A DNA stretch of 44,572 nt from Saprospiraceae bacterium (GTDB lineage Bacteria > Bacteroidota > Bacteroidia > Chitinophagales > Saprospiraceae), in the NCBI GenBank assembly GCA_020630895.1, contig JAHDII010000002.1:1-44572 (forward strand), read 5' to 3'. Positions 1 through 44,572 of the stretch are shown here, piece after piece. Every line of letters starts with the position of its first letter. The first letter of the stretch is position 1. Both the position numbers and the translations under genes were made by a program. The notes below the pieces were generated by a model, which made no database searches, was not told where the DNA came from, and was given only the letters and a program-made list of their open reading frames with translations.

Positions 1-2
1 CC

Positions 3-407
3 AATATTCCTTCTTCAGATATTAAAGAAAACGATACTAAATCAAATTATAATATTGAAGGAATAATTCGCGATACAACAAAAATAGAATTAGCAAAAAA
101 AATATTTTCTCATTATGATGAACATAAAAAAATATCTATAGTTCCTTCTGAAATATTTCATGATACTATATTAAGAAAAATAGAATTCTGGGCTGAAGAA
201 GATACTCTTTTTGGACAGATAGAATTTTTTGAACCTATAGATAAAGGAGAATATATTATTGTAACTTCTATCAATCATAAAAACAACGAATGCCATGTTT
301 GTACGCCTATTTTATTTGCAGGAATGATACAAGAATCTGAAAAAGGATGGCTTTTATCTAACTATGAATATTTTACAGCTACAGGAATTTATGGCTCAAG
401 GTTTTGA
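3..407 (+). CDS. hypothetical protein fragment (5' end outside window); possibly the N-terminal part of a frameshifted gene continuing in 364..771
   Basis: My own frame-3 translation from nt 3 is open for 134 codons, ending ...ECHVCTPILFAGMIQESEKGWLLSNYEYFTATGIYGSRF then TGA at 405-407. It is absent from the ORF track because no start codon lies in the window. Confidence 0.45.
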   Translation, partial: NIPSSDIKENDTKSNYNIEGIIRDTTKIELAKKIFSHYDEHKKISIVPSEIFHDTILRKIEFWAEEDTLFGQIEFFEPIDKGEYIIVTSINHKNNECHVCTPILFAGMIQESEKGWLLSNYEYFTATGIYGSRF

Positions 408-771
408 AATTGATAATATTGGTCTTAATAAATATGCTCTTGTTGCTCTTAATGCAGATATGCACATGGGAGAATCCATTGAATTTAATTCTTATTATGC
501 TATTGAAAAAAAATACCCTAATATTTTTTCTTCTATTGTGTATCATGATAATAATGGAGATTGTAATTTTGATGGTGAAATGGAAGAACTTCCTCCTTGC
601 TATGAAAATAATACAGAAATACATTTTTTACAAGGAGAAGATCCTGTTTACTTCGATATCAAAACTCATACTACAGGTACTACTTGGGATTATGATAATA
701 AAAAAATAATAGATTTAGATGAGTATACAACGTATCAGTTTCAGAATGGAAAATATATAGAAAAGAAATAA
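364..771 (+). CDS. hypothetical protein (or C-terminal part of a frameshifted gene)
   Basis: 135-aa ORF in frame 1 that overlaps the end of the frame-3 reading by 44 nt. I recognised no family. Confidence 0.45.
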   Translation: MNILQLQEFMAQGFEIDNIGLNKYALVALNADMHMGESIEFNSYYAIEKKYPNIFSSIVYHDNNGDCNFDGEMEELPPCYENNTEIHFLQGEDPVYFDIKTHTTGTTWDYDNKKIIDLDEYTTYQFQNGKYIEKK

Positions 772-788
772 ATTTTATTTTCTAATTT

Positions 789-1376
789 TTATGCTATTTC
801 ATTTTTCACACAAATCGTTTTTGCAATTCTATCATACAAAGTTTGACGCGTCATACCTTCAAAAATAAAACAAATGGCAATAAAATAAGCTAATGAAGCT
901 ACTATTTGAGCAAGTGAGAGCATAGGAGGTATTTTCTTATCAATTTTTTCTGTATAAGCTGTATACGATTCCCAATCAAAAACCTGCATCATTAGATTCA
1001 CATCAAAAGTATAATAGATACTTATAGCACTTATCAATAATCCAGGCCAACCAAAAATATATCGTATTAATGCTGTTGAAATATCCATCTTTGTTGTTGG
1101 AGCATTCAATTTCATTATTTTAAACCCTAAAGCTTTTTTCCCTAATGTATAGCCGAATATTCCTTCCATTAAAACTTTATAAACAGGGAAAATCAAAGTA
1201 GTTATGAGCTCAATTATAGGACTATATAAACGAGTTAAATTGATATAAGTCAGAAATATAATTATAAAAAAGAGAAGAAAAGAATCTAATATTGCTGCTC
1301 CAAACCTTGCTCCTAAACTTGCATATTGATATTCTTGATCAGCAATAATATAATCATCTAATATCGTATTATTCAT
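789..1376 (-). CDS. RDD family membrane protein
   Basis: N-terminal YASLGARFGAAILDSFLLFFI and C-terminal TLYDRIAKTICV match the RDD-family pattern. Several hydrophobic helices are present. Confidence 0.65.
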   Translation of the reverse strand: MNNTILDDYIIADQEYQYASLGARFGAAILDSFLLFFIIIFLTYINLTRLYSPIIELITTLIFPVYKVLMEGIFGYTLGKKALGFKIMKLNAPTTKMDISTALIRYIFGWPGLLISAISIYYTFDVNLMMQVFDWESYTAYTEKIDKKIPPMLSLAQIVASLAYFIAICFIFEGMTRQTLYDRIAKTICVKNEIA

Positions 1377-1693
1377 TTGTCAGATAATGTTGTTATATTT
1401 TTTAAGATGGTAATATACAAATTAATTCCACTTTTGACAAATAGGTTACCTTTAAAGACCAATCTATTTTCTATTTTTGTAATAGACTTTATCACAAATT
1501 GTTTGTTATGTAAGACAAATTAGAAGTTTTGGAAATATACAAGGCATTTCTTGAAAAGCGTAGCCATAGCTACGGTTGAGAGAAATAACAGTTTACCACG
1601 CATTTAGCGTGGAAGTAGATTTTCAAAAGATCAATTTGGCTATAATCAATAATTCGAGATAAAGTCTAATAAACATAATTAAACCAGATTATC

Positions 1694-4600
1694 ATGAATA
1701 AATTAATCTATTCTTTTGTATTACTTTGCTTAGGAATTAGTTTTTCCTCAAACGCTCAAATATTAGAACACCATTTAGGAGAATTTTTAATCAAAACACA
1801 ACATCCTATTGAAAAAGTAATGGTATCTCATCAATATTTTGAAGGAGAAAGAACATCACTTGAGCTCAAAAGAAAAGTAGCACCCGTTTTTAATATTTAT
1901 CTAGTTCAATTTGATCATGGAACCATTCATGAAGATCGATTTTTAAAAGAACTAAAAAAGAATCCTTTAATAGAGGTAGTTCAATACAATCATATTATAT
2001 CTTATCGTGCCACACCTAATGATACTCAATTTGCAGATCAATGGCAATATATTAATACAGGACAATCAGGAGGAACAGCAGGAGCAGATATTGATGCAGA
2101 TCTTGCTTGGGATATTACGACTGGAGGTGTTACAGCTTTAGGGGATACTATTGTAGCGGCTATTATTGATGATGGTTTAGATTGGACGCACAGTGATTTT
2201 GGTGATAATATTTGGGTGAATTATGCAGAAATTCCTAATAATGGAATTGATGATGATAATAATGGATATGTAGATGATTATCAAGGATGGAATGCCTATA
2301 ATAATAATGATAATATTACAGGAGGTTGGCATGGCTCACCAGTTGCTGGAATTGTAGGAGCACAAGGAAATAATAATAATGGAGTAGCTGGAGTGAATTG
2401 GGATGTTAAATTAATGATTATCCAAGGAGGAGGAGGAGAAGCTGATGCTTTAGCTGCTTATGCTTATTGTTATACTCAGAGAAAAAGATATAATGAAACA
2501 GCAGGAGCAGAAGGAGCATTTGTTGTAACAACTAATGCTTCTTGGGGTGTTGATTTTGGGCAACCAGCAGATGCGCCTCTTTGGTGTTCTTTTTATGATA
2601 CTTTAGGAATGCAAGGAATTATGAGTTGTGGTGCTACCATTAATGGGGATCAAAATGTAGATGTTGTTGGTGATTTGCCTACTGCTTGTCCTAGTGATTG
2701 GCTCATTTCTGTTACAAATATGAATGACAATGATGTTAAAGTGACTCAAGCAGGGTATGGAGCTACAACTATTGATTTAGGAGCTTTTGGTGCTGATACT
2801 TGGACTATTGCTCAAGGAAATTCTTATGGAGGTTTTGGTGGAACTTCTGGTGCAACGCCCCATGTTACTGGAACGGTAGCCCTGATGTATTCTGTTCCTT
2901 GTCCTAGTTTTGCCGCTTTTGCTAAAGCAGACCCTGCTGCCGCAGCTTTACTAACAAAACAATATATTTTAGATGGAGTAGATCCTAATGCTAGCTTAGA
3001 CGGTATTACCGTTACAGGAGGAAGATTAAATGTATTTAATGCAGTAAATGCTATGATGACTAATTGTGATCCTAATGGTTGTTTTACTCCTTATTCTTTA
3101 CAAGTTGAAAATGTTTTAGATGTTTCAGCTGATTTGGTTTGGAGTGTAGGAGATGATACAGACCAATCGGATATTAGATATAGAGAAGTAGGAACGATGA
3201 CATGGACCGATCTTCCTAATATTACTTCGCCACATTCTCTAACAGGTTTAACTCCTTGTACAGAATATGAATTTCAAGCTTTAGCTATTTGTGATGGTGT
3301 TGCTACAGATTGGTCAAATCCTATTACTTTTCAAACAGATGGATGTTGTGAACCTCCTTCAGAATTGACAATAGATAATATTACAGATAATTCAGCAACA
3401 ATCAATTGGTCTTCTGTATTAGCTGCTGAAAGTTATGATATTCAATATAAAGAAACATCTTCTGCAATGTGGATGAATGCCAATGTTGTAGGAACTACTT
3501 TTTCTTTAACAAATTTATCTCCTTGTACTTCTTATGAAGTTCAAATACAAACCAATTGTGCTGGAGGTGTTAATACTGGTTTTACCTCTAGTTATACTTT
3601 TTCCACTTCAGGTTGTGGTGCTTGTGTTGATGGCAACTATTGTCCTTCTATTGGAGGAGATTCTTCTTTAGAATGGATTGAATCTGTGAGTTTAAATACT
3701 ATTAATAATACTTCTGGAAATGACGACGGTTATGCTAATTATACTAATTTTTCTACAGATTTAGAAGTAGATATGACTTATGACATCACTCTTGAACCTG
3801 GTTTTGATGGCTACCCTTATGATGAATATTTTATGGTATGGATTGATTATAATCAAGATGGTGATTTTGATGATGCAGATGAAGTAGTTTATGATCCAGG
3901 AAATACAACTCAAAATGCTATTACAGGTAACTTCACTGTTCCTACAGATGCTCTTGCGGGTCCTACCAGAATGAGAGTGACTATGAGATGGAATGAAACA
4001 CCTACTTCTTGTCAACAAACTTTTGATTATGGTGAAGTAGAAGATTATTGTGTCAATATTATTAATAATAATAACCCAGATTGTCCTACTCCTTCAAATA
4101 TTACATCACAATTATTAGTAGATAATACCATACAAGTGAATTGGGATGAGGTGGCTAATGGTATTGGTTATGAGGTTCGATATAGAGAAATAACTGCAAT
4201 AATTTGGGAAGGAGATGTAGTTTCTACTCCTGTTATTTTAATTCCTAATTTAGAGGAATGCAAAGAGTTTGAAATTCAAATTAAAACAATATGTGCGATT
4301 GGAACATCTATATTTTCTCCAGTATTTAATTTTTCTAGTTACTGTCCTCCTTCTTGTGATCCTCCAACTAATATTTCTACTTCAAATATTATGGATACAA
4401 CAGTAGATATTTCTTGGGATGCAATGGCAAATGCTTCTAGTTATGATGTTGAATATAGAATCGTAGGAGGAACGTGGTCAATGACAAGTTCTGCTTCAGA
4501 AAATATTACATTGAATAATTTAGATGATTGTAATGATTATGAATTTAAAGTAAGAACCAATTGTGATGGAAATTCTTCTGATTTTTCTTCCAATCAAAAT

Positions 4601-4891
4601 TTTACTACTACTTGTACAAGTAGCAATAATAATATTCAAGAAATTCCATTTAAAATATATCCTAATCCTGTTTCGGATGAATTAATAATTGAAATAGATA
4701 ATATTTTAAATACAGAAATTCAATTTCAATTATCAGATATTAGTGGAAAAATTATTCAAAGAGGAAATATTACTCAACAAAATTTTGTAATAGATATGTC
4801 TTCTCTTCCTTCAAGTATTTATTTTATTCAATTGAGAAGTGAAGAAAAAACAAGTATTCAAAAAATAATTAAATTAAAATTTATTTTTTAA
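1694..4891 (+). CDS. secreted subtilisin-like (S8) serine protease with multiple FN3-like domains, a GEVED domain and a T9SS C-terminal sorting domain
   Basis: Signal peptide is present. Catalytic triad contexts are AIIDDGLD (Asp), HGSPVAGIV (His) and GGTSGATPHVTG (Ser). FN3-like modules recur with paired Cys. FDYGEVEDYCV is the GEVED motif. The C-terminus KIYPNPVSDELIIE...IYFIQL is a T9SS CTD. Confidence 0.9.
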   Translation: MNKLIYSFVLLCLGISFSSNAQILEHHLGEFLIKTQHPIEKVMVSHQYFEGERTSLELKRKVAPVFNIYLVQFDHGTIHEDRFLKELKKNPLIEVVQYNHIISYRATPNDTQFADQWQYINTGQSGGTAGADIDADLAWDITTGGVTALGDTIVAAIIDDGLDWTHSDFGDNIWVNYAEIPNNGIDDDNNGYVDDYQGWNAYNNNDNITGGWHGSPVAGIVGAQGNNNNGVAGVNWDVKLMIIQGGGGEADALAAYAYCYTQRKRYNETAGAEGAFVVTTNASWGVDFGQPADAPLWCSFYDTLGMQGIMSCGATINGDQNVDVVGDLPTACPSDWLISVTNMNDNDVKVTQAGYGATTIDLGAFGADTWTIAQGNSYGGFGGTSGATPHVTGTVALMYSVPCPSFAAFAKADPAAAALLTKQYILDGVDPNASLDGITVTGGRLNVFNAVNAMMTNCDPNGCFTPYSLQVENVLDVSADLVWSVGDDTDQSDIRYREVGTMTWTDLPNITSPHSLTGLTPCTEYEFQALAICDGVATDWSNPITFQTDGCCEPPSELTIDNITDNSATINWSSVLAAESYDIQYKETSSAMWMNANVVGTTFSLTNLSPCTSYEVQIQTNCAGGVNTGFTSSYTFSTSGCGACVDGNYCPSIGGDSSLEWIESVSLNTINNTSGNDDGYANYTNFSTDLEVDMTYDITLEPGFDGYPYDEYFMVWIDYNQDGDFDDADEVVYDPGNTTQNAITGNFTVPTDALAGPTRMRVTMRWNETPTSCQQTFDYGEVEDYCVNIINNNNPDCPTPSNITSQLLVDNTIQVNWDEVANGIGYEVRYREITAIIWEGDVVSTPVILIPNLEECKEFEIQIKTICAIGTSIFSPVFNFSSYCPPSCDPPTNISTSNIMDTTVDISWDAMANASSYDVEYRIVGGTWSMTSSASENITLNNLDDCNDYEFKVRTNCDGNSSDFSSNQNFTTTCTSSNNNIQEIPFKIYPNPVSDELIIEIDNILNTEIQFQLSDISGKIIQRGNITQQNFVIDMSSLPSSIYFIQLRSEEKTSIQKIIKLKFIF

Positions 4892-4895
4892 TTTT

Positions 4896-4932
4896 AAAAG
4901 GGATTTTAATTCAATTAAAATCCCTTTTTTTT
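4896..4932 (+). terminator. rho-independent terminator of the protease gene
   Basis: Perfect 15-bp stem aaaagggattttaat / attaaaatccctttt with a 3-nt loop, running into a T tract. Confidence 0.8.
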
Positions 4933-4943
4933 AATTTTTAATT

Positions 4944-5531
4944 TTGAAAAATTTATTTTCTTTTTCAATCATTATTATTATCCTTTTTTCTTCTTGTGAA
5001 TCTTTAATGTTAATGGTTCATAATGAAAAAGCAGCCACTATTATTAAAAAAGGTGACGAAGCATATATTAATGGGGTTCTTGGAAAAAAGTTTTATAAAA
5101 GATTTAAAAAATTTATAAAAGAAAATCCAGAAATAAAAACAATTGTTTTTGAAGAAGTTCCTGGTTCTATTAATGATGAATGGAATGTAAAATCTTGTGT
5201 ACTTTTACATCAATCAGGATTCAATACTCGATTAACATCCAATTCTATGATCGCATCTGGAGGAGTAGATTTATTTATTTCAGGGAATAAAAGATACATT
5301 GAAAAAGGAGCAAAAATTGGAGTACATTCTTGGAGTGATGGAAAAAAAGATGGAGCAGATTATCCTAGAGATGATGAAGGACATCAAATATTTTTTGATA
5401 TGTTTGAAAAAATAAATATGGATACTGCTTTTTATTGGTTCACATTAAGAGCGGCTCCTGCTGAATCTATCCATTTTATGACAGAAGAAGAAATTGAATT
5501 GTATCAATTAAAAAAAGACATTCAGAAGTAA
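4944..5531 (+). CDS. hypothetical lipoprotein, possibly ClpP/crotonase-fold periplasmic protein
   Basis: TTG start. Signal peptide with a lipobox-like LFSSC. The central region VFEEVPGSINDE...IASGGVDLFISG resembles periplasmic ClpP-class proteins, but the assignment is weak. Confidence 0.5.
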   Translation: MKNLFSFSIIIIILFSSCESLMLMVHNEKAATIIKKGDEAYINGVLGKKFYKRFKKFIKENPEIKTIVFEEVPGSINDEWNVKSCVLLHQSGFNTRLTSNSMIASGGVDLFISGNKRYIEKGAKIGVHSWSDGKKDGADYPRDDEGHQIFFDMFEKINMDTAFYWFTLRAAPAESIHFMTEEEIELYQLKKDIQK

Positions 5532-5534
5532 GGG

Positions 5535-6080
5535 TATAGATTTTTCCTAATAATCCCAATAAAGCTCTAATCAATACTCTTTTCTTTTTCATACTTTTAC
5601 ACTTCATTTTACTGTAGCGGACATAACGCTTTAACCATTTTCTATACTTAGTTCTTAATAATTTAGGGGCTCAAATGACGAGATAGTCTTTTTAATTGAG
5701 CATAAGACGATTCTACACTTTCCCATAAAAGTTTGACATTGGTAGGATAACGGATAGAGGATTCATCACAAGTCGCATCACAAGTGATGCTATTTAGATT
5801 TTCCAATATGTTATTAATTCATCTTGCAATTTTTCAACATCTAATTTTTTTGCAATTTCAGAATGTATTTCACTTACTATTTTGTAACTCGATATTCTTT
5901 GGGATGGTGGAATGTATATCTTGAGAGAAAAAGAACTATTCGGTCCTTTTTTATAATCTTTAAGCCTTAGAGCGGATACCAATTTTTGACAAGGAACAGA
6001 TTGGTAAATCTTGCCTAAATCGCTAGACGAAAAAGATAATAATTGTTTGATTTTTAGATAATTAGGTTGATGTTGGATGC
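5535..6080 (-). pseudogene. degraded, 3'-truncated IS4/IS5-superfamily DDE transposase (DUF772-type N-terminus)
   Basis: Three out-of-frame minus-strand segments read FSSSDLGKIYQSVPCQKLVSALRLKDYKKGPNSSFS, then ITCDATCDESSIRYPTNVKLLWESVESSYAQLKRLS, then KRYVRYSKMKCKSMKKKRVLIRALLGLLGKIY. These are typical N-terminal and first-Asp regions of this transposase type. Stops and frameshifts lie between them. Only about the first third of a full-length gene remains, and it abuts the stop of 4944..5531. Confidence 0.75.
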
Positions 6081-6100
6081 TTCTAGATACTCTGAGGTAC

Positions 6101-6223
6101 AAAAAAATCCGCCGAACAAAATTACTCATTCGGCGGAACATCTAAAGGAATCAAAAATTGCTAAATACACGTATAAAAACTGGATTAAAAACGTATTATT
6201 TTTAAAGAACTTTCGCTCTTCTA
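6101..6223 (-). ncRNA. putative small RNA, unit 1 (approximate ends)
   Basis: Promoter-like box at 6229-6258, then 5' hairpin AAGAGCGAAAGUUCUU, then terminator hairpin 6108-6137 followed by U7 on the minus strand. Confidence 0.35.
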
Positions 6224-6228
6224 TTTAT

Positions 6229-6258
6229 CTAGTACAAATAGTTGTCAAAAGGTTGCAT
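6229..6258 (-). promoter_or_regulatory. ECF-type promoter-like box, repeat unit 1
   Basis: Minus strand reads ATGCAACCTTTT-N11-GTACTAG, followed by ATAA. Confidence 0.45.
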
Positions 6259-6275
6259 TCCGTTTAAAATTTTTT

Positions 6276-6398
6276 AGAAATCCGCCGAATAAAAGGTCTC
6301 TTATTCGGCGGAACATCTAAAGGAATCAAAAATTGCTAAATACACGTATAAAAACTGGATTAAAAACGTATTATTTTTAAAGAACTTTCGCTCTTCTA
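6276..6398 (-). ncRNA. putative small RNA, unit 2 (approximate ends)
   Basis: Promoter-like box at 6404-6433, 5' GAAA-tetraloop hairpin (6380-6395), terminator hairpin 6281-6312 followed by UUUCU. Confidence 0.3.
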
Positions 6399-6403
6399 TT
6401 TAT

Positions 6404-6433
6404 CTAGTACAAATAGTTGTCAAAAGGTTGCAT
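6404..6433 (-). promoter_or_regulatory. ECF-type promoter-like box, repeat unit 2
   Basis: Minus strand reads ATGCAACCTTTT-N11-GTACTAG, followed by ATAA. Confidence 0.45.
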
Positions 6434-6450
6434 TCCGTTTAAAATTTTTT

Positions 6451-6575
6451 AGAAATCCGCCGAATAAAAGGTCTCTTATTCGGCGGAACATCTAAAGGAA
6501 TCAAAAATTGCTAAATACACGTATTAAAAACTGGATTAAAAACGTATTTTTTTTAAAGAGTCTTTTACTCTTATA
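6451..6575 (-). ncRNA. putative small RNA, unit 3 (approximate ends); could also be the 3'UTR/terminator of 6637..8487
   Basis: Promoter-like box at 6581-6610, 5' hairpin with compensatory changes (6556-6572), terminator hairpin 6456-6487. Confidence 0.3.
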
Positions 6576-6580
6576 CTTAT

Positions 6581-6610
6581 CTAGTACAAATAGTTGCGAA
6601 AAGGTTGCAT
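6581..6610 (-). promoter_or_regulatory. ECF-type promoter-like box, repeat unit 3
   Basis: Minus strand reads ATGCAACCTTTT-N11-GTACTAG, followed by ATAA. The box is intact even though flanking sequence has diverged. Confidence 0.45.
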
Positions 6611-6636
6611 GGCTATAATTTTTTTTTGAAAAAGAA

Positions 6637-8487
6637 TTACAATTTTATAATTTTCTCTCTATAAAATAAACCGTTTTCTTTATTTGAAATCACTATAAAA
6701 TATATTCCTGATGTATAATGACCTATATTTATAGCCCCTCTATTATTTGTAATACTTTGATTTGTAATTAATTGACCTCTCGTGTTATATAATTGGATAG
6801 ACATATTTGTTTGTAAATCACCAATTTCATAAGAAATTTCATCTTTAGAAATTGTAGGATATATGTGAACATCTTTGCTCAATACTTCATGAATAGATGT
6901 AGAAATACAATTGATTCCCTCAGCAGCAGATGTCCCATCAAAGCTCCAATTCTCATCTATATCTATACACATAAAATCTAATACAGTAGGCACAATATCA
7001 GTATTATGAGGCACTTGTGTATAATCTGAACAAGAATATATAGTGTTATCTATTTCCCAAGAAGCATTATTCATTAATGTTCCATTTTGAGAATAAGAAG
7101 ATAAATCATTAATTAAAGTTCCTGTTCCTTCATCTAATTTCCATAGTCCTACTAAATTAGAATAATTAGGATGAGATACATCTATATTTTTACAATTCCA
7201 TTCGTTTAAAGTTATATTTCTAAGATTTGTATCCCAAATTCTAATCTCACTAATCAATCCATTAAAACTAGAAGGATAATTAGTCGTTCCATCTTGACCA
7301 ATAATTAAAGGGAAATTAGAATCAGAATCCAAAATAAACCCGCTAGTATTGAATTCTTGAATATAACCATCTTGCCAAGTAAAACTAGCTCCTGTTCTAT
7401 CAACAGAAACTGCTATATGATGCCAAGCATTATCATTAATTGTACCTCCTTCTATATCCATTCTAGTTAATAAACCATCTCCCATATTAAATTTCCAAGA
7501 AGAACCATTCGTATTCCCTGCTATTATAAAACCAGAATTAAAACCAGAATCCCAATCTTTATTAGAAATGATAGGAGCATCACTTGACCAACCATTTGTT
7601 TTTAATTTTATTTCGACAGTAAAATTTTTTTCATTAAAATTATGTTGAGGAGCATCTGCTATTTCTATATAGCTATCATTTCCATCAAGATTGATGATAT
7701 TTGTCATATTGATATCAACAATTGTTTTTTCTATGACTTCATTATTGATTAAATTGCTAGAGGCTACATAAAAAATATCTTGGCATGCTGCTTCATTACA
7801 GCCATGTCCTGTTCCAATTCCGCCATGATCTGTACATAATATAATTAACCATTCTTCATTGGAATAATTAGGTCTATTTTCTAGAGCGGTCATTATTTGT
7901 CCAACATGATTATCTATGGTTTCAATAGCTTCTAAATATTCTAAATTTGAAGGACTAAAACCAGAGGAATGTCCTGCATGATCTACATCATCTAAATGGA
8001 TAAATGTAATATCTGGATCTTCATTATTTAATAAATTTATACATGCATCCCTTACCGCAGCATCTGAATCATAAGTTTCTAATGCATCTGTTTGAGTTAA
8101 TGGAGCAATTAATATATTAATAGGTGACCAATGAACAATAGATGCTGTATATAAATCAGGATTAGCAGATTTCACATATTGAAAAAAATGGGGATACTCA
8201 ATCAAATTATTAGGAATGAATACGTTGTCTCTTACACCATGTTTATCCATCCATACTCCCGTAAGTATTGTACTCCAACCTGGTCCACTATATGTAACAG
8301 GTAAAGTTTGTGCTTCATAACTAGTGATACCATTTGCTGCTAAGGCATCCATATTTGGAGTATTTGCTGCTATTGCAGCATCACCTCTAACGCCATCAAT
8401 ACCTATAATTAATGTTTTTCGATTGTTTTGAGCTGATAAAATAATTGTACTGGCTAAGAATAATAAAAGATGTATTAAAAATTTCAT
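6637..8487 (-). CDS. secreted type I phosphodiesterase/nucleotide pyrophosphatase (alkaline-phosphatase superfamily) with a LamG-like lectin domain and T9SS C-terminal domain
   Basis: Signal peptide is present. LIIGIDGVRGD, YSGPGWSTILTG, HLDDVDHAGH and LCTDHGG are metal/nucleophile motifs of the Phosphodiest family. The middle region (AWHHIAVSVDR...GLISEIRIWD) looks LamG-like. The C-terminus HIYPTISKDEISYE...GIYFIVIS is a T9SS CTD. Confidence 0.8.
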   Translation of the reverse strand: MKFLIHLLLFLASTIILSAQNNRKTLIIGIDGVRGDAAIAANTPNMDALAANGITSYEAQTLPVTYSGPGWSTILTGVWMDKHGVRDNVFIPNNLIEYPHFFQYVKSANPDLYTASIVHWSPINILIAPLTQTDALETYDSDAAVRDACINLLNNEDPDITFIHLDDVDHAGHSSGFSPSNLEYLEAIETIDNHVGQIMTALENRPNYSNEEWLIILCTDHGGIGTGHGCNEAACQDIFYVASSNLINNEVIEKTIVDINMTNIINLDGNDSYIEIADAPQHNFNEKNFTVEIKLKTNGWSSDAPIISNKDWDSGFNSGFIIAGNTNGSSWKFNMGDGLLTRMDIEGGTINDNAWHHIAVSVDRTGASFTWQDGYIQEFNTSGFILDSDSNFPLIIGQDGTTNYPSSFNGLISEIRIWDTNLRNITLNEWNCKNIDVSHPNYSNLVGLWKLDEGTGTLINDLSSYSQNGTLMNNASWEIDNTIYSCSDYTQVPHNTDIVPTVLDFMCIDIDENWSFDGTSAAEGINCISTSIHEVLSKDVHIYPTISKDEISYEIGDLQTNMSIQLYNTRGQLITNQSITNNRGAINIGHYTSGIYFIVISNKENGLFYREKIIKL

Positions 8488-8523
8488 TCTAGATTTTATT
8501 AAAGTTTAAGAAAAGGGGAAATT

Positions 8524-8561
8524 AAACAAAATCCGCCGAACAAAACTATTTGTTCGGCGGA
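8524..8561 (-). terminator. rho-independent terminator of the sigma/anti-sigma operon
   Basis: 13-bp stem tccgccgaacaaa / tttgttcggcgga with a 4-nt loop, followed on the minus strand by AUUUUGUUU. Confidence 0.75.
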
Positions 8562-8623
8562 AAAATTTAAACCTACTTTTATAAAATCATGAGAAAGTAT
8601 AAATACTTTCCTTTGTGCCATTT

Positions 8624-10147
8624 TTAAAATCGGTAAGCTAATCCAGCTTCCAAACCGACACTGAAAGGATATGTTTGACCACCACTATTAAAAGTAGTCT
8701 TTTTTGTTAGCCCTTCAAGTGTCGGTTCTACGAAAGCCGTTAGTTCATCACTAACTCTATAGTTTAGACCTACACCCATTAAATAACTTAAAGATAATTT
8801 ATCTTTAAGGGGTTCCTTACTTATATAAGAAATATTATGAAAATATACATCTTCATCGTATGTTCTTAAATGATTTACTTTTATATCTTCTTTTAAGGAA
8901 ATATTACCTACAATTCCTCCTTTTACAGAGAAAAATAAATCTCCTCTACCTATATTATATTGAGCAATAACAGGAATTTCTAATTCTCTTTTGTTATAAC
9001 TTAATTCTGCTAACATAGGAATGTTTCTACCTTCTTCTACTATAATATTGGGTTCTCTTACAGTGTACATTTTTACATCTATATTACCTACTGAAGTTTC
9101 CATATTATATTGAGAAGGGCTATATAAATTTTCATCGGCTAAAGGTACTTCTAACTCAGATGAAAACGCCATATTACCTGCATGTCTTATATTCACACGA
9201 CTTTCATCATAACGAAGTCCTGTATAAATGCTCAAATTTTTATTAATAGAATATCCTAAACGTACTCCAATATCATAAGGTAATTCTATAGATTCATCAT
9301 AATTTACCTTTTGAGTAATAGCTGGATTAGGATTAGAATATTTATGTACGAGCATTTGTGGTGCATAACTTGCGGCTACATACCATTTTCCTCCATCCAA
9401 TTCTTTAATCTTTTTCTTTCTCTCAGCAAGTTTTATAGAAGGAATTTCTTCTTTTAAATCTACTTCTAAAGAAGGAAAACTAATAGATGGTAATGCGTTT
9501 AAGTTTGTTTTGGTCAAAAGACCCTTTTGATTTGATGTATTATTGTCTTCTATAATATCTTCTTTTACATCATTTTGAATTGTTGTTGTATTAGAACTAT
9601 TGTCTTGGTAAACTACAGTTGTATTATTATTTTCTTTTGTAGGAAGTATTGGAAAATAATTTTTTGTTGATGATGAGGAAGATTTATTTTGATTTCCTAC
9701 TGTGATTACTGGAGGTTTTTTACCATTATTTCCTAATTGGTTGACTTCAATATTTCCATTATTTCTAGTAGGAATTATTTTATTAGAATTGGTAGTATTA
9801 TTTTGATTACTAGAATATTGAGTTTCCATATAATTTTTAAATGAAGAAATTTCTTCATTTAAACTAGAAATACTTCCTTTACTTTCTTCTAATTGAGAGC
9901 TAATAGCATCTAATTTCTTTTGATACTGATAATTATTAAAGCCTAAAAATAGAATTAAACAAGCTGCAACAGCAGAGCTTGTCCATATAAATAAAGGTCG
10001 AATAATTGATTTAGATTCGGGTTTAGGAGGTATTTTGGATTCTATCCGATCCCACATATCTCCTCCTGGAATATCATTGTATCCCTGAAGGCGATCACGG
10101 AAAAAGTTTTCCAAATTATCATTATCATTATGTAGATTTTCTTTCAT
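8624..10147 (-). CDS. putative anti-sigma factor-like protein: N-terminal cytoplasmic segment, one TM helix, Asn/Ser/Thr-rich linker, C-terminal outer-membrane beta-barrel-like domain
   Basis: Lies immediately downstream of the ECF sigma gene (17-nt gap). TM segment is LFIWTSSAVAACLILFLGF. A coiled-coil-like stretch is present. The C-terminal ~260 aa have alternating beta-strand character and end in ...GLEAGLAYRF, an aromatic terminus typical of OM barrels. Confidence 0.6.
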   Translation of the reverse strand: MKENLHNDNDNLENFFRDRLQGYNDIPGGDMWDRIESKIPPKPESKSIIRPLFIWTSSAVAACLILFLGFNNYQYQKKLDAISSQLEESKGSISSLNEEISSFKNYMETQYSSNQNNTTNSNKIIPTRNNGNIEVNQLGNNGKKPPVITVGNQNKSSSSSTKNYFPILPTKENNNTTVVYQDNSSNTTTIQNDVKEDIIEDNNTSNQKGLLTKTNLNALPSISFPSLEVDLKEEIPSIKLAERKKKIKELDGGKWYVAASYAPQMLVHKYSNPNPAITQKVNYDESIELPYDIGVRLGYSINKNLSIYTGLRYDESRVNIRHAGNMAFSSELEVPLADENLYSPSQYNMETSVGNIDVKMYTVREPNIIVEEGRNIPMLAELSYNKRELEIPVIAQYNIGRGDLFFSVKGGIVGNISLKEDIKVNHLRTYDEDVYFHNISYISKEPLKDKLSLSYLMGVGLNYRVSDELTAFVEPTLEGLTKKTTFNSGGQTYPFSVGLEAGLAYRF

Positions 10148-10164
10148 CGAATCCTTTTAAAATA

Positions 10165-10701
10165 TTAAATTAAAATTTTTTCTAAAGCTTTTCTTAAATT
10201 AGCTTTAGCCCTAGATAATTGTGATTTTGATGTATTCACACTAATTCCTAATTGTTCTGATATTTCTTTATGAGAATATCCTTCAATTACATATAAATTA
10301 AAAACCACTCTATACCCTTCGGGTAATTTCTGCATCAATCGTACCAAATCTTTTGCTTCTAAATCACTTACTATATCTTCATTAGATGGTATAGCTTGAA
10401 CGGCTTCATCGGAAAAATCATTAAATACAAGATTTTTTCTTTTTCTAATATACCTCAAACAAGAATTGATAACTACTCTTCTAATCCAACCTCCAAAAGG
10501 TCCAATAGGCTTGTATTGATACAAATCAGAATATACTTTAATAAAAGCTTCTTGCATCATATCTTCTGCTTCTGCTCTATCTTTAGCATATCGCATACAA
10601 AGCCCAAAAACATCTCTTTTAAACATATTATACAGATCATACTGCGCTTTTCTTTCGCCGTTAATACATCCTTTGATAATATTTTGTTCTGTTTGTTTCA
10701 A
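10165..10701 (-). CDS. RNA polymerase ECF-type sigma-70 family factor
   Basis: Region 2 is RAEAEDMMQEAFIKVYSDLYQY...FGGWIRRVVINSCL. Region 4 is GYSHKEISEQLGISVNTSKSQLSRAKANL. The ORF track starts at 10764, but that ATG lies inside the promoter-like box. I prefer the in-frame TTG at 10701 (MKQTEQNIIKGCING...), so the start is uncertain. Confidence 0.85.
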   Translation of the reverse strand: MKQTEQNIIKGCINGERKAQYDLYNMFKRDVFGLCMRYAKDRAEAEDMMQEAFIKVYSDLYQYKPIGPFGGWIRRVVINSCLRYIRKRKNLVFNDFSDEAVQAIPSNEDIVSDLEAKDLVRLMQKLPEGYRVVFNLYVIEGYSHKEISEQLGISVNTSKSQLSRAKANLRKALEKILI

Positions 10702-10754
10702 ATGCAATGTTATTTGAACCTTTTGAAAGATTTTGATTAGGTTTGTATGCTTAC

Positions 10755-10784
10755 CTAGTACCATTTAAGATAAAAAGGTTGCAT
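10755..10784 (-). promoter_or_regulatory. candidate autoregulatory ECF-type promoter of the sigma gene
   Basis: Minus strand reads ATGCAACCTTTT-N11-GTACTAG, followed by GTAA. It is identical in sequence and spacing to the box in the three tandem units. The layout TGCAAC-N16-GTA resembles ECF -35/-10 architecture. Confidence 0.5.
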
Positions 10785-11106
10785 CAAAAGGTAATTTTTT
10801 AAAATAATTCTCTTTTTATTGTATAAAATACAAAGTTTAATAGTCAATATAATTACGAATTTAATGGTGTGTCTTATATATTTCTTTGTGATTCATAAAA
10901 CTTAATTCTTCTAAAAAGAATTTGTAATGATATTGAGTTTTTAAAACGAATACTTTCACAACATAATACAATAATGCTTTTTTTTGCTATTTCATTGTGT
11001 CAACTTAACCATTTCTTATTAAGAGCTTAACTTTTTTTTATGACTTTTGCTGTTTTTGAAGAAGTCAAAGCACCAAATTTATTTATAAAACTAAAATTGA
11101 TAAGTG

Positions 11107-11544
11107 ATGAAACAAACAATGAAAATTTTCGGTGCTACTTTAATGTTAGCTTTAATGATGAGTACAGTAGTAATGGCTCAAGATCATGTTAAAAGACAAA
11201 ATCCACAAGGAGAAAAACCTAGTCCTGAAGAAAGAGCAGAACGTATGACAACCAAAATGACTCAACATTTAGGATTGAATGATTTACAAGCAGAACAAAT
11301 TGGTATTATGAATTCTTCTTTTACTTCTAGTGTTGCAAGTATTCATGAAAGTAATTTAGAAAAAGAGCAAAAGAAAACAGCTCTAAAAGAAGCTTTTTCA
11401 AATTATGAAGGTCAAATCCAAAATGTTTTGACTGAAGAACAATTCAATAAATTTTTAAAAGCGAAAGAACGTCGTTTAGAAAAAAGAAAAGATCGTAAGA
11501 ATGGTTCTTGTTCTGGAAAAGGTAAAAAACATACAAAGCCTTAA
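11107..11544 (+). CDS. periplasmic protein with LxxxQ-type repeats (Spy/CpxP-like; possibly DUF4890)
   Basis: Signal peptide ends ...VVMAQD. Repeats include LGLNDLQAEQI and VLTEEQFNKFL. The C-terminus is basic. Divergent from the ECF sigma gene. The track start is GTG at 11104, and an ATG lies at 11107. Confidence 0.55.
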   Translation: MKQTMKIFGATLMLALMMSTVVMAQDHVKRQNPQGEKPSPEERAERMTTKMTQHLGLNDLQAEQIGIMNSSFTSSVASIHESNLEKEQKKTALKEAFSNYEGQIQNVLTEEQFNKFLKAKERRLEKRKDRKNGSCSGKGKKHTKP

Positions 11545-11570
11545 AATGGAGATAATTTCTAAAATTTAAT

Positions 11571-11607
11571 AAAAAAGTTGAAGTATTAATATGCTTCAAC
11601 TTTTTTT
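11571..11607. terminator. bidirectional terminator between convergent genes
   Basis: Stem gttgaag / cttcaac is flanked by A6 on one side and T7 on the other. Confidence 0.7.
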
Positions 11608-12337
11608 ATTGGATCATCATTAATAAAAACAATCCTAAAAAGATAGTAATGCTAAAACTAATAAGTGTTCCTATTAAAATATATTCTGTTCTCATTTGAT
11701 TGGTAGGATTGTTTAAATCTCCAAATCGAAAAACAGATTTAGCTGCTATTAAAAAACCAATAGCAGAAAAATTACTAGAAATAATAAAAGTTAAAATTAA
11801 AATTCTCTCTAGTCGTCCAATCCATTTACCTGCATCTTTCAATCCTAAATCTTCCATTTTCATAGCTTCATGCCATCTTGAAGTTGCAATTTGCATAAAA
11901 AATGACATAGGTTGATAGACTATATAATAAGCTGCTGCAATCATCAAATTTTTATAGGTTAATACATTTTTTCCAAATTCAATAAATGAATTGCCTCCAT
12001 CTAAAACTAAAGATGTTACACCTAATATTGTTAATAAATGAAAAACTTGATCTAAAATAAAAGCCCTTGATTTGTATTGTTTAAATAATCCTTTAATACT
12101 ATCTATTAACCAATGTAAAACTCCTAATAAAACAGCATAATGAATTTTAGTCCAATCAAAAATAGCAATGATTATAATATAGAAAGCAGTATGTAATAAT
12201 ACATGATATAACAGGTATTTAGATTTGAATCCTTTTTCTTTTTTTTCTTTTACCCATAAATCAGGTTGAAAACTAAAATCTGCTAATAAATGTGCAATTA
12301 ATAATAGTGGTAATAAGATTGTGTTATCCAATAGCAT
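11606..12337 (-). CDS. DUF3307-like polytopic membrane protein
   Basis: N-terminal LLIAHLLADFSFQPDLWVKEKK matches the DUF3307 pattern, and multiple TM helices are present. The start overlaps the upstream SatD-like gene by 14 nt. Confidence 0.6.
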   Translation of the reverse strand: MLLDNTILLPLLLIAHLLADFSFQPDLWVKEKKEKGFKSKYLLYHVLLHTAFYIIIIAIFDWTKIHYAVLLGVLHWLIDSIKGLFKQYKSRAFILDQVFHLLTILGVTSLVLDGGNSFIEFGKNVLTYKNLMIAAAYYIVYQPMSFFMQIATSRWHEAMKMEDLGLKDAGKWIGRLERILILTFIISSNFSAIGFLIAAKSVFRFGDLNNPTNQMRTEYILIGTLISFSITIFLGLFLLMMIQ

Positions 12338-12989
12338 GGGTTAATGAATTTTCTATTTTTTTTTCGAATCGAACTAATAATTTATCTATGGCTTCAATTC
12401 CTGCGGCTTTAAATCTTTTGGAAACTGCAGGTTGTGATATTTTAAATCGTTTTTTAGCCATTTCTTTTTGTGTTTCATGGTGTAACCAATGAGCAATAGC
12501 TGTTTCTGCGGATTCTTTAGACCAACGAGATATAATATGTTCTGCTAATAATAAAGCAGTATTAAATTCATCATCTAAATCCTTATTTTGAGAGGCTATT
12601 TTCATTCTTTCCTTAGGTTTCATTTTATCTAAGGTTCTACCTGATAAAATAAAAGCCGGACCATAAGATTGTCGTACATCTTTAGTAATAAAAGAAACTT
12701 CTCCCAATCCCATTGCAACTCTAGCATCCCATAATTCATTTTCATCATCAGGAGTGCTTACTTTCAGCATGGCTCTAAAAATCAACATTCCTCTTAATGT
12801 TTTTGAAGGATTAGTAGCTACCCACTGAAAGCTATCACCTCTATAAATATCATACTTTCCTCTTTTAATCATTTTCTTTTTTACCATTTCTAAGAAAATA
12901 CCTTTCAAAGAGTGTATTAATGCATCCTTATTTACAATATGTGTAGAGTGGACAATGTCCCCTGTTACAATTCCATTCGTTTTCATCAT
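12324..12989 (-). CDS. SatD family protein (N-terminal nucleotidyl-cyclase-like domain plus C-terminal HTH)
   Basis: N-terminal IVTGDIVHST and YRGDSFQW, with a C-terminal HTH-like FKISQPAVSKRFKAAGIEAI. Adjacency to a DUF3307 gene is the usual context for this family. Confidence 0.6.
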   Translation of the reverse strand: MMKTNGIVTGDIVHSTHIVNKDALIHSLKGIFLEMVKKKMIKRGKYDIYRGDSFQWVATNPSKTLRGMLIFRAMLKVSTPDDENELWDARVAMGLGEVSFITKDVRQSYGPAFILSGRTLDKMKPKERMKIASQNKDLDDEFNTALLLAEHIISRWSKESAETAIAHWLHHETQKEMAKKRFKISQPAVSKRFKAAGIEAIDKLLVRFEKKIENSLTHAIG

Positions 12990-12993
12990 ATTG

Positions 12994-13047
12994 CAAATAT
13001 ATAACCTTTTAGAATTATAGTCAATATTATAACCTTAAAAGGTTATA
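12994..13047 (-). promoter_or_regulatory. candidate promoter and operator of the SatD-like/DUF3307 pair
   Basis: On the minus strand TATATTTG (Bacteroidota -7 consensus TAnnTTTG) ends 4 nt before the ATG. The 9-mer TATAACCTT occurs at 13000-13008 and 13028-13036, and inverted at 13039-13047. Confidence 0.4.
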
Positions 13048-13099
13048 TATTTTTAATTAACTAAACGAATGTTAATCTTTTTTTGAATCTATTTCATTA

Positions 13100-14494
13100 T
13101 TATTTTAAGCTACCAATCATATCTTTAGGTTTTACCCATTTATCGAATTCTTTTTCTGTAAGGTAACCTAAATCTACAGCGGCTTGTTTTAATGTTGTTC
13201 CTTCTTTATGAGCTTTTTTAGCAATTGCAGATGCTTTATCATATCCTATTTTAGTATTTAAAGCTGTGACTAACATTAAGGAATTGAATAAATTGTGATG
13301 GATTCTTTCTTCATTAGGAGCTAAGCCAACAATACAATTATCATTAAAAGAAAGACAAGCATCACCAATAAGTTGAGCAGACATTAAAAAATTAAAAATC
13401 ATCATTGGTTTAAAAACATTGAGTTCGAAATGACCTGTCATTCCTCCAATATTAATAGCTACATCATTTCCGATGACTTGAGCCATTGCCATTGTTAAAG
13501 CTTCTGCTTGAGTTGGATTTACTTTACCAGGCATAATAGAAGAACCAGGTTCATTTGCAGGAATAATAAATTCTCCTATTCCAGAACGAGGACCTGATGC
13601 CAACATTCTAATATCATTACCAATTTTCATTAAAGAAACCGCTACTGTTTTTAAAGCTCCATGAGCTTCTACAATCGCATCATGAGCAGCTAAAGCTTCA
13701 AATTTATTGGGAGCAGTTTTAAAAGGAAGTTTAGTTAATTGAGCAATATGTTTAGCTACTTTTTTATCATATCCTTTTGGAGTATTTAAACCTGTACCTA
13801 CGGCAGTTCCTCCTAGTGCTAACTCACTCAAATGTTCTAATGAATTTTTAATCGCTTTCATGCCATGATCTAATTGAGATACATAACCTGAAAGTTCTTG
13901 TCCCATAGTTAAAGGAGTCGCATCCATAAAATGGGTACGTCCAATTTTAACTACTTTCATGTATTGTTTAGATTTTTTATCTAAAGTATCTCTTAATTTT
14001 TGAATACCAGGAAGCGTAATATCTACTAATTTTCTGTAGGCTGCAATGTGCATGGCTGTAGGAAAGGTATCATTAGAAGATTGAGACTTATTGACATCAT
14101 CATTAGGATGAACATATTTTTCTTTATCGGATAATTTTCCTCCATTTAATACATGGGCTCTATTAGCAATCACTTCATTCACATTCATATTAGATTGTGT
14201 ACCTGAGCCTGTTTGCCAAACGACTAAAGGAAATTGATCATCTAATTTTCCAGCAATAATTTCATTACAAACTTTACCAATTAAAGTTGCTTTCTTTTTT
14301 AATAAAACACCACATTCTGCATTGGTTAAAGCGGCAGCCTTTTTTAAAATAGCAAATGCTTGAATAATTTCACGAGGCATCATTTGTCCTCCTATTTTAA
14401 AATTTTGTTTAGAGCGTTGGGTTTGTGCAGCCCAATATTTATCAGAGGGAACATTAATATATCCTATACTATCTTTTTCTTTACGAAATTTCAT
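13100..14494 (-). CDS. fumC: class II fumarate hydratase
   Basis: 464 aa with the signature [13 protein letters not shown] and a full-length fumarase/aspartase family pattern. Confidence 0.95.
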
Positions 14495-14542
14495 TTTAAA
14501 TAGATGTTTTAATTTATAGATGAATGAAAAATAAATACAAAT

Positions 14543-15598
14543 TTAAGATAAAGTTGAATTAAAAATATTTAATAACTGATTTGCTGCTGCAAAAGGTGTA
14601 ATTTTTTCTTCTTCTACTTTTTTTTGTAATTCTAAAAAATGCTTTTTGATTTTAGGGTGTTGATAAAATAATTGTTCTAAGCCTTCTCCTATAGTTTCTT
14701 TAAACCAATATGAATTTTGTCTTTTTCTATTTTTCAGAAAATAATGATTTTCTTGAGTAAAGGATTGATAATTGAGGATGAGTTTCCACAATTCTTGAAT
14801 TCCTTCATTTTTAAGAGCAGAACACAAAATAGTTTTTACTGTCCAATCACTTTCTTTTTTAGGAAATAAATGAATGGCATTTCTATAGGCTTGTTTAGCT
14901 TGTTTGGCTAAAACAGGATTTGTATCAGATTTATTTACAGCAATTAAATCTGCCATTTCAACAATGCCTCTTTTTATTCCTTGAAGTTCATCTCCTCCTC
15001 CTGGAAGTAATAATAACAAAAAGAAGTCGGTCATAGAATGAACGGCTATTTCTGATTGTCCTACACCAACCGTTTCTATAAAAATAGTATCATATCCAGC
15101 TGCTTCACAAAGTATAATAACTTCTCTCGTTTTTCTAGCAACGCCACCTAAAGCATCACCAGCAGGGCTAGGGCGAATAAAAGCATTTTCATGAATGGAT
15201 AATTCTTGCATTCTAGTTTTATCGCCTAAAATACTTCCTTGAGTTGTATTAGAAGTAGGATCAATTGCTAATACGGCTATTTTTTTTCCTTGCTGAATCA
15301 AATACATTCCTAAGGCTTCAATAAAGGTACTTTTCCCTACACCAGGAACTCCTGTAATACCTAGTCTAAAAGATTGTTTTGATCGAAGAGAGAGACATCG
15401 TTCTATAATTTGTTTGGCTAATAATTGATGTTCTTTTTTTGTACTTTCAATAAGGGTAATTGCTTTTCCTAAAATCATTCTATCCCCTTGCTGAATTCCT
15501 TTTATATATTCATCAACAGACAATATTTTTTTTTGTCTAGCTTCTTTAATTTTATTTTTTATGTTATTACTTTTTTTCAAAAAGATGTATTCATTCAA
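14543..15598 (-). CDS. meaB: methylmalonyl-CoA mutase-associated GTPase MeaB (ArgK/LAO transport ATPase family)
   Basis: P-loop GVPGVGKST, ETVGVGQSE, and the NKxD motif (VNKSD). Confidence 0.9.
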   Translation of the reverse strand: MNEYIFLKKSNNIKNKIKEARQKKILSVDEYIKGIQQGDRMILGKAITLIESTKKEHQLLAKQIIERCLSLRSKQSFRLGITGVPGVGKSTFIEALGMYLIQQGKKIAVLAIDPTSNTTQGSILGDKTRMQELSIHENAFIRPSPAGDALGGVARKTREVIILCEAAGYDTIFIETVGVGQSEIAVHSMTDFFLLLLLPGGGDELQGIKRGIVEMADLIAVNKSDTNPVLAKQAKQAYRNAIHLFPKKESDWTVKTILCSALKNEGIQELWKLILNYQSFTQENHYFLKNRKRQNSYWFKETIGEGLEQLFYQHPKIKKHFLELQKKVEEEKITPFAAANQLLNIFNSTLS

Positions 15599-15687
15599 AG
15601 AAGTTATTTAAAATAATATAGCAAAAATACAAAAAAAAAGATGAGTTATTTTGAAACAACTCATCTTTGAAATAGGAAGTAAATATA

Positions 15688-16137
15688 TTATCCTAGAACT
15701 CCAAATAGTAAGCCACCCCATAAAACAAGAGACACTGCAACACCTATTGCCCCAGAAATAAGAACATCTCTATCTGAACCCCAAACTAGCCAAGCAATAA
15801 GTAATCCTAATAAACTTAAAAATAAGCATAAAAGAAAAGCTCCTAAATGAAAAGAAAATCCAGCAGCTACTGCTTTTTTATTTTTCTTTTTATTAGCCTT
15901 TTTTATTTTCTTTTGAAGCATTTTTAAAGCCAATTTTTCTTTGAATTTCATTTTTCGACCATTCTCTGCTTCAAATTTTTCAGGAGTTAAATTCATTATT
16001 TTTTCTTCATCAAATTTTTCAAAATCTGCTTGAGAAAACGCTTTAGAATGTGCATTGATTTCTCCTTCAACCATTACAACACCATAAGACGTATTTATGG
16101 CAAAAAATAAGGTTATTAATAATAAATTAAATTTCAT
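15688..16137 (-). CDS. hypothetical membrane protein
   Basis: Signal peptide, Lys-rich segment KKIKKANKKKNKK, and two C-terminal TM helices. Confidence 0.5.
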   Translation of the reverse strand: MKFNLLLITLFFAINTSYGVVMVEGEINAHSKAFSQADFEKFDEEKIMNLTPEKFEAENGRKMKFKEKLALKMLQKKIKKANKKKNKKAVAAGFSFHLGAFLLCLFLSLLGLLIAWLVWGSDRDVLISGAIGVAVSLVLWGGLLFGVLG

Positions 16138-16226
16138 TTTCTACTTTTTTTATTAACCAAAACAATTTTATCGGCGTTAATATATTAATACTTATAATAT
16201 AAATAAGATTTTTAATAGTTAAATTT

Positions 16227-17051
16227 TTATTTTCCTATTTTTCCTAATTCTACTCCTTCAGAATAAGCTACTTTTATTCCATTGGCTCCCAAGGCTTGTT
16301 TTACTTTTCTTAAAGATTCTAAATGTACTTTTCCATAATCATCAGGTAAACAATAAGGACGTACTGCCAAAATAATACTATGACTATCGAATTGTTCTAT
16401 CCCAACATCTGGCAAAGGATCTTCTAATACTTCAGGAATCGTTCTGAGAGCTTCTACAATAATAGGTTTTACTTTATCAAATTCTTCTTCATAAGGCATA
16501 TAAACATTTAGATCTACTCTAATATATCCATTTGTAGAAAGATTGGTTACGATATCTCCAATCGCACTTCCGTTAGGAATAATTACTGTTTTATTATCTA
16601 AGGTTGTCATAATAGTATTGAACATTTGAATTTCAGATACTTTTCCCATTTTATCGTGAACATCAATCCAATCTCCTGTTTTATAAGGTTTAAAAACAAG
16701 AATCATGACTCCTGCTGCAAAGTTGCCTAAGCTTCCTTGTAATGCCATACCAATAGCGAAACCTGCGGCGGCTAATACAGCAACAAAAGAAGTCGTTTCA
16801 ATACCTACCATCCCTGCTACTGAAAAAATAAGTAATACTTTTAAAATAGCTCCAATCATTGATGTTAAAAAAGGTCGAATATCTTCATTTAAGCCTGACC
16901 GAATCATTGTTTTATTAATTAGAGTTTCTATTTTTTTAATAAACCATAATCCTCCAAATAAAACGACTAAAGCCAATATAAATGTAGGAGCATACTTGAT
17001 CGCTTGATCTAATAAGCCTTTTAAACTTTCTTGGATATCTTCAAAGTTCAT
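16227..17051 (-). CDS. small-conductance mechanosensitive channel (MscS family)
   Basis: Three N-terminal TM helices, then GDWIDVHDKMGKVSEIQMFNT...VIIPNGSAIG, the typical MscS beta-domain. Confidence 0.85.
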   Translation of the reverse strand: MNFEDIQESLKGLLDQAIKYAPTFILALVVLFGGLWFIKKIETLINKTMIRSGLNEDIRPFLTSMIGAILKVLLIFSVAGMVGIETTSFVAVLAAAGFAIGMALQGSLGNFAAGVMILVFKPYKTGDWIDVHDKMGKVSEIQMFNTIMTTLDNKTVIIPNGSAIGDIVTNLSTNGYIRVDLNVYMPYEEEFDKVKPIIVEALRTIPEVLEDPLPDVGIEQFDSHSIILAVRPYCLPDDYGKVHLESLRKVKQALGANGIKVAYSEGVELGKIGK

Positions 17052-17272
17052 TGTTTGTTTTTTATTTTATGATACAAAAATATTTCTTTCATATTAAAAG
17101 AGAGGCCAAAATTATATAATTAAAAATTAACATTTGATCTGCTTTAATATGATTAACATTTCAAATTTTATTGCTAAATTGCGATAGTAGTCTATCAGAC
17201 AGACTAGAAAATTAAATATCAACCTCATCTTATTAAAAAATAATCAATATTATTAATTATAAATTCAAATCA

Positions 17273-17794
17273 ATGAAAAAAGTTTTCAATATTCAATCTC
17301 CATTTTTTTTACTATTTTTTTCTTTTTTTCTTTTGACTTCCTTTTCTCCTTCTGAAAAAGTAAAGTGGAAAAAATATTCTTCTACAAAATATCAGTTTAA
17401 GGTTAAATTTCCTGCAGCAGTTGATGAGTCTATAAGTGAGGAAGATGGTATAACTACTCTAAAACTGAATTCTAAAATTAATAAAAATGCTTTTTTATTT
17501 TATTGTACAGAACATACCACACCTCTAGCAAATATAGATTCTAAATCTTTAGCGGAAGAAGCCTTAAAAGGTTTTTCTAGTGCGTTAGGAGCAAAAAAAA
17601 TAGACTCAAGCGATTGGTCATATAAAGGACATGCAGGGAAACAAGCTTCTTTTAGTAATAATGAAATTAGAGTAGATTATAGAGTTGTTATTATTGGACA
17701 AAATCAATATCAAGCTATGGTAACTTCTAGGAAAACAGATTTTAAAAATGACTTAGCTCAAAAATTCTTTAAATCTATCAAAATAAAAAAATAA
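17273..17794 (+). CDS. hypothetical secreted protein
   Basis: Signal peptide present. I recognised no family. Confidence 0.5.
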   Translation: MKKVFNIQSPFFLLFFSFFLLTSFSPSEKVKWKKYSSTKYQFKVKFPAAVDESISEEDGITTLKLNSKINKNAFLFYCTEHTTPLANIDSKSLAEEALKGFSSALGAKKIDSSDWSYKGHAGKQASFSNNEIRVDYRVVIIGQNQYQAMVTSRKTDFKNDLAQKFFKSIKIKK

Positions 17795-17836
17795 AGTTAA
17801 TATTATTATTCACCCTTTTATTTTAATTCTTGAGCT

Positions 17837-19786
17837 ATGAAACAAATATTCACGTTACTTTCTTTATTCATCATAATTGGGCTTTTTGCTTTTTCCATAT
17901 CTAATATTAATATCAGTGGTATCATTAATTCTTATGCTGCTGTAACTAATATTAGTGATGGTGTTGCTTGTTCTTCAATTTTAGATGTAGATGATACTAA
18001 TGGTTTTTCTGTTGGAGATTATTGTTTATTAATACAAATGCAAGGAGCGGAAATTGATGAAACCAATTCAGCAAATTTTGGTAATATTAATAATTTGAAT
18101 AGTGCTGGATTGCATGAAAAAATTCAAATTTCAGCTATTAATGGAAATCAAATTACTACTGCGGCAAGTCTTCTTTATTCTTATCAAATTGAAGGAAAAG
18201 TTCAAATCGTACGAATTGCAACATATGAAGATGCCACAATAACGGATGATGTTGTTGCAATGGATTGGAATGGTTCAAAAGGAGGTATTATTGCTATGGA
18301 AGTTTCAGGTACACTGACCTTACAAGCTAATATTAGTGCTGATTCTAGCGGCTTTAGAGGAGGAAAAAGAGCAGTAGCTTCTAGTAGTTGTAGTTCTTTT
18401 ACTTTTTTAAATGATTATTATTATCCTATTAATAGTTGGGAAAGTGAAAAAAAAGGAGAAGGAATTGCTCTTCGTATATCAGGAAAAGAATTAGGTCGAG
18501 GAGCTCAAGCTAATGGCGGGGGTGGAGGAAATGATCATAATTCTGGTGGCGGCGGTGGTGCTGGATTTTCAATAGGAGGAAGAGGAGGAGAAAATATCGA
18601 TTCTGGACTATTTAATTGTCAAGGAAGTTATCCTGGAGAAGGAGGAAAAATTCCTTCTTTTTCTGATCAAAGATTATTTTTAGGCGGTGGTGGTGGTGCT
18701 GGACATGATAATAATGATGCGGGATCTGATGGTGGACAAGGAGGAGGAATTATTTTTATTTCTGCTAATGCAATAGAAGGGAATAATTATAATATTTCTG
18801 CGGATGGACAAAATGTTATGAGTACAATAAGTTTGGATGGCGGCGGCGGCGGCGGTGGCGGCGGTTCTATTATTTTGGAAAATAATTCCATTAATTCTAA
18901 TGTTATAGTCAATGCTCAGGGAGGAAAAGGAAGTGATGTTTCTTCTAAAAACCAACAACGCTGCATGGGACCTGGTGGTGGCGGTGGCGGCGGTATTATA
19001 TATACCAATGTTACTACAATGATTACAGCTAATACAAATGGAGGAATTGCAGGAATTATTACAAATTCTAGTGGTGGTTGTAATGGTAGTAATAATAATG
19101 CTCAGGCAGGAGGAAACGGTATGCTTACTTCTTTAATTTCTCTCCCTGAAAATATTGCACCAGAAATAGGTAGTGAAACATATACAGGTTGTCCTAATGA
19201 TGGATATAGTATAGTCGTTAATAATACCACTTATGATATTACGAATCCTACAGGACAAGAAATTATTGTTGACGGAGCAGTTAATGGTTGTGATTCTATT
19301 GTTGATATTAATTTGACTTTTCATCCTGCGATGAGTATCAGTCATACACAAGACGTTAATAATATAACGATTCATGTAGTTGGAGGCACTGCTCCTTTTT
19401 CTTATTCTTGGAGTAATACAAATACTGGAGAGATGAATGAATTAAATAGTTCAGGAAATTATACCGTAACAGTTACTGATGCTAATGGTTGTAATGATAT
19501 TTATGATTTTTCTTTTCAAGTGACTTCTTTAGAAGATATAAAAAATGATTTAGGAATTTCTGTTATGCCTAATCCAGCGAATCAATTTTTAATTTTAGAA
19601 GCTTTAAATATTCAAGAAAATACTATTATTTTTATTTCTGATATCAGTGGTAAAAAAATATGGAACACTATTTGGAATGGTAATATATTGAATATTGATA
19701 CTCAACAATTTTCTAATGGGATTTATTTATTGAGTATTCAATCTGAGAAAAAAATATATACTGGAAAGATTTCCATTATTCATTAA
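17837..19786 (+). CDS. secreted glycine-rich (polyglycine-run) protein with an SprB-like repeat and T9SS C-terminal domain
   Basis: Runs include GGGGGNDHNSGGGGGAG, GGGGGAGHDNNDAGSDGGQGGG, DGGGGGGGGGS and GPGGGGGGG. An SprB-type repeat reads GGTAPFSYSWSNTNTGE...YTVTVTDANGC. The C-terminus MPNPANQFLILE...GIYLLSI is a T9SS CTD. Confidence 0.8.
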   Translation: MKQIFTLLSLFIIIGLFAFSISNINISGIINSYAAVTNISDGVACSSILDVDDTNGFSVGDYCLLIQMQGAEIDETNSANFGNINNLNSAGLHEKIQISAINGNQITTAASLLYSYQIEGKVQIVRIATYEDATITDDVVAMDWNGSKGGIIAMEVSGTLTLQANISADSSGFRGGKRAVASSSCSSFTFLNDYYYPINSWESEKKGEGIALRISGKELGRGAQANGGGGGNDHNSGGGGGAGFSIGGRGGENIDSGLFNCQGSYPGEGGKIPSFSDQRLFLGGGGGAGHDNNDAGSDGGQGGGIIFISANAIEGNNYNISADGQNVMSTISLDGGGGGGGGGSIILENNSINSNVIVNAQGGKGSDVSSKNQQRCMGPGGGGGGGIIYTNVTTMITANTNGGIAGIITNSSGGCNGSNNNAQAGGNGMLTSLISLPENIAPEIGSETYTGCPNDGYSIVVNNTTYDITNPTGQEIIVDGAVNGCDSIVDINLTFHPAMSISHTQDVNNITIHVVGGTAPFSYSWSNTNTGEMNELNSSGNYTVTVTDANGCNDIYDFSFQVTSLEDIKNDLGISVMPNPANQFLILEALNIQENTIIFISDISGKKIWNTIWNGNILNIDTQQFSNGIYLLSIQSEKKIYTGKISIIH

Positions 19787-19791
19787 TAAAC

Positions 19792-19840
19792 ATAATTAGG
19801 AATTGTTTTTTATAAAAAACAATTCCTAATTATCTAATAT
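19792..19840 (+). terminator. rho-independent terminator
   Basis: Near-perfect 20-bp palindrome ataattaggaattgtttttt / aaaaaacaattcctaattat, with a T-rich tail. Confidence 0.75.
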
Positions 19841-19846
19841 TTTTTG

Positions 19847-19987
19847 ATGAAACCATTTGCTATTTTTATGATTATACTTGTAGTGATTGCAACAAGTATA
19901 AGAGCTTTCAAAATGTATAAAATTGATAGTAACGCAAAAAAAATGCGTAAACAAAAAAAAATAGAACAAGGGAAAAATAAAAATTAA
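19847..19987 (+). CDS. possible small membrane protein (46 aa)
   Basis: My own translation gives MKPFAIFMIILVVIATSIRAFKMYKIDSNAKKMRKQKKIEQGKNKN, with one TM helix and a basic tail. It is below the ORF-track length cut-off. Confidence 0.3.
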   Translation: MKPFAIFMIILVVIATSIRAFKMYKIDSNAKKMRKQKKIEQGKNKN

Positions 19988-19999
19988 AAATTTTATTTT

Positions 20000-21268
20000 T
20001 TAATGTTCGTGTTTTAATTGTCCTATTTTAGATTGAGCATCTACAAAATGAGCTGCTTGAATTACAATTTTTTCATTGTCATTTAATTCATCAATTAATT
20101 GTACTGCGGTAAAACCATTATTAGAATTTCCTTTAATAATTCTTTTTTTAGAAAATTCCATTTCATCGTTTTTATTATATCCTGTTGTAGTATAAATGAT
20201 ATAATTTTCAGCATCTTTAAAAATGGTATTTTCAGGTAATGCTTTTACCGTAGAATTATTCAACCAAATTTTAGCACGCAAAAACATATCTTTAATAAAT
20301 TTTGGTTTTTTTCCTACAAGATGAGCATGAATATTTATTGTTTTATTTTCAGGATCAAATTCTTTTCCTATAACAAATATTTTTGCTTTATATTCTTGAA
20401 CTCCTAAAGCAGGAATGGTATAAGTCAAAGTTTGTCCTTTTTTTAATAAAGAAATATCTTTTTCAAAAACATTTAATTCCAAATGTAAATGATCTTCATT
20501 TACAATTTCCATCATTTCTTTTTCTGGTGTAATATACATTCCATTATGAAAATCTACTTTTGAAATATAACCAGAAATAGGAGCAATAATAGAAACACTT
20601 TCTCTAATTTCATTAGCGGAATTAGGAAAAGGAATATCTAAATAAGTAAAATACTTTTCTAAACTTTTAATTTGAATTTCTTTAATAGCAACCTGATGTT
20701 GAACATCATCTAATTTTGCTTGAACTCCAGCATTTTCATTCATTAAATTTTGTTGCCTTTTTAATTCTTTAAATAAATACGACAACTCAGCTTTATGTTC
20801 TAAATATTCTTTTTGTTTTTCTATAAATTGTATATTTTCTAATTTGGCGATTATGGTACCTTTTTTTATAAAATTCACTTCAACATATTCTCCACTTTCG
20901 CTTAAAAAACCTTCTTTTTTTGTATTCACTGAAACATAAGAATTTGGTGGCATACTTAAAGAACCTGTTGCAGCAACAAAATCATTAATTTTAATATCAG
21001 AAAAAGATCCTAATTTTAAATCAATCGTTTCTATTTGTTTTTTTGTGAGATGTAAACTTTCATCATGATTTCCATGATCATGTCCGTGATCATGATCTAA
21101 AAAACTTAAATCTTCTTCTTCTGTTTTTTTTGTACTTTCTTTTTCATGTGCACTATGATCATGCCCACTGTGGTCATGTCCACTATGATCATGAGAACTA
21201 TGATCGTGACCACAGGAACTTATCAAAAATACAAGTACAAAAAATATATTTATTTTACAATTCATCAT
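20000..21268 (-). CDS. czcB: heavy-metal efflux RND periplasmic adaptor (CzcB/CusB, HlyD family) lipoprotein with His-rich N-terminus
   Basis: Lipobox LISSC, then (HDHSx)4 and DHDHGHDHGNHDE. Coiled-coil and barrel-sandwich regions are typical of membrane-fusion proteins. Lies directly downstream of the RND permease. Confidence 0.85.
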   Translation of the reverse strand: MMNCKINIFFVLVFLISSCGHDHSSHDHSGHDHSGHDHSAHEKESTKKTEEEDLSFLDHDHGHDHGNHDESLHLTKKQIETIDLKLGSFSDIKINDFVAATGSLSMPPNSYVSVNTKKEGFLSESGEYVEVNFIKKGTIIAKLENIQFIEKQKEYLEHKAELSYLFKELKRQQNLMNENAGVQAKLDDVQHQVAIKEIQIKSLEKYFTYLDIPFPNSANEIRESVSIIAPISGYISKVDFHNGMYITPEKEMMEIVNEDHLHLELNVFEKDISLLKKGQTLTYTIPALGVQEYKAKIFVIGKEFDPENKTINIHAHLVGKKPKFIKDMFLRAKIWLNNSTVKALPENTIFKDAENYIIYTTTGYNKNDEMEFSKKRIIKGNSNNGFTAVQLIDELNDNEKIVIQAAHFVDAQSKIGQLKHEH

Positions 21269-21277
21269 ATTATTATA

Positions 21278-24200
21278 TCATCCATTATAAAATTGAATTT
21301 CGATTGCAGTATAATTGTATAAAATTATTTGTTCAAAATATTTTAACTGATGATTTCCATAATTATCTAAAATAGTTAAATATTCTAAATAAGAAATTTC
21401 TCCTGCTTTATAATTTAATTGAGCGACTCTAATTTGTTCTTGAAAATTATTTTTTAATTGTTGAGAATAGAATTGAATTCCACTTTCGTATAATTGCAAC
21501 ATGGCTTCCCATTCATTTATTTTTTGCTGGGCCATGATATTTTTAGTTTCTACATTTTTTTGAATAATATTAGATTTTAATTTTTCTGCTTCAACTTCTT
21601 TTTTAGAATAATGATCAAAAATAGGAACGGTAACACTGGCTTGAATACCGCTTCTAAATCCAAATTCAAAATAATTTTGTAGAGCATATCCTATTTTAAA
21701 ACTAGGCTTTCTTTGAGCTTCTAATAGTTCGACATCTGCTTGATTGAGATTCATTAATTGTTGAAGATATAACACATTTGCTAAGGAATCTTTTGTTGTT
21801 GTAATATTTATTTTTTCTAAATTTTCTTCAGGAATTATTTTTTTATTGGATGTTAAAAATGTGTTGAATTTGTTTTCTAATAATTCTATTTTTTGTTTTG
21901 CCTGATTTTGAAGTAATTGATATTCATTTTTTTTCAATAAAATACTATTTTTTTCTAAAGAATTAGCAACTCCTGATTTAAATCGAGATTCTGCTATTTT
22001 AAAAAATGTATCATAATCTTTTATGATATTATTATAGATGTTTAATATTTCTTTTTGATATTGAATATCAAAATATAATTGACTAATTTCTTTTTTTAAA
22101 TTATTTTTTAATATCTCATTTTTTGCACTAATAGCTTTTATTTTTTCTTCTTGAATTTTATTTTTTGTTTTAATTATTTTAGGATGAGGAATTTCTTGAC
22201 TAATTCCTATTTGATTTTGAAAAACATCATCATATTGAAATAAACCATCTCCTTCATAATAAAATTCTGTATCTCCTAAACTATATTTAATATTCGTTAA
22301 ACTTTTGGCTTGTTGAATTTCTGCTTGAGCAATTTGTAAAGAAGGATGATTTTCTACAATTATTTTTTGTACATCTTCTAAAGAAATAGTTTCTTGAGCA
22401 TGGATATGATAAAAATTAAAACTAAAAAATAAAATTATCATTATATTTTTATTCATTTTGATTTTAATTTTTTCTTGAAAAATAGATAACCAATAATATA
22501 AAATAGGAAGTACAAATAAAGTTAAAATAGTTGTAGTAATTAAACCACCTATAACTACCGTTGCTAAAGGTCTTTGTACTTCTGCTCCACCTGATGTAGA
22601 AATTGCCATAGGCAAAAAACCTAGAGAAGCAACCGCAGCCGTCATTAATACAGGGCGTAATCGAATCGTTGTTCCTTGATAAATTCTATCATAAATATTT
22701 TTTATTCCTTCTTTTTTCAAAGCATTAAATTCAGCAATTAAAACAATACCATTTAATACTGCTACACCAAATAGTGCAATAAAACCAATTCCAGCAGAAA
22801 TACTAAAAGGCATCCCTCTTAATTCTAAAGCCCAAATTCCTCCAATAGCAGAAAGAGGAATAGCCACAAAAATTAAAGCCGCTTGTGCTATAGATTTAAA
22901 AGTAAAAAATAATAAAATAAAAATAAGTGCCAAACCAATAGGAACAGCAATTAATAATCGATCTTTTGCTGCTTGTAAATTTTCAAAAGTTCCTCCATAA
23001 GCAAAATAATATCCTGTGGGTAATTTTATATTTTTATTTAATTTCAATTGAATTTCTTTTACAATAGATTCCACATCTCGTGTTCCAACGTTTACTCCCA
23101 TTACAATTTTACGTTGTGTATTATCTCTAGAAATTTGCATAGGAGCTTCTTCTAAAGAAATTTGAGCTACTTTATGTAAAGGAATTACATTTCCATTAGG
23201 TAAAGAAATTAATAAATTAGAAACATCTTCTATTTTTTTTCTCTCCGATTGAGCTAAGCGAATCACTAAATCAAACTTTTTTTCTTGTTCATAAACAACA
23301 CCTGCCGTTTCTCCAGCAAAAGCCATTTTTATCATTTGATTAATATCATTAATTTTTAATCCATATTGTGCTAAATTTTCATAATGATATCGAACAATAA
23401 TTTGTGGCATTCCTACTGTTTGTTCTACATTTACAGAAGCAACGCCTTGTATTTTTTGTACTATTTTTTCTGCTTCTTTTGCTTTAGCATATAAAATTTC
23501 TAAATCATCACCATATAATTTAATTGCAATATCAGAACGTACTCCTGTCATTAATTCATTAAATCTCATTTGTATAGGTTGAGAATATTCGTACTGTACT
23601 CCAGGAATATTTTTTAATACTCGATTCATTTTAATATACATATCTCTTCGAGTATGTGCTGAAGTCCATTCTGCTTTGGGTTTCATAATGACCATTATAT
23701 CTCCAATTTCTACAGGCATGGGATCTGTAGGAATTTCAGCAGAACCAATTTTAGTAATGACATCAACGACTTCAGGGAAATTTTCTTTTAATTGAGTTTG
23801 AATTAAAAAAGAGATTTTGATACTTTGAGATAAAGAAGTTCCTGGAGGCAAAATTTGATGTAAGGCTAAATCTCCTTCTTCTAAAGTGGGAATAAATTCC
23901 GCGCCCATTTTTGAAAAAATATAAATGCTAAAAGAAAATAAAGCAATGACTAATACAATAATGAGCCATTTTACTTTCATGGCTAATTGTAATAAAGGTT
24001 GATAAATGGCATTACAAAAAGCAATAATTTTATCTGCAATATTTTTTTCATGTGTAATTTTCTTTTTTAATAATAATGCAGCCATCATTGGTACATAAGT
24101 CATAGATAAAATTAAAGCTCCTAAAATAGCAAAGCCTACAGTTAATGCCATAGGGCGAAACATTTTTCCTTCAATTCCTACTAAAGCTAAAATGGGTATA

Positions 24201-25573
24201 TATACCATTAGGATAATAATTTCTCCAAAAGCAGCAGAATTTCTTATTTTTTGACTTGCAGTAAGTACTTCTTGATCCATTTGTTTTGCTGTCAAATTTT
24301 GACCTCCAAAACGGGTATGTAATCTTAAAATAATGGCTTCTATAATAATGACAGCACCATCAACTATTAAACCAAAATCAATAGCTCCTAAACTCATTAA
24401 ATTGGCAGAAATACCAAAAATATTCATCATGGAAAGAGCAAAAAGCATAGATAAAGGAATGACTGATGCTACAATTAATCCTGCTCGAATATTTCCTAAT
24501 AATAGAATTAAAATAAAAATAACAATTAAACCTCCTTCTATTAAATTCGTTTGAACAGTTGAAATAGTTCTTTTGACTAAATCATCTCTAACTAAAAAAG
24601 GATATACTTCTACTCCTTCTGGAAGTGAAGAAGCGATTTGAGGTAAAATCGCTCTAATATCGTGAGTGACTTGAGCAGCATTAGCTCCCTTGAGCATCAT
24701 TGCCATTCCTCCTACAACTTCCTTTCCATTAGCGGTTAATGCTCCATAACGCGGTGCATACCCTATCTGAACAGTAGCTACATCTTTAATGATAATAGGA
24801 ACACCATTAGAAACTTTTACGACTATATTTTCTATATCTGATATTTTTTGAACTAATCCTTCTGCTCTGATATAATACGTATTTGTACCTTTTTCTATAT
24901 AGGCTCCTCCTGTATTAGAATTACTTCCTAATAGTGCATCATAAATTTCGGCTACTGTAATATTTTGAGCTTGTAGTTGGCTAGGAACAATAGCTACTTC
25001 ATATTGTTTTAAATACCCTCCAAAACTATTCACTTCTACCACTCCATCAATGGCTAAAATTTGTCTAGAAATAATCCAATCTTGGAAAGTTCTTAATTCT
25101 GTAGGGGAATATTTTTTTTCAAAACCTTTTTTAGCTCTTACAATATATTGAAATACTTCTCCCAATCCTGTTGATAAAGGTCCCATTTCTGGTGTTCCCA
25201 AACCTTCTGGTATTTCTTTAGAAACTTTTAGTAATTGTTCATTGACTAATTGTCGTGCTAAATAAATATCCATATCTTCCTCAAAAACAACAGTAACAAC
25301 AGATAAGCCAAAACGAGAAATAGAACGAATTTCTTCTAGTTGTTGCAAATTTTGTAAGGCTAATTCTACAGGATTCGTAATAAAACGCTCTACTTCTTGA
25401 GTTCCTAAAGAAGGGGAAGTTGTAATAACTTGTACTTGATTATTAGTGATATCTGGTACAGCATCTATAGGGAGTTGTTTCATAGAATATATTCCCCATC
25501 CTATTAATAAAAATATAATAATTCCTACAACAAATTTATTATGAATAGAATAGGCAATTATTTTATCAAACAT
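21278..25573 (-). CDS. czcA: CzcA/CusA-family heavy-metal RND permease continuous in frame with a TolC-like outer-membrane factor (about 1039 aa plus 392 aa)
   Basis: N-terminal AVPDITNNQVQVIT and a 12-TM RND architecture. After ...YYWLSIFQEKIKIK comes an internal MNKNIMIILFFSFNFYHIHAQ (signal-peptide-like, ATG at 22456), followed by a coiled-coil-rich TolC/CzcC-like sequence. Confidence 0.85.
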   Translation of the reverse strand: MFDKIIAYSIHNKFVVGIIIFLLIGWGIYSMKQLPIDAVPDITNNQVQVITTSPSLGTQEVERFITNPVELALQNLQQLEEIRSISRFGLSVVTVVFEEDMDIYLARQLVNEQLLKVSKEIPEGLGTPEMGPLSTGLGEVFQYIVRAKKGFEKKYSPTELRTFQDWIISRQILAIDGVVEVNSFGGYLKQYEVAIVPSQLQAQNITVAEIYDALLGSNSNTGGAYIEKGTNTYYIRAEGLVQKISDIENIVVKVSNGVPIIIKDVATVQIGYAPRYGALTANGKEVVGGMAMMLKGANAAQVTHDIRAILPQIASSLPEGVEVYPFLVRDDLVKRTISTVQTNLIEGGLIVIFILILLLGNIRAGLIVASVIPLSMLFALSMMNIFGISANLMSLGAIDFGLIVDGAVIIIEAIILRLHTRFGGQNLTAKQMDQEVLTASQKIRNSAAFGEIIILMVYIPILALVGIEGKMFRPMALTVGFAILGALILSMTYVPMMAALLLKKKITHEKNIADKIIAFCNAIYQPLLQLAMKVKWLIIVLVIALFSFSIYIFSKMGAEFIPTLEEGDLALHQILPPGTSLSQSIKISFLIQTQLKENFPEVVDVITKIGSAEIPTDPMPVEIGDIMVIMKPKAEWTSAHTRRDMYIKMNRVLKNIPGVQYEYSQPIQMRFNELMTGVRSDIAIKLYGDDLEILYAKAKEAEKIVQKIQGVASVNVEQTVGMPQIIVRYHYENLAQYGLKINDINQMIKMAFAGETAGVVYEQEKKFDLVIRLAQSERKKIEDVSNLLISLPNGNVIPLHKVAQISLEEAPMQISRDNTQRKIVMGVNVGTRDVESIVKEIQLKLNKNIKLPTGYYFAYGGTFENLQAAKDRLLIAVPIGLALIFILLFFTFKSIAQAALIFVAIPLSAIGGIWALELRGMPFSISAGIGFIALFGVAVLNGIVLIAEFNALKKEGIKNIYDRIYQGTTIRLRPVLMTAAVASLGFLPMAISTSGGAEVQRPLATVVIGGLITTTILTLFVLPILYYWLSIFQEKIKIKMNKNIMIILFFSFNFYHIHAQETISLEDVQKIIVENHPSLQIAQAEIQQAKSLTNIKYSLGDTEFYYEGDGLFQYDDVFQNQIGISQEIPHPKIIKTKNKIQEEKIKAISAKNEILKNNLKKEISQLYFDIQYQKEILNIYNNIIKDYDTFFKIAESRFKSGVANSLEKNSILLKKNEYQLLQNQAKQKIELLENKFNTFLTSNKKIIPEENLEKINITTTKDSLANVLYLQQLMNLNQADVELLEAQRKPSFKIGYALQNYFEFGFRSGIQASVTVPIFDHYSKKEVEAEKLKSNIIQKNVETKNIMAQQKINEWEAMLQLYESGIQFYSQQLKNNFQEQIRVAQLNYKAGEISYLEYLTILDNYGNHQLKYFEQIILYNYTAIEIQFYNG

Positions 25574-25736
25574 AATTTGAGATTATTACTGTATTGATTT
25601 ACTAATAAACAAAGATAAGCAATAAATGCTGCAACTCAATTGCATTAAATGGGTATTTTATAATTTATTTAAGATCATCATTGATCAATTTATAATACCT
25701 TTGTTTTTTATTTTCATATTATAAAATGCTTTTCTA

Positions 25737-26276
25737 ATGTTATCCAAACGTATCTTTTATACTAGTAGTATTATTCTATTTATTTTATCAATATATTCTT
25801 TTTCAAATTTTTCTCTTCAAAAAGAAGAAACTATTGTTGCTGATAAAACAAAAGTTGGAGATAAAATTCCTTCTTTTTCATTTGAAGCTACAGATGGAAA
25901 AACCTATTCTATTTCTGATTTTGAAGGGAAAGTAGTTTGGCTCAATTTTTTTGCTACTTGGTGTGGTCCCTGTATTAGAGAAATTCCTCATTTAAAAAAA
26001 TTACAAGAAGAATATGGAGATAAATTAGTAGTTATTGGAATTGGAAGGGAACATGATATTAATGTTTGTAAATCTTTTGAGAAAAAGATGAGAATTGATT
26101 ATATTTTAGGCGCCGATCCTGATAGAAGTATTTTTAATTTATTTGCGGATCGTTCTATTCCTAGAAATTATGTTATTGATACAAAGGGAATTATTAAAAT
26201 TCAAGAAAAAGGATATTCTCCAGAATTATTTAAAATATTAAAGGATAAGTTAAAAAAGATTATGGATGAAAATTAA
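25737..26276 (+). CDS. TlpA/ResA-like thiol:disulfide oxidoreductase (thioredoxin fold)
   Basis: N-terminal anchor, and the active site FFATWCGPCIREIPHL. Confidence 0.85.
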   Translation: MLSKRIFYTSSIILFILSIYSFSNFSLQKEETIVADKTKVGDKIPSFSFEATDGKTYSISDFEGKVVWLNFFATWCGPCIREIPHLKKLQEEYGDKLVVIGIGREHDINVCKSFEKKMRIDYILGADPDRSIFNLFADRSIPRNYVIDTKGIIKIQEKGYSPELFKILKDKLKKIMDEN

Positions 26277-26531
26277 GAATTTTTATTTGTCCTTTTTCTT
26301 GATAAAAAGGACGAAAAATCAAGACTGTATTCAATTTTTAACGTGAAAAAAGATTGAAAATTTTAAATGAAATAAAACGCGCTTTCAATTTTTTTATTTT
26401 ATGTTTTACTTGGGGAAATATTTTAGAACAGTTTCTTTTTTATCTTTTTACTAAATTGAATAAGGTCAATCTTTAAAAACATTTAGTAATCAAGATAAGC
26501 ATTAAAAATAATATAAATAGTCGATCATTTT

Positions 26532-27803
26532 ATGAAATATTTTTTCTTTATTTTTTGTTGTTGTTTTTCTTTTGGTTCTATGGCTCAAAATATGTATCAA
26601 GAAAGAGCCTTGAAAAATATATCTTATTTAATTCGAGATAGTATTTTATTAGAACAAATAAAAATAGATGATCAAGGTATTTCTATTTATGCTTCTTCAG
26701 AAAATAAAAAAAAGGATATAGCTGAACTTTTAATTACTTGGGATGATGTTCCTATTTTTTTAACTCATGTGGTTAAAGAAAATAAAAAAAATATTACAAC
26801 AGAAAAAATTATTCGAGAAAGACAAAATGTACATCAAAATTTTTCTTTAGTTGAAAAAGAAAAACCAACAAGTTTAAAAGGAGTACGTATTGTTTTAGAT
26901 CCTGGTCATTTTGCTCATAATTTTAAAACGGCTATTTTAGAAAGAAAGTTTATTAAAATTCATAAAAAAGAAACTGGAACAAAAAAAGATATTGAATTTT
27001 TTGAATCTGATTTAGCTTGGAAAACAGCAATAATTTTGGCTAAGCGATTAGAGAATAAAGGTGCTGAAGTTTTAATTACAAGAAAAAAAGGAAAAAGTGC
27101 TTTAGGATATTCTTTTTTGAAATGGAAAAATAAATTATTTAAAAAAGAATTACAAAAAGATTTAGAAAATAAAAGCATCAATCAAGAACAATATAATTGG
27201 TATCTTCAAAAAGCTACTGATAAAGATATTTATCGGTACATGAATAAAAAAGATTTAATTGAACGAGCCCAAAAAATAAATTCTTTTCGTCCTCAACTCA
27301 CCATTAATATTCATTATAATGCTTCTGGTTCTTCACTCAATTCAGAAGGATATTTTTCTCCAACTGCATCTAATTATTGCATGGCTTTTGTAGGAGGAGG
27401 ATTTATGAAAGGAGAATTAAATTCCAAGGAGGCTCGGTTGCATTTTTTACGTTTATTATTATCTAATGATTTAGAACAATCTATTCATTTTTCGGATGAA
27501 ATAATAAAGGCACATACAGAAATTATTAAAGTACCTCATATTCCTAATAAAAATAATTTATTTTATCTAAATAAAAATAGTGTTTATACAAATATTGAAG
27601 GAGTCTATTGCAGAAATTTAGCTTTAACAAGAATGGTACAAGGAGTGATTTGTTTTGGAGAAAGTTTATTACAGGATAATATTAATGAGGCAGTTTTGTT
27701 AAGTCAAAAAAATTATAAAGAATCTAAAATAAAAACTTCTAATAGAGTTAAATTAGTTGTTGATGCTTATGAACAAGGTATTTTAAATTATATCGAAAAT
27801 TGA
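26532..27803 (+). CDS. N-acetylmuramoyl-L-alanine amidase family protein (Amidase_3-like)
   Basis: Signal peptide present. VRIVLDPGHF, ESDLAWKTAIILAKRLENKGAEVLITR and PQLTINIHYNASG follow the Amidase_3 zinc-ligand pattern. Confidence 0.6.
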   Translation: MKYFFFIFCCCFSFGSMAQNMYQERALKNISYLIRDSILLEQIKIDDQGISIYASSENKKKDIAELLITWDDVPIFLTHVVKENKKNITTEKIIRERQNVHQNFSLVEKEKPTSLKGVRIVLDPGHFAHNFKTAILERKFIKIHKKETGTKKDIEFFESDLAWKTAIILAKRLENKGAEVLITRKKGKSALGYSFLKWKNKLFKKELQKDLENKSINQEQYNWYLQKATDKDIYRYMNKKDLIERAQKINSFRPQLTINIHYNASGSSLNSEGYFSPTASNYCMAFVGGGFMKGELNSKEARLHFLRLLLSNDLEQSIHFSDEIIKAHTEIIKVPHIPNKNNLFYLNKNSVYTNIEGVYCRNLALTRMVQGVICFGESLLQDNINEAVLLSQKNYKESKIKTSNRVKLVVDAYEQGILNYIEN

Positions 27804-27844
27804 CTTTAAATAAAAAACTATTTAATTTTATAAAAAAAAGGATC

Positions 27845-29089
27845 ATGTTTAAAAATATATTTTTAATTGTTTTAATGTGTTGTTTTTTGCAAATTGGTAA
27901 TAGCCAAAATGTATTGATACAAATAAAAAATCAAGAAAAAGAAAAAATAAATTATCATTTTGTTGATGAAAATAAAGAAGTGAAAATAAAACTTCCTGAA
28001 GGACATATTCCCATGAATTCATTTCAATTTCCTATTCAAAGATATGAAGATGGCTTATGTTTAATTCATGCAAAAAATAGTTTTTATTTCATTAATACTC
28101 AAGGAAAAAAAGTAATTACTTTTGATGATATTACTACCAACTATCATGTTTTTCCTTTTTCTGAAGGTTTAGCTGTTGTTAGAATTTTTAATTCTGATTT
28201 TCCTTCTGGACAAAGAGATCATTATATTGATATTCATGGAAAAAAAGTATTTGATCAATATTTTTATAAAGCAAATTCTTTTTCTGAAAAATTTGCTTTA
28301 GTAGAATTGTTAGATGAAAATGGAAAAGCAAAAACAGGAAATAAGCGTTGGGCATATATCAAGAATTCAGGAAAAATTGCTATTACTTTTCAAGACGAAG
28401 CCAAAGAAATTGTTCGGTTAACTCCTTTTCAGGAGGGAATTGCTACTGTAATTTTTAAAGATGCTTTTTATTATATCAATCGTGTAGGAAAAAATATTTT
28501 AGATATTCCATTAGAAGAAAATATTAAAAGGGTAGGAAGTCAATTTTCAGAAAAAATTGCTAGAAGAAGAATTCCTAAAACGGAAAAAAATCAACAAGGA
28601 AATAATTTTTCTTTTTATAATTATAATGGGGAAGAATTATTTCAAATAAAAAATTATAATCGAGTAACATCTTTCAACGAAGGCTTGTGTTGGGTAACTC
28701 AATTAGATAAAGAAAATTCTTCAAAAAATAAAAGAGTTTTTAAGCAATATTTTTTAAATAAAAAAGGTGAAGTTGCTTTAGAATATACAGAAGGAAGAAT
28801 TGCTAGTAATTTTAAATGGGGACTTGCTAAAGTAAAAAAAGAAACAAAGAGTGGCTATTTAACAGGTTTTATTGATCCTTACGGCAATGAAATTATTGAA
28901 GCTAAATACCAAAAAGCTTATAGAGTTAGTCCTCAATATATTTATGCTGAAATCGATAATGAAAATTATGAAATCATCGATCTCTATGGATTAGGAATTC
29001 CTACTTTTAAGAATAATATTATTTTAGATAAAAAAGAAGATGAAGAAATTAAAAAAGATAATAAACCTCAATTAAAAATTAGACCTTAA
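27845..29089 (+). CDS. WG-repeat (KWG-type beta-propeller-like) protein
   Basis: Repeated motifs are FSEGLAVV, FSEKFALV, FQEGIATV, FNEGLCWV and WGLAKV. The ORF track starts at 27800 (TTG, overlapping the amidase stop). The ATG at 27845 gives a clean signal peptide MFKNIFLIVLMCCFLQIGNSQ. Confidence 0.7.
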   Translation: MFKNIFLIVLMCCFLQIGNSQNVLIQIKNQEKEKINYHFVDENKEVKIKLPEGHIPMNSFQFPIQRYEDGLCLIHAKNSFYFINTQGKKVITFDDITTNYHVFPFSEGLAVVRIFNSDFPSGQRDHYIDIHGKKVFDQYFYKANSFSEKFALVELLDENGKAKTGNKRWAYIKNSGKIAITFQDEAKEIVRLTPFQEGIATVIFKDAFYYINRVGKNILDIPLEENIKRVGSQFSEKIARRRIPKTEKNQQGNNFSFYNYNGEELFQIKNYNRVTSFNEGLCWVTQLDKENSSKNKRVFKQYFLNKKGEVALEYTEGRIASNFKWGLAKVKKETKSGYLTGFIDPYGNEIIEAKYQKAYRVSPQYIYAEIDNENYEIIDLYGLGIPTFKNNIILDKKEDEEIKKDNKPQLKIRP

Positions 29090-29110
29090 ACATACATTTA
29101 GTACGGTTCT

Positions 29111-29149
29111 AAAAAAAAATGCAGTTCGTTTTCGAACTGCATTTTTTTT
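29111..29149. terminator. bidirectional terminator between convergent genes
   Basis: A9, then stem gcagttcg / cgaactgc, then T8. Confidence 0.8.
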
Positions 29150-31820
29150 AATCAAAACCATCATCGTCACCGTCATCTTCTTCATTAGGAGGAGTAGGAG
29201 GGCTAGGATTAGGGTTTTCCTCGTCATCAAAACCTAAATCTTCTTCCTCGTCATCATCATATTCATCACCAAAACCACCAGGATCAGTTGAGGCATTAGG
29301 ATCATCTGTAAGTCCTTCTTCTCCATCAGTAGAATTACCATAAATTCCACGACAATCAATACGAATAGATAATTCGCCCAAAGGTTTTTTAAATCTTTTA
29401 TTTGGATTATATTTAACTATAGTATCTTTTTCAATCCCTTTCATCATATCCACATAAATAGGACGAGCTAAAATTCCTCCTTGACCATTATAAGTACTTC
29501 TAAAGCGAATCCAACGATCATCTCCACCTACCCAAACACCAATTACTATTTCTGGAGCAATACCCATAAACCAAGCATCAGCATGATTATTTGTAGTTCC
29601 TGTTTTTCCTCCTACTTCTGTTTTTAATTGTCCTTGAATGGGATTTGCTACTTTTTTAAGCATATCTACCATGACATAATTCGCATCTTCATTTAAGGCT
29701 CTAGGCGTAGTTTGAGGAGGAGTTCTATAAATAACATCGCCATTTTTATCCTCTATTTTAGAGATGAAAAAGGGTTTTTTAGAAAATCCATTATTAGCAA
29801 AAGTAGCATAAGCTCCTGTAAGTTCATAAACGGATAAATCTGTTGCACCCAAACAAATTGAAGGTTGTTTAGGAACACGAGGTTCTCCATATACATTGAG
29901 AGCGTCAACATCAATACCCATATTTTTGACTAAAGTTCGTACAGGTTCTGTACAACCTATTTGTTTCATCAAATAAGCAGAAACTGTATTTTTAGATTTT
30001 TCAAGAGCCTTATATAATGAGAATTCTTTTCCTGTATATTCTCCAAAGTTTTTAGGTGTCCAATCCTTTAATAATTCAAAACAGCCTTCTCCTTTATGAA
30101 TGGTATAAGCCATATCTGGCACTTTGTAACAAGGAGAAATTCCCCATTCAGCAATAGCCGTAGCATAAACAAAAGGCTTGAAAGTAGAACCGACTTGACG
30201 CTCTACAGATTTATTAACGTGGTCGAATTTAAAATATTTATGATTAATTCCTCCAACCCATGCCTTAATTGCTCCACTTTGAGGATCTACAGCTACAACT
30301 CCAGTTTGAAGATGCATTCGTATATATCGCAAAGAATCCCAAGGAGTCATAATGGTATCTCGCTCCATTGTATCATTATAAGCGAAGATTTTCATTTTTG
30401 TTTTTTTCTTGAAATCTTTTTCTACCTCTTTTTCTAATTTAGCCCATTGATTTTTAAGTGTTTTCCACAAATCAGACCTCATTATTCTTCTGTATATCTT
30501 TGATTTTTTTTCTGAAAGAAAATTTTTCTCTCTTAGTTCTGCAAAATGTCCTGCTTCTTTTTCTTCTTTCAACATTCTTACAATCTCATAATCTCTTAAT
30601 GATAACTCGTATTTTTGTTGAATAAGAGAAAGGGTTTCAGATAAATGAATATCTCTATGAATTTGATATCTATCAGAACCTCTTAATACTTTTTGAAAGG
30701 ATTCTAATCTCATTTCTATTTCTTTATCTGTAGCTTTCCCTTTGTATGTCCAAGGATCTTTATTCTTCCATTCTTTAAAAAACTTCTTTTGATTATTTGC
30801 CATATTTTTAGCAACAGAAGCTTCTGCATGAAGCTGCATACGAGGATCTATCGTTGTATAAATTGTAAGCCCATCAGTATGAACATTATACTCTTTTCCA
30901 TCTTTTTCGCCAAGTTCGCTTAAAATATTTTTGACCTCTTTTCTGAGTTCTTCTCTAAAGTAAGGAGCGATACCTTCAGAATGGCTTTTTCTAGAAAAAT
31001 TGAGTTGTAAGTCTTTATTTTTTACTAACTCATAATATTCTTCTTCTGAAAAATGCCCTGCTTCCATCATGAGTTTTAAAACCGTTTCTTTACGTTCTTT
31101 AGCATTTTTTTTGAATTTTTTAGGATTATAAAAAGCAGGGTTCTTTAGCATGCCTACTAACATTGCTGCTTCACTCAAATCTAAATCTTTAGGTTGTTTA
31201 CCAAAATAAGTCTCTGAAGCAGATTTAATTCCTACAGCTCCATATAAGAAATCAAATTCATTGAGATACATCATGATGATTTCTTCTTTAGTATATCTTC
31301 TCTCTAACTGAACGGCAGTAATCCATTCTTTAAATTTAGTAAGACCTAATTTAATAGCTCGTTTGATTTTTCCTCCTTTAAAAGAACGATTAGAATATTG
31401 TAGTTTCGCTAATTGTTGTGTAATGGTACTACCTCCTCCTTTACTTGTTGTACCTAGTGCTAAACCTTTTACTACACGGCCTAGTGCTTCTAAATCTATT
31501 CCTGCATGTTTATAAAATCGTTTATCTTCTGTAGCAATTAATGCTTGAATGAGATGTTCTGGTAAATCTTCATAAGCTACTTTTACTCTATTTTCTACAT
31601 AATATCGTCCTATAACTGAACCATCTGCTGCTAAAACTTCTGTAGCTAAATTATTTTTAGGATTTTGTAATTCATCTGTAGAAGGGAGATCGCTACTTCT
31701 AGAAAGGAAGAAAAAAAATAAAATAGTACTAAACACTCCTACACCCCATAATATCCACATCCATTTGATGTATTTTTTATATTTGGGCATATTGTTTTCT
31801 CTGTATTCTTGATTAGTCAT
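29148..31820 (-). CDS. mrcA: class A penicillin-binding protein 1A (glycosyltransferase plus transpeptidase) with an acidic disordered C-terminal tail
   Basis: GT51 motifs EDKRFYKHAGID and GGSTITQQL. Transpeptidase motifs STFKP and KTGTT. The tail reads DEYDDDEEEDLGFDDEENPNPSPPTPPNEEDDGDDDGFD. The track start is TTG at 31829, and an ATG lies at 31820. Confidence 0.9.
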   Translation of the reverse strand: MTNQEYRENNMPKYKKYIKWMWILWGVGVFSTILFFFFLSRSSDLPSTDELQNPKNNLATEVLAADGSVIGRYYVENRVKVAYEDLPEHLIQALIATEDKRFYKHAGIDLEALGRVVKGLALGTTSKGGGSTITQQLAKLQYSNRSFKGGKIKRAIKLGLTKFKEWITAVQLERRYTKEEIIMMYLNEFDFLYGAVGIKSASETYFGKQPKDLDLSEAAMLVGMLKNPAFYNPKKFKKNAKERKETVLKLMMEAGHFSEEEYYELVKNKDLQLNFSRKSHSEGIAPYFREELRKEVKNILSELGEKDGKEYNVHTDGLTIYTTIDPRMQLHAEASVAKNMANNQKKFFKEWKNKDPWTYKGKATDKEIEMRLESFQKVLRGSDRYQIHRDIHLSETLSLIQQKYELSLRDYEIVRMLKEEKEAGHFAELREKNFLSEKKSKIYRRIMRSDLWKTLKNQWAKLEKEVEKDFKKKTKMKIFAYNDTMERDTIMTPWDSLRYIRMHLQTGVVAVDPQSGAIKAWVGGINHKYFKFDHVNKSVERQVGSTFKPFVYATAIAEWGISPCYKVPDMAYTIHKGEGCFELLKDWTPKNFGEYTGKEFSLYKALEKSKNTVSAYLMKQIGCTEPVRTLVKNMGIDVDALNVYGEPRVPKQPSICLGATDLSVYELTGAYATFANNGFSKKPFFISKIEDKNGDVIYRTPPQTTPRALNEDANYVMVDMLKKVANPIQGQLKTEVGGKTGTTNNHADAWFMGIAPEIVIGVWVGGDDRWIRFRSTYNGQGGILARPIYVDMMKGIEKDTIVKYNPNKRFKKPLGELSIRIDCRGIYGNSTDGEEGLTDDPNASTDPGGFGDEYDDDEEEDLGFDDEENPNPSPPTPPNEEDDGDDDGFD

Positions 31821-31845
31821 CTCAAACAATAATTTTAATTAAAAT

Positions 31846-31888
31846 TTTATGTAGAAGGAAAATTTTATCCAACAAAATTCTACATAAA
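31846..31888 (-). terminator. hairpin terminator downstream of 31989..32669
   Basis: 11-bp stem tttatgtagaa / ttctacataaa with a 21-nt loop and a U-rich tail on the minus strand. Confidence 0.5.
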
Positions 31889-31988
31889 TTTGAGTATAAA
31901 AATATTTATTTTGTACAAAAATACATAATTATTGCATTGCTTGGGCTATGATTTGTTTTTGAAACTATTATTTGTTGATAAATAACTA

Positions 31989-32669
31989 TTAAGCGTCGAT
32001 AAGTTTTGTTTCATCTCGGGAGATAGGAATTTGAAGTTTTTCGGCATATTGAGTAATTTCATTAATGAAAACTCTAATAACTTCATTTTCATTTCCTGTT
32101 AAAAGAACATCATCTAAAAGTTGATTTTCTTCAAAATCTACATCTCTATTAAATTTAGAAATATCTAATTCTTCATATAATATTTTTAAATTTTGTTCGC
32201 CTTCTATTTTTACGCCATTTTGATATAATTGAAAAGAAGTTACAGATAAATCTTCTTTAAAAATACCATCTTTATATAATGAGGGATGTTGAAAAATAAT
32301 TTTAGGTTGTGCTAATATTCCATTTGTAAATAAAACAACAGCAAAGTATCCTAATAGGCCTAAAACAGGAATCCAAAATTCATTAATAAATAAAGAAGTA
32401 AAACCTACAATAATTAATAATAAAAATGATTTGATAATTAAATATCGAATAAATTCATCTTGTTTTTTTAAATAAAAAATAACGACATTTTGTTTTTTTC
32501 TATATTGATAATATCTAATAAAAAGCCAAATAATAAGACCTATCGTCAATAAAAAATAATAACCTTGAAATAATCGAATAAAAATAATTTGATATTCAGA
32601 TTTATATAATAATAATGCAACTCCTGCAATTAAAAATAACCATTCTACTGCTTCAACTTCTTTCCTCAT
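31989..32669 (-). CDS. hypothetical membrane protein
   Basis: About 4 TM helices followed by a soluble C-terminal domain. Its start is 1 nt from the GNAT stop codon. Confidence 0.5.
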   Translation of the reverse strand: MRKEVEAVEWLFLIAGVALLLYKSEYQIIFIRLFQGYYFLLTIGLIIWLFIRYYQYRKKQNVVIFYLKKQDEFIRYLIIKSFLLLIIVGFTSLFINEFWIPVLGLLGYFAVVLFTNGILAQPKIIFQHPSLYKDGIFKEDLSVTSFQLYQNGVKIEGEQNLKILYEELDISKFNRDVDFEENQLLDDVLLTGNENEVIRVFINEITQYAEKLQIPISRDETKLIDA

Positions 32670-32670
32670 G

Positions 32671-33108
32671 TTATAAAAACTTTTTTACGTTTAGCCATTC
32701 ATCATCAATAATAGTATTGTTTTTTTTATAGAAGTTAATAGCAGGAGTATTCCAATTGATGACTTGCCATTTTACTAATTTAGCTCCTTGTTTTTTACTT
32801 TCTTCATAAAAGAAATCATATAATTTTTGTCCTACTCCTTTTCGTCTATATTTTTCTGTTACTACAAAATCTTCTAGGTACATCATTTTACCTTTCCAAG
32901 TAGAGTAGGTCATATAATAGATCATCATTCCAATAATAGTACCATTTTCTTCTGCAACAATTGCTTTAAAAATTCCTTCTTGAAAATCATTTTGATAATC
33001 TTCTAAAGTTGCTGTTACGGCATCAGGCTCTTTTTCATAAATAGCTAATTCTATAACTAAACTATATATGTCAGGAATATCTTTTAATATTGCTTTTCGA
33101 ATATTCAT
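32671..33108 (-). CDS. GNAT family N-acetyltransferase
   Basis: Acetyl-CoA binding motif VTEKYRRKGVGQKLYDFF, and a 145-aa size typical of the family. Confidence 0.85.
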   Translation of the reverse strand: MNIRKAILKDIPDIYSLVIELAIYEKEPDAVTATLEDYQNDFQEGIFKAIVAEENGTIIGMMIYYMTYSTWKGKMMYLEDFVVTEKYRRKGVGQKLYDFFYEESKKQGAKLVKWQVINWNTPAINFYKKNNTIIDDEWLNVKKFL

Positions 33109-33236
33109 ACTATTTAATGAATTTTATTTGAGATTAAAGGTTTACAAATTTTATTGCTCAACCAAATTTTTAATGCTCATTAATATTTCATTGACAAATT
33201 AATTCAAGTTGTGTAAATCTAATTGAGTTAGAATTT

Positions 33237-33350
33237 ATGAAGTACACCATTCTTTTAATACTATTTTTTAGAGTTATTGTAATCATAACTGTGGTCTGTG
33301 GACTCACTTACTGTGGACTTTGCAGATTTATCTGCAACTTAAATTATTAA
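33237..33350 (+). CDS. possible 37-aa Cys-rich hydrophobic peptide
   Basis: My own translation gives MKYTILLILFFRVIVIITVVCGLTYCGLCRFICNLNY. The 3' end overlaps the stop of the convergent 33347..35278 gene. Confidence 0.2.
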   Translation: MKYTILLILFFRVIVIITVVCGLTYCGLCRFICNLNY

Positions 33351-35278
33351 TCAATAAAACGCCAAGAAACACCAAAGCGGAAATGAGGGTCGGGTAAAGG
33401 ATAACGAGGGGTGAAATAATGAATGTTATTGGTAAACCAGCCCGTTACATTTTCTATTTTAGCAAAAGCTCTTAATGTTTTTACTTTGAAACTTGTGAAA
33501 AAATCTAATGCTGGATATAATTTAATTTCGACATCATCTTGTAAATGAAATTGCCCCGTTGCAGGCATATAGTTATCTGCAAAATAAGAAGTATTCATTC
33601 TAAAATCAAAACCCATTCTAGCTAACATTACTTTCTTAAAAATTAATCCTTCTACAAAAATTGAATTTTTTAAACTAATTTTAGGTAAGCGAATATAAGT
33701 ATTATTAGTCGTTTGAAATGCTATAGTATTTTCCATTCCAAAAGCTCCTAGTTTTATATTTTGATCTAAAATAAATTGTAATACATTAATCGAAACATCA
33801 GCTTGTTGTGCTTGAAAAAGTGTATCATAATAAATATAATGATGAAGTAAATGATATTGAAAAGAAAAAGTGGTTTTTGTTATAGGTAAATGATAAGATG
33901 TTTTAATAGATGTTGTGATTGGTTTTTTAAAATCATTATTATAAAATTCTCTAAAAGAAATAAATAATTTTTTTTGCAATAAATCAGGGGAAAAACGTTG
34001 ATGCAAAACATGCCCTGTTATTAATCCTAATTTTTTTAAATGAATATTCAAATCACTTTTTATAATATATTCACTTTGATGACTTCCTAAATTATAATTG
34101 GCATAAGAATGTAAAGAAATGTAAGAAATAGGATTCCATTCCCACTCTCCAAATACAATTAGAGTATTAATAACGGTATCTATAGGTTCTTGATATGTTT
34201 TTTGATAAGTATGAGTGATGCCTACAGATAAAAAATCTTTGGGACTTAATTGATTTTTTAAATTTTTAAACGTCGAAATTTTAAATGTATTTTCTATTTT
34301 ATTCCAATTTAAATAATGTCGTAATCCACGATTATCTACTTGTATATTTTGATAATAAATAGAATCTGTATCTAATGTAGTATCATAAAATTTATAATCT
34401 CCAGGAGAAAATAAAAATTGATGCCCTAGTGTAATATTTCTTTTATTTGAAATATTGGAACTATCTTTTTTTGTTTTTTGAAGATTATAATATTGAGAGT
34501 AAGAAATAATTTGTTCTTCTTTTCTGGTATTCGCTTGATTTAAAAATACAGGAAAGGTAGAACGATCATCATAAAAAGAATTTCCAAATAAACTTTCATC
34601 TTCAATTCCTCCATTATCTTCTTGTTGAAAATCATTATAAGAATAACTAAAAAAAGAAGAATATTTTCCTTTTTTATGTTGATATGCACCATTAATAGCT
34701 AAAGTAGTATGTCTTGATTTTTGACGTTTATAAAATCCTACATGACTAATACGCAAATAATCTACAGATAAATTAAAAGCAGATGATAAATTTCTGCTAA
34801 AAGTACTTTTAAAAATAAAATCATCTTGTGTAGCTCCTTGAGCATAATAAGTATCTGTAAATGTTCGATTCACTTTAAAGTATCGAATAGAATCCACAGG
34901 ACGATCATATATGTCAAACTGATGAAATCCTAGTTGTAAGCCTTTTCGTTCTTTTACGTCAAATAAAATAGGTCTTGCAGGAGTGCCTAAACTACCTAAA
35001 TTAGCATAATCAATTAAGTGTTGTCTATTCGGTTTAGATTGCTGAAAATAATATCCTAATAAGGTGTCTGGATAAAGGTGCTTTTTTTGAGGATGATGGG
35101 CATAATATACTTTAATATCAAAGGTGTCTGGAGGATTAAAAATGCTTAAAGGAGGTCTTTTTCCTTTTATTCTTGAAGAATCCTTTTCTGTTTCAATTTT
35201 ATGATCTGCTTTAGGTCTTTGTGCTTGGGTTATGGTTGCAAAACCCATGACGAATAAGAACATAAAATATAGTCGCAT
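33347..35278 (-). CDS. outer-membrane beta-barrel protein (Bacteroidota putative-porin family)
   Basis: Signal peptide present. Long alternating aromatic/polar beta-strand pattern. C-terminus is RFGVSWRFID. Confidence 0.55.
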   Translation of the reverse strand: MRLYFMFLFVMGFATITQAQRPKADHKIETEKDSSRIKGKRPPLSIFNPPDTFDIKVYYAHHPQKKHLYPDTLLGYYFQQSKPNRQHLIDYANLGSLGTPARPILFDVKERKGLQLGFHQFDIYDRPVDSIRYFKVNRTFTDTYYAQGATQDDFIFKSTFSRNLSSAFNLSVDYLRISHVGFYKRQKSRHTTLAINGAYQHKKGKYSSFFSYSYNDFQQEDNGGIEDESLFGNSFYDDRSTFPVFLNQANTRKEEQIISYSQYYNLQKTKKDSSNISNKRNITLGHQFLFSPGDYKFYDTTLDTDSIYYQNIQVDNRGLRHYLNWNKIENTFKISTFKNLKNQLSPKDFLSVGITHTYQKTYQEPIDTVINTLIVFGEWEWNPISYISLHSYANYNLGSHQSEYIIKSDLNIHLKKLGLITGHVLHQRFSPDLLQKKLFISFREFYNNDFKKPITTSIKTSYHLPITKTTFSFQYHLLHHYIYYDTLFQAQQADVSINVLQFILDQNIKLGAFGMENTIAFQTTNNTYIRLPKISLKNSIFVEGLIFKKVMLARMGFDFRMNTSYFADNYMPATGQFHLQDDVEIKLYPALDFFTSFKVKTLRAFAKIENVTGWFTNNIHYFTPRYPLPDPHFRFGVSWRFID

Positions 35279-35340
35279 ACAATGATTTCTGTTTAAACAA
35301 TATCAATTCATAATTATATCAATATTGTAACGAACATTTA

Positions 35341-35381
35341 GATAAAAACATCATGCTAAAATTAATTTTAGCATGATGTTT
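35341..35381 (-). terminator. rho-independent terminator of fabI
   Basis: 18-bp palindromic stem aaacatcatgctaaaatt / aattttagcatgatgttt, followed by UUAUC on the minus strand. Confidence 0.75.
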
Positions 35382-35388
35382 CAAATAT

Positions 35389-36198
35389 TTATTCTTCAAT
35401 ATTTAAAATTGCAGGACTCATTCCCATATTACTAAAACCACCATCATGATATAAATTTTGCATCGTAATATATTTAGATAAATCAGAAAACATAAATACA
35501 CAATAATCTGCACAAGCTTCAGCAGGAGCATTTCCTAGAGGAGACATTTTATCTGCATAATCAAAAAACACATCAAATCCTTTTACGCCACTTCCTGCAG
35601 TAGTCATTGTAGGAGATTGAGAAATAGTATTGACACGTACTTTTTTGCTTGTACCATAATGATATCCAAAACTTCTAGCGAATGATTCTAACAAGGATTT
35701 AGATTCTGCCATTTCATTATAATCAGGGAAAGTTCTTTGAGCAGCAATATAAGTAAGTCCTAAAACAGAACCCCAATCATTAATTGCATTTTTTTCATAA
35801 CAAGTTTGCATGAGTTTATGAAAAGAAATCGCAGAAATATCAAATGTTTTTTGCATCCATTCATATTTCAAATTGGTATAAGCTCTTTTTTTACGAACAT
35901 TTAAAGACATACCAATAGAATGAAGGACAAAATCTACAGGACCGCCCAAAATTTCCATTGATTTATCAATCAAATTTTCAAGATCTTCTAATGATGTTGC
36001 ATCAGCAGGAATTGCTTCAACATTTAATCGTTCAGCTAATTTTTGAATTTCTCCAAAACGGAAAGCAACAGGAGCATTTGTTAATGTAATTTGAGCTCCT
36101 TCTTCAACACATCGTTCTGCTACTTTTGTTGCGATAGATTTATCGTCTAATGCTCCGAATATAATCCCTTTTTTTTCTTTTAATAAACCATTTGCCAT
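35389..36198 (-). CDS. fabI: enoyl-[acyl-carrier-protein] reductase (NADH)
   Basis: SDR fold with N-terminal GIIFGALDDKSIA, and a full-length FabI-like pattern. Confidence 0.9.
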   Translation of the reverse strand: MANGLLKEKKGIIFGALDDKSIATKVAERCVEEGAQITLTNAPVAFRFGEIQKLAERLNVEAIPADATSLEDLENLIDKSMEILGGPVDFVLHSIGMSLNVRKKRAYTNLKYEWMQKTFDISAISFHKLMQTCYEKNAINDWGSVLGLTYIAAQRTFPDYNEMAESKSLLESFARSFGYHYGTSKKVRVNTISQSPTMTTAGSGVKGFDVFFDYADKMSPLGNAPAEACADYCVFMFSDLSKYITMQNLYHDGGFSNMGMSPAILNIEE

Positions 36199-36253
36199 AA
36201 TATGATGATTTTCATTTTTTATTAGATGGGCAAAATTAATAATTATTATATCA

Positions 36254-36290
36254 AAAAGCTCTAAGGAATCAGTATTTCCTTAGAGCTTTT
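36254..36290 (-). terminator. rho-independent terminator of 36313..37308
   Basis: 15-bp stem aaaagctctaaggaa / ttccttagagctttt. Confidence 0.7.
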
Positions 36291-36312
36291 ATTTTTTTAA
36301 TGAAGAGTATGT

Positions 36313-37308
36313 CTAAATTCTATCTGCCATTCTTTGAATAGATACAATGATTTGATCTAATTCTTTAGGATAGGGAACATATTGAGTTTCGTTTTTATCC
36401 TTTCCCCAAACGGTAATGGTAATGACTTTTTTTTGAGAGCCATAGGTTACAGATAAACGCAAGGGAATAGGAGTGGGTTTTATTCTTTTTCGTTTTTGAC
36501 AAAGTTCATCTTCACAATCATAAATTCTTTCAAGATTAAAGAAGTTTTTAGCCATAATAAACTCCGCAAATTCTTCTAATTCATCTCTAGGAATATTTTT
36601 CTTCGTAACCACTAATCCATTTTGAACACTTTGAAATTCTTTGATCAATCTTCCTGTACTTTTAATTTGAATATAATCTTTTAAAACAGGATCAATACCT
36701 CCATAATATCCTCCTCCAATTAATTCAATACTAATATAAACTGGTTTTTCTTTAGGAGTTTCAGCTTCTTTCTTTTTTTTCTTTTTCCGATTTTTCTTCG
36801 ATTTTTTATTTTTTTCTTTATTGGGATTGTCTGCTTCAACAAGTACTTCTGGCAGTTCATTAAAAGGTTTTACAAAAGGAGCATCTTTTGAATCAACAGG
36901 AATAAAATGATATTGATAAGCCCCTTTACTATTGGGTTGAGTAAATTCTAAAACTAGTCTTTGTTTAGAAACTTCTCTCACAAAAAATTTCTTGATATGC
37001 TTAAAATTATAAAATAATTCAGCATCATTAATACTCCAATTTCCTCGCGTCATTTTACCGTTGAGGTATTGTTCATAAGAATAATCATATCTAAAATGAA
37101 TATAAAAATCATACTTATCATCTGCTTGATGAATGGTTGTATTAGATTCTACATGTAGGGTGTAAGTATATCTCCATTTGGTTTCGATAATTCGAGTTTC
37201 TTCAATATTCGAAGGAGTATTTGGCACAGATGAGCTATCTTGTGTCCATGCTATACAGTACATCCCTATCATAAGGGAAAGTGATAGAATATACTTTAAC
37301 GTTTTCAT
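36313..37308 (-). CDS. hypothetical secreted protein with a poly-Lys linker
   Basis: The ATG at 37308 gives the signal peptide MKTLKYILSLSLMIGMYCIAWTQ (track start is TTG at 37329). The central linker reads KEKNKKSKKNRKKKKKKE. I recognised no family. Confidence 0.55.
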   Translation of the reverse strand: MKTLKYILSLSLMIGMYCIAWTQDSSSVPNTPSNIEETRIIETKWRYTYTLHVESNTTIHQADDKYDFYIHFRYDYSYEQYLNGKMTRGNWSINDAELFYNFKHIKKFFVREVSKQRLVLEFTQPNSKGAYQYHFIPVDSKDAPFVKPFNELPEVLVEADNPNKEKNKKSKKNRKKKKKKEAETPKEKPVYISIELIGGGYYGGIDPVLKDYIQIKSTGRLIKEFQSVQNGLVVTKKNIPRDELEEFAEFIMAKNFFNLERIYDCEDELCQKRKRIKPTPIPLRLSVTYGSQKKVITITVWGKDKNETQYVPYPKELDQIIVSIQRMADRI

Positions 37309-37425
37309 GGTATTAATATTAATAATCAAAAATAATTGATAAAGATGATTTCCTTTATCAATGATAACGAAATAATATTGTTTTGTGTTACAGTGGTTTA
37401 TCTATGAAATAGATTTATGGTATAA

Positions 37426-37463
37426 AATACAAAGATGCTGCCAAAAGTCAGCATCTTTGTATT
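37426..37463 (-). terminator. rho-independent terminator of 37525..39027
   Basis: 15-bp stem aatacaaagatgctg / cagcatctttgtatt, followed by UUUAUA on the minus strand. Confidence 0.75.
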
Positions 37464-37524
37464 ATTATTTTCTTAAAAGTGTATTTTTATTTAACACTTT
37501 CAAGTAGTAAGTATCTTTTTTTGA

Positions 37525-39027
37525 TTATTTTTCGTGTTTCCCACCAAATTTGAAACCGATAGTCATTACAATATTATCTGTAGATAATTTATTATCAACA
37601 ATAGGACCTCCATTTATAATATAAGGAGCATAATTTTGATTCGCCCATCTTTTAGTATAAGCAATATCAAAGAAAATATCATCATTTCTCCATCCTGCAC
37701 CCAAACTCATTTGAGAACTATCAAATAAACCATCATTATTGGTATAAGGATTTCCTAGTAAAGCATATCCTCCTCGAATTCTATATTTTTGAGCAATTAC
37801 AAATTCACTTCCTAGTTTTATATTCATAGCGGATTGGAATAATGAATTGATTTGATTATTCGTCTCTTGTTCTATTTGTAAATCACTTGCTGTAGAAAAT
37901 TCAGAATTATAATTGTATGCATTTTTAGAATAATCCATCCATTCTACTTCTGCACTAATAAAGCCTATTTTTTTAATAATAAAACCTATATTTCCCATTG
38001 CCCTCCAAGGCGTTTTTTGTCGATATTCAAAAAAACCATTTTCAGGAGAAGCAGAAGAATTAGTTGTACTATTTTCATTAGCAGTACCTTCGTTATAAGT
38101 AATATCAAAATCTAGAGCTGTTGCAAAATTATCTGTTAAAGATAACCAAGTAGGTGTTTGTATAGATGCTCCTAATCGTACAATTTGGTTGATTCTATAA
38201 ATAGCTCCTAAGTGTAAATTAAATCCAACTCCTGAAGTAGTTAATCCTTCTTGATATTGTAATCCATCAAAAAAGAGGATAGAATTGTCACCATCTGTTT
38301 CTTCATAAGTTTTAGATAACTTATAGTTCACAAAAGGAATATTTGCACTTGCTCCTACATATAATTTATGATTGACATTTCCTCCAATGGTAAGATTCAA
38401 TGCTCCCATTGAGCCACTTGCAGCTACGGTTTGAAATTTAGTGGTTTGATCTCCAGAGAAAAGATCATTTTCATAATAACTTAAATCATTAGCATCAGGA
38501 TTATAAATCATATCTACATCATAAGCAAGTCCATCATCATAATTGCTTAATTGATCTGGAGTAAAACCTTGTGCCAAGCCCAAAAAATAATTAGCTATAG
38601 ATCCTGTTGTTCTTCCTTGATAATGAAATTTTTGATTGAAATCAGCCAATCTATGATAACCTATTCCGAAATTAACCGTTTTCCATCTTGTAGGTTTAGG
38701 AGAAGCAAAAATTAAAGCTCCTTCACTTACATTTACTTTTGTTCTTCTTTCATCACTTACATTATCAGCAAAATTAGAACTCGTTCCTATTGAATTCACT
38801 CCTAGAGTAAAGGTTAATTCAGATCTTCTATAAGTTGCTATACTTGCAGGATTACTATGAACGGCAGAATAATCTCCTCCTAAGGCTCCCATTGAACCAC
38901 TTACCCCCATATATCGAGCAGAACCTGCATAATTCCAGTAAGAATATCGCAATGCATCTCCAGGCGTTTGAGAAAAAACAGAATAACTTAATAAAAACAG
39001 AATAATGATAAATGATAGCTTTTTCAT
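37525..39027 (-). CDS. FadL/TodX-like outer-membrane beta-barrel (transport) protein
   Basis: Signal peptide present. The N-terminal GDALRYS...GSARYMGVSGSMGALGGDYSAVHSNPA is typical of Bacteroidota OMPP1/FadL/TodX-type proteins. Confidence 0.6.
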   Translation of the reverse strand: MKKLSFIIILFLLSYSVFSQTPGDALRYSYWNYAGSARYMGVSGSMGALGGDYSAVHSNPASIATYRRSELTFTLGVNSIGTSSNFADNVSDERRTKVNVSEGALIFASPKPTRWKTVNFGIGYHRLADFNQKFHYQGRTTGSIANYFLGLAQGFTPDQLSNYDDGLAYDVDMIYNPDANDLSYYENDLFSGDQTTKFQTVAASGSMGALNLTIGGNVNHKLYVGASANIPFVNYKLSKTYEETDGDNSILFFDGLQYQEGLTTSGVGFNLHLGAIYRINQIVRLGASIQTPTWLSLTDNFATALDFDITYNEGTANENSTTNSSASPENGFFEYRQKTPWRAMGNIGFIIKKIGFISAEVEWMDYSKNAYNYNSEFSTASDLQIEQETNNQINSLFQSAMNIKLGSEFVIAQKYRIRGGYALLGNPYTNNDGLFDSSQMSLGAGWRNDDIFFDIAYTKRWANQNYAPYIINGGPIVDNKLSTDNIVMTIGFKFGGKHEK

Positions 39028-39072
39028 TGGTATAATTGATAAATAGTATAAATAAATTTATTGTATAGATAT

Positions 39073-39121
39073 AACAAAGGCGGACAAGGAAGGTACCAAC
39101 ACCCAATTATCCGCCTTTGTT
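39073..39121 (-). terminator. GC-rich hairpin downstream of 39161..40177 (possible terminator)
   Basis: 12-bp stem aacaaaggcgga / tccgcctttgtt with a 25-nt loop. The U tract is weak. Confidence 0.4.
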
Positions 39122-39160
39122 AATTATTATGAATAGATAATATTAATCTATTAAAATATT

Positions 39161-40177
39161 TTATTTAGGACCTCTTGAACGACCTCCTCCTCGACTACTT
39201 CCTCCGCTGCTACTTCTATTATTGTCACTTCTACTGCTACTACTTCTAGGAGAACTTCCGCCTCTATTAGAATTACTTCTGCTTGGAGGAGAATAAGAAG
39301 GACTACGATCATTACTAGAATTACTTCTGCTTGGACGAGCTGTTTTACGAGGTTCATCTCTAGTGGTATTATTTCTAACCTCATTACGACGAGTATCTTC
39401 TTCTTTATCTTCCTCTACAATAGAAGAACGACTAGGAGTATCCTCAACTTCATCTTCAACTTCTAAGTCTCTGCCTCCTGTTCCTACAGAAATCACTTCA
39501 TCTGTATTTTTAGTATCTCCATCTAAAGTTCTTCCATTTCCACCACCTGTAGCGTCGCCATCTATATCATTTCTTCCACCTTTAACTCCTGATGTTCTTC
39601 CATTTCCTAGATCATCAACAACTCCACCACCGCCTCTTCTTGGACCAAAGTTTTCAGGAGAATAATTATTATAAGCATCAGAAATATATGGATTATTGTT
39701 GTAGTATGAATTTCCATAATATCCATAAGGATTGTAATATGGATTATAGTAAGGATTATAACCATATCCATAAGGATTGTATCCAAAATTATTTCCCCAA
39801 GGAGAATAATAGTATGGATTATATCCAAAACTATTTCCATAAACAGAATAAGGGTTATATGGAGAATAGAAAGGATCAAAATAACTATTAGAAGCATAAC
39901 AAGGATCATAATAGCCAAACGAAGAGCCATAAGATCTATTGAATCTTTGAATACGACGAGTATAATAAAAATCATCATCATAGTAATAATCATCACCATC
40001 AAATGATTCATCTACATATTCATCTTCTATTTCTTCATCAGAATATTTATCTTCTAAATAAGAAAAATCTTCATCAGTACTAGGATCAAAATATAAATCA
40101 TCTTGGGCTAGTATAATAGTTGAATTTGTCATGAAAACAAACAAAACTAAGGCACTTAAATATTTATAAAATTTCAT
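39161..40177 (-). CDS. secreted low-complexity, intrinsically disordered protein (acidic, then Tyr/Asn/Pro-rich, then Gly-rich, then Arg/Ser-rich)
   Basis: Signal peptide is MKFYKYLSALVLFVFMTNSTIILAQ. The Tyr/Asn/Pro zone reads YNPYYYSPWGNNFGYNPYGYGYNPYYNPYYNPYGYYGNSYYNNNPY. The C-terminus reads RPSRSNSSNDRSPSYSPPSRSNSNRGGSSPRSSSSRS. It is the longest frame and the only one with a signal peptide. Confidence 0.6.
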   Translation of the reverse strand: MKFYKYLSALVLFVFMTNSTIILAQDDLYFDPSTDEDFSYLEDKYSDEEIEDEYVDESFDGDDYYYDDDFYYTRRIQRFNRSYGSSFGYYDPCYASNSYFDPFYSPYNPYSVYGNSFGYNPYYYSPWGNNFGYNPYGYGYNPYYNPYYNPYGYYGNSYYNNNPYISDAYNNYSPENFGPRRGGGGVVDDLGNGRTSGVKGGRNDIDGDATGGGNGRTLDGDTKNTDEVISVGTGGRDLEVEDEVEDTPSRSSIVEEDKEEDTRRNEVRNNTTRDEPRKTARPSRSNSSNDRSPSYSPPSRSNSNRGGSSPRSSSSRSDNNRSSSGGSSRGGGRSRGPK

Positions 40178-40470
40178 CGTATTTATTATTTATATATTGA
40201 ATACATTTTATTAGACGCAAAAGTTGTATAATAGTCAAGCACAAATTATTACTTTTGCACGTCATTTTATGTTAAAAACTATTTAAACCCTAAAATAATA
40301 ATATTAAAATTGTTAAATAAAAATCTAAAGATTATTTAACAATAGTTAAAGGAACTAAATAAACTTTTTATAAGTTACTCTTTTTGAGTTTCTTATAATA
40401 CAAAAATACAAAATTTACAATAAATAACATATTTATTTATAAACTATTAGAATCTACATAATAATTACTC

Positions 40471-41940
40471 ATGGCAAAAGACTTAATTAAAAAAAGAAGC
40501 GAGGATTACTCTGGATGGTATAATGATATTGTAAAACATGCAGGATTAGCAGAAAATTCTCCTGTAAGAGGATGTATGGTTATCAAGCCTTATGGTTTTG
40601 CTATTTGGGAAAATATGAAAGCCCAGCTAGATAAGATGTTTAAAGAAACAGGACACGTAAATGCTTATTTTCCTTTGCTGATCCCTAAAAGTTTTTTGAG
40701 TAAAGAAGCAGAACATGTAGAAGGTTTTGCGACAGAATGTGCTGTAGTAACACATCATCGTTTAAAGAATGATCCTAATGGAGGAGGAATGATTGTAGAT
40801 CCAGATGCTAAATTAGAAGAAGAATTAATTATTCGTCCTACTTCTGAAACTATTATTTGGAGTACTTATAGAAATTGGATTCAATCTTATAGAGATTTAC
40901 CTTTATTGATCAATCAATGGGCTAATGTGATGCGTTGGGAAATGAGGACCAGAGCCTTTTTACGTACTGCTGAATTTTTATGGCAAGAAGGACATACAGC
41001 ACATGCTTCTAAGAAAGAAGCAATGGATGAATCTAAAATGATATTGGATATATATGCAAAATTTGCTGAAGAGTGGATGGCAATGCCTGTGATTAAGGGA
41101 ATTAAAACAGCTAATGAACGCTTTGCTGGAGCAGATGAAACATTTACTATTGAAGCATTAATGCAAGATGGCAAAGCCTTACAATCTGGAACATCTCATT
41201 TCTTAGGACAAAATTTCGCAAAAGCTTTTGATGTGAAATTTATGAATAGTAATAACAAGGAAGAATATGTTTGGGCAACTTCTTGGGGAGTATCTACTCG
41301 TTTGATGGGAGGTTTAATTATGACTCATTCTGATGATGATGGTTTGGTTCTTCCTCCTCAATTAGCTCCTTTACAAGTTGTTATTGTTCCAATTCCAAAA
41401 GTAAATGGAGTGATTACTGAAGCTGTGGATAAAATTGTTGCAGGTTTAAAAGCAAAAGGAATTTCCGTTCAATATGATATTGATAAGAAAAAGAGTCATG
41501 CTTTTAAATTTAATGAATATGAAATCAAAGGTGTTCCAGTAAGAATTGGTATTGGAAAACGAGATTTAGAAAATAATCAGGTAGAAATAGCTCGTAGAGA
41601 TACGATGGAAGTCTATTCTCAATCGTTAGATAATATAGTAGAACATATTGAAAAACTACTGGAGGATATTCAAACTAATTTATTGAATAGAGCTAAAGAT
41701 TTTAGAAAAGAAAGAATTACTTCTGTTGATACTTTTGAAGAATTTAAAGATGTTCTTGAAAATAAAGGAGGTTTTATTTCTGCTCATTGGGATGGCACTA
41801 CTGAAACAGAATTAAAAATTAAAGATCTTACTAAAGCTACAATTAGATGTATTGCTTTAGATAATGAAAAAGAAGAAGGAAAATGTATTTTAACAGGTAG
41901 GAGTTCTAAGCAAAGGGTTTTATTTGCTAAAGCATACTAA
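40471..41940 (+). CDS. proS: proline--tRNA ligase (archaeal/eukaryote-like type without insertion editing domain)
   Basis: 489 aa with class II aaRS motifs and a full-length ProRS pattern (WYNDIV..., [22 protein letters not shown]). Confidence 0.92.
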
Positions 41941-41949
41941 ATCAATTTT

Positions 41950-42363
41950 ATGGCAAAATCAGAATCAAAAAGACAAAAGCAGGTAGGAGAATTAATAAGA
42001 AGACATTTGAGTATTGTCCTTCAACAAGAAGGGACTTATATTTATGGTGATGATGTTTTAGTTACTGTGACTTATGTTAAAGTTTCTCCCGATCTACAAC
42101 AAGCAAAAATTTATTTGAGTATATATAATACAGAAAATAAACAAGCTGTACTTTTACAATTAGAAGAACATCATCGAAGAATACAACAAGGATTAGTACA
42201 AAGAATTGCTCGTCAAATTAGAAGAGCTCCTCATATTACATTTTTTATAGATGAAACTTTAGATGAAATGTATAAAGTGGATCATCTATTTAAAAGATTA
42301 GAAGATGAAAATCAGATGGGTTCTGATAGAACTGAGGAAAATGATGATTCTTCTACATCTTAA
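41950..42363 (+). CDS. rbfA: ribosome-binding factor A
   Basis: KRQKQVGELIRRHLSIVLQQE...VTVTYVKVSPDLQQAKIYLS matches the RbfA pattern. An acidic C-terminal extension is present. Confidence 0.85.
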   Translation: MAKSESKRQKQVGELIRRHLSIVLQQEGTYIYGDDVLVTVTYVKVSPDLQQAKIYLSIYNTENKQAVLLQLEEHHRRIQQGLVQRIARQIRRAPHITFFIDETLDEMYKVDHLFKRLEDENQMGSDRTEENDDSSTS

Positions 42364-42399
42364 TATCTCATAAAAAGATTTTTAATTTTAGGATTTTAT

Positions 42400-43668
42400 A
42401 TGAATGATTTAAAAAAAGGCAATACAATAAAAGGAAACTCAAAGCCAAAAAAGAATTTGCCTTTTTATATTTCTAAAAGATATTTTTTTGGAAAAAAATC
42501 TACTAATGCGATTAATGTTATATCCTATATTTCTGTAGGAGGAATTGCTCTAGGAACGGCAGCTTTGCTTTTAGTTTCTTCTGTGTTTAATGGTTTTGAA
42601 GATTTAATTAAATCTTTATATGGCTCATTTCAGCCAGATATCATGATTACTCCCAAAGAAGGAAAAGTATTTATTGTAGATGATGAAACCTATAAAGGAT
42701 TAACAGAAATTGATGGTGTAGAATATGTTTCTAAAAGTTTAGAAGAAATTGCTTTTTTTGAATATAAAGATGGCCAAGATTTTGGTTTAATTAAAGGCGT
42801 TGATGAACATTGGATAAATGTTACTCGCCTAGATACTGTTATTTATGATGGCGTATATAAATTAAAATCAGGAAATAAAAACCTTGCCGTTGTAGGGTAT
42901 GGAATGAGGAATAAATTGGGTATTAGTGTTGAAAATGTATTATCTCAACTATCCGTTTATATGCTTAAAAATAAGCAAGTAGGTCCTTTAGAAAAACCAT
43001 TTAAAAAACAATATTTACAACCTGCTGGTATATTTTCTATACAACAACAATTTGATGAAAAATATGTCATTTCAGATTTAGACTTTGCTCAAAAATTGAG
43101 GGGCTATAAAAATTCTGAAATCTCTCAATTAGAAATCAAAATAAAACCTAATACTAGTTCTACAGAAATTATTCGTTCTGTTCAAAGAATGATGGGGCAA
43201 GATTATCATATTAAAAATCGCTACGAACAAAATGAGGCTTTTTTCAAACTCATGAAAGTAGAAAAATGGATGGGCTTTGCTATTATAGGATTAACAGTAA
43301 TATTAGTTGCTATTAATATGGTAGGTTGTATGTTTATGTTGGTTCACGAAAAGAAAAAAGATATTGCTATTTTAAAATCGATGGGAGCCAATAATCATTT
43401 TATTAGAAATATTTTTACAGGAGTAGGATTATGGATGTGTGGCATAGGAATGTTAATTGGTTTTGTAGGAGCAGTTGGTTTTTATCAGCTTCACAAATGG
43501 TTCAATTTAATACCTATGGAAGGATTTATTGTAGATGCTTATCCGATGGAATTTAGAGCCATTGATTTTATTGCTACAATTATTTTTGTTTTACTATTTG
43601 GAATCTTATTTTCGTTATATCCAGCCTCTAAAGCAGCTAAAATAAAATCATTAGTACGAAACGATTAA
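42400..43668 (+). CDS. LolC/LolE-like ABC transporter permease (FtsX-like / MacB-PCD family)
   Basis: N-terminal FYISKRYFFGKKS...NVISYISVGGIALG, a periplasmic domain, and a C-terminal FtsX-type 3-TM bundle. Confidence 0.8.
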   Translation: MNDLKKGNTIKGNSKPKKNLPFYISKRYFFGKKSTNAINVISYISVGGIALGTAALLLVSSVFNGFEDLIKSLYGSFQPDIMITPKEGKVFIVDDETYKGLTEIDGVEYVSKSLEEIAFFEYKDGQDFGLIKGVDEHWINVTRLDTVIYDGVYKLKSGNKNLAVVGYGMRNKLGISVENVLSQLSVYMLKNKQVGPLEKPFKKQYLQPAGIFSIQQQFDEKYVISDLDFAQKLRGYKNSEISQLEIKIKPNTSSTEIIRSVQRMMGQDYHIKNRYEQNEAFFKLMKVEKWMGFAIIGLTVILVAINMVGCMFMLVHEKKKDIAILKSMGANNHFIRNIFTGVGLWMCGIGMLIGFVGAVGFYQLHKWFNLIPMEGFIVDAYPMEFRAIDFIATIIFVLLFGILFSLYPASKAAKIKSLVRND

Positions 43669-43679
43669 AACCAATTTTT

Positions 43680-44567
43680 ATGCACTATTTTATAATTATA
43701 ATATTTTCTCTTTTTCTTTATTCTTGTAACTCAACACCTCAAAAAGAAAAAACACCCCCAAATCTTCCTACATCATCATATACTTTACCCTATACGATTA
43801 ATCAACCTACATCAACAAGAGAATTGCCTGAAGAACTTAAAGAAATATCTGCATTATCTTTTGATACGGATGGAACTTTGTATGCTGTTAATGATGAAAA
43901 AGGACTTGTATTTCATCTTCAAAAAGATACTATTCTTAATTATGAATTTAGGAAAAAAGGAGATTATGAAGGTATTGAAAAAATAGATAGTATTGTCTAT
44001 GTTGTAAAAAGTTCAGGGACAGTTTACAAAATTTCTCATTTAGGAACTTCCAAACAAATGAGAGAAGATTTTAATGATTTTTTAGATGATGATGATGATG
44101 TTGAAGGCTTGTGTTACGATCCAAAAACACAATGTTTATTATTAATTTGTAAAGGAAAAGAAGACAGCGAAAAAAGAAATGTTTATCAATTTAATCTTCA
44201 AGAAAATAAATTAAAAGAAGAACCTTATTTTTCTTTAGAATTAAAAAATATTACTCAACTTATACATAGTTTAGCTACTAATCAAGAAGAGTTTAAAGCT
44301 CTTATAAAAGATAAGGGAGATGAACTTACATTTGCTCCTTCGGCAATAGCTATTCACCCTCAAACAGATCATATTTATGTGACTTCCTCTAGAGGAAAAA
44401 TGTTATTGGTTACTAATAGAAAAGGAGAATTAATTCATTTGGTTAAGTTAGATAAAAAAATACATCCTCAACCTGAAGGATTAGCGTTTGATTCTCAAGG
44501 AAATTTATATATTTCTAATGAAGGAAAAGAGGGCGTTGCAAAGGTTCATTTTTTTAAAATTCAATAA
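43680..44567 (+). CDS. SdiA-regulated-domain-like lipoprotein (beta-propeller)
   Basis: Lipobox LYSC. ELKEISALSFDTDGTLYAVNDEKG, PSAIAIHPQTDHIYV and PEGLAFDSQGNLYISNEG resemble the SdiA-regulated family. Confidence 0.55.
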   Translation: MHYFIIIIFSLFLYSCNSTPQKEKTPPNLPTSSYTLPYTINQPTSTRELPEELKEISALSFDTDGTLYAVNDEKGLVFHLQKDTILNYEFRKKGDYEGIEKIDSIVYVVKSSGTVYKISHLGTSKQMREDFNDFLDDDDDVEGLCYDPKTQCLLLICKGKEDSEKRNVYQFNLQENKLKEEPYFSLELKNITQLIHSLATNQEEFKALIKDKGDELTFAPSAIAIHPQTDHIYVTSSRGKMLLVTNRKGELIHLVKLDKKIHPQPEGLAFDSQGNLYISNEGKEGVAKVHFFKIQ

Positions 44568-44572
44568 TTCTT

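Follow-up and report, generated by a model that had tools for sequence, protein, structure and literature searches.

Genes and features of the locus

The window, a 44-kb stretch of Saprospiraceae DNA (44,572 nucleotides), carries on its minus strand an ECF sigma factor gene (10165-10701), an anti-sigma factor gene (8624-10147), a phosphodiesterase gene (6637-8487) and, 3.5 kb downstream of the sigma gene, a repeat array that is bounded by a degraded transposase fragment (5540-6095). The sigma gene has a TTG start and encodes a protein of 178 aa with Sigma70_r2 and Sigma70_r4_2 domains, which matches only the generic sigma70-ECF model of NCBIfam (Sig70_bacteroi1 is below its cutoff). Homologs at 71-79% identity are mostly 178 aa long as well, and the ATG at 10764 of the listed sigma ORF falls within the -10 box of a promoter described below. 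The anti-sigma gene, followed by a terminator at 8532-8561 (minus strand), encodes a Dma-type protein of 507 aa. This protein itself gives only a weak match to PF13505 (E 0.18); its full-length match, a 489-aa protein from the related locus L015, matches PF13568 OMP_b-brl_2 (E 2e-80). By eye, it has a cytoplasmic N-terminus, one hydrophobic stretch that is likely membrane-spanning, a low-complexity linker and a C-terminal beta-barrel-like region. The Dma module of Bacteroides has the same order, a sigma gene and then a gene for an anti-sigma factor with a cytoplasmic N-terminus, one membrane helix, a disordered linker and an OMP beta-barrel. In having a sigma factor confined to regions 2 and 4 and, directly after it, an anti-sigma gene of Dma architecture, the locus corresponds to the published definition of the ECF21/Dma family, a Bacteroidota-specific envelope-sensing module (PMC10927553, PMC13088901).

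The neighbours of the array are those named in the original prediction, a T9SS phosphodiesterase gene and an IS remnant, as is apparent from the Phosphodiest, LamG and Por_Secre_tail domains of the former and the transposase match of the latter. The phosphodiesterase has no cluster mates and its nearest homolog in the searched collections is 68% identical; the lineage of the window is apparently absent from the genome, metagenome and viral collections searched, and its affinity seems to lie with Saprospiraceae more than with Flavobacteriia. The transposase fragment, which is ISNCY/IS5-like and directly adjoins unit 1 of the array, covers only profile positions ~104-214 of models with ~430 positions; as it is 5'-truncated, the IS's own end is not at the junction with unit 1. 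Beyond the fragment lies a convergent ORF, and the window has no co-oriented ORF directly downstream of the array of the kind that a cis-acting leader or attenuator would precede.

Structure of the repeat array

Tandem Repeats Finder reports a single tandem array at 6105-6610, with a period of 175, 2.9 copies and 95% matches (score 896), in agreement with the ~175-bp minus-strand modules that had been proposed. Each copy, read on the minus strand, has a box (ATGCAACCTTTT-N11-GTACTAGATAA) followed in turn by a 5' hairpin, a body rich in A and U and a terminator hairpin rich in G and C. When the units are aligned, unit 2 is identical to unit 1 at columns 1-159 and to unit 3 at columns 113-191; it is an exact chimera of the two, which points to an unequal crossover. 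The three copies are therefore not independent observations. Units 1 and 3 are ~90% identical, and we propose that they would be the two older paralogs from which unequal crossover made three copies, raising the dosage of the unit.

The 5' hairpin is AAGAGCGAAAGUUCUU in unit 1 (6205-6220) and unit 2 (6380-6395) and AAGAGUAAAAGACUCUU in unit 3 (6556-6572), all on the minus strand. The first form, AAGAGC-GAAA-GUUCUU, has a stem of 6 bp including one G.U pair, and the second, AAGAGU-AAAAG-ACUCUU, also has 6 bp. The compensatory changes reported between them are present, a C-G pair becoming U-A and the G.U pair becoming G-C, and this amounts to a single comparison, of unit 1 with unit 3, because unit 2 is chimeric. 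Both the G.U pairs and the single compensatory change are compatible with the minus strand only, since the plus strand would have a C.A mismatch in place of G.U, as originally noted. Folding z-scores of the units are -3.7 to -5.1 on the minus strand and -1.6 to -3.7 on the plus strand.

An intrinsic terminator had been assigned to each unit, and this holds in part. GC-rich stems, CCGCCGAA..TTCGGCGG, are found in all three (6109-6136, 6282-6311 and 6457-6486), but a canonical U-run is found in unit 1 only, where a 13-bp stem at 6108-6137 is followed by U7 at 6101-6107 (terminator 6101-6137, minus strand). No other unit has a canonical intrinsic terminator, and a terminator scan flagged this one alone. 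The terminator of unit 3 (6451-6487, minus strand; hairpin 6456-6487), which the scan left unflagged, has the weak tail UUUCU at 6451-6455, and that of unit 2 (6276-6312, minus strand; hairpin 6281-6312) is identical to it, tail included; some read-through from these two units into the next is therefore likely. The unit terminators have a paralog in the terminator that follows the anti-sigma gene; this element (8528-8562) was the only match to the RNA body that nhmmer and blastn found in the window and the fetched loci. Comparison of ORFs on both strands found none that is conserved across the units, as had been claimed: those on the plus strand differ among the units, and those on the minus strand differ in length.

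A promoter box shared with the sigma gene

The box ATGCAACCTTTTGACAACTATTTGTACTAGATAA occurs without mismatch at 6225-6258 and 6400-6433 and with two mismatches at 6577-6610, all on the minus strand and one in each unit as predicted, and has no match in shuffles of the window. With its 23 specified positions, the gapped pattern occurs four times in the window without mismatch, where none would be expected. The fourth, ATGCAACCTTTT-N11-GTACTAGGTAA at 10751-10784 (minus strand), lies ~50 nt upstream of the start of the sigma gene and is taken to be the promoter through which the ECF sigma operon is autoregulated. In unit 1 the -35 element is at 6251-6257 and the -10 element at 6229-6235, and the transcription start is predicted at ~6221-6224; the box of unit 2 is identical, with a start predicted near 6398. 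In unit 3 the -35 element TGCAACC is at 6603-6609 and the -10 element GTACTAG at 6581-6587, with a predicted start at ~6573-6576. What the original prediction called a promoter-like box is real, agreeing with the sequence before the sigma gene at 23 of 23 positions, and can be refined to the ECF type rather than the housekeeping type. A housekeeping promoter for the units was rejected: no proper Bacteroidota TTTG/TAnnTTTG arrangement is visible by eye at the units, and a sigma-70 scan found no site on their minus strand, with an overall count no higher than in shuffles. Transcription guided by RNA through dCas12f and sigma-E (PMC13472631) was also rejected, as no Cas12f-like gene was seen beside the sigma gene and a defined bipartite motif is common to the sites. 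GTACT, the -10 element, does not contain the CGT core that is common in ECF promoters, a feature that counts against the explanation we favour.

Comparable loci were obtained by following the synteny of the sigma gene. Synteny via the phosphodiesterase gene (L004-L014) did not give them; its homologs lie in other contexts with nothing unit-like downstream. Genes for a DUF4890 protein and fumarase lie upstream of the sigma gene in the window and in L016, L018 and L019, and we read the window as the orthologous locus to these three. Upstream of the orthologous sigma gene, TGCAAC-N16-GxACT is found in seven related loci. Across 12 aligned sites from seven genomes, TGCAAC and GxACT are invariant at a fixed spacing and the spacer itself is variable, which is the signature of a bipartite promoter, and we take TGCAAC-N16-GxACT as the promoter motif of the clade. 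Because the same box precedes the sigma gene both here and in the relatives, it is best read as the sigma factor's own promoter. Every unit is preceded by a box that matches this promoter of the cognate ECF sigma factor.

In three of the relatives (L015, L016 and L018) the box recurs 250-270 nt after the anti-sigma gene, in addition to the copy upstream of the sigma gene; no phosphodiesterase gene is present after the anti-sigma gene in these loci. The second box is at 12280 in L015, and L018 has boxes at 6031 and 6962. After this box comes a short stretch of non-coding sequence containing a 5' hairpin; in L015 and L018 a hairpin with a T-run follows ~100 nt downstream of the box, and in L016 ~300 nt separate the box and the T-run. 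In the more distant L024 both sites have the same variant, GGCAAC..TACACC (CAGGCAAC-N15-TACACCAA); the motif changes together with the sigma factor. Conservation does not stop at the -10 element but reaches into the start of the transcript, GT(G/A)TAAG, and the spacer of the unit 3 box, TTCGCAACT, is also that of the L016 box, so the units of the window and the small transcripts predicted in the relatives appear to be homologous. Searches of all loci with nhmmer and blastn detected no homolog of the RNA body; what the family members share is the promoter, the transcript start and the architecture, and they are not alignable beyond the promoter.

Interpretation as probable sigma-dependent small RNA genes

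The units are best read as genes for sigma-dependent sRNAs with a predicted length of ~120 nt. We consider it reasonably likely, with ample room for doubt, that the array comprises three tandem sRNA genes on the minus strand whose promoters are recognised by the ECF sigma factor encoded upstream. The minus-strand small-RNA reading of the original prediction held up in all the checks made and gains independent support, at the level of predicted transcripts, from the box shared with the sigma gene and from the relatives that have a box and hairpin after the anti-sigma gene. Under this model the sigma factor would be held by the Dma-type anti-sigma factor, which would span both membranes by analogy with Bacteroides Dma1. 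Once released, it would activate its own operon through the box at 10751-10784 and also the boxes of units 3, 2 and 1. Each transcript would begin a few nucleotides before a protective 5' stem-loop, continue through ~70 nt of AU-rich, largely unpaired sequence and end in the GC-rich terminator; the weak U-tracts of units 3 and 2 would allow some read-through, probably stopping at the strong terminator of unit 1. The most likely mode of action of the RNAs would be base-pairing in trans with mRNAs that encode envelope or secreted proteins, making them a non-coding arm of the stress regulon comparable to MicA, RybB and MicL in the sigma-E response of E. coli. This bacterium thus probably has an RNA arm to its envelope-stress response, as E. 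coli does.

The relatives also provide the material for a different reading. In L015, L016 and L018 the box-driven non-coding stretch is followed by a homologous small lipoprotein gene (150-165 aa), in L018 the box, RNA and lipoprotein gene are duplicated as a module, and in L024 a protein gene lies ~135 nt beyond the second box, with no intervening terminator; the box may for these reasons ancestrally have driven a protein gene. The window lacks a homolog of the lipoprotein gene, and the truncated IS fragment abuts unit 1. The units could then be orphaned promoter and leader modules: the box would have driven the lipoprotein gene via a long structured 5' leader, and the gene would later have been lost during an IS-associated rearrangement, leaving remnants that are non-functional, act only in cis or serve as a sigma-factor sink. 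We regard this as unlikely, given that in L015 and L018 two hairpin and T-run terminators stand between the box and the lipoprotein gene, followed by a separate promoter-like motif, GGAAGC-N16/17-CGTT, of which these loci contain three pre-lipoprotein sites and one other match, on the opposite strand. Moreover, a clean 175-bp repeat with a spacer of 22 nt is not what the scar of a deleted 500-bp gene would look like, and in units 1 and 3, despite ~10% divergence, the box and the hairpin pairing are retained, as are 80 of 82 body positions.

The sharing of the box with the sigma gene bears equally on the alternative raised in the original prediction, under which unit 3 would simply be the 3' end (3'UTR and terminator) of the phosphodiesterase gene and the array a neutral local duplication of it. 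No separate terminator lies between that gene and the unit 3 hairpin, and a recent unequal crossover is evident, but this origin is disfavoured, and we think it improbable, because every unit contains a complete copy of the sigma-gene box and the relatives keep the box and a small predicted non-coding transcript after the anti-sigma gene where there is no phosphodiesterase gene; the closest phosphodiesterase homologs, for their part, have no such unit downstream. There is very little to suggest that the units encode small proteins, even though short ORFs are present in each (21-23 aa on the minus strand, a 9-aa MQPF(D/R)NYLY, and 36 and 66 aa on the plus strand): those on the minus strand overlap the terminator hairpin, either beginning inside it or passing through it, a TTG ORF has 10 aa in unit 1 (by eye) versus 21 aa in the other two units, those on the plus strand show no conservation from unit to unit, and the 9-aa ORF overlaps the promoter box. 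It is just as hard to credit that the repeat is part of a mobile element (an IS end, a MITE or an integron-like site) that was carried in with the IS adjoining unit 1. The unit lies outside the IS fragment, which is truncated and does not have its own end at the junction. Its body has no other copy in the window or the fetched loci, contrary to what a dispersed element bounded by inverted repeats would show, and the box and transcript start are syntenic in IS-free relatives. Exact-pattern scans found no copies either: TGCAACC-N15-GTACTAGATAA had three matches in the genome collection, all in coding-like sequence with the rest of the unit absent, a 21-mer of the body recovered three copies of one unrelated coding sequence from the metagenome collection, and a 28-mer had no match in the viral collection.

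Relation to known small RNAs and Dma modules

At gathering thresholds, Rfam gave no match in the whole window or in five related loci, and in the array region nothing rose above threshold among matches at E up to 10. The best sub-threshold matches were VrrA (30.6 bits against a threshold of 50), whose score comes mostly from the terminator, and BTnc049 (17.8 against 81.9). The unit belongs to none of the curated Rfam families, VrrA, MicA, RybB and the BTnc sRNAs of Bacteroides included, and hence the Rfam scan recommended with the original prediction leaves no known family to explain it.

We consider the array a new case of two known kinds: the sigma-E-type sRNAs, MicA and RybB among them, and the sRNA genes that occur in tandem arrays. 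MicA, RybB and MicL of E. coli and Salmonella and VrrA of Vibrio (RF01456) are sigma-E-dependent sRNAs. The predicted RNAs resemble them in having an ECF-sigma promoter of the kind by which the sigma factor controls its own gene, an unstructured pairing region, a Rho-independent terminator and a presumed role as the repressive arm of an envelope-stress regulon. They differ in that there is no homology in sequence or structure, as the VrrA score shows, in that the sigma factor is ECF21-like with a Dma anti-sigma factor and not RpoE/RseA, and in that the sRNA genes are adjacent to the sigma operon and present in three copies; to our knowledge Bacteroidota also lack Hfq. Tandem multi-copy sRNA loci include LhrC1-5 of Listeria, PrrF1/2 of Pseudomonas, OmrA/B of E. 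coli and Qrr of Vibrio. As in these, the units are head-to-tail paralogs that would answer to one regulator while each having its own promoter and terminator, and copy number shifts by unequal recombination; the regulators of the known arrays, however, are two-component systems, Fur and LuxO, and their sequences are unrelated. If the units are sRNA genes, the array illustrates cleanly how unequal crossover can amplify such a gene.

We know of very few Bacteroidota sRNAs with a known transcriptional regulator, and in the literature searched we found none tied to the ECF sigma factors that are numerous in this phylum. A precedent for a link between sigma-E and sRNAs outside Proteobacteria is provided by FoxI and FoxJ of Fusobacterium nucleatum, which are reported to be experimentally validated sigma-E-dependent sRNAs (PMC11005410); they belong to another phylum and have no sequence relation to the array sRNAs, which are predicted only. 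In Dma modules a regulon member adjoins the operon, for example NigD2 (BT_4719) in B. thetaiotaomicron or the lipoprotein gene in L015, L016 and L018, whereas the adjacent member here is a predicted non-coding array. The Dma/Das module has recently been shown to control outer-membrane vesicle production in Bacteroides, and the published Dma regulons consist of protein genes only, with no sRNA mentioned (PMC10927553, PMC13088901). A sigma-dependent sRNA beside a Dma-type operon suggests that a post-transcriptional arm has been missed. More tentatively, and with the balance of our judgement still against it, Bacteroidota could have independently evolved a circuit from an envelope-stress sigma factor to repressor sRNAs, the Dma/Das (ECF21) outer-membrane-sensing module having a non-coding output arm immediately behind its operon. 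The position, promoter and transcript start of this arm may be conserved across a Saprospiraceae-like clade, with a fast-evolving body and one to three copies. The motif TGCAAC-N16-GxACT provides a concrete clade promoter through which the regulon can be read from genome sequence alone.

Candidate mRNA targets were sought by duplex energies and exact complementarity, among 33 translation start regions of the 44-kb window and also in the related loci, and no outlier was found. The start region of the anti-sigma gene ranks second of the 33 in the window (z ~ -1.7), but in the relatives it is not ranked among the first three. Near-complementarity exists between the segment GAUUCCUUU and the sequence immediately 5' of the start codon of the anti-sigma gene, and on this basis we propose, speculatively, that the sRNAs might feed back on translation of the anti-sigma gene.

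A tandem array of three units on the minus strand

Tandem Repeats Finder detects a single array at 6105-6610 (period 175, 2.9 copies, 95% matches, score 896), confirming that the triplication described in the original prediction is real, and all four of the parts listed there are present in each unit. When the three head-to-tail units are aligned as read on the minus strand, the order is U3 (about 6448-6636), U2 (6273-6447) and U1 (6098-6272). Each contains a bipartite promoter-like motif, ATGCAACCTTTT-N11-GTACTAGATAA (the box; 6577-6610 in U3, 6400-6433 in U2 and 6225-6258 in U1), which has no matches in the shuffled window. Eight nucleotides past the box lies a 5′ hairpin (6556-6572, 6380-6395 and 6205-6220, respectively), then an AU-rich body of ~70 nt and a terminator stem, CCGCCGAA..TTCGGCGG (6457-6486, 6282-6311 and 6109-6136). 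Relative to shuffled sequences, the units fold with z-scores of -3.7 to -5.1 on the minus strand and -1.6 to -3.7 on the plus strand. The proposed terminators hold up in part: the stem occurs in every unit, but a canonical U-run follows it only in U1, the tails of U2 and U3 being UUUCU, and U1's is the only one of the three flagged by a terminator scan.

U1 and U3 are about 90% identical, and U2 is an exact chimera of the two, identical to U1 over alignment columns 1-159 and to U3 over columns 113-191; the array therefore arose by unequal crossover between the older paralogs U3 and U1. The hairpin differences that had been read as compensatory (C-G to U-A and G.U to G-C) are present as claimed, but because U2 is chimeric the copies are not independent and all of the "covariation" among the units stems from one comparison.

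The box as the probable promoter of an ECF sigma factor

The box is seen again in the DNA upstream of a gene that a domain search identifies as an ECF sigma factor (listed ORF 10165-10764(-)). Searched with the pattern ATGCAACCTTTT-N11-GTACTAGRTAA, the window yields four sites, each with 0 mismatches where 0 are expected: the three units and 10751-10784(-). The ATG given for the sigma gene in the ORF list, at 10764, falls within the -10 part of this fourth box. Most sigma homologs with 71-79% identity have a length of 178 aa, which indicates that the true start is the TTG at 10701, so that the box lies about 50 nt upstream of the coding sequence, the position expected of an autoregulated ECF promoter. 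Automatic annotation would make the sigma protein 21 aa too long (window 10699-10764(-)).

Using the sigma gene, we retrieved the syntenic loci L015, L016/L017, L018, L019, L023 and L029 together with the more distant L024; genes for DUF4890 and fumarase flank the locus in the window and likewise in L016, L018 and L019. A box is found upstream of the sigma gene in every related locus, and a second box lies 250-270 nt past the anti-sigma gene in L015, L016 and L018. Across 12 aligned sites, drawn from 7 genomes, TGCAAC and GxACT are invariant and the spacing is fixed, with a variable spacer. The sigma factor of L024 is 55% identical, and both sites there (4104-4145, its own promoter, and ~6455-6490) carry the variant CAGGCAAC-N15-TACACCAA; judged from these sequences, the motif changes together with the sigma factor. 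We have high confidence that the box is the promoter of the ECF sigma factor encoded in the window.

The gene following the sigma gene matches PF13568 (OMP_b-brl_2) in L015, L018 and L024. Its window counterpart, a 507-aa protein (8624-10147(-)), has no Pfam match at E up to 0.01 and aligns over its full length with the 489-aa protein of L015 (E 2e-80). The chain of this anti-sigma factor leads from a cytoplasmic N-terminus through one membrane-spanning helix and a disordered linker to an outer-membrane barrel at the C-terminus, the architecture of the "dual membrane-spanning anti-sigma" (Dma) proteins, whose pairing with ECF21 sigma factors is confined to Bacteroidota (PMC10927553, PMC13088901). 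After the anti-sigma gene stands a terminator, TCCGCCGAAC..GTTCGGCGGA plus a T-run (8532-8561(-)), that is paralogous to those of the units: it has the same right arm as U1, TTTTGTTCGGCGGATTTT, with 88.6% identity over 35 nt.

What the second box precedes in related loci

Past the second box in L015 and, twice, in L018 lies a non-coding stretch of about 100 nt that has a 5′-proximal hairpin and a long hairpin plus T-run, a putative small transcript that we call the B RNA. In both loci its terminator is followed by another conserved hairpin plus T-run (element C) and then by a gene for a 150-165-aa lipoprotein; L016 has the same layout in longer form. The similarity between the window units and these loci does not stop at the -10 element but takes in the start of the transcript, GT(G/A)TAAG, and the spacer of U3, TTCGCAACT, has its match in the L016 box. 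On the strength of these two matches the window units and the B RNAs look homologous, though their bodies cannot be aligned.

Proposed function and alternatives

We consider it probable that the array comprises three sigma-dependent, trans-acting sRNA genes of about 120 nt, switched on with the sigma operon. The Dma-type anti-sigma factor would release the sigma factor, activating its own operon and the three sRNA genes; each sRNA would carry a protective 5′ hairpin, then an unpaired AU-rich region up to the terminator, and would act in trans through base-pairing. The minus-strand small-RNA reading of the original prediction is supported, and is sharpened by the shared sigma promoter. The analysis shows that the promoter is shared, how the units are built, that the locus is syntenic and that U2 originated by crossover; that the units are transcribed, need the sigma factor, act in trans and have mRNA targets is what we infer. 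Target scans yield no outlier: the anti-sigma start region ranks second of 33 in the window, and nothing similar is seen in the relatives.

An alternative that we regard as unlikely is that a lipoprotein gene was lost and that the units are the promoter and leader modules it left orphaned. The window holds no lipoprotein homolog. In L024 a PepSY-like gene follows the second box at a distance of about 135 nt without an intervening terminator, so the ancestral second promoter may have driven a protein gene. A separate motif, GGAAGC-N16/17-CGTT, precedes the lipoprotein genes past the two terminators (L015 12519; L018 6369 and 7204), which speaks against the B RNAs being mere leaders; the only other match in these two loci is on the opposite strand. 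With its classic ECF-like CGT -10, this motif suggests control of the lipoprotein genes by a second, different ECF sigma factor.

U3 adjoins the stop codon of the 6637-8487(-) gene, whose product carries Phosphodiest, LamG, DUF4983 and Por_Secre_tail domains (domain search), and the array could be a duplication of a 3′UTR, a reading to which we give little weight. The phosphodiesterase has no close relative (best homolog 68% identical), and no unit-like sequence lies downstream of its homologs, which sit in other contexts (L004-L014); the closest adjoin ThiF/MoeB-type or LytTR genes and are not syntenic with the window, and one of these, L007, shares its MAG with L015. In the window lineage an insertion seems to have placed the T9SS phosphodiesterase gene between the sigma operon and the array. 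It is very improbable that the units encode small peptides: as predicted, no ORF is common to all of them. Just as hard to credit is an IS-borne repeat. A stop-riddled fragment matching ISNCY and IS5 models does lie at 5540-6095(-), but its match is confined to positions of about 104-214 in profiles of about 430 positions; it is a 5′-truncated transposase remnant, and what meets U1 is therefore not the element's own end. The Rfam scan proposed with the original prediction gives no family match in the window or the relatives. Convergent with the IS fragment is a 195-aa ORF (4944-5531(+)) that has no Pfam or NCBIfam match passing the thresholds used.

Comparison with known systems

The array would be the Bacteroidota counterpart of the sigma-E-dependent sRNAs MicA, RybB, MicL, VrrA, FoxI and FoxJ, and would resemble these and the tandem sRNA arrays LhrC1-5, PrrF1/2 and OmrA/B in its working, but it falls outside all of those families by sequence and structure. 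The Das/Dma regulon papers describe protein genes only and do not mention sRNAs (PMC10927553, PMC13088901), and our full-text literature searches turned up no ECF-dependent sRNA described from Bacteroidota. Two elements are new: the promoter motif of a Dma/Das-type sigma factor, and a candidate for a non-coding arm of its pathway. The evidence is entirely in silico and comes from an uncultured lineage. The affiliation with Flavobacteriia implied by the original prediction is probably wrong: the best named prolyl-tRNA synthetase matches (75-78% identity) are mostly Saprospiraceae MAGs, pointing to a probable Saprospirales-like source; the GC content of the window is 29%.

Further conserved elements

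Between the anti-sigma gene and the second box of the relatives lies a conserved non-coding element, A (..TGCAAAAAGTTG-N15/16-(T/C)GTAGAT.., a short hairpin and a T-run; L015 ~12140-12235, L018 ~5925-6015, L016 ~11650-11735 and L019 ~7135-7205), which could be a degenerate form of the box from which an RNA of about 50 nt is transcribed; its one counterpart in the window, at 8530-8620, is weak. Element C, TTTAGCAGTATA..GTTTCATCCGAgATGgCGGC.., directly follows the B terminator (L015 12425-12500; L018 6170-6255 and ~7100-7165; L016 ~12100-12185) and might serve as a tandem terminator or represent another small RNA; it has ATTTAGCA..GATG in common with the 3′ half of the window unit. L018 carries a tandem duplication of the entire module, from the box through the B RNA and the C hairpin to the lipoprotein gene (6026-7740), and the two lipoproteins, 43% identical, both begin with a lipobox and then acidic residues (SCKDDD).

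Follow-up and report, generated by a model that had tools for sequence, protein, structure and literature searches.

An ECF sigma factor gene and a tandem array of three short units carry the same promoter-like box, and this box probably drives both the sigma/anti-sigma operon and three ~125-nt non-coding RNAs, most likely trans-acting base-pairing sRNAs. This reading comes from comparative analysis of the sequence of a 44,572-nt stretch of DNA from a Saprospiraceae bacterium (GCA_020630895.1 JAHDII010000002.1:1-44572), referred to below as the window, and of related loci in other genomes.

The box, ATGCAACCTTTT-N11-GTACTAGNTAA, the 3′ half of which reads GTACTAGrTAA, has exactly four matches in the window, all on the minus strand. 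One copy lies upstream of the sigma gene and one heads each of three tandem 175-nt units, in agreement with the first-pass annotation, which had reported the same box with identical spacing at the sigma gene and the three units. The features of the locus, with the evidence for each, are as follows.

10751-10784, minus strand: putative autoregulatory ECF21-type promoter (box pattern, orthologue conservation, −35 match to Pecf21_up4014)
10165-10701, minus strand: ECF sigma factor gene, ECF21-like, 178 aa from TTG 10701 (Pfam, NCBIfam, BLASTP, homologue lengths)
8624-10147, minus strand: anti-sigma factor gene, dual-membrane-spanning (Dma/Reo) type (PF13568 match, architecture, homology to the partner in the related locus L001)
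8532-8561, minus strand: intrinsic terminator of the sigma/anti-sigma operon (CCGCCGAA...TTCGGCGG stem as in the unit terminators)
6577-6610, minus strand: unit 1 promoter box (pattern match)
6451-6576, minus strand: candidate sRNA unit 1, ~126 nt, predicted ends (folding, terminator, alignment)
6400-6433, minus strand: unit 2 promoter box (pattern match)
6276-6399, minus strand: candidate sRNA unit 2, ~124 nt, predicted ends (folding, terminator, alignment)
6225-6258, minus strand: unit 3 promoter box (pattern match)
6101-6224, minus strand: candidate sRNA unit 3, ~124 nt, predicted ends (folding z = −4.2, terminator)

The pattern finds no match in 100 dinucleotide-preserving shuffles of the window. 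When it is relaxed to TGCAACC-N15-GTAC and one mismatch is permitted, these four sites come back and no others, against 0.18 expected, and a looser scan with (G/T)(C/T)AAC(C/T)-N16-18-ACT adds only four sites, all of them poor and intragenic. Between the sigma box and the unit boxes, the −35 halves share 12 of 12 positions and the −10 halves 10 of 11, while the spacer shares only 3 of 11 and the flanks are unrelated. Matching halves around a diverged spacer and between diverged flanks point to a recognition site held in common rather than to the copying of a stretch of DNA. The earlier description of the match as 22 identical positions around a spacer of the same 11-nt length, with unrelated sequence downstream and an extent beyond chance, is upheld on each of these points.

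Rarity of the box extends well beyond the window. Across the GTDB species-representative genomes (596 Gb), among which the source genome is apparently not included, ATGCAACCNTTT-N11-GTACT has 110 exact matches; 74 of these fall outside Bacteroidota, 68 of them inside long ORFs. As most matches are intragenic in unrelated taxa, the box is not a dispersed repeat. Among the Saprospiraceae matches, those in L035 and L064 are sigma and RNA boxes already known, L098 is a new sigma locus whose leader spans 275 nt, and L051 has a single intragenic site; strict boxes also occur inside orthologous membrane-protein coding sequences of four Saprospiraceae (L019:2757, L059:3947, L113:6357, and L124:5723). 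This last set is a coding-sequence coincidence, to be filtered from regulon scans. An intergenic box, ATGCAACCATTTCGGAGTTTGCGGTACT, also occurs at L018:1150-1177 (minus strand; MAG-69, the genome of L002), 164 nt upstream of a TatD-like hydrolase gene, and could be an extra regulon member or a chance match.

The gene behind the first box encodes an ECF sigma factor, as had been proposed. The ORF at 10165-10764 (minus strand, 199 aa) matches Pfam Sigma70_r2 and r4_2 and, with 108 bits, NCBIfam sigma70-ECF (TIGR02937); its score against NCBIfam Sig70_bacteroi1 is 100.5, under the cut-off of 126.4. Its class was assessed by BLASTP against five reference sigmas (from Rhodius et al., 2013), and among these five it is nearest to the ECF21 members, with 36% identity to both ECF21_2825 (1e-42) and ECF21_1280 (9e-38), versus 27% to ECF03 (2e-20) and 25% to E. 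coli RpoE (1e-16). As such, the protein appears to be ECF21-like. The best relatives returned by a metagenome scan with the sigma protein are at most 59% identical to it.

The sigma gene likely starts at TTG 10701, as the first-pass annotation had suggested, and the 199-aa ORF from ATG 10764 is likely an over-extension. Profile alignments of the longer ORF begin only at residues 22-25, the closest database homologues are mostly 178 aa long, and the sigma genes called in L001, L002, and L004 have a TTG start in the same place, followed by a common (M)xQxEQNIIKGC. The ATG of the ORF track (10764-10762) does fall inside the promoter spacer, as had been remarked, immediately 5′ of GTACT. L001 and L004 also have an ATG within the spacer, there out of frame with the sigma gene, which argues that the in-frame ATG in the window is accidental and that TTG 10701 is the start.

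It is very likely, given its conservation and its resemblance to a published promoter, that the box is the cognate promoter of the adjacent ECF21-like sigma. In the window, 50 nt separate it from TTG 10701 downstream, and it points the same way as the sigma gene and the anti-sigma gene that comes next, with its −35 element GCAACC at 10782-10777 and its −10 element GTACT at 10761-10757. The box is conserved across the family, with a copy ahead of the sigma start in each of the close orthologues examined. In 11 orthologous loci, TGCAACC-N15-(G/T)nACT is found 40-280 nt upstream of a TTG or GTG sigma start, with variable spacers and flanks. Its −10 element is GTACT in L001, L002, L004, and L098, GCACT in L005, L012, L014, L125, and L207, TAACT in L205, and TTACT in L206. 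The check put forward with the original observation, whether orthologous sigma genes carry the same box, therefore has a positive outcome: the box is kept at the same spacing in 11 loci, amid diverged spacers and flanks. The box of L098 (326-353) stands ~275 nt before the sigma TTG (start ~629), compared with 40-110 nt in the other loci. Farther afield, among 80 more distant relatives from metagenomes, many have GCAAC(C/T) at a distance of 50-125 nt before the gene, and their −10 elements are subclade-specific (CGTCT, CGATT, GCATC, CATCT). Two loci, L143 and L182, have extra boxes of their own locus-specific type ~55-65 nt upstream of protein start codons, a spacing typical of ECF regulon promoters.

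A second line of evidence is the ECF21 promoter Pecf21_up4014 (Rhodius et al., 2013), which contains ...AGGCAACCCTTTTTCATCCGGCTTCGTCTATATC... and has the form AGGCAACCCTTTTT-N-CGTCT. Its −35 (GGCAACCCTTTTT) is matched by the −35 half of the box, and the two share an extended −35 of the type GCAACC(C/T)TTTT. The published extended −35, GCAACCCTTTTT, occurs exactly in L001 and L004 and is one base off the window box. The −10 elements differ, with GTACT 15 nt after GCAACC in the window versus CGTCT 16 nt after GCAACC in Pecf21_up4014, such that the box departs from the published promoter (GGCAACC...CGTCT) by one position in spacing and by two bases in the −10. Of the AAC-N16/17-CGT layout to which the first-pass annotation likened the box, the AAC and the spacing are present (AAC-N16-GTA); the −10, however, is GTACT (GCACT, TAACT, or TTACT in relatives) and not CGTC, although more distant members of the family do have CGTCT or CGATT. 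The proposal that the sigma is autoregulated from the box gains support from the conservation among orthologues and from a −35 equal to that of the ECF21 promoter. By analogy with the −60 to +20 numbering of Pecf21_up4014, transcription would start near 10750, 6576, 6399, and 6224. These comparisons refine the promoter motif of one ECF21 subclade to TGCAACCnTTT-N11-GyACT, in addition to correcting one start codon.

The protein partner of the sigma is consistent with this assignment. In the 507-aa anti-sigma, a short cytoplasmic N-terminus is followed by a single TM helix, a long linker rich in N/S/T, and, at the C-terminus, an outer-membrane beta-barrel; the hydrophobic segment, IIRPLFIWTSSAVAACLILFLGF, and the linker were read directly from the sequence, and the C-terminal 258 aa match PF13568 (OMP_b-brl_2) with 28.3 bits (cut-off 27). 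Over its full length it is 36% identical to its counterpart in L001, which also carries PF13568. The Dma family has this very architecture, with a cytoplasmic N-terminus, a TM helix, a disordered linker, and an outer-membrane barrel (PMC10927553). Known pairs of an ECF21 sigma and a dual-membrane-spanning anti-sigma are Das1-Dma1 of B. thetaiotaomicron and EcfO-Reo of B. fragilis and P. vulgatus, and the window resembles them in gene order (sigma, then anti-sigma), in the domain arrangement of the anti-sigma up to the OMP_b-brl_2 barrel, in a sigma nearest to ECF21 among the references, and in a putative autoregulatory promoter upstream of the sigma gene. ECF21/Dma systems are among the strongest-induced stress systems of gut Bacteroidales in vivo and control vesiculation and toxin tolerance. 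The pair in the window belongs with systems that have been characterised before (ECF21 Das/EcfO with Dma/Reo), which makes autoregulation the expectation, and an autoregulated ECF21 promoter combined with a Dma-type anti-sigma is itself already established, with the exception of the subclade-specific −10. Known ECF21 targets are a handful of lipoprotein genes, mainly of the NigD type, one of which adjoins das1-dma1. Unlike these characterised regulons, the window yielded no NigD match among the 17 proteins scanned. RNA-guided transcription by dCas12f with sigma-E (PMC13472631) was considered for the locus and rejected, given the Dma-type partner and the lack of Cas12f/TnpB-like domains in the neighboring ORFs scanned.

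About 4 kb from the sigma gene, the tandem array has a 175-nt period, 2.9 copies, and 95% matches. Each unit consists of a box, ~125 nt of non-coding sequence, and the CCGCCGAA...TTCGGCGG hairpin. In unit 1, folding predicts a 5′ hairpin that pairs AAGAGU with ACUCUU, another hairpin, and, at 6457-6486, a terminator hairpin whose U-tail is weak; UUUAGCAAUUUUUGAUUCCUUUAGAUGUU is left unpaired. In unit 2, GAAGAGC is predicted to pair with GUUCUUU around a GAAA loop to form the 5′ hairpin, and the terminator hairpin, located at 6282-6311, likewise has a weak U-tail. Unit 3 ends in a strong terminator (6109-6136), a 13-bp stem spanning ~6108-6137 and followed by U7, which is the only one of the three flagged by terminator prediction. 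Units 2 and 3 share 98 identical nt, so the array may be a recent, possibly neutral, duplication. Unit 1 departs from units 2 and 3 only in the spacer of its promoter and in the opening ~50 nt of the predicted transcript. Despite several substitutions there between units 1 and 2, the 5′ hairpin is preserved, and no change falls in the −35, the −10, or the ~100 nt at the 3′ end. One base pair separates the unit terminators from the operon terminator, having changed on both sides (C-G versus U-A), and the resemblance hints at a common origin of the operon terminator and the unit 3′ ends.

A small protein encoded in the units was considered and rejected, as the sole reading frame has 23 codons and extends across the terminator hairpin as far as the promoter that follows. 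Rfam searches at gathering thresholds returned no match in the window or in seven related loci. A permissive search brought up the VrrA, NsiR1, and microRNA models below threshold, and homology to these was rejected because the terminator or the inverted repeat drives the scores: VrrA reaches 30.6 bits against a gathering threshold of 50, from the terminator and a U-rich stretch rather than the structure, and NsiR1 21.7 bits against 39, from the terminator alone. No homologue of the unit bodies outside the window was found in any of the fetched loci by BLASTN-short and nhmmer. Among 33 start regions in the 44-kb window, no predicted target was better than those of shuffled RNAs, the best duplex having −21.0 kcal/mol versus −24.6 ± 2.9 for the shuffles. 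The units are likely to specify sigma-dependent, stable RNAs. The unpaired and invariant UUUAGCAAUUUUUGAUUCCUUUAGAUGUU is the candidate pairing region. That these RNAs regulate envelope-protein mRNAs is a more tentative proposition, which we regard as possible and somewhat doubtful.

A box in front of a putative non-coding RNA is also present in close relatives. In the four closest loci, L001, L002 (/L003), L004, and L207 (Saprospiraceae MAGs plus a contig without assignment), the anti-sigma gene is closely followed by a second box in the same orientation (two such boxes in L004), where chance would supply ~0.03 such boxes per 20-kb locus, as estimated from base frequencies. Behind each second box come ~200-320 nt in which no gene is called, with a conserved unpaired AGTTTCATCCGAG and one or two intrinsic terminators. 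The box-headed RNA ends at a covarying terminator in L001, L002, and L004, the L207 contig ending before that point; pairing in this final terminator is kept with both-side changes in 5 of 11 pairs, and in L001 and L004 another terminator-like hairpin precedes it. Moreover, the type of −10 agrees between the sigma box and the RNA box, being GTACT in both in L002 and GCACT in both in its sister L207, a covariation that is expected if one sigma reads both. The connection drawn by the first-pass annotation between the box and sRNA-like units would thus apply to the four closest relatives as well, where a box likewise stands before an apparently terminator-bounded non-coding RNA. Among the sigma loci examined, an RNA-heading box is found in this closest clade only; the few second boxes in the fetched flanks of distant sigma loci all precede protein-coding genes and not sRNAs.

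Each box-headed RNA in L001, L002, and L004 has a gene for a small lipoprotein (LFSCKDDD...) behind it, 320-420 nt from the box, and may have a leader function there. The genes lie at L001:12640-13122, L002:12263-12760, and L004:6448-6903 and 7280-7738, the whole module of box, RNA, and gene being duplicated in tandem in L004. Their products are unrelated to the NigD type, have a signal peptide ending in LFSC and followed by KDDD/KED, like the Bacteroides acidic lipoprotein export signal, and gave no Pfam match and no homologue in the window. Close relatives also carry a conserved non-coding element, RNA-A (...TGCAAAAAGTTG...GTAGATT..., with a terminator), right behind the stop codon of the anti-sigma gene and without a preceding ECF box (L001:12100-12240, L002:11630-11730, L004:5895-6010, and L207:2640-2760); it could be a 3′UTR-derived or an independent sRNA. 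At the same position, the window (8487-8624) has a hairpin and a terminator with little sequence similarity to it. Homology of the units to RNA-A is not claimed, as the alignment shows just a AATTTTTGATT-like stretch and similar terminators.

The surroundings of the locus are partly conserved. A DUF4890 gene (11104-11544, plus strand) and a fumarase gene (13100-14494, minus strand) flank the sigma locus in the window and are also present in L002, L004, and L005, which indicates conserved synteny; L206 likewise has the DUF4890 gene. The MFS transporter gene found between DUF4890 and the sigma gene in L002, L004, and L005 is missing from the window, and only the window has a T9SS phosphodiesterase/LamG gene (6637-8487) separating the units from the anti-sigma gene. 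Right downstream of unit 3, a decayed fragment at ~5663-5803 (minus strand) matches positions ~131-173 of an IS5/ISNCY transposase profile (E 2.5e-5), and the 115-aa ORF at 5794-6141 is probably spurious. The fragment suggests an insertion or rearrangement downstream of unit 3, where relatives carry the lipoprotein gene.

We envision the following circuit. Envelope stress would release the ECF21-like sigma from its Dma-type anti-sigma, and the freed sigma would read an extended −35, TGCAACC(T)TTT, a 15-nt spacer, and a −10, GTACT. It would amplify its own operon by positive autoregulation, from a transcript with a leader of ~50 nt, translation from TTG 10701, and termination at 8532-8561. The same sigma would also initiate at the three identical promoters 4 kb downstream, giving three ~125-nt RNAs that end at the CCGCCGAA...TTCGGCGG hairpin. 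By analogy with MicA/RybB/MicL, VrrA/MicV, and FoxI/FoxJ, these RNAs would form a threefold-amplified non-coding arm of the stress response. Whether the ECF21/Dma system more generally has a dedicated sRNA arm, using the sigma's own promoter, adjacent to the operon, fast-evolving, and here tripled, is in our estimate an evenly balanced question.

Even with genuine ECF promoters, the units might be something other than sRNAs. They could be duplicated promoter-plus-leader relics of a lost or moved ECF gene, such as one for a small surface lipoprotein, or cis-acting attenuator leaders, and we consider this unlikely. In favor of such an explanation, each box-headed RNA of L001, L002, and L004 precedes a small lipoprotein gene by 320-420 nt, the L004 module has itself been duplicated in tandem, and known ECF21 regulons consist mainly of NigD-type lipoproteins, one of them adjoining das1-dma1; in the window, a transposase fragment and not a gene comes after unit 3, and the identity of units 2 and 3 over 98 nt fits a recent duplication. 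However, units 1 and 2 are directly followed by the promoter of the next unit and hence cannot be leaders. The −35, the −10, and the terminator are intact in every unit, the substitutions between units 1 and 2 leave the 5′ hairpin intact and do not touch the last 100 nt, and a strong covarying terminator separates the box from the lipoprotein gene in L001, L002, and L004. There is also a precedent in FoxJ, which too was first misannotated as a 5′ UTR.

A different objection concerns the reader of the box, which might be a paralogous ECF sigma or a DNA-binding regulator and not the adjacent sigma. Bacteroidetes genomes average ~22 ECF sigmas, overlapping specificities are known, the −10 departs from canonical CGTC, and our view of the source genome spans 44 kb. 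We nevertheless judge this improbable, considering that the box tracks the sigma orthologues in at least 11 loci at a promoter-like distance, that the −10 variant shifts jointly at the sigma box and the RNA box (L002 versus L207), and that the −35 half fits the model of the ECF21 promoter, a model built from the sequences that precede ECF21 genes. The most radical alternative denies promoter function altogether and attributes the box to chance or to a dispersed REP- or MITE-like repeat. Although the units are repeats, and the CCGCCGAA...TTCGGCGG hairpin is also found 3′ of the anti-sigma gene, this notion has a negligible probability and is effectively refuted by the lack of shuffle matches, the restriction of sigma-box/unit-box similarity to the two promoter elements, the retention of the box upstream of orthologues without flanking similarity, and the low count and intragenic position of the matches in the collection-wide scan (110 in all; 68 of 74 outside Bacteroidota inside long ORFs).

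The preferred reading, a sigma-driven set of sRNAs, has close functional parallels. Envelope-stress sRNAs dependent on sigma-E are established in Proteobacteria and Fusobacteriota, and comprise MicA, RybB, and MicL in Enterobacteria, VrrA and MicV in Vibrio, and FoxI and FoxJ in Fusobacterium. These are read from the promoter of an envelope-stress ECF sigma that also autoregulates its own operon, with several sRNAs per regulon. Like them, the units appear from their sequence to be short stand-alone non-coding genes with an ECF-type promoter and an intrinsic terminator. Unlike them, the units have no sequence or structure homology to MicA, RybB, MicL, VrrA, MicV, FoxI, or FoxJ, their sigma is ECF21-like rather than ECF02, and the three copies are near-identical and in tandem rather than distinct; the RNA chaperones of Bacteroidota also differ from those of the sigma-E sRNA hosts. 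Multicopy organization has its own precedents in Listeria LhrC1-5, cyanobacterial NsiR1, PrrF1/2, and OmrA/B, tandem sRNAs in which each copy has a promoter and a terminator, LhrC being induced by cell-envelope stress. The window shares with these arrays the head-to-tail repetition of a promoter, a ~100-nt sRNA, and a terminator. It has no homology to them, and they are controlled by two-component systems, HetR, or Fur, in contrast to the ECF sigma of the window.

The first-pass annotation held that envelope sRNAs of the sigma-E-dependent type are not known from Bacteroidota, and a limited literature search, which included the EcfO/Reo and Das/Dma literature, found no report of an ECF-dependent sRNA in this phylum. 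An ECF21-dependent sRNA arm is a plausible addition to the known sigma-E-dependent kind. If true, the arrangement would add a post-transcriptional layer like the one to which the proteobacterial sigma-E response owes much of its effect, and would extend the pairing of ECF sigmas with sRNAs to a phylum without Hfq or ProQ. It would also offer candidates with predicted promoters, 5′ ends, and terminators for the study of trans-acting sRNAs in an Hfq-less phylum.

One further element from the collection-wide scan belongs to Pontibacter. In Pontibacter humidus (L048:5428-5700, plus strand) and an uncultured Pontibacter (L116:7058-7300, minus strand), ATGCAACCCTTTT-N10-GTACT is followed by a ~170-nt conserved non-coding element with a hairpin bearing compensatory changes (GTTTAC/GTAAAC versus CCTGC/GCAGG), an invariant AAATGTGTTTTAGGTGTTAAAGTGAACAT, and a GC-rich terminator. 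Some 250 nt downstream of the element comes dnaK, with a sigma-54-like TGGCAT-N5-TTGC of its own. The element may represent a second family of sRNAs driven from an ECF box, in a different order of the phylum, and suggests that the arrangement is not limited to one family.
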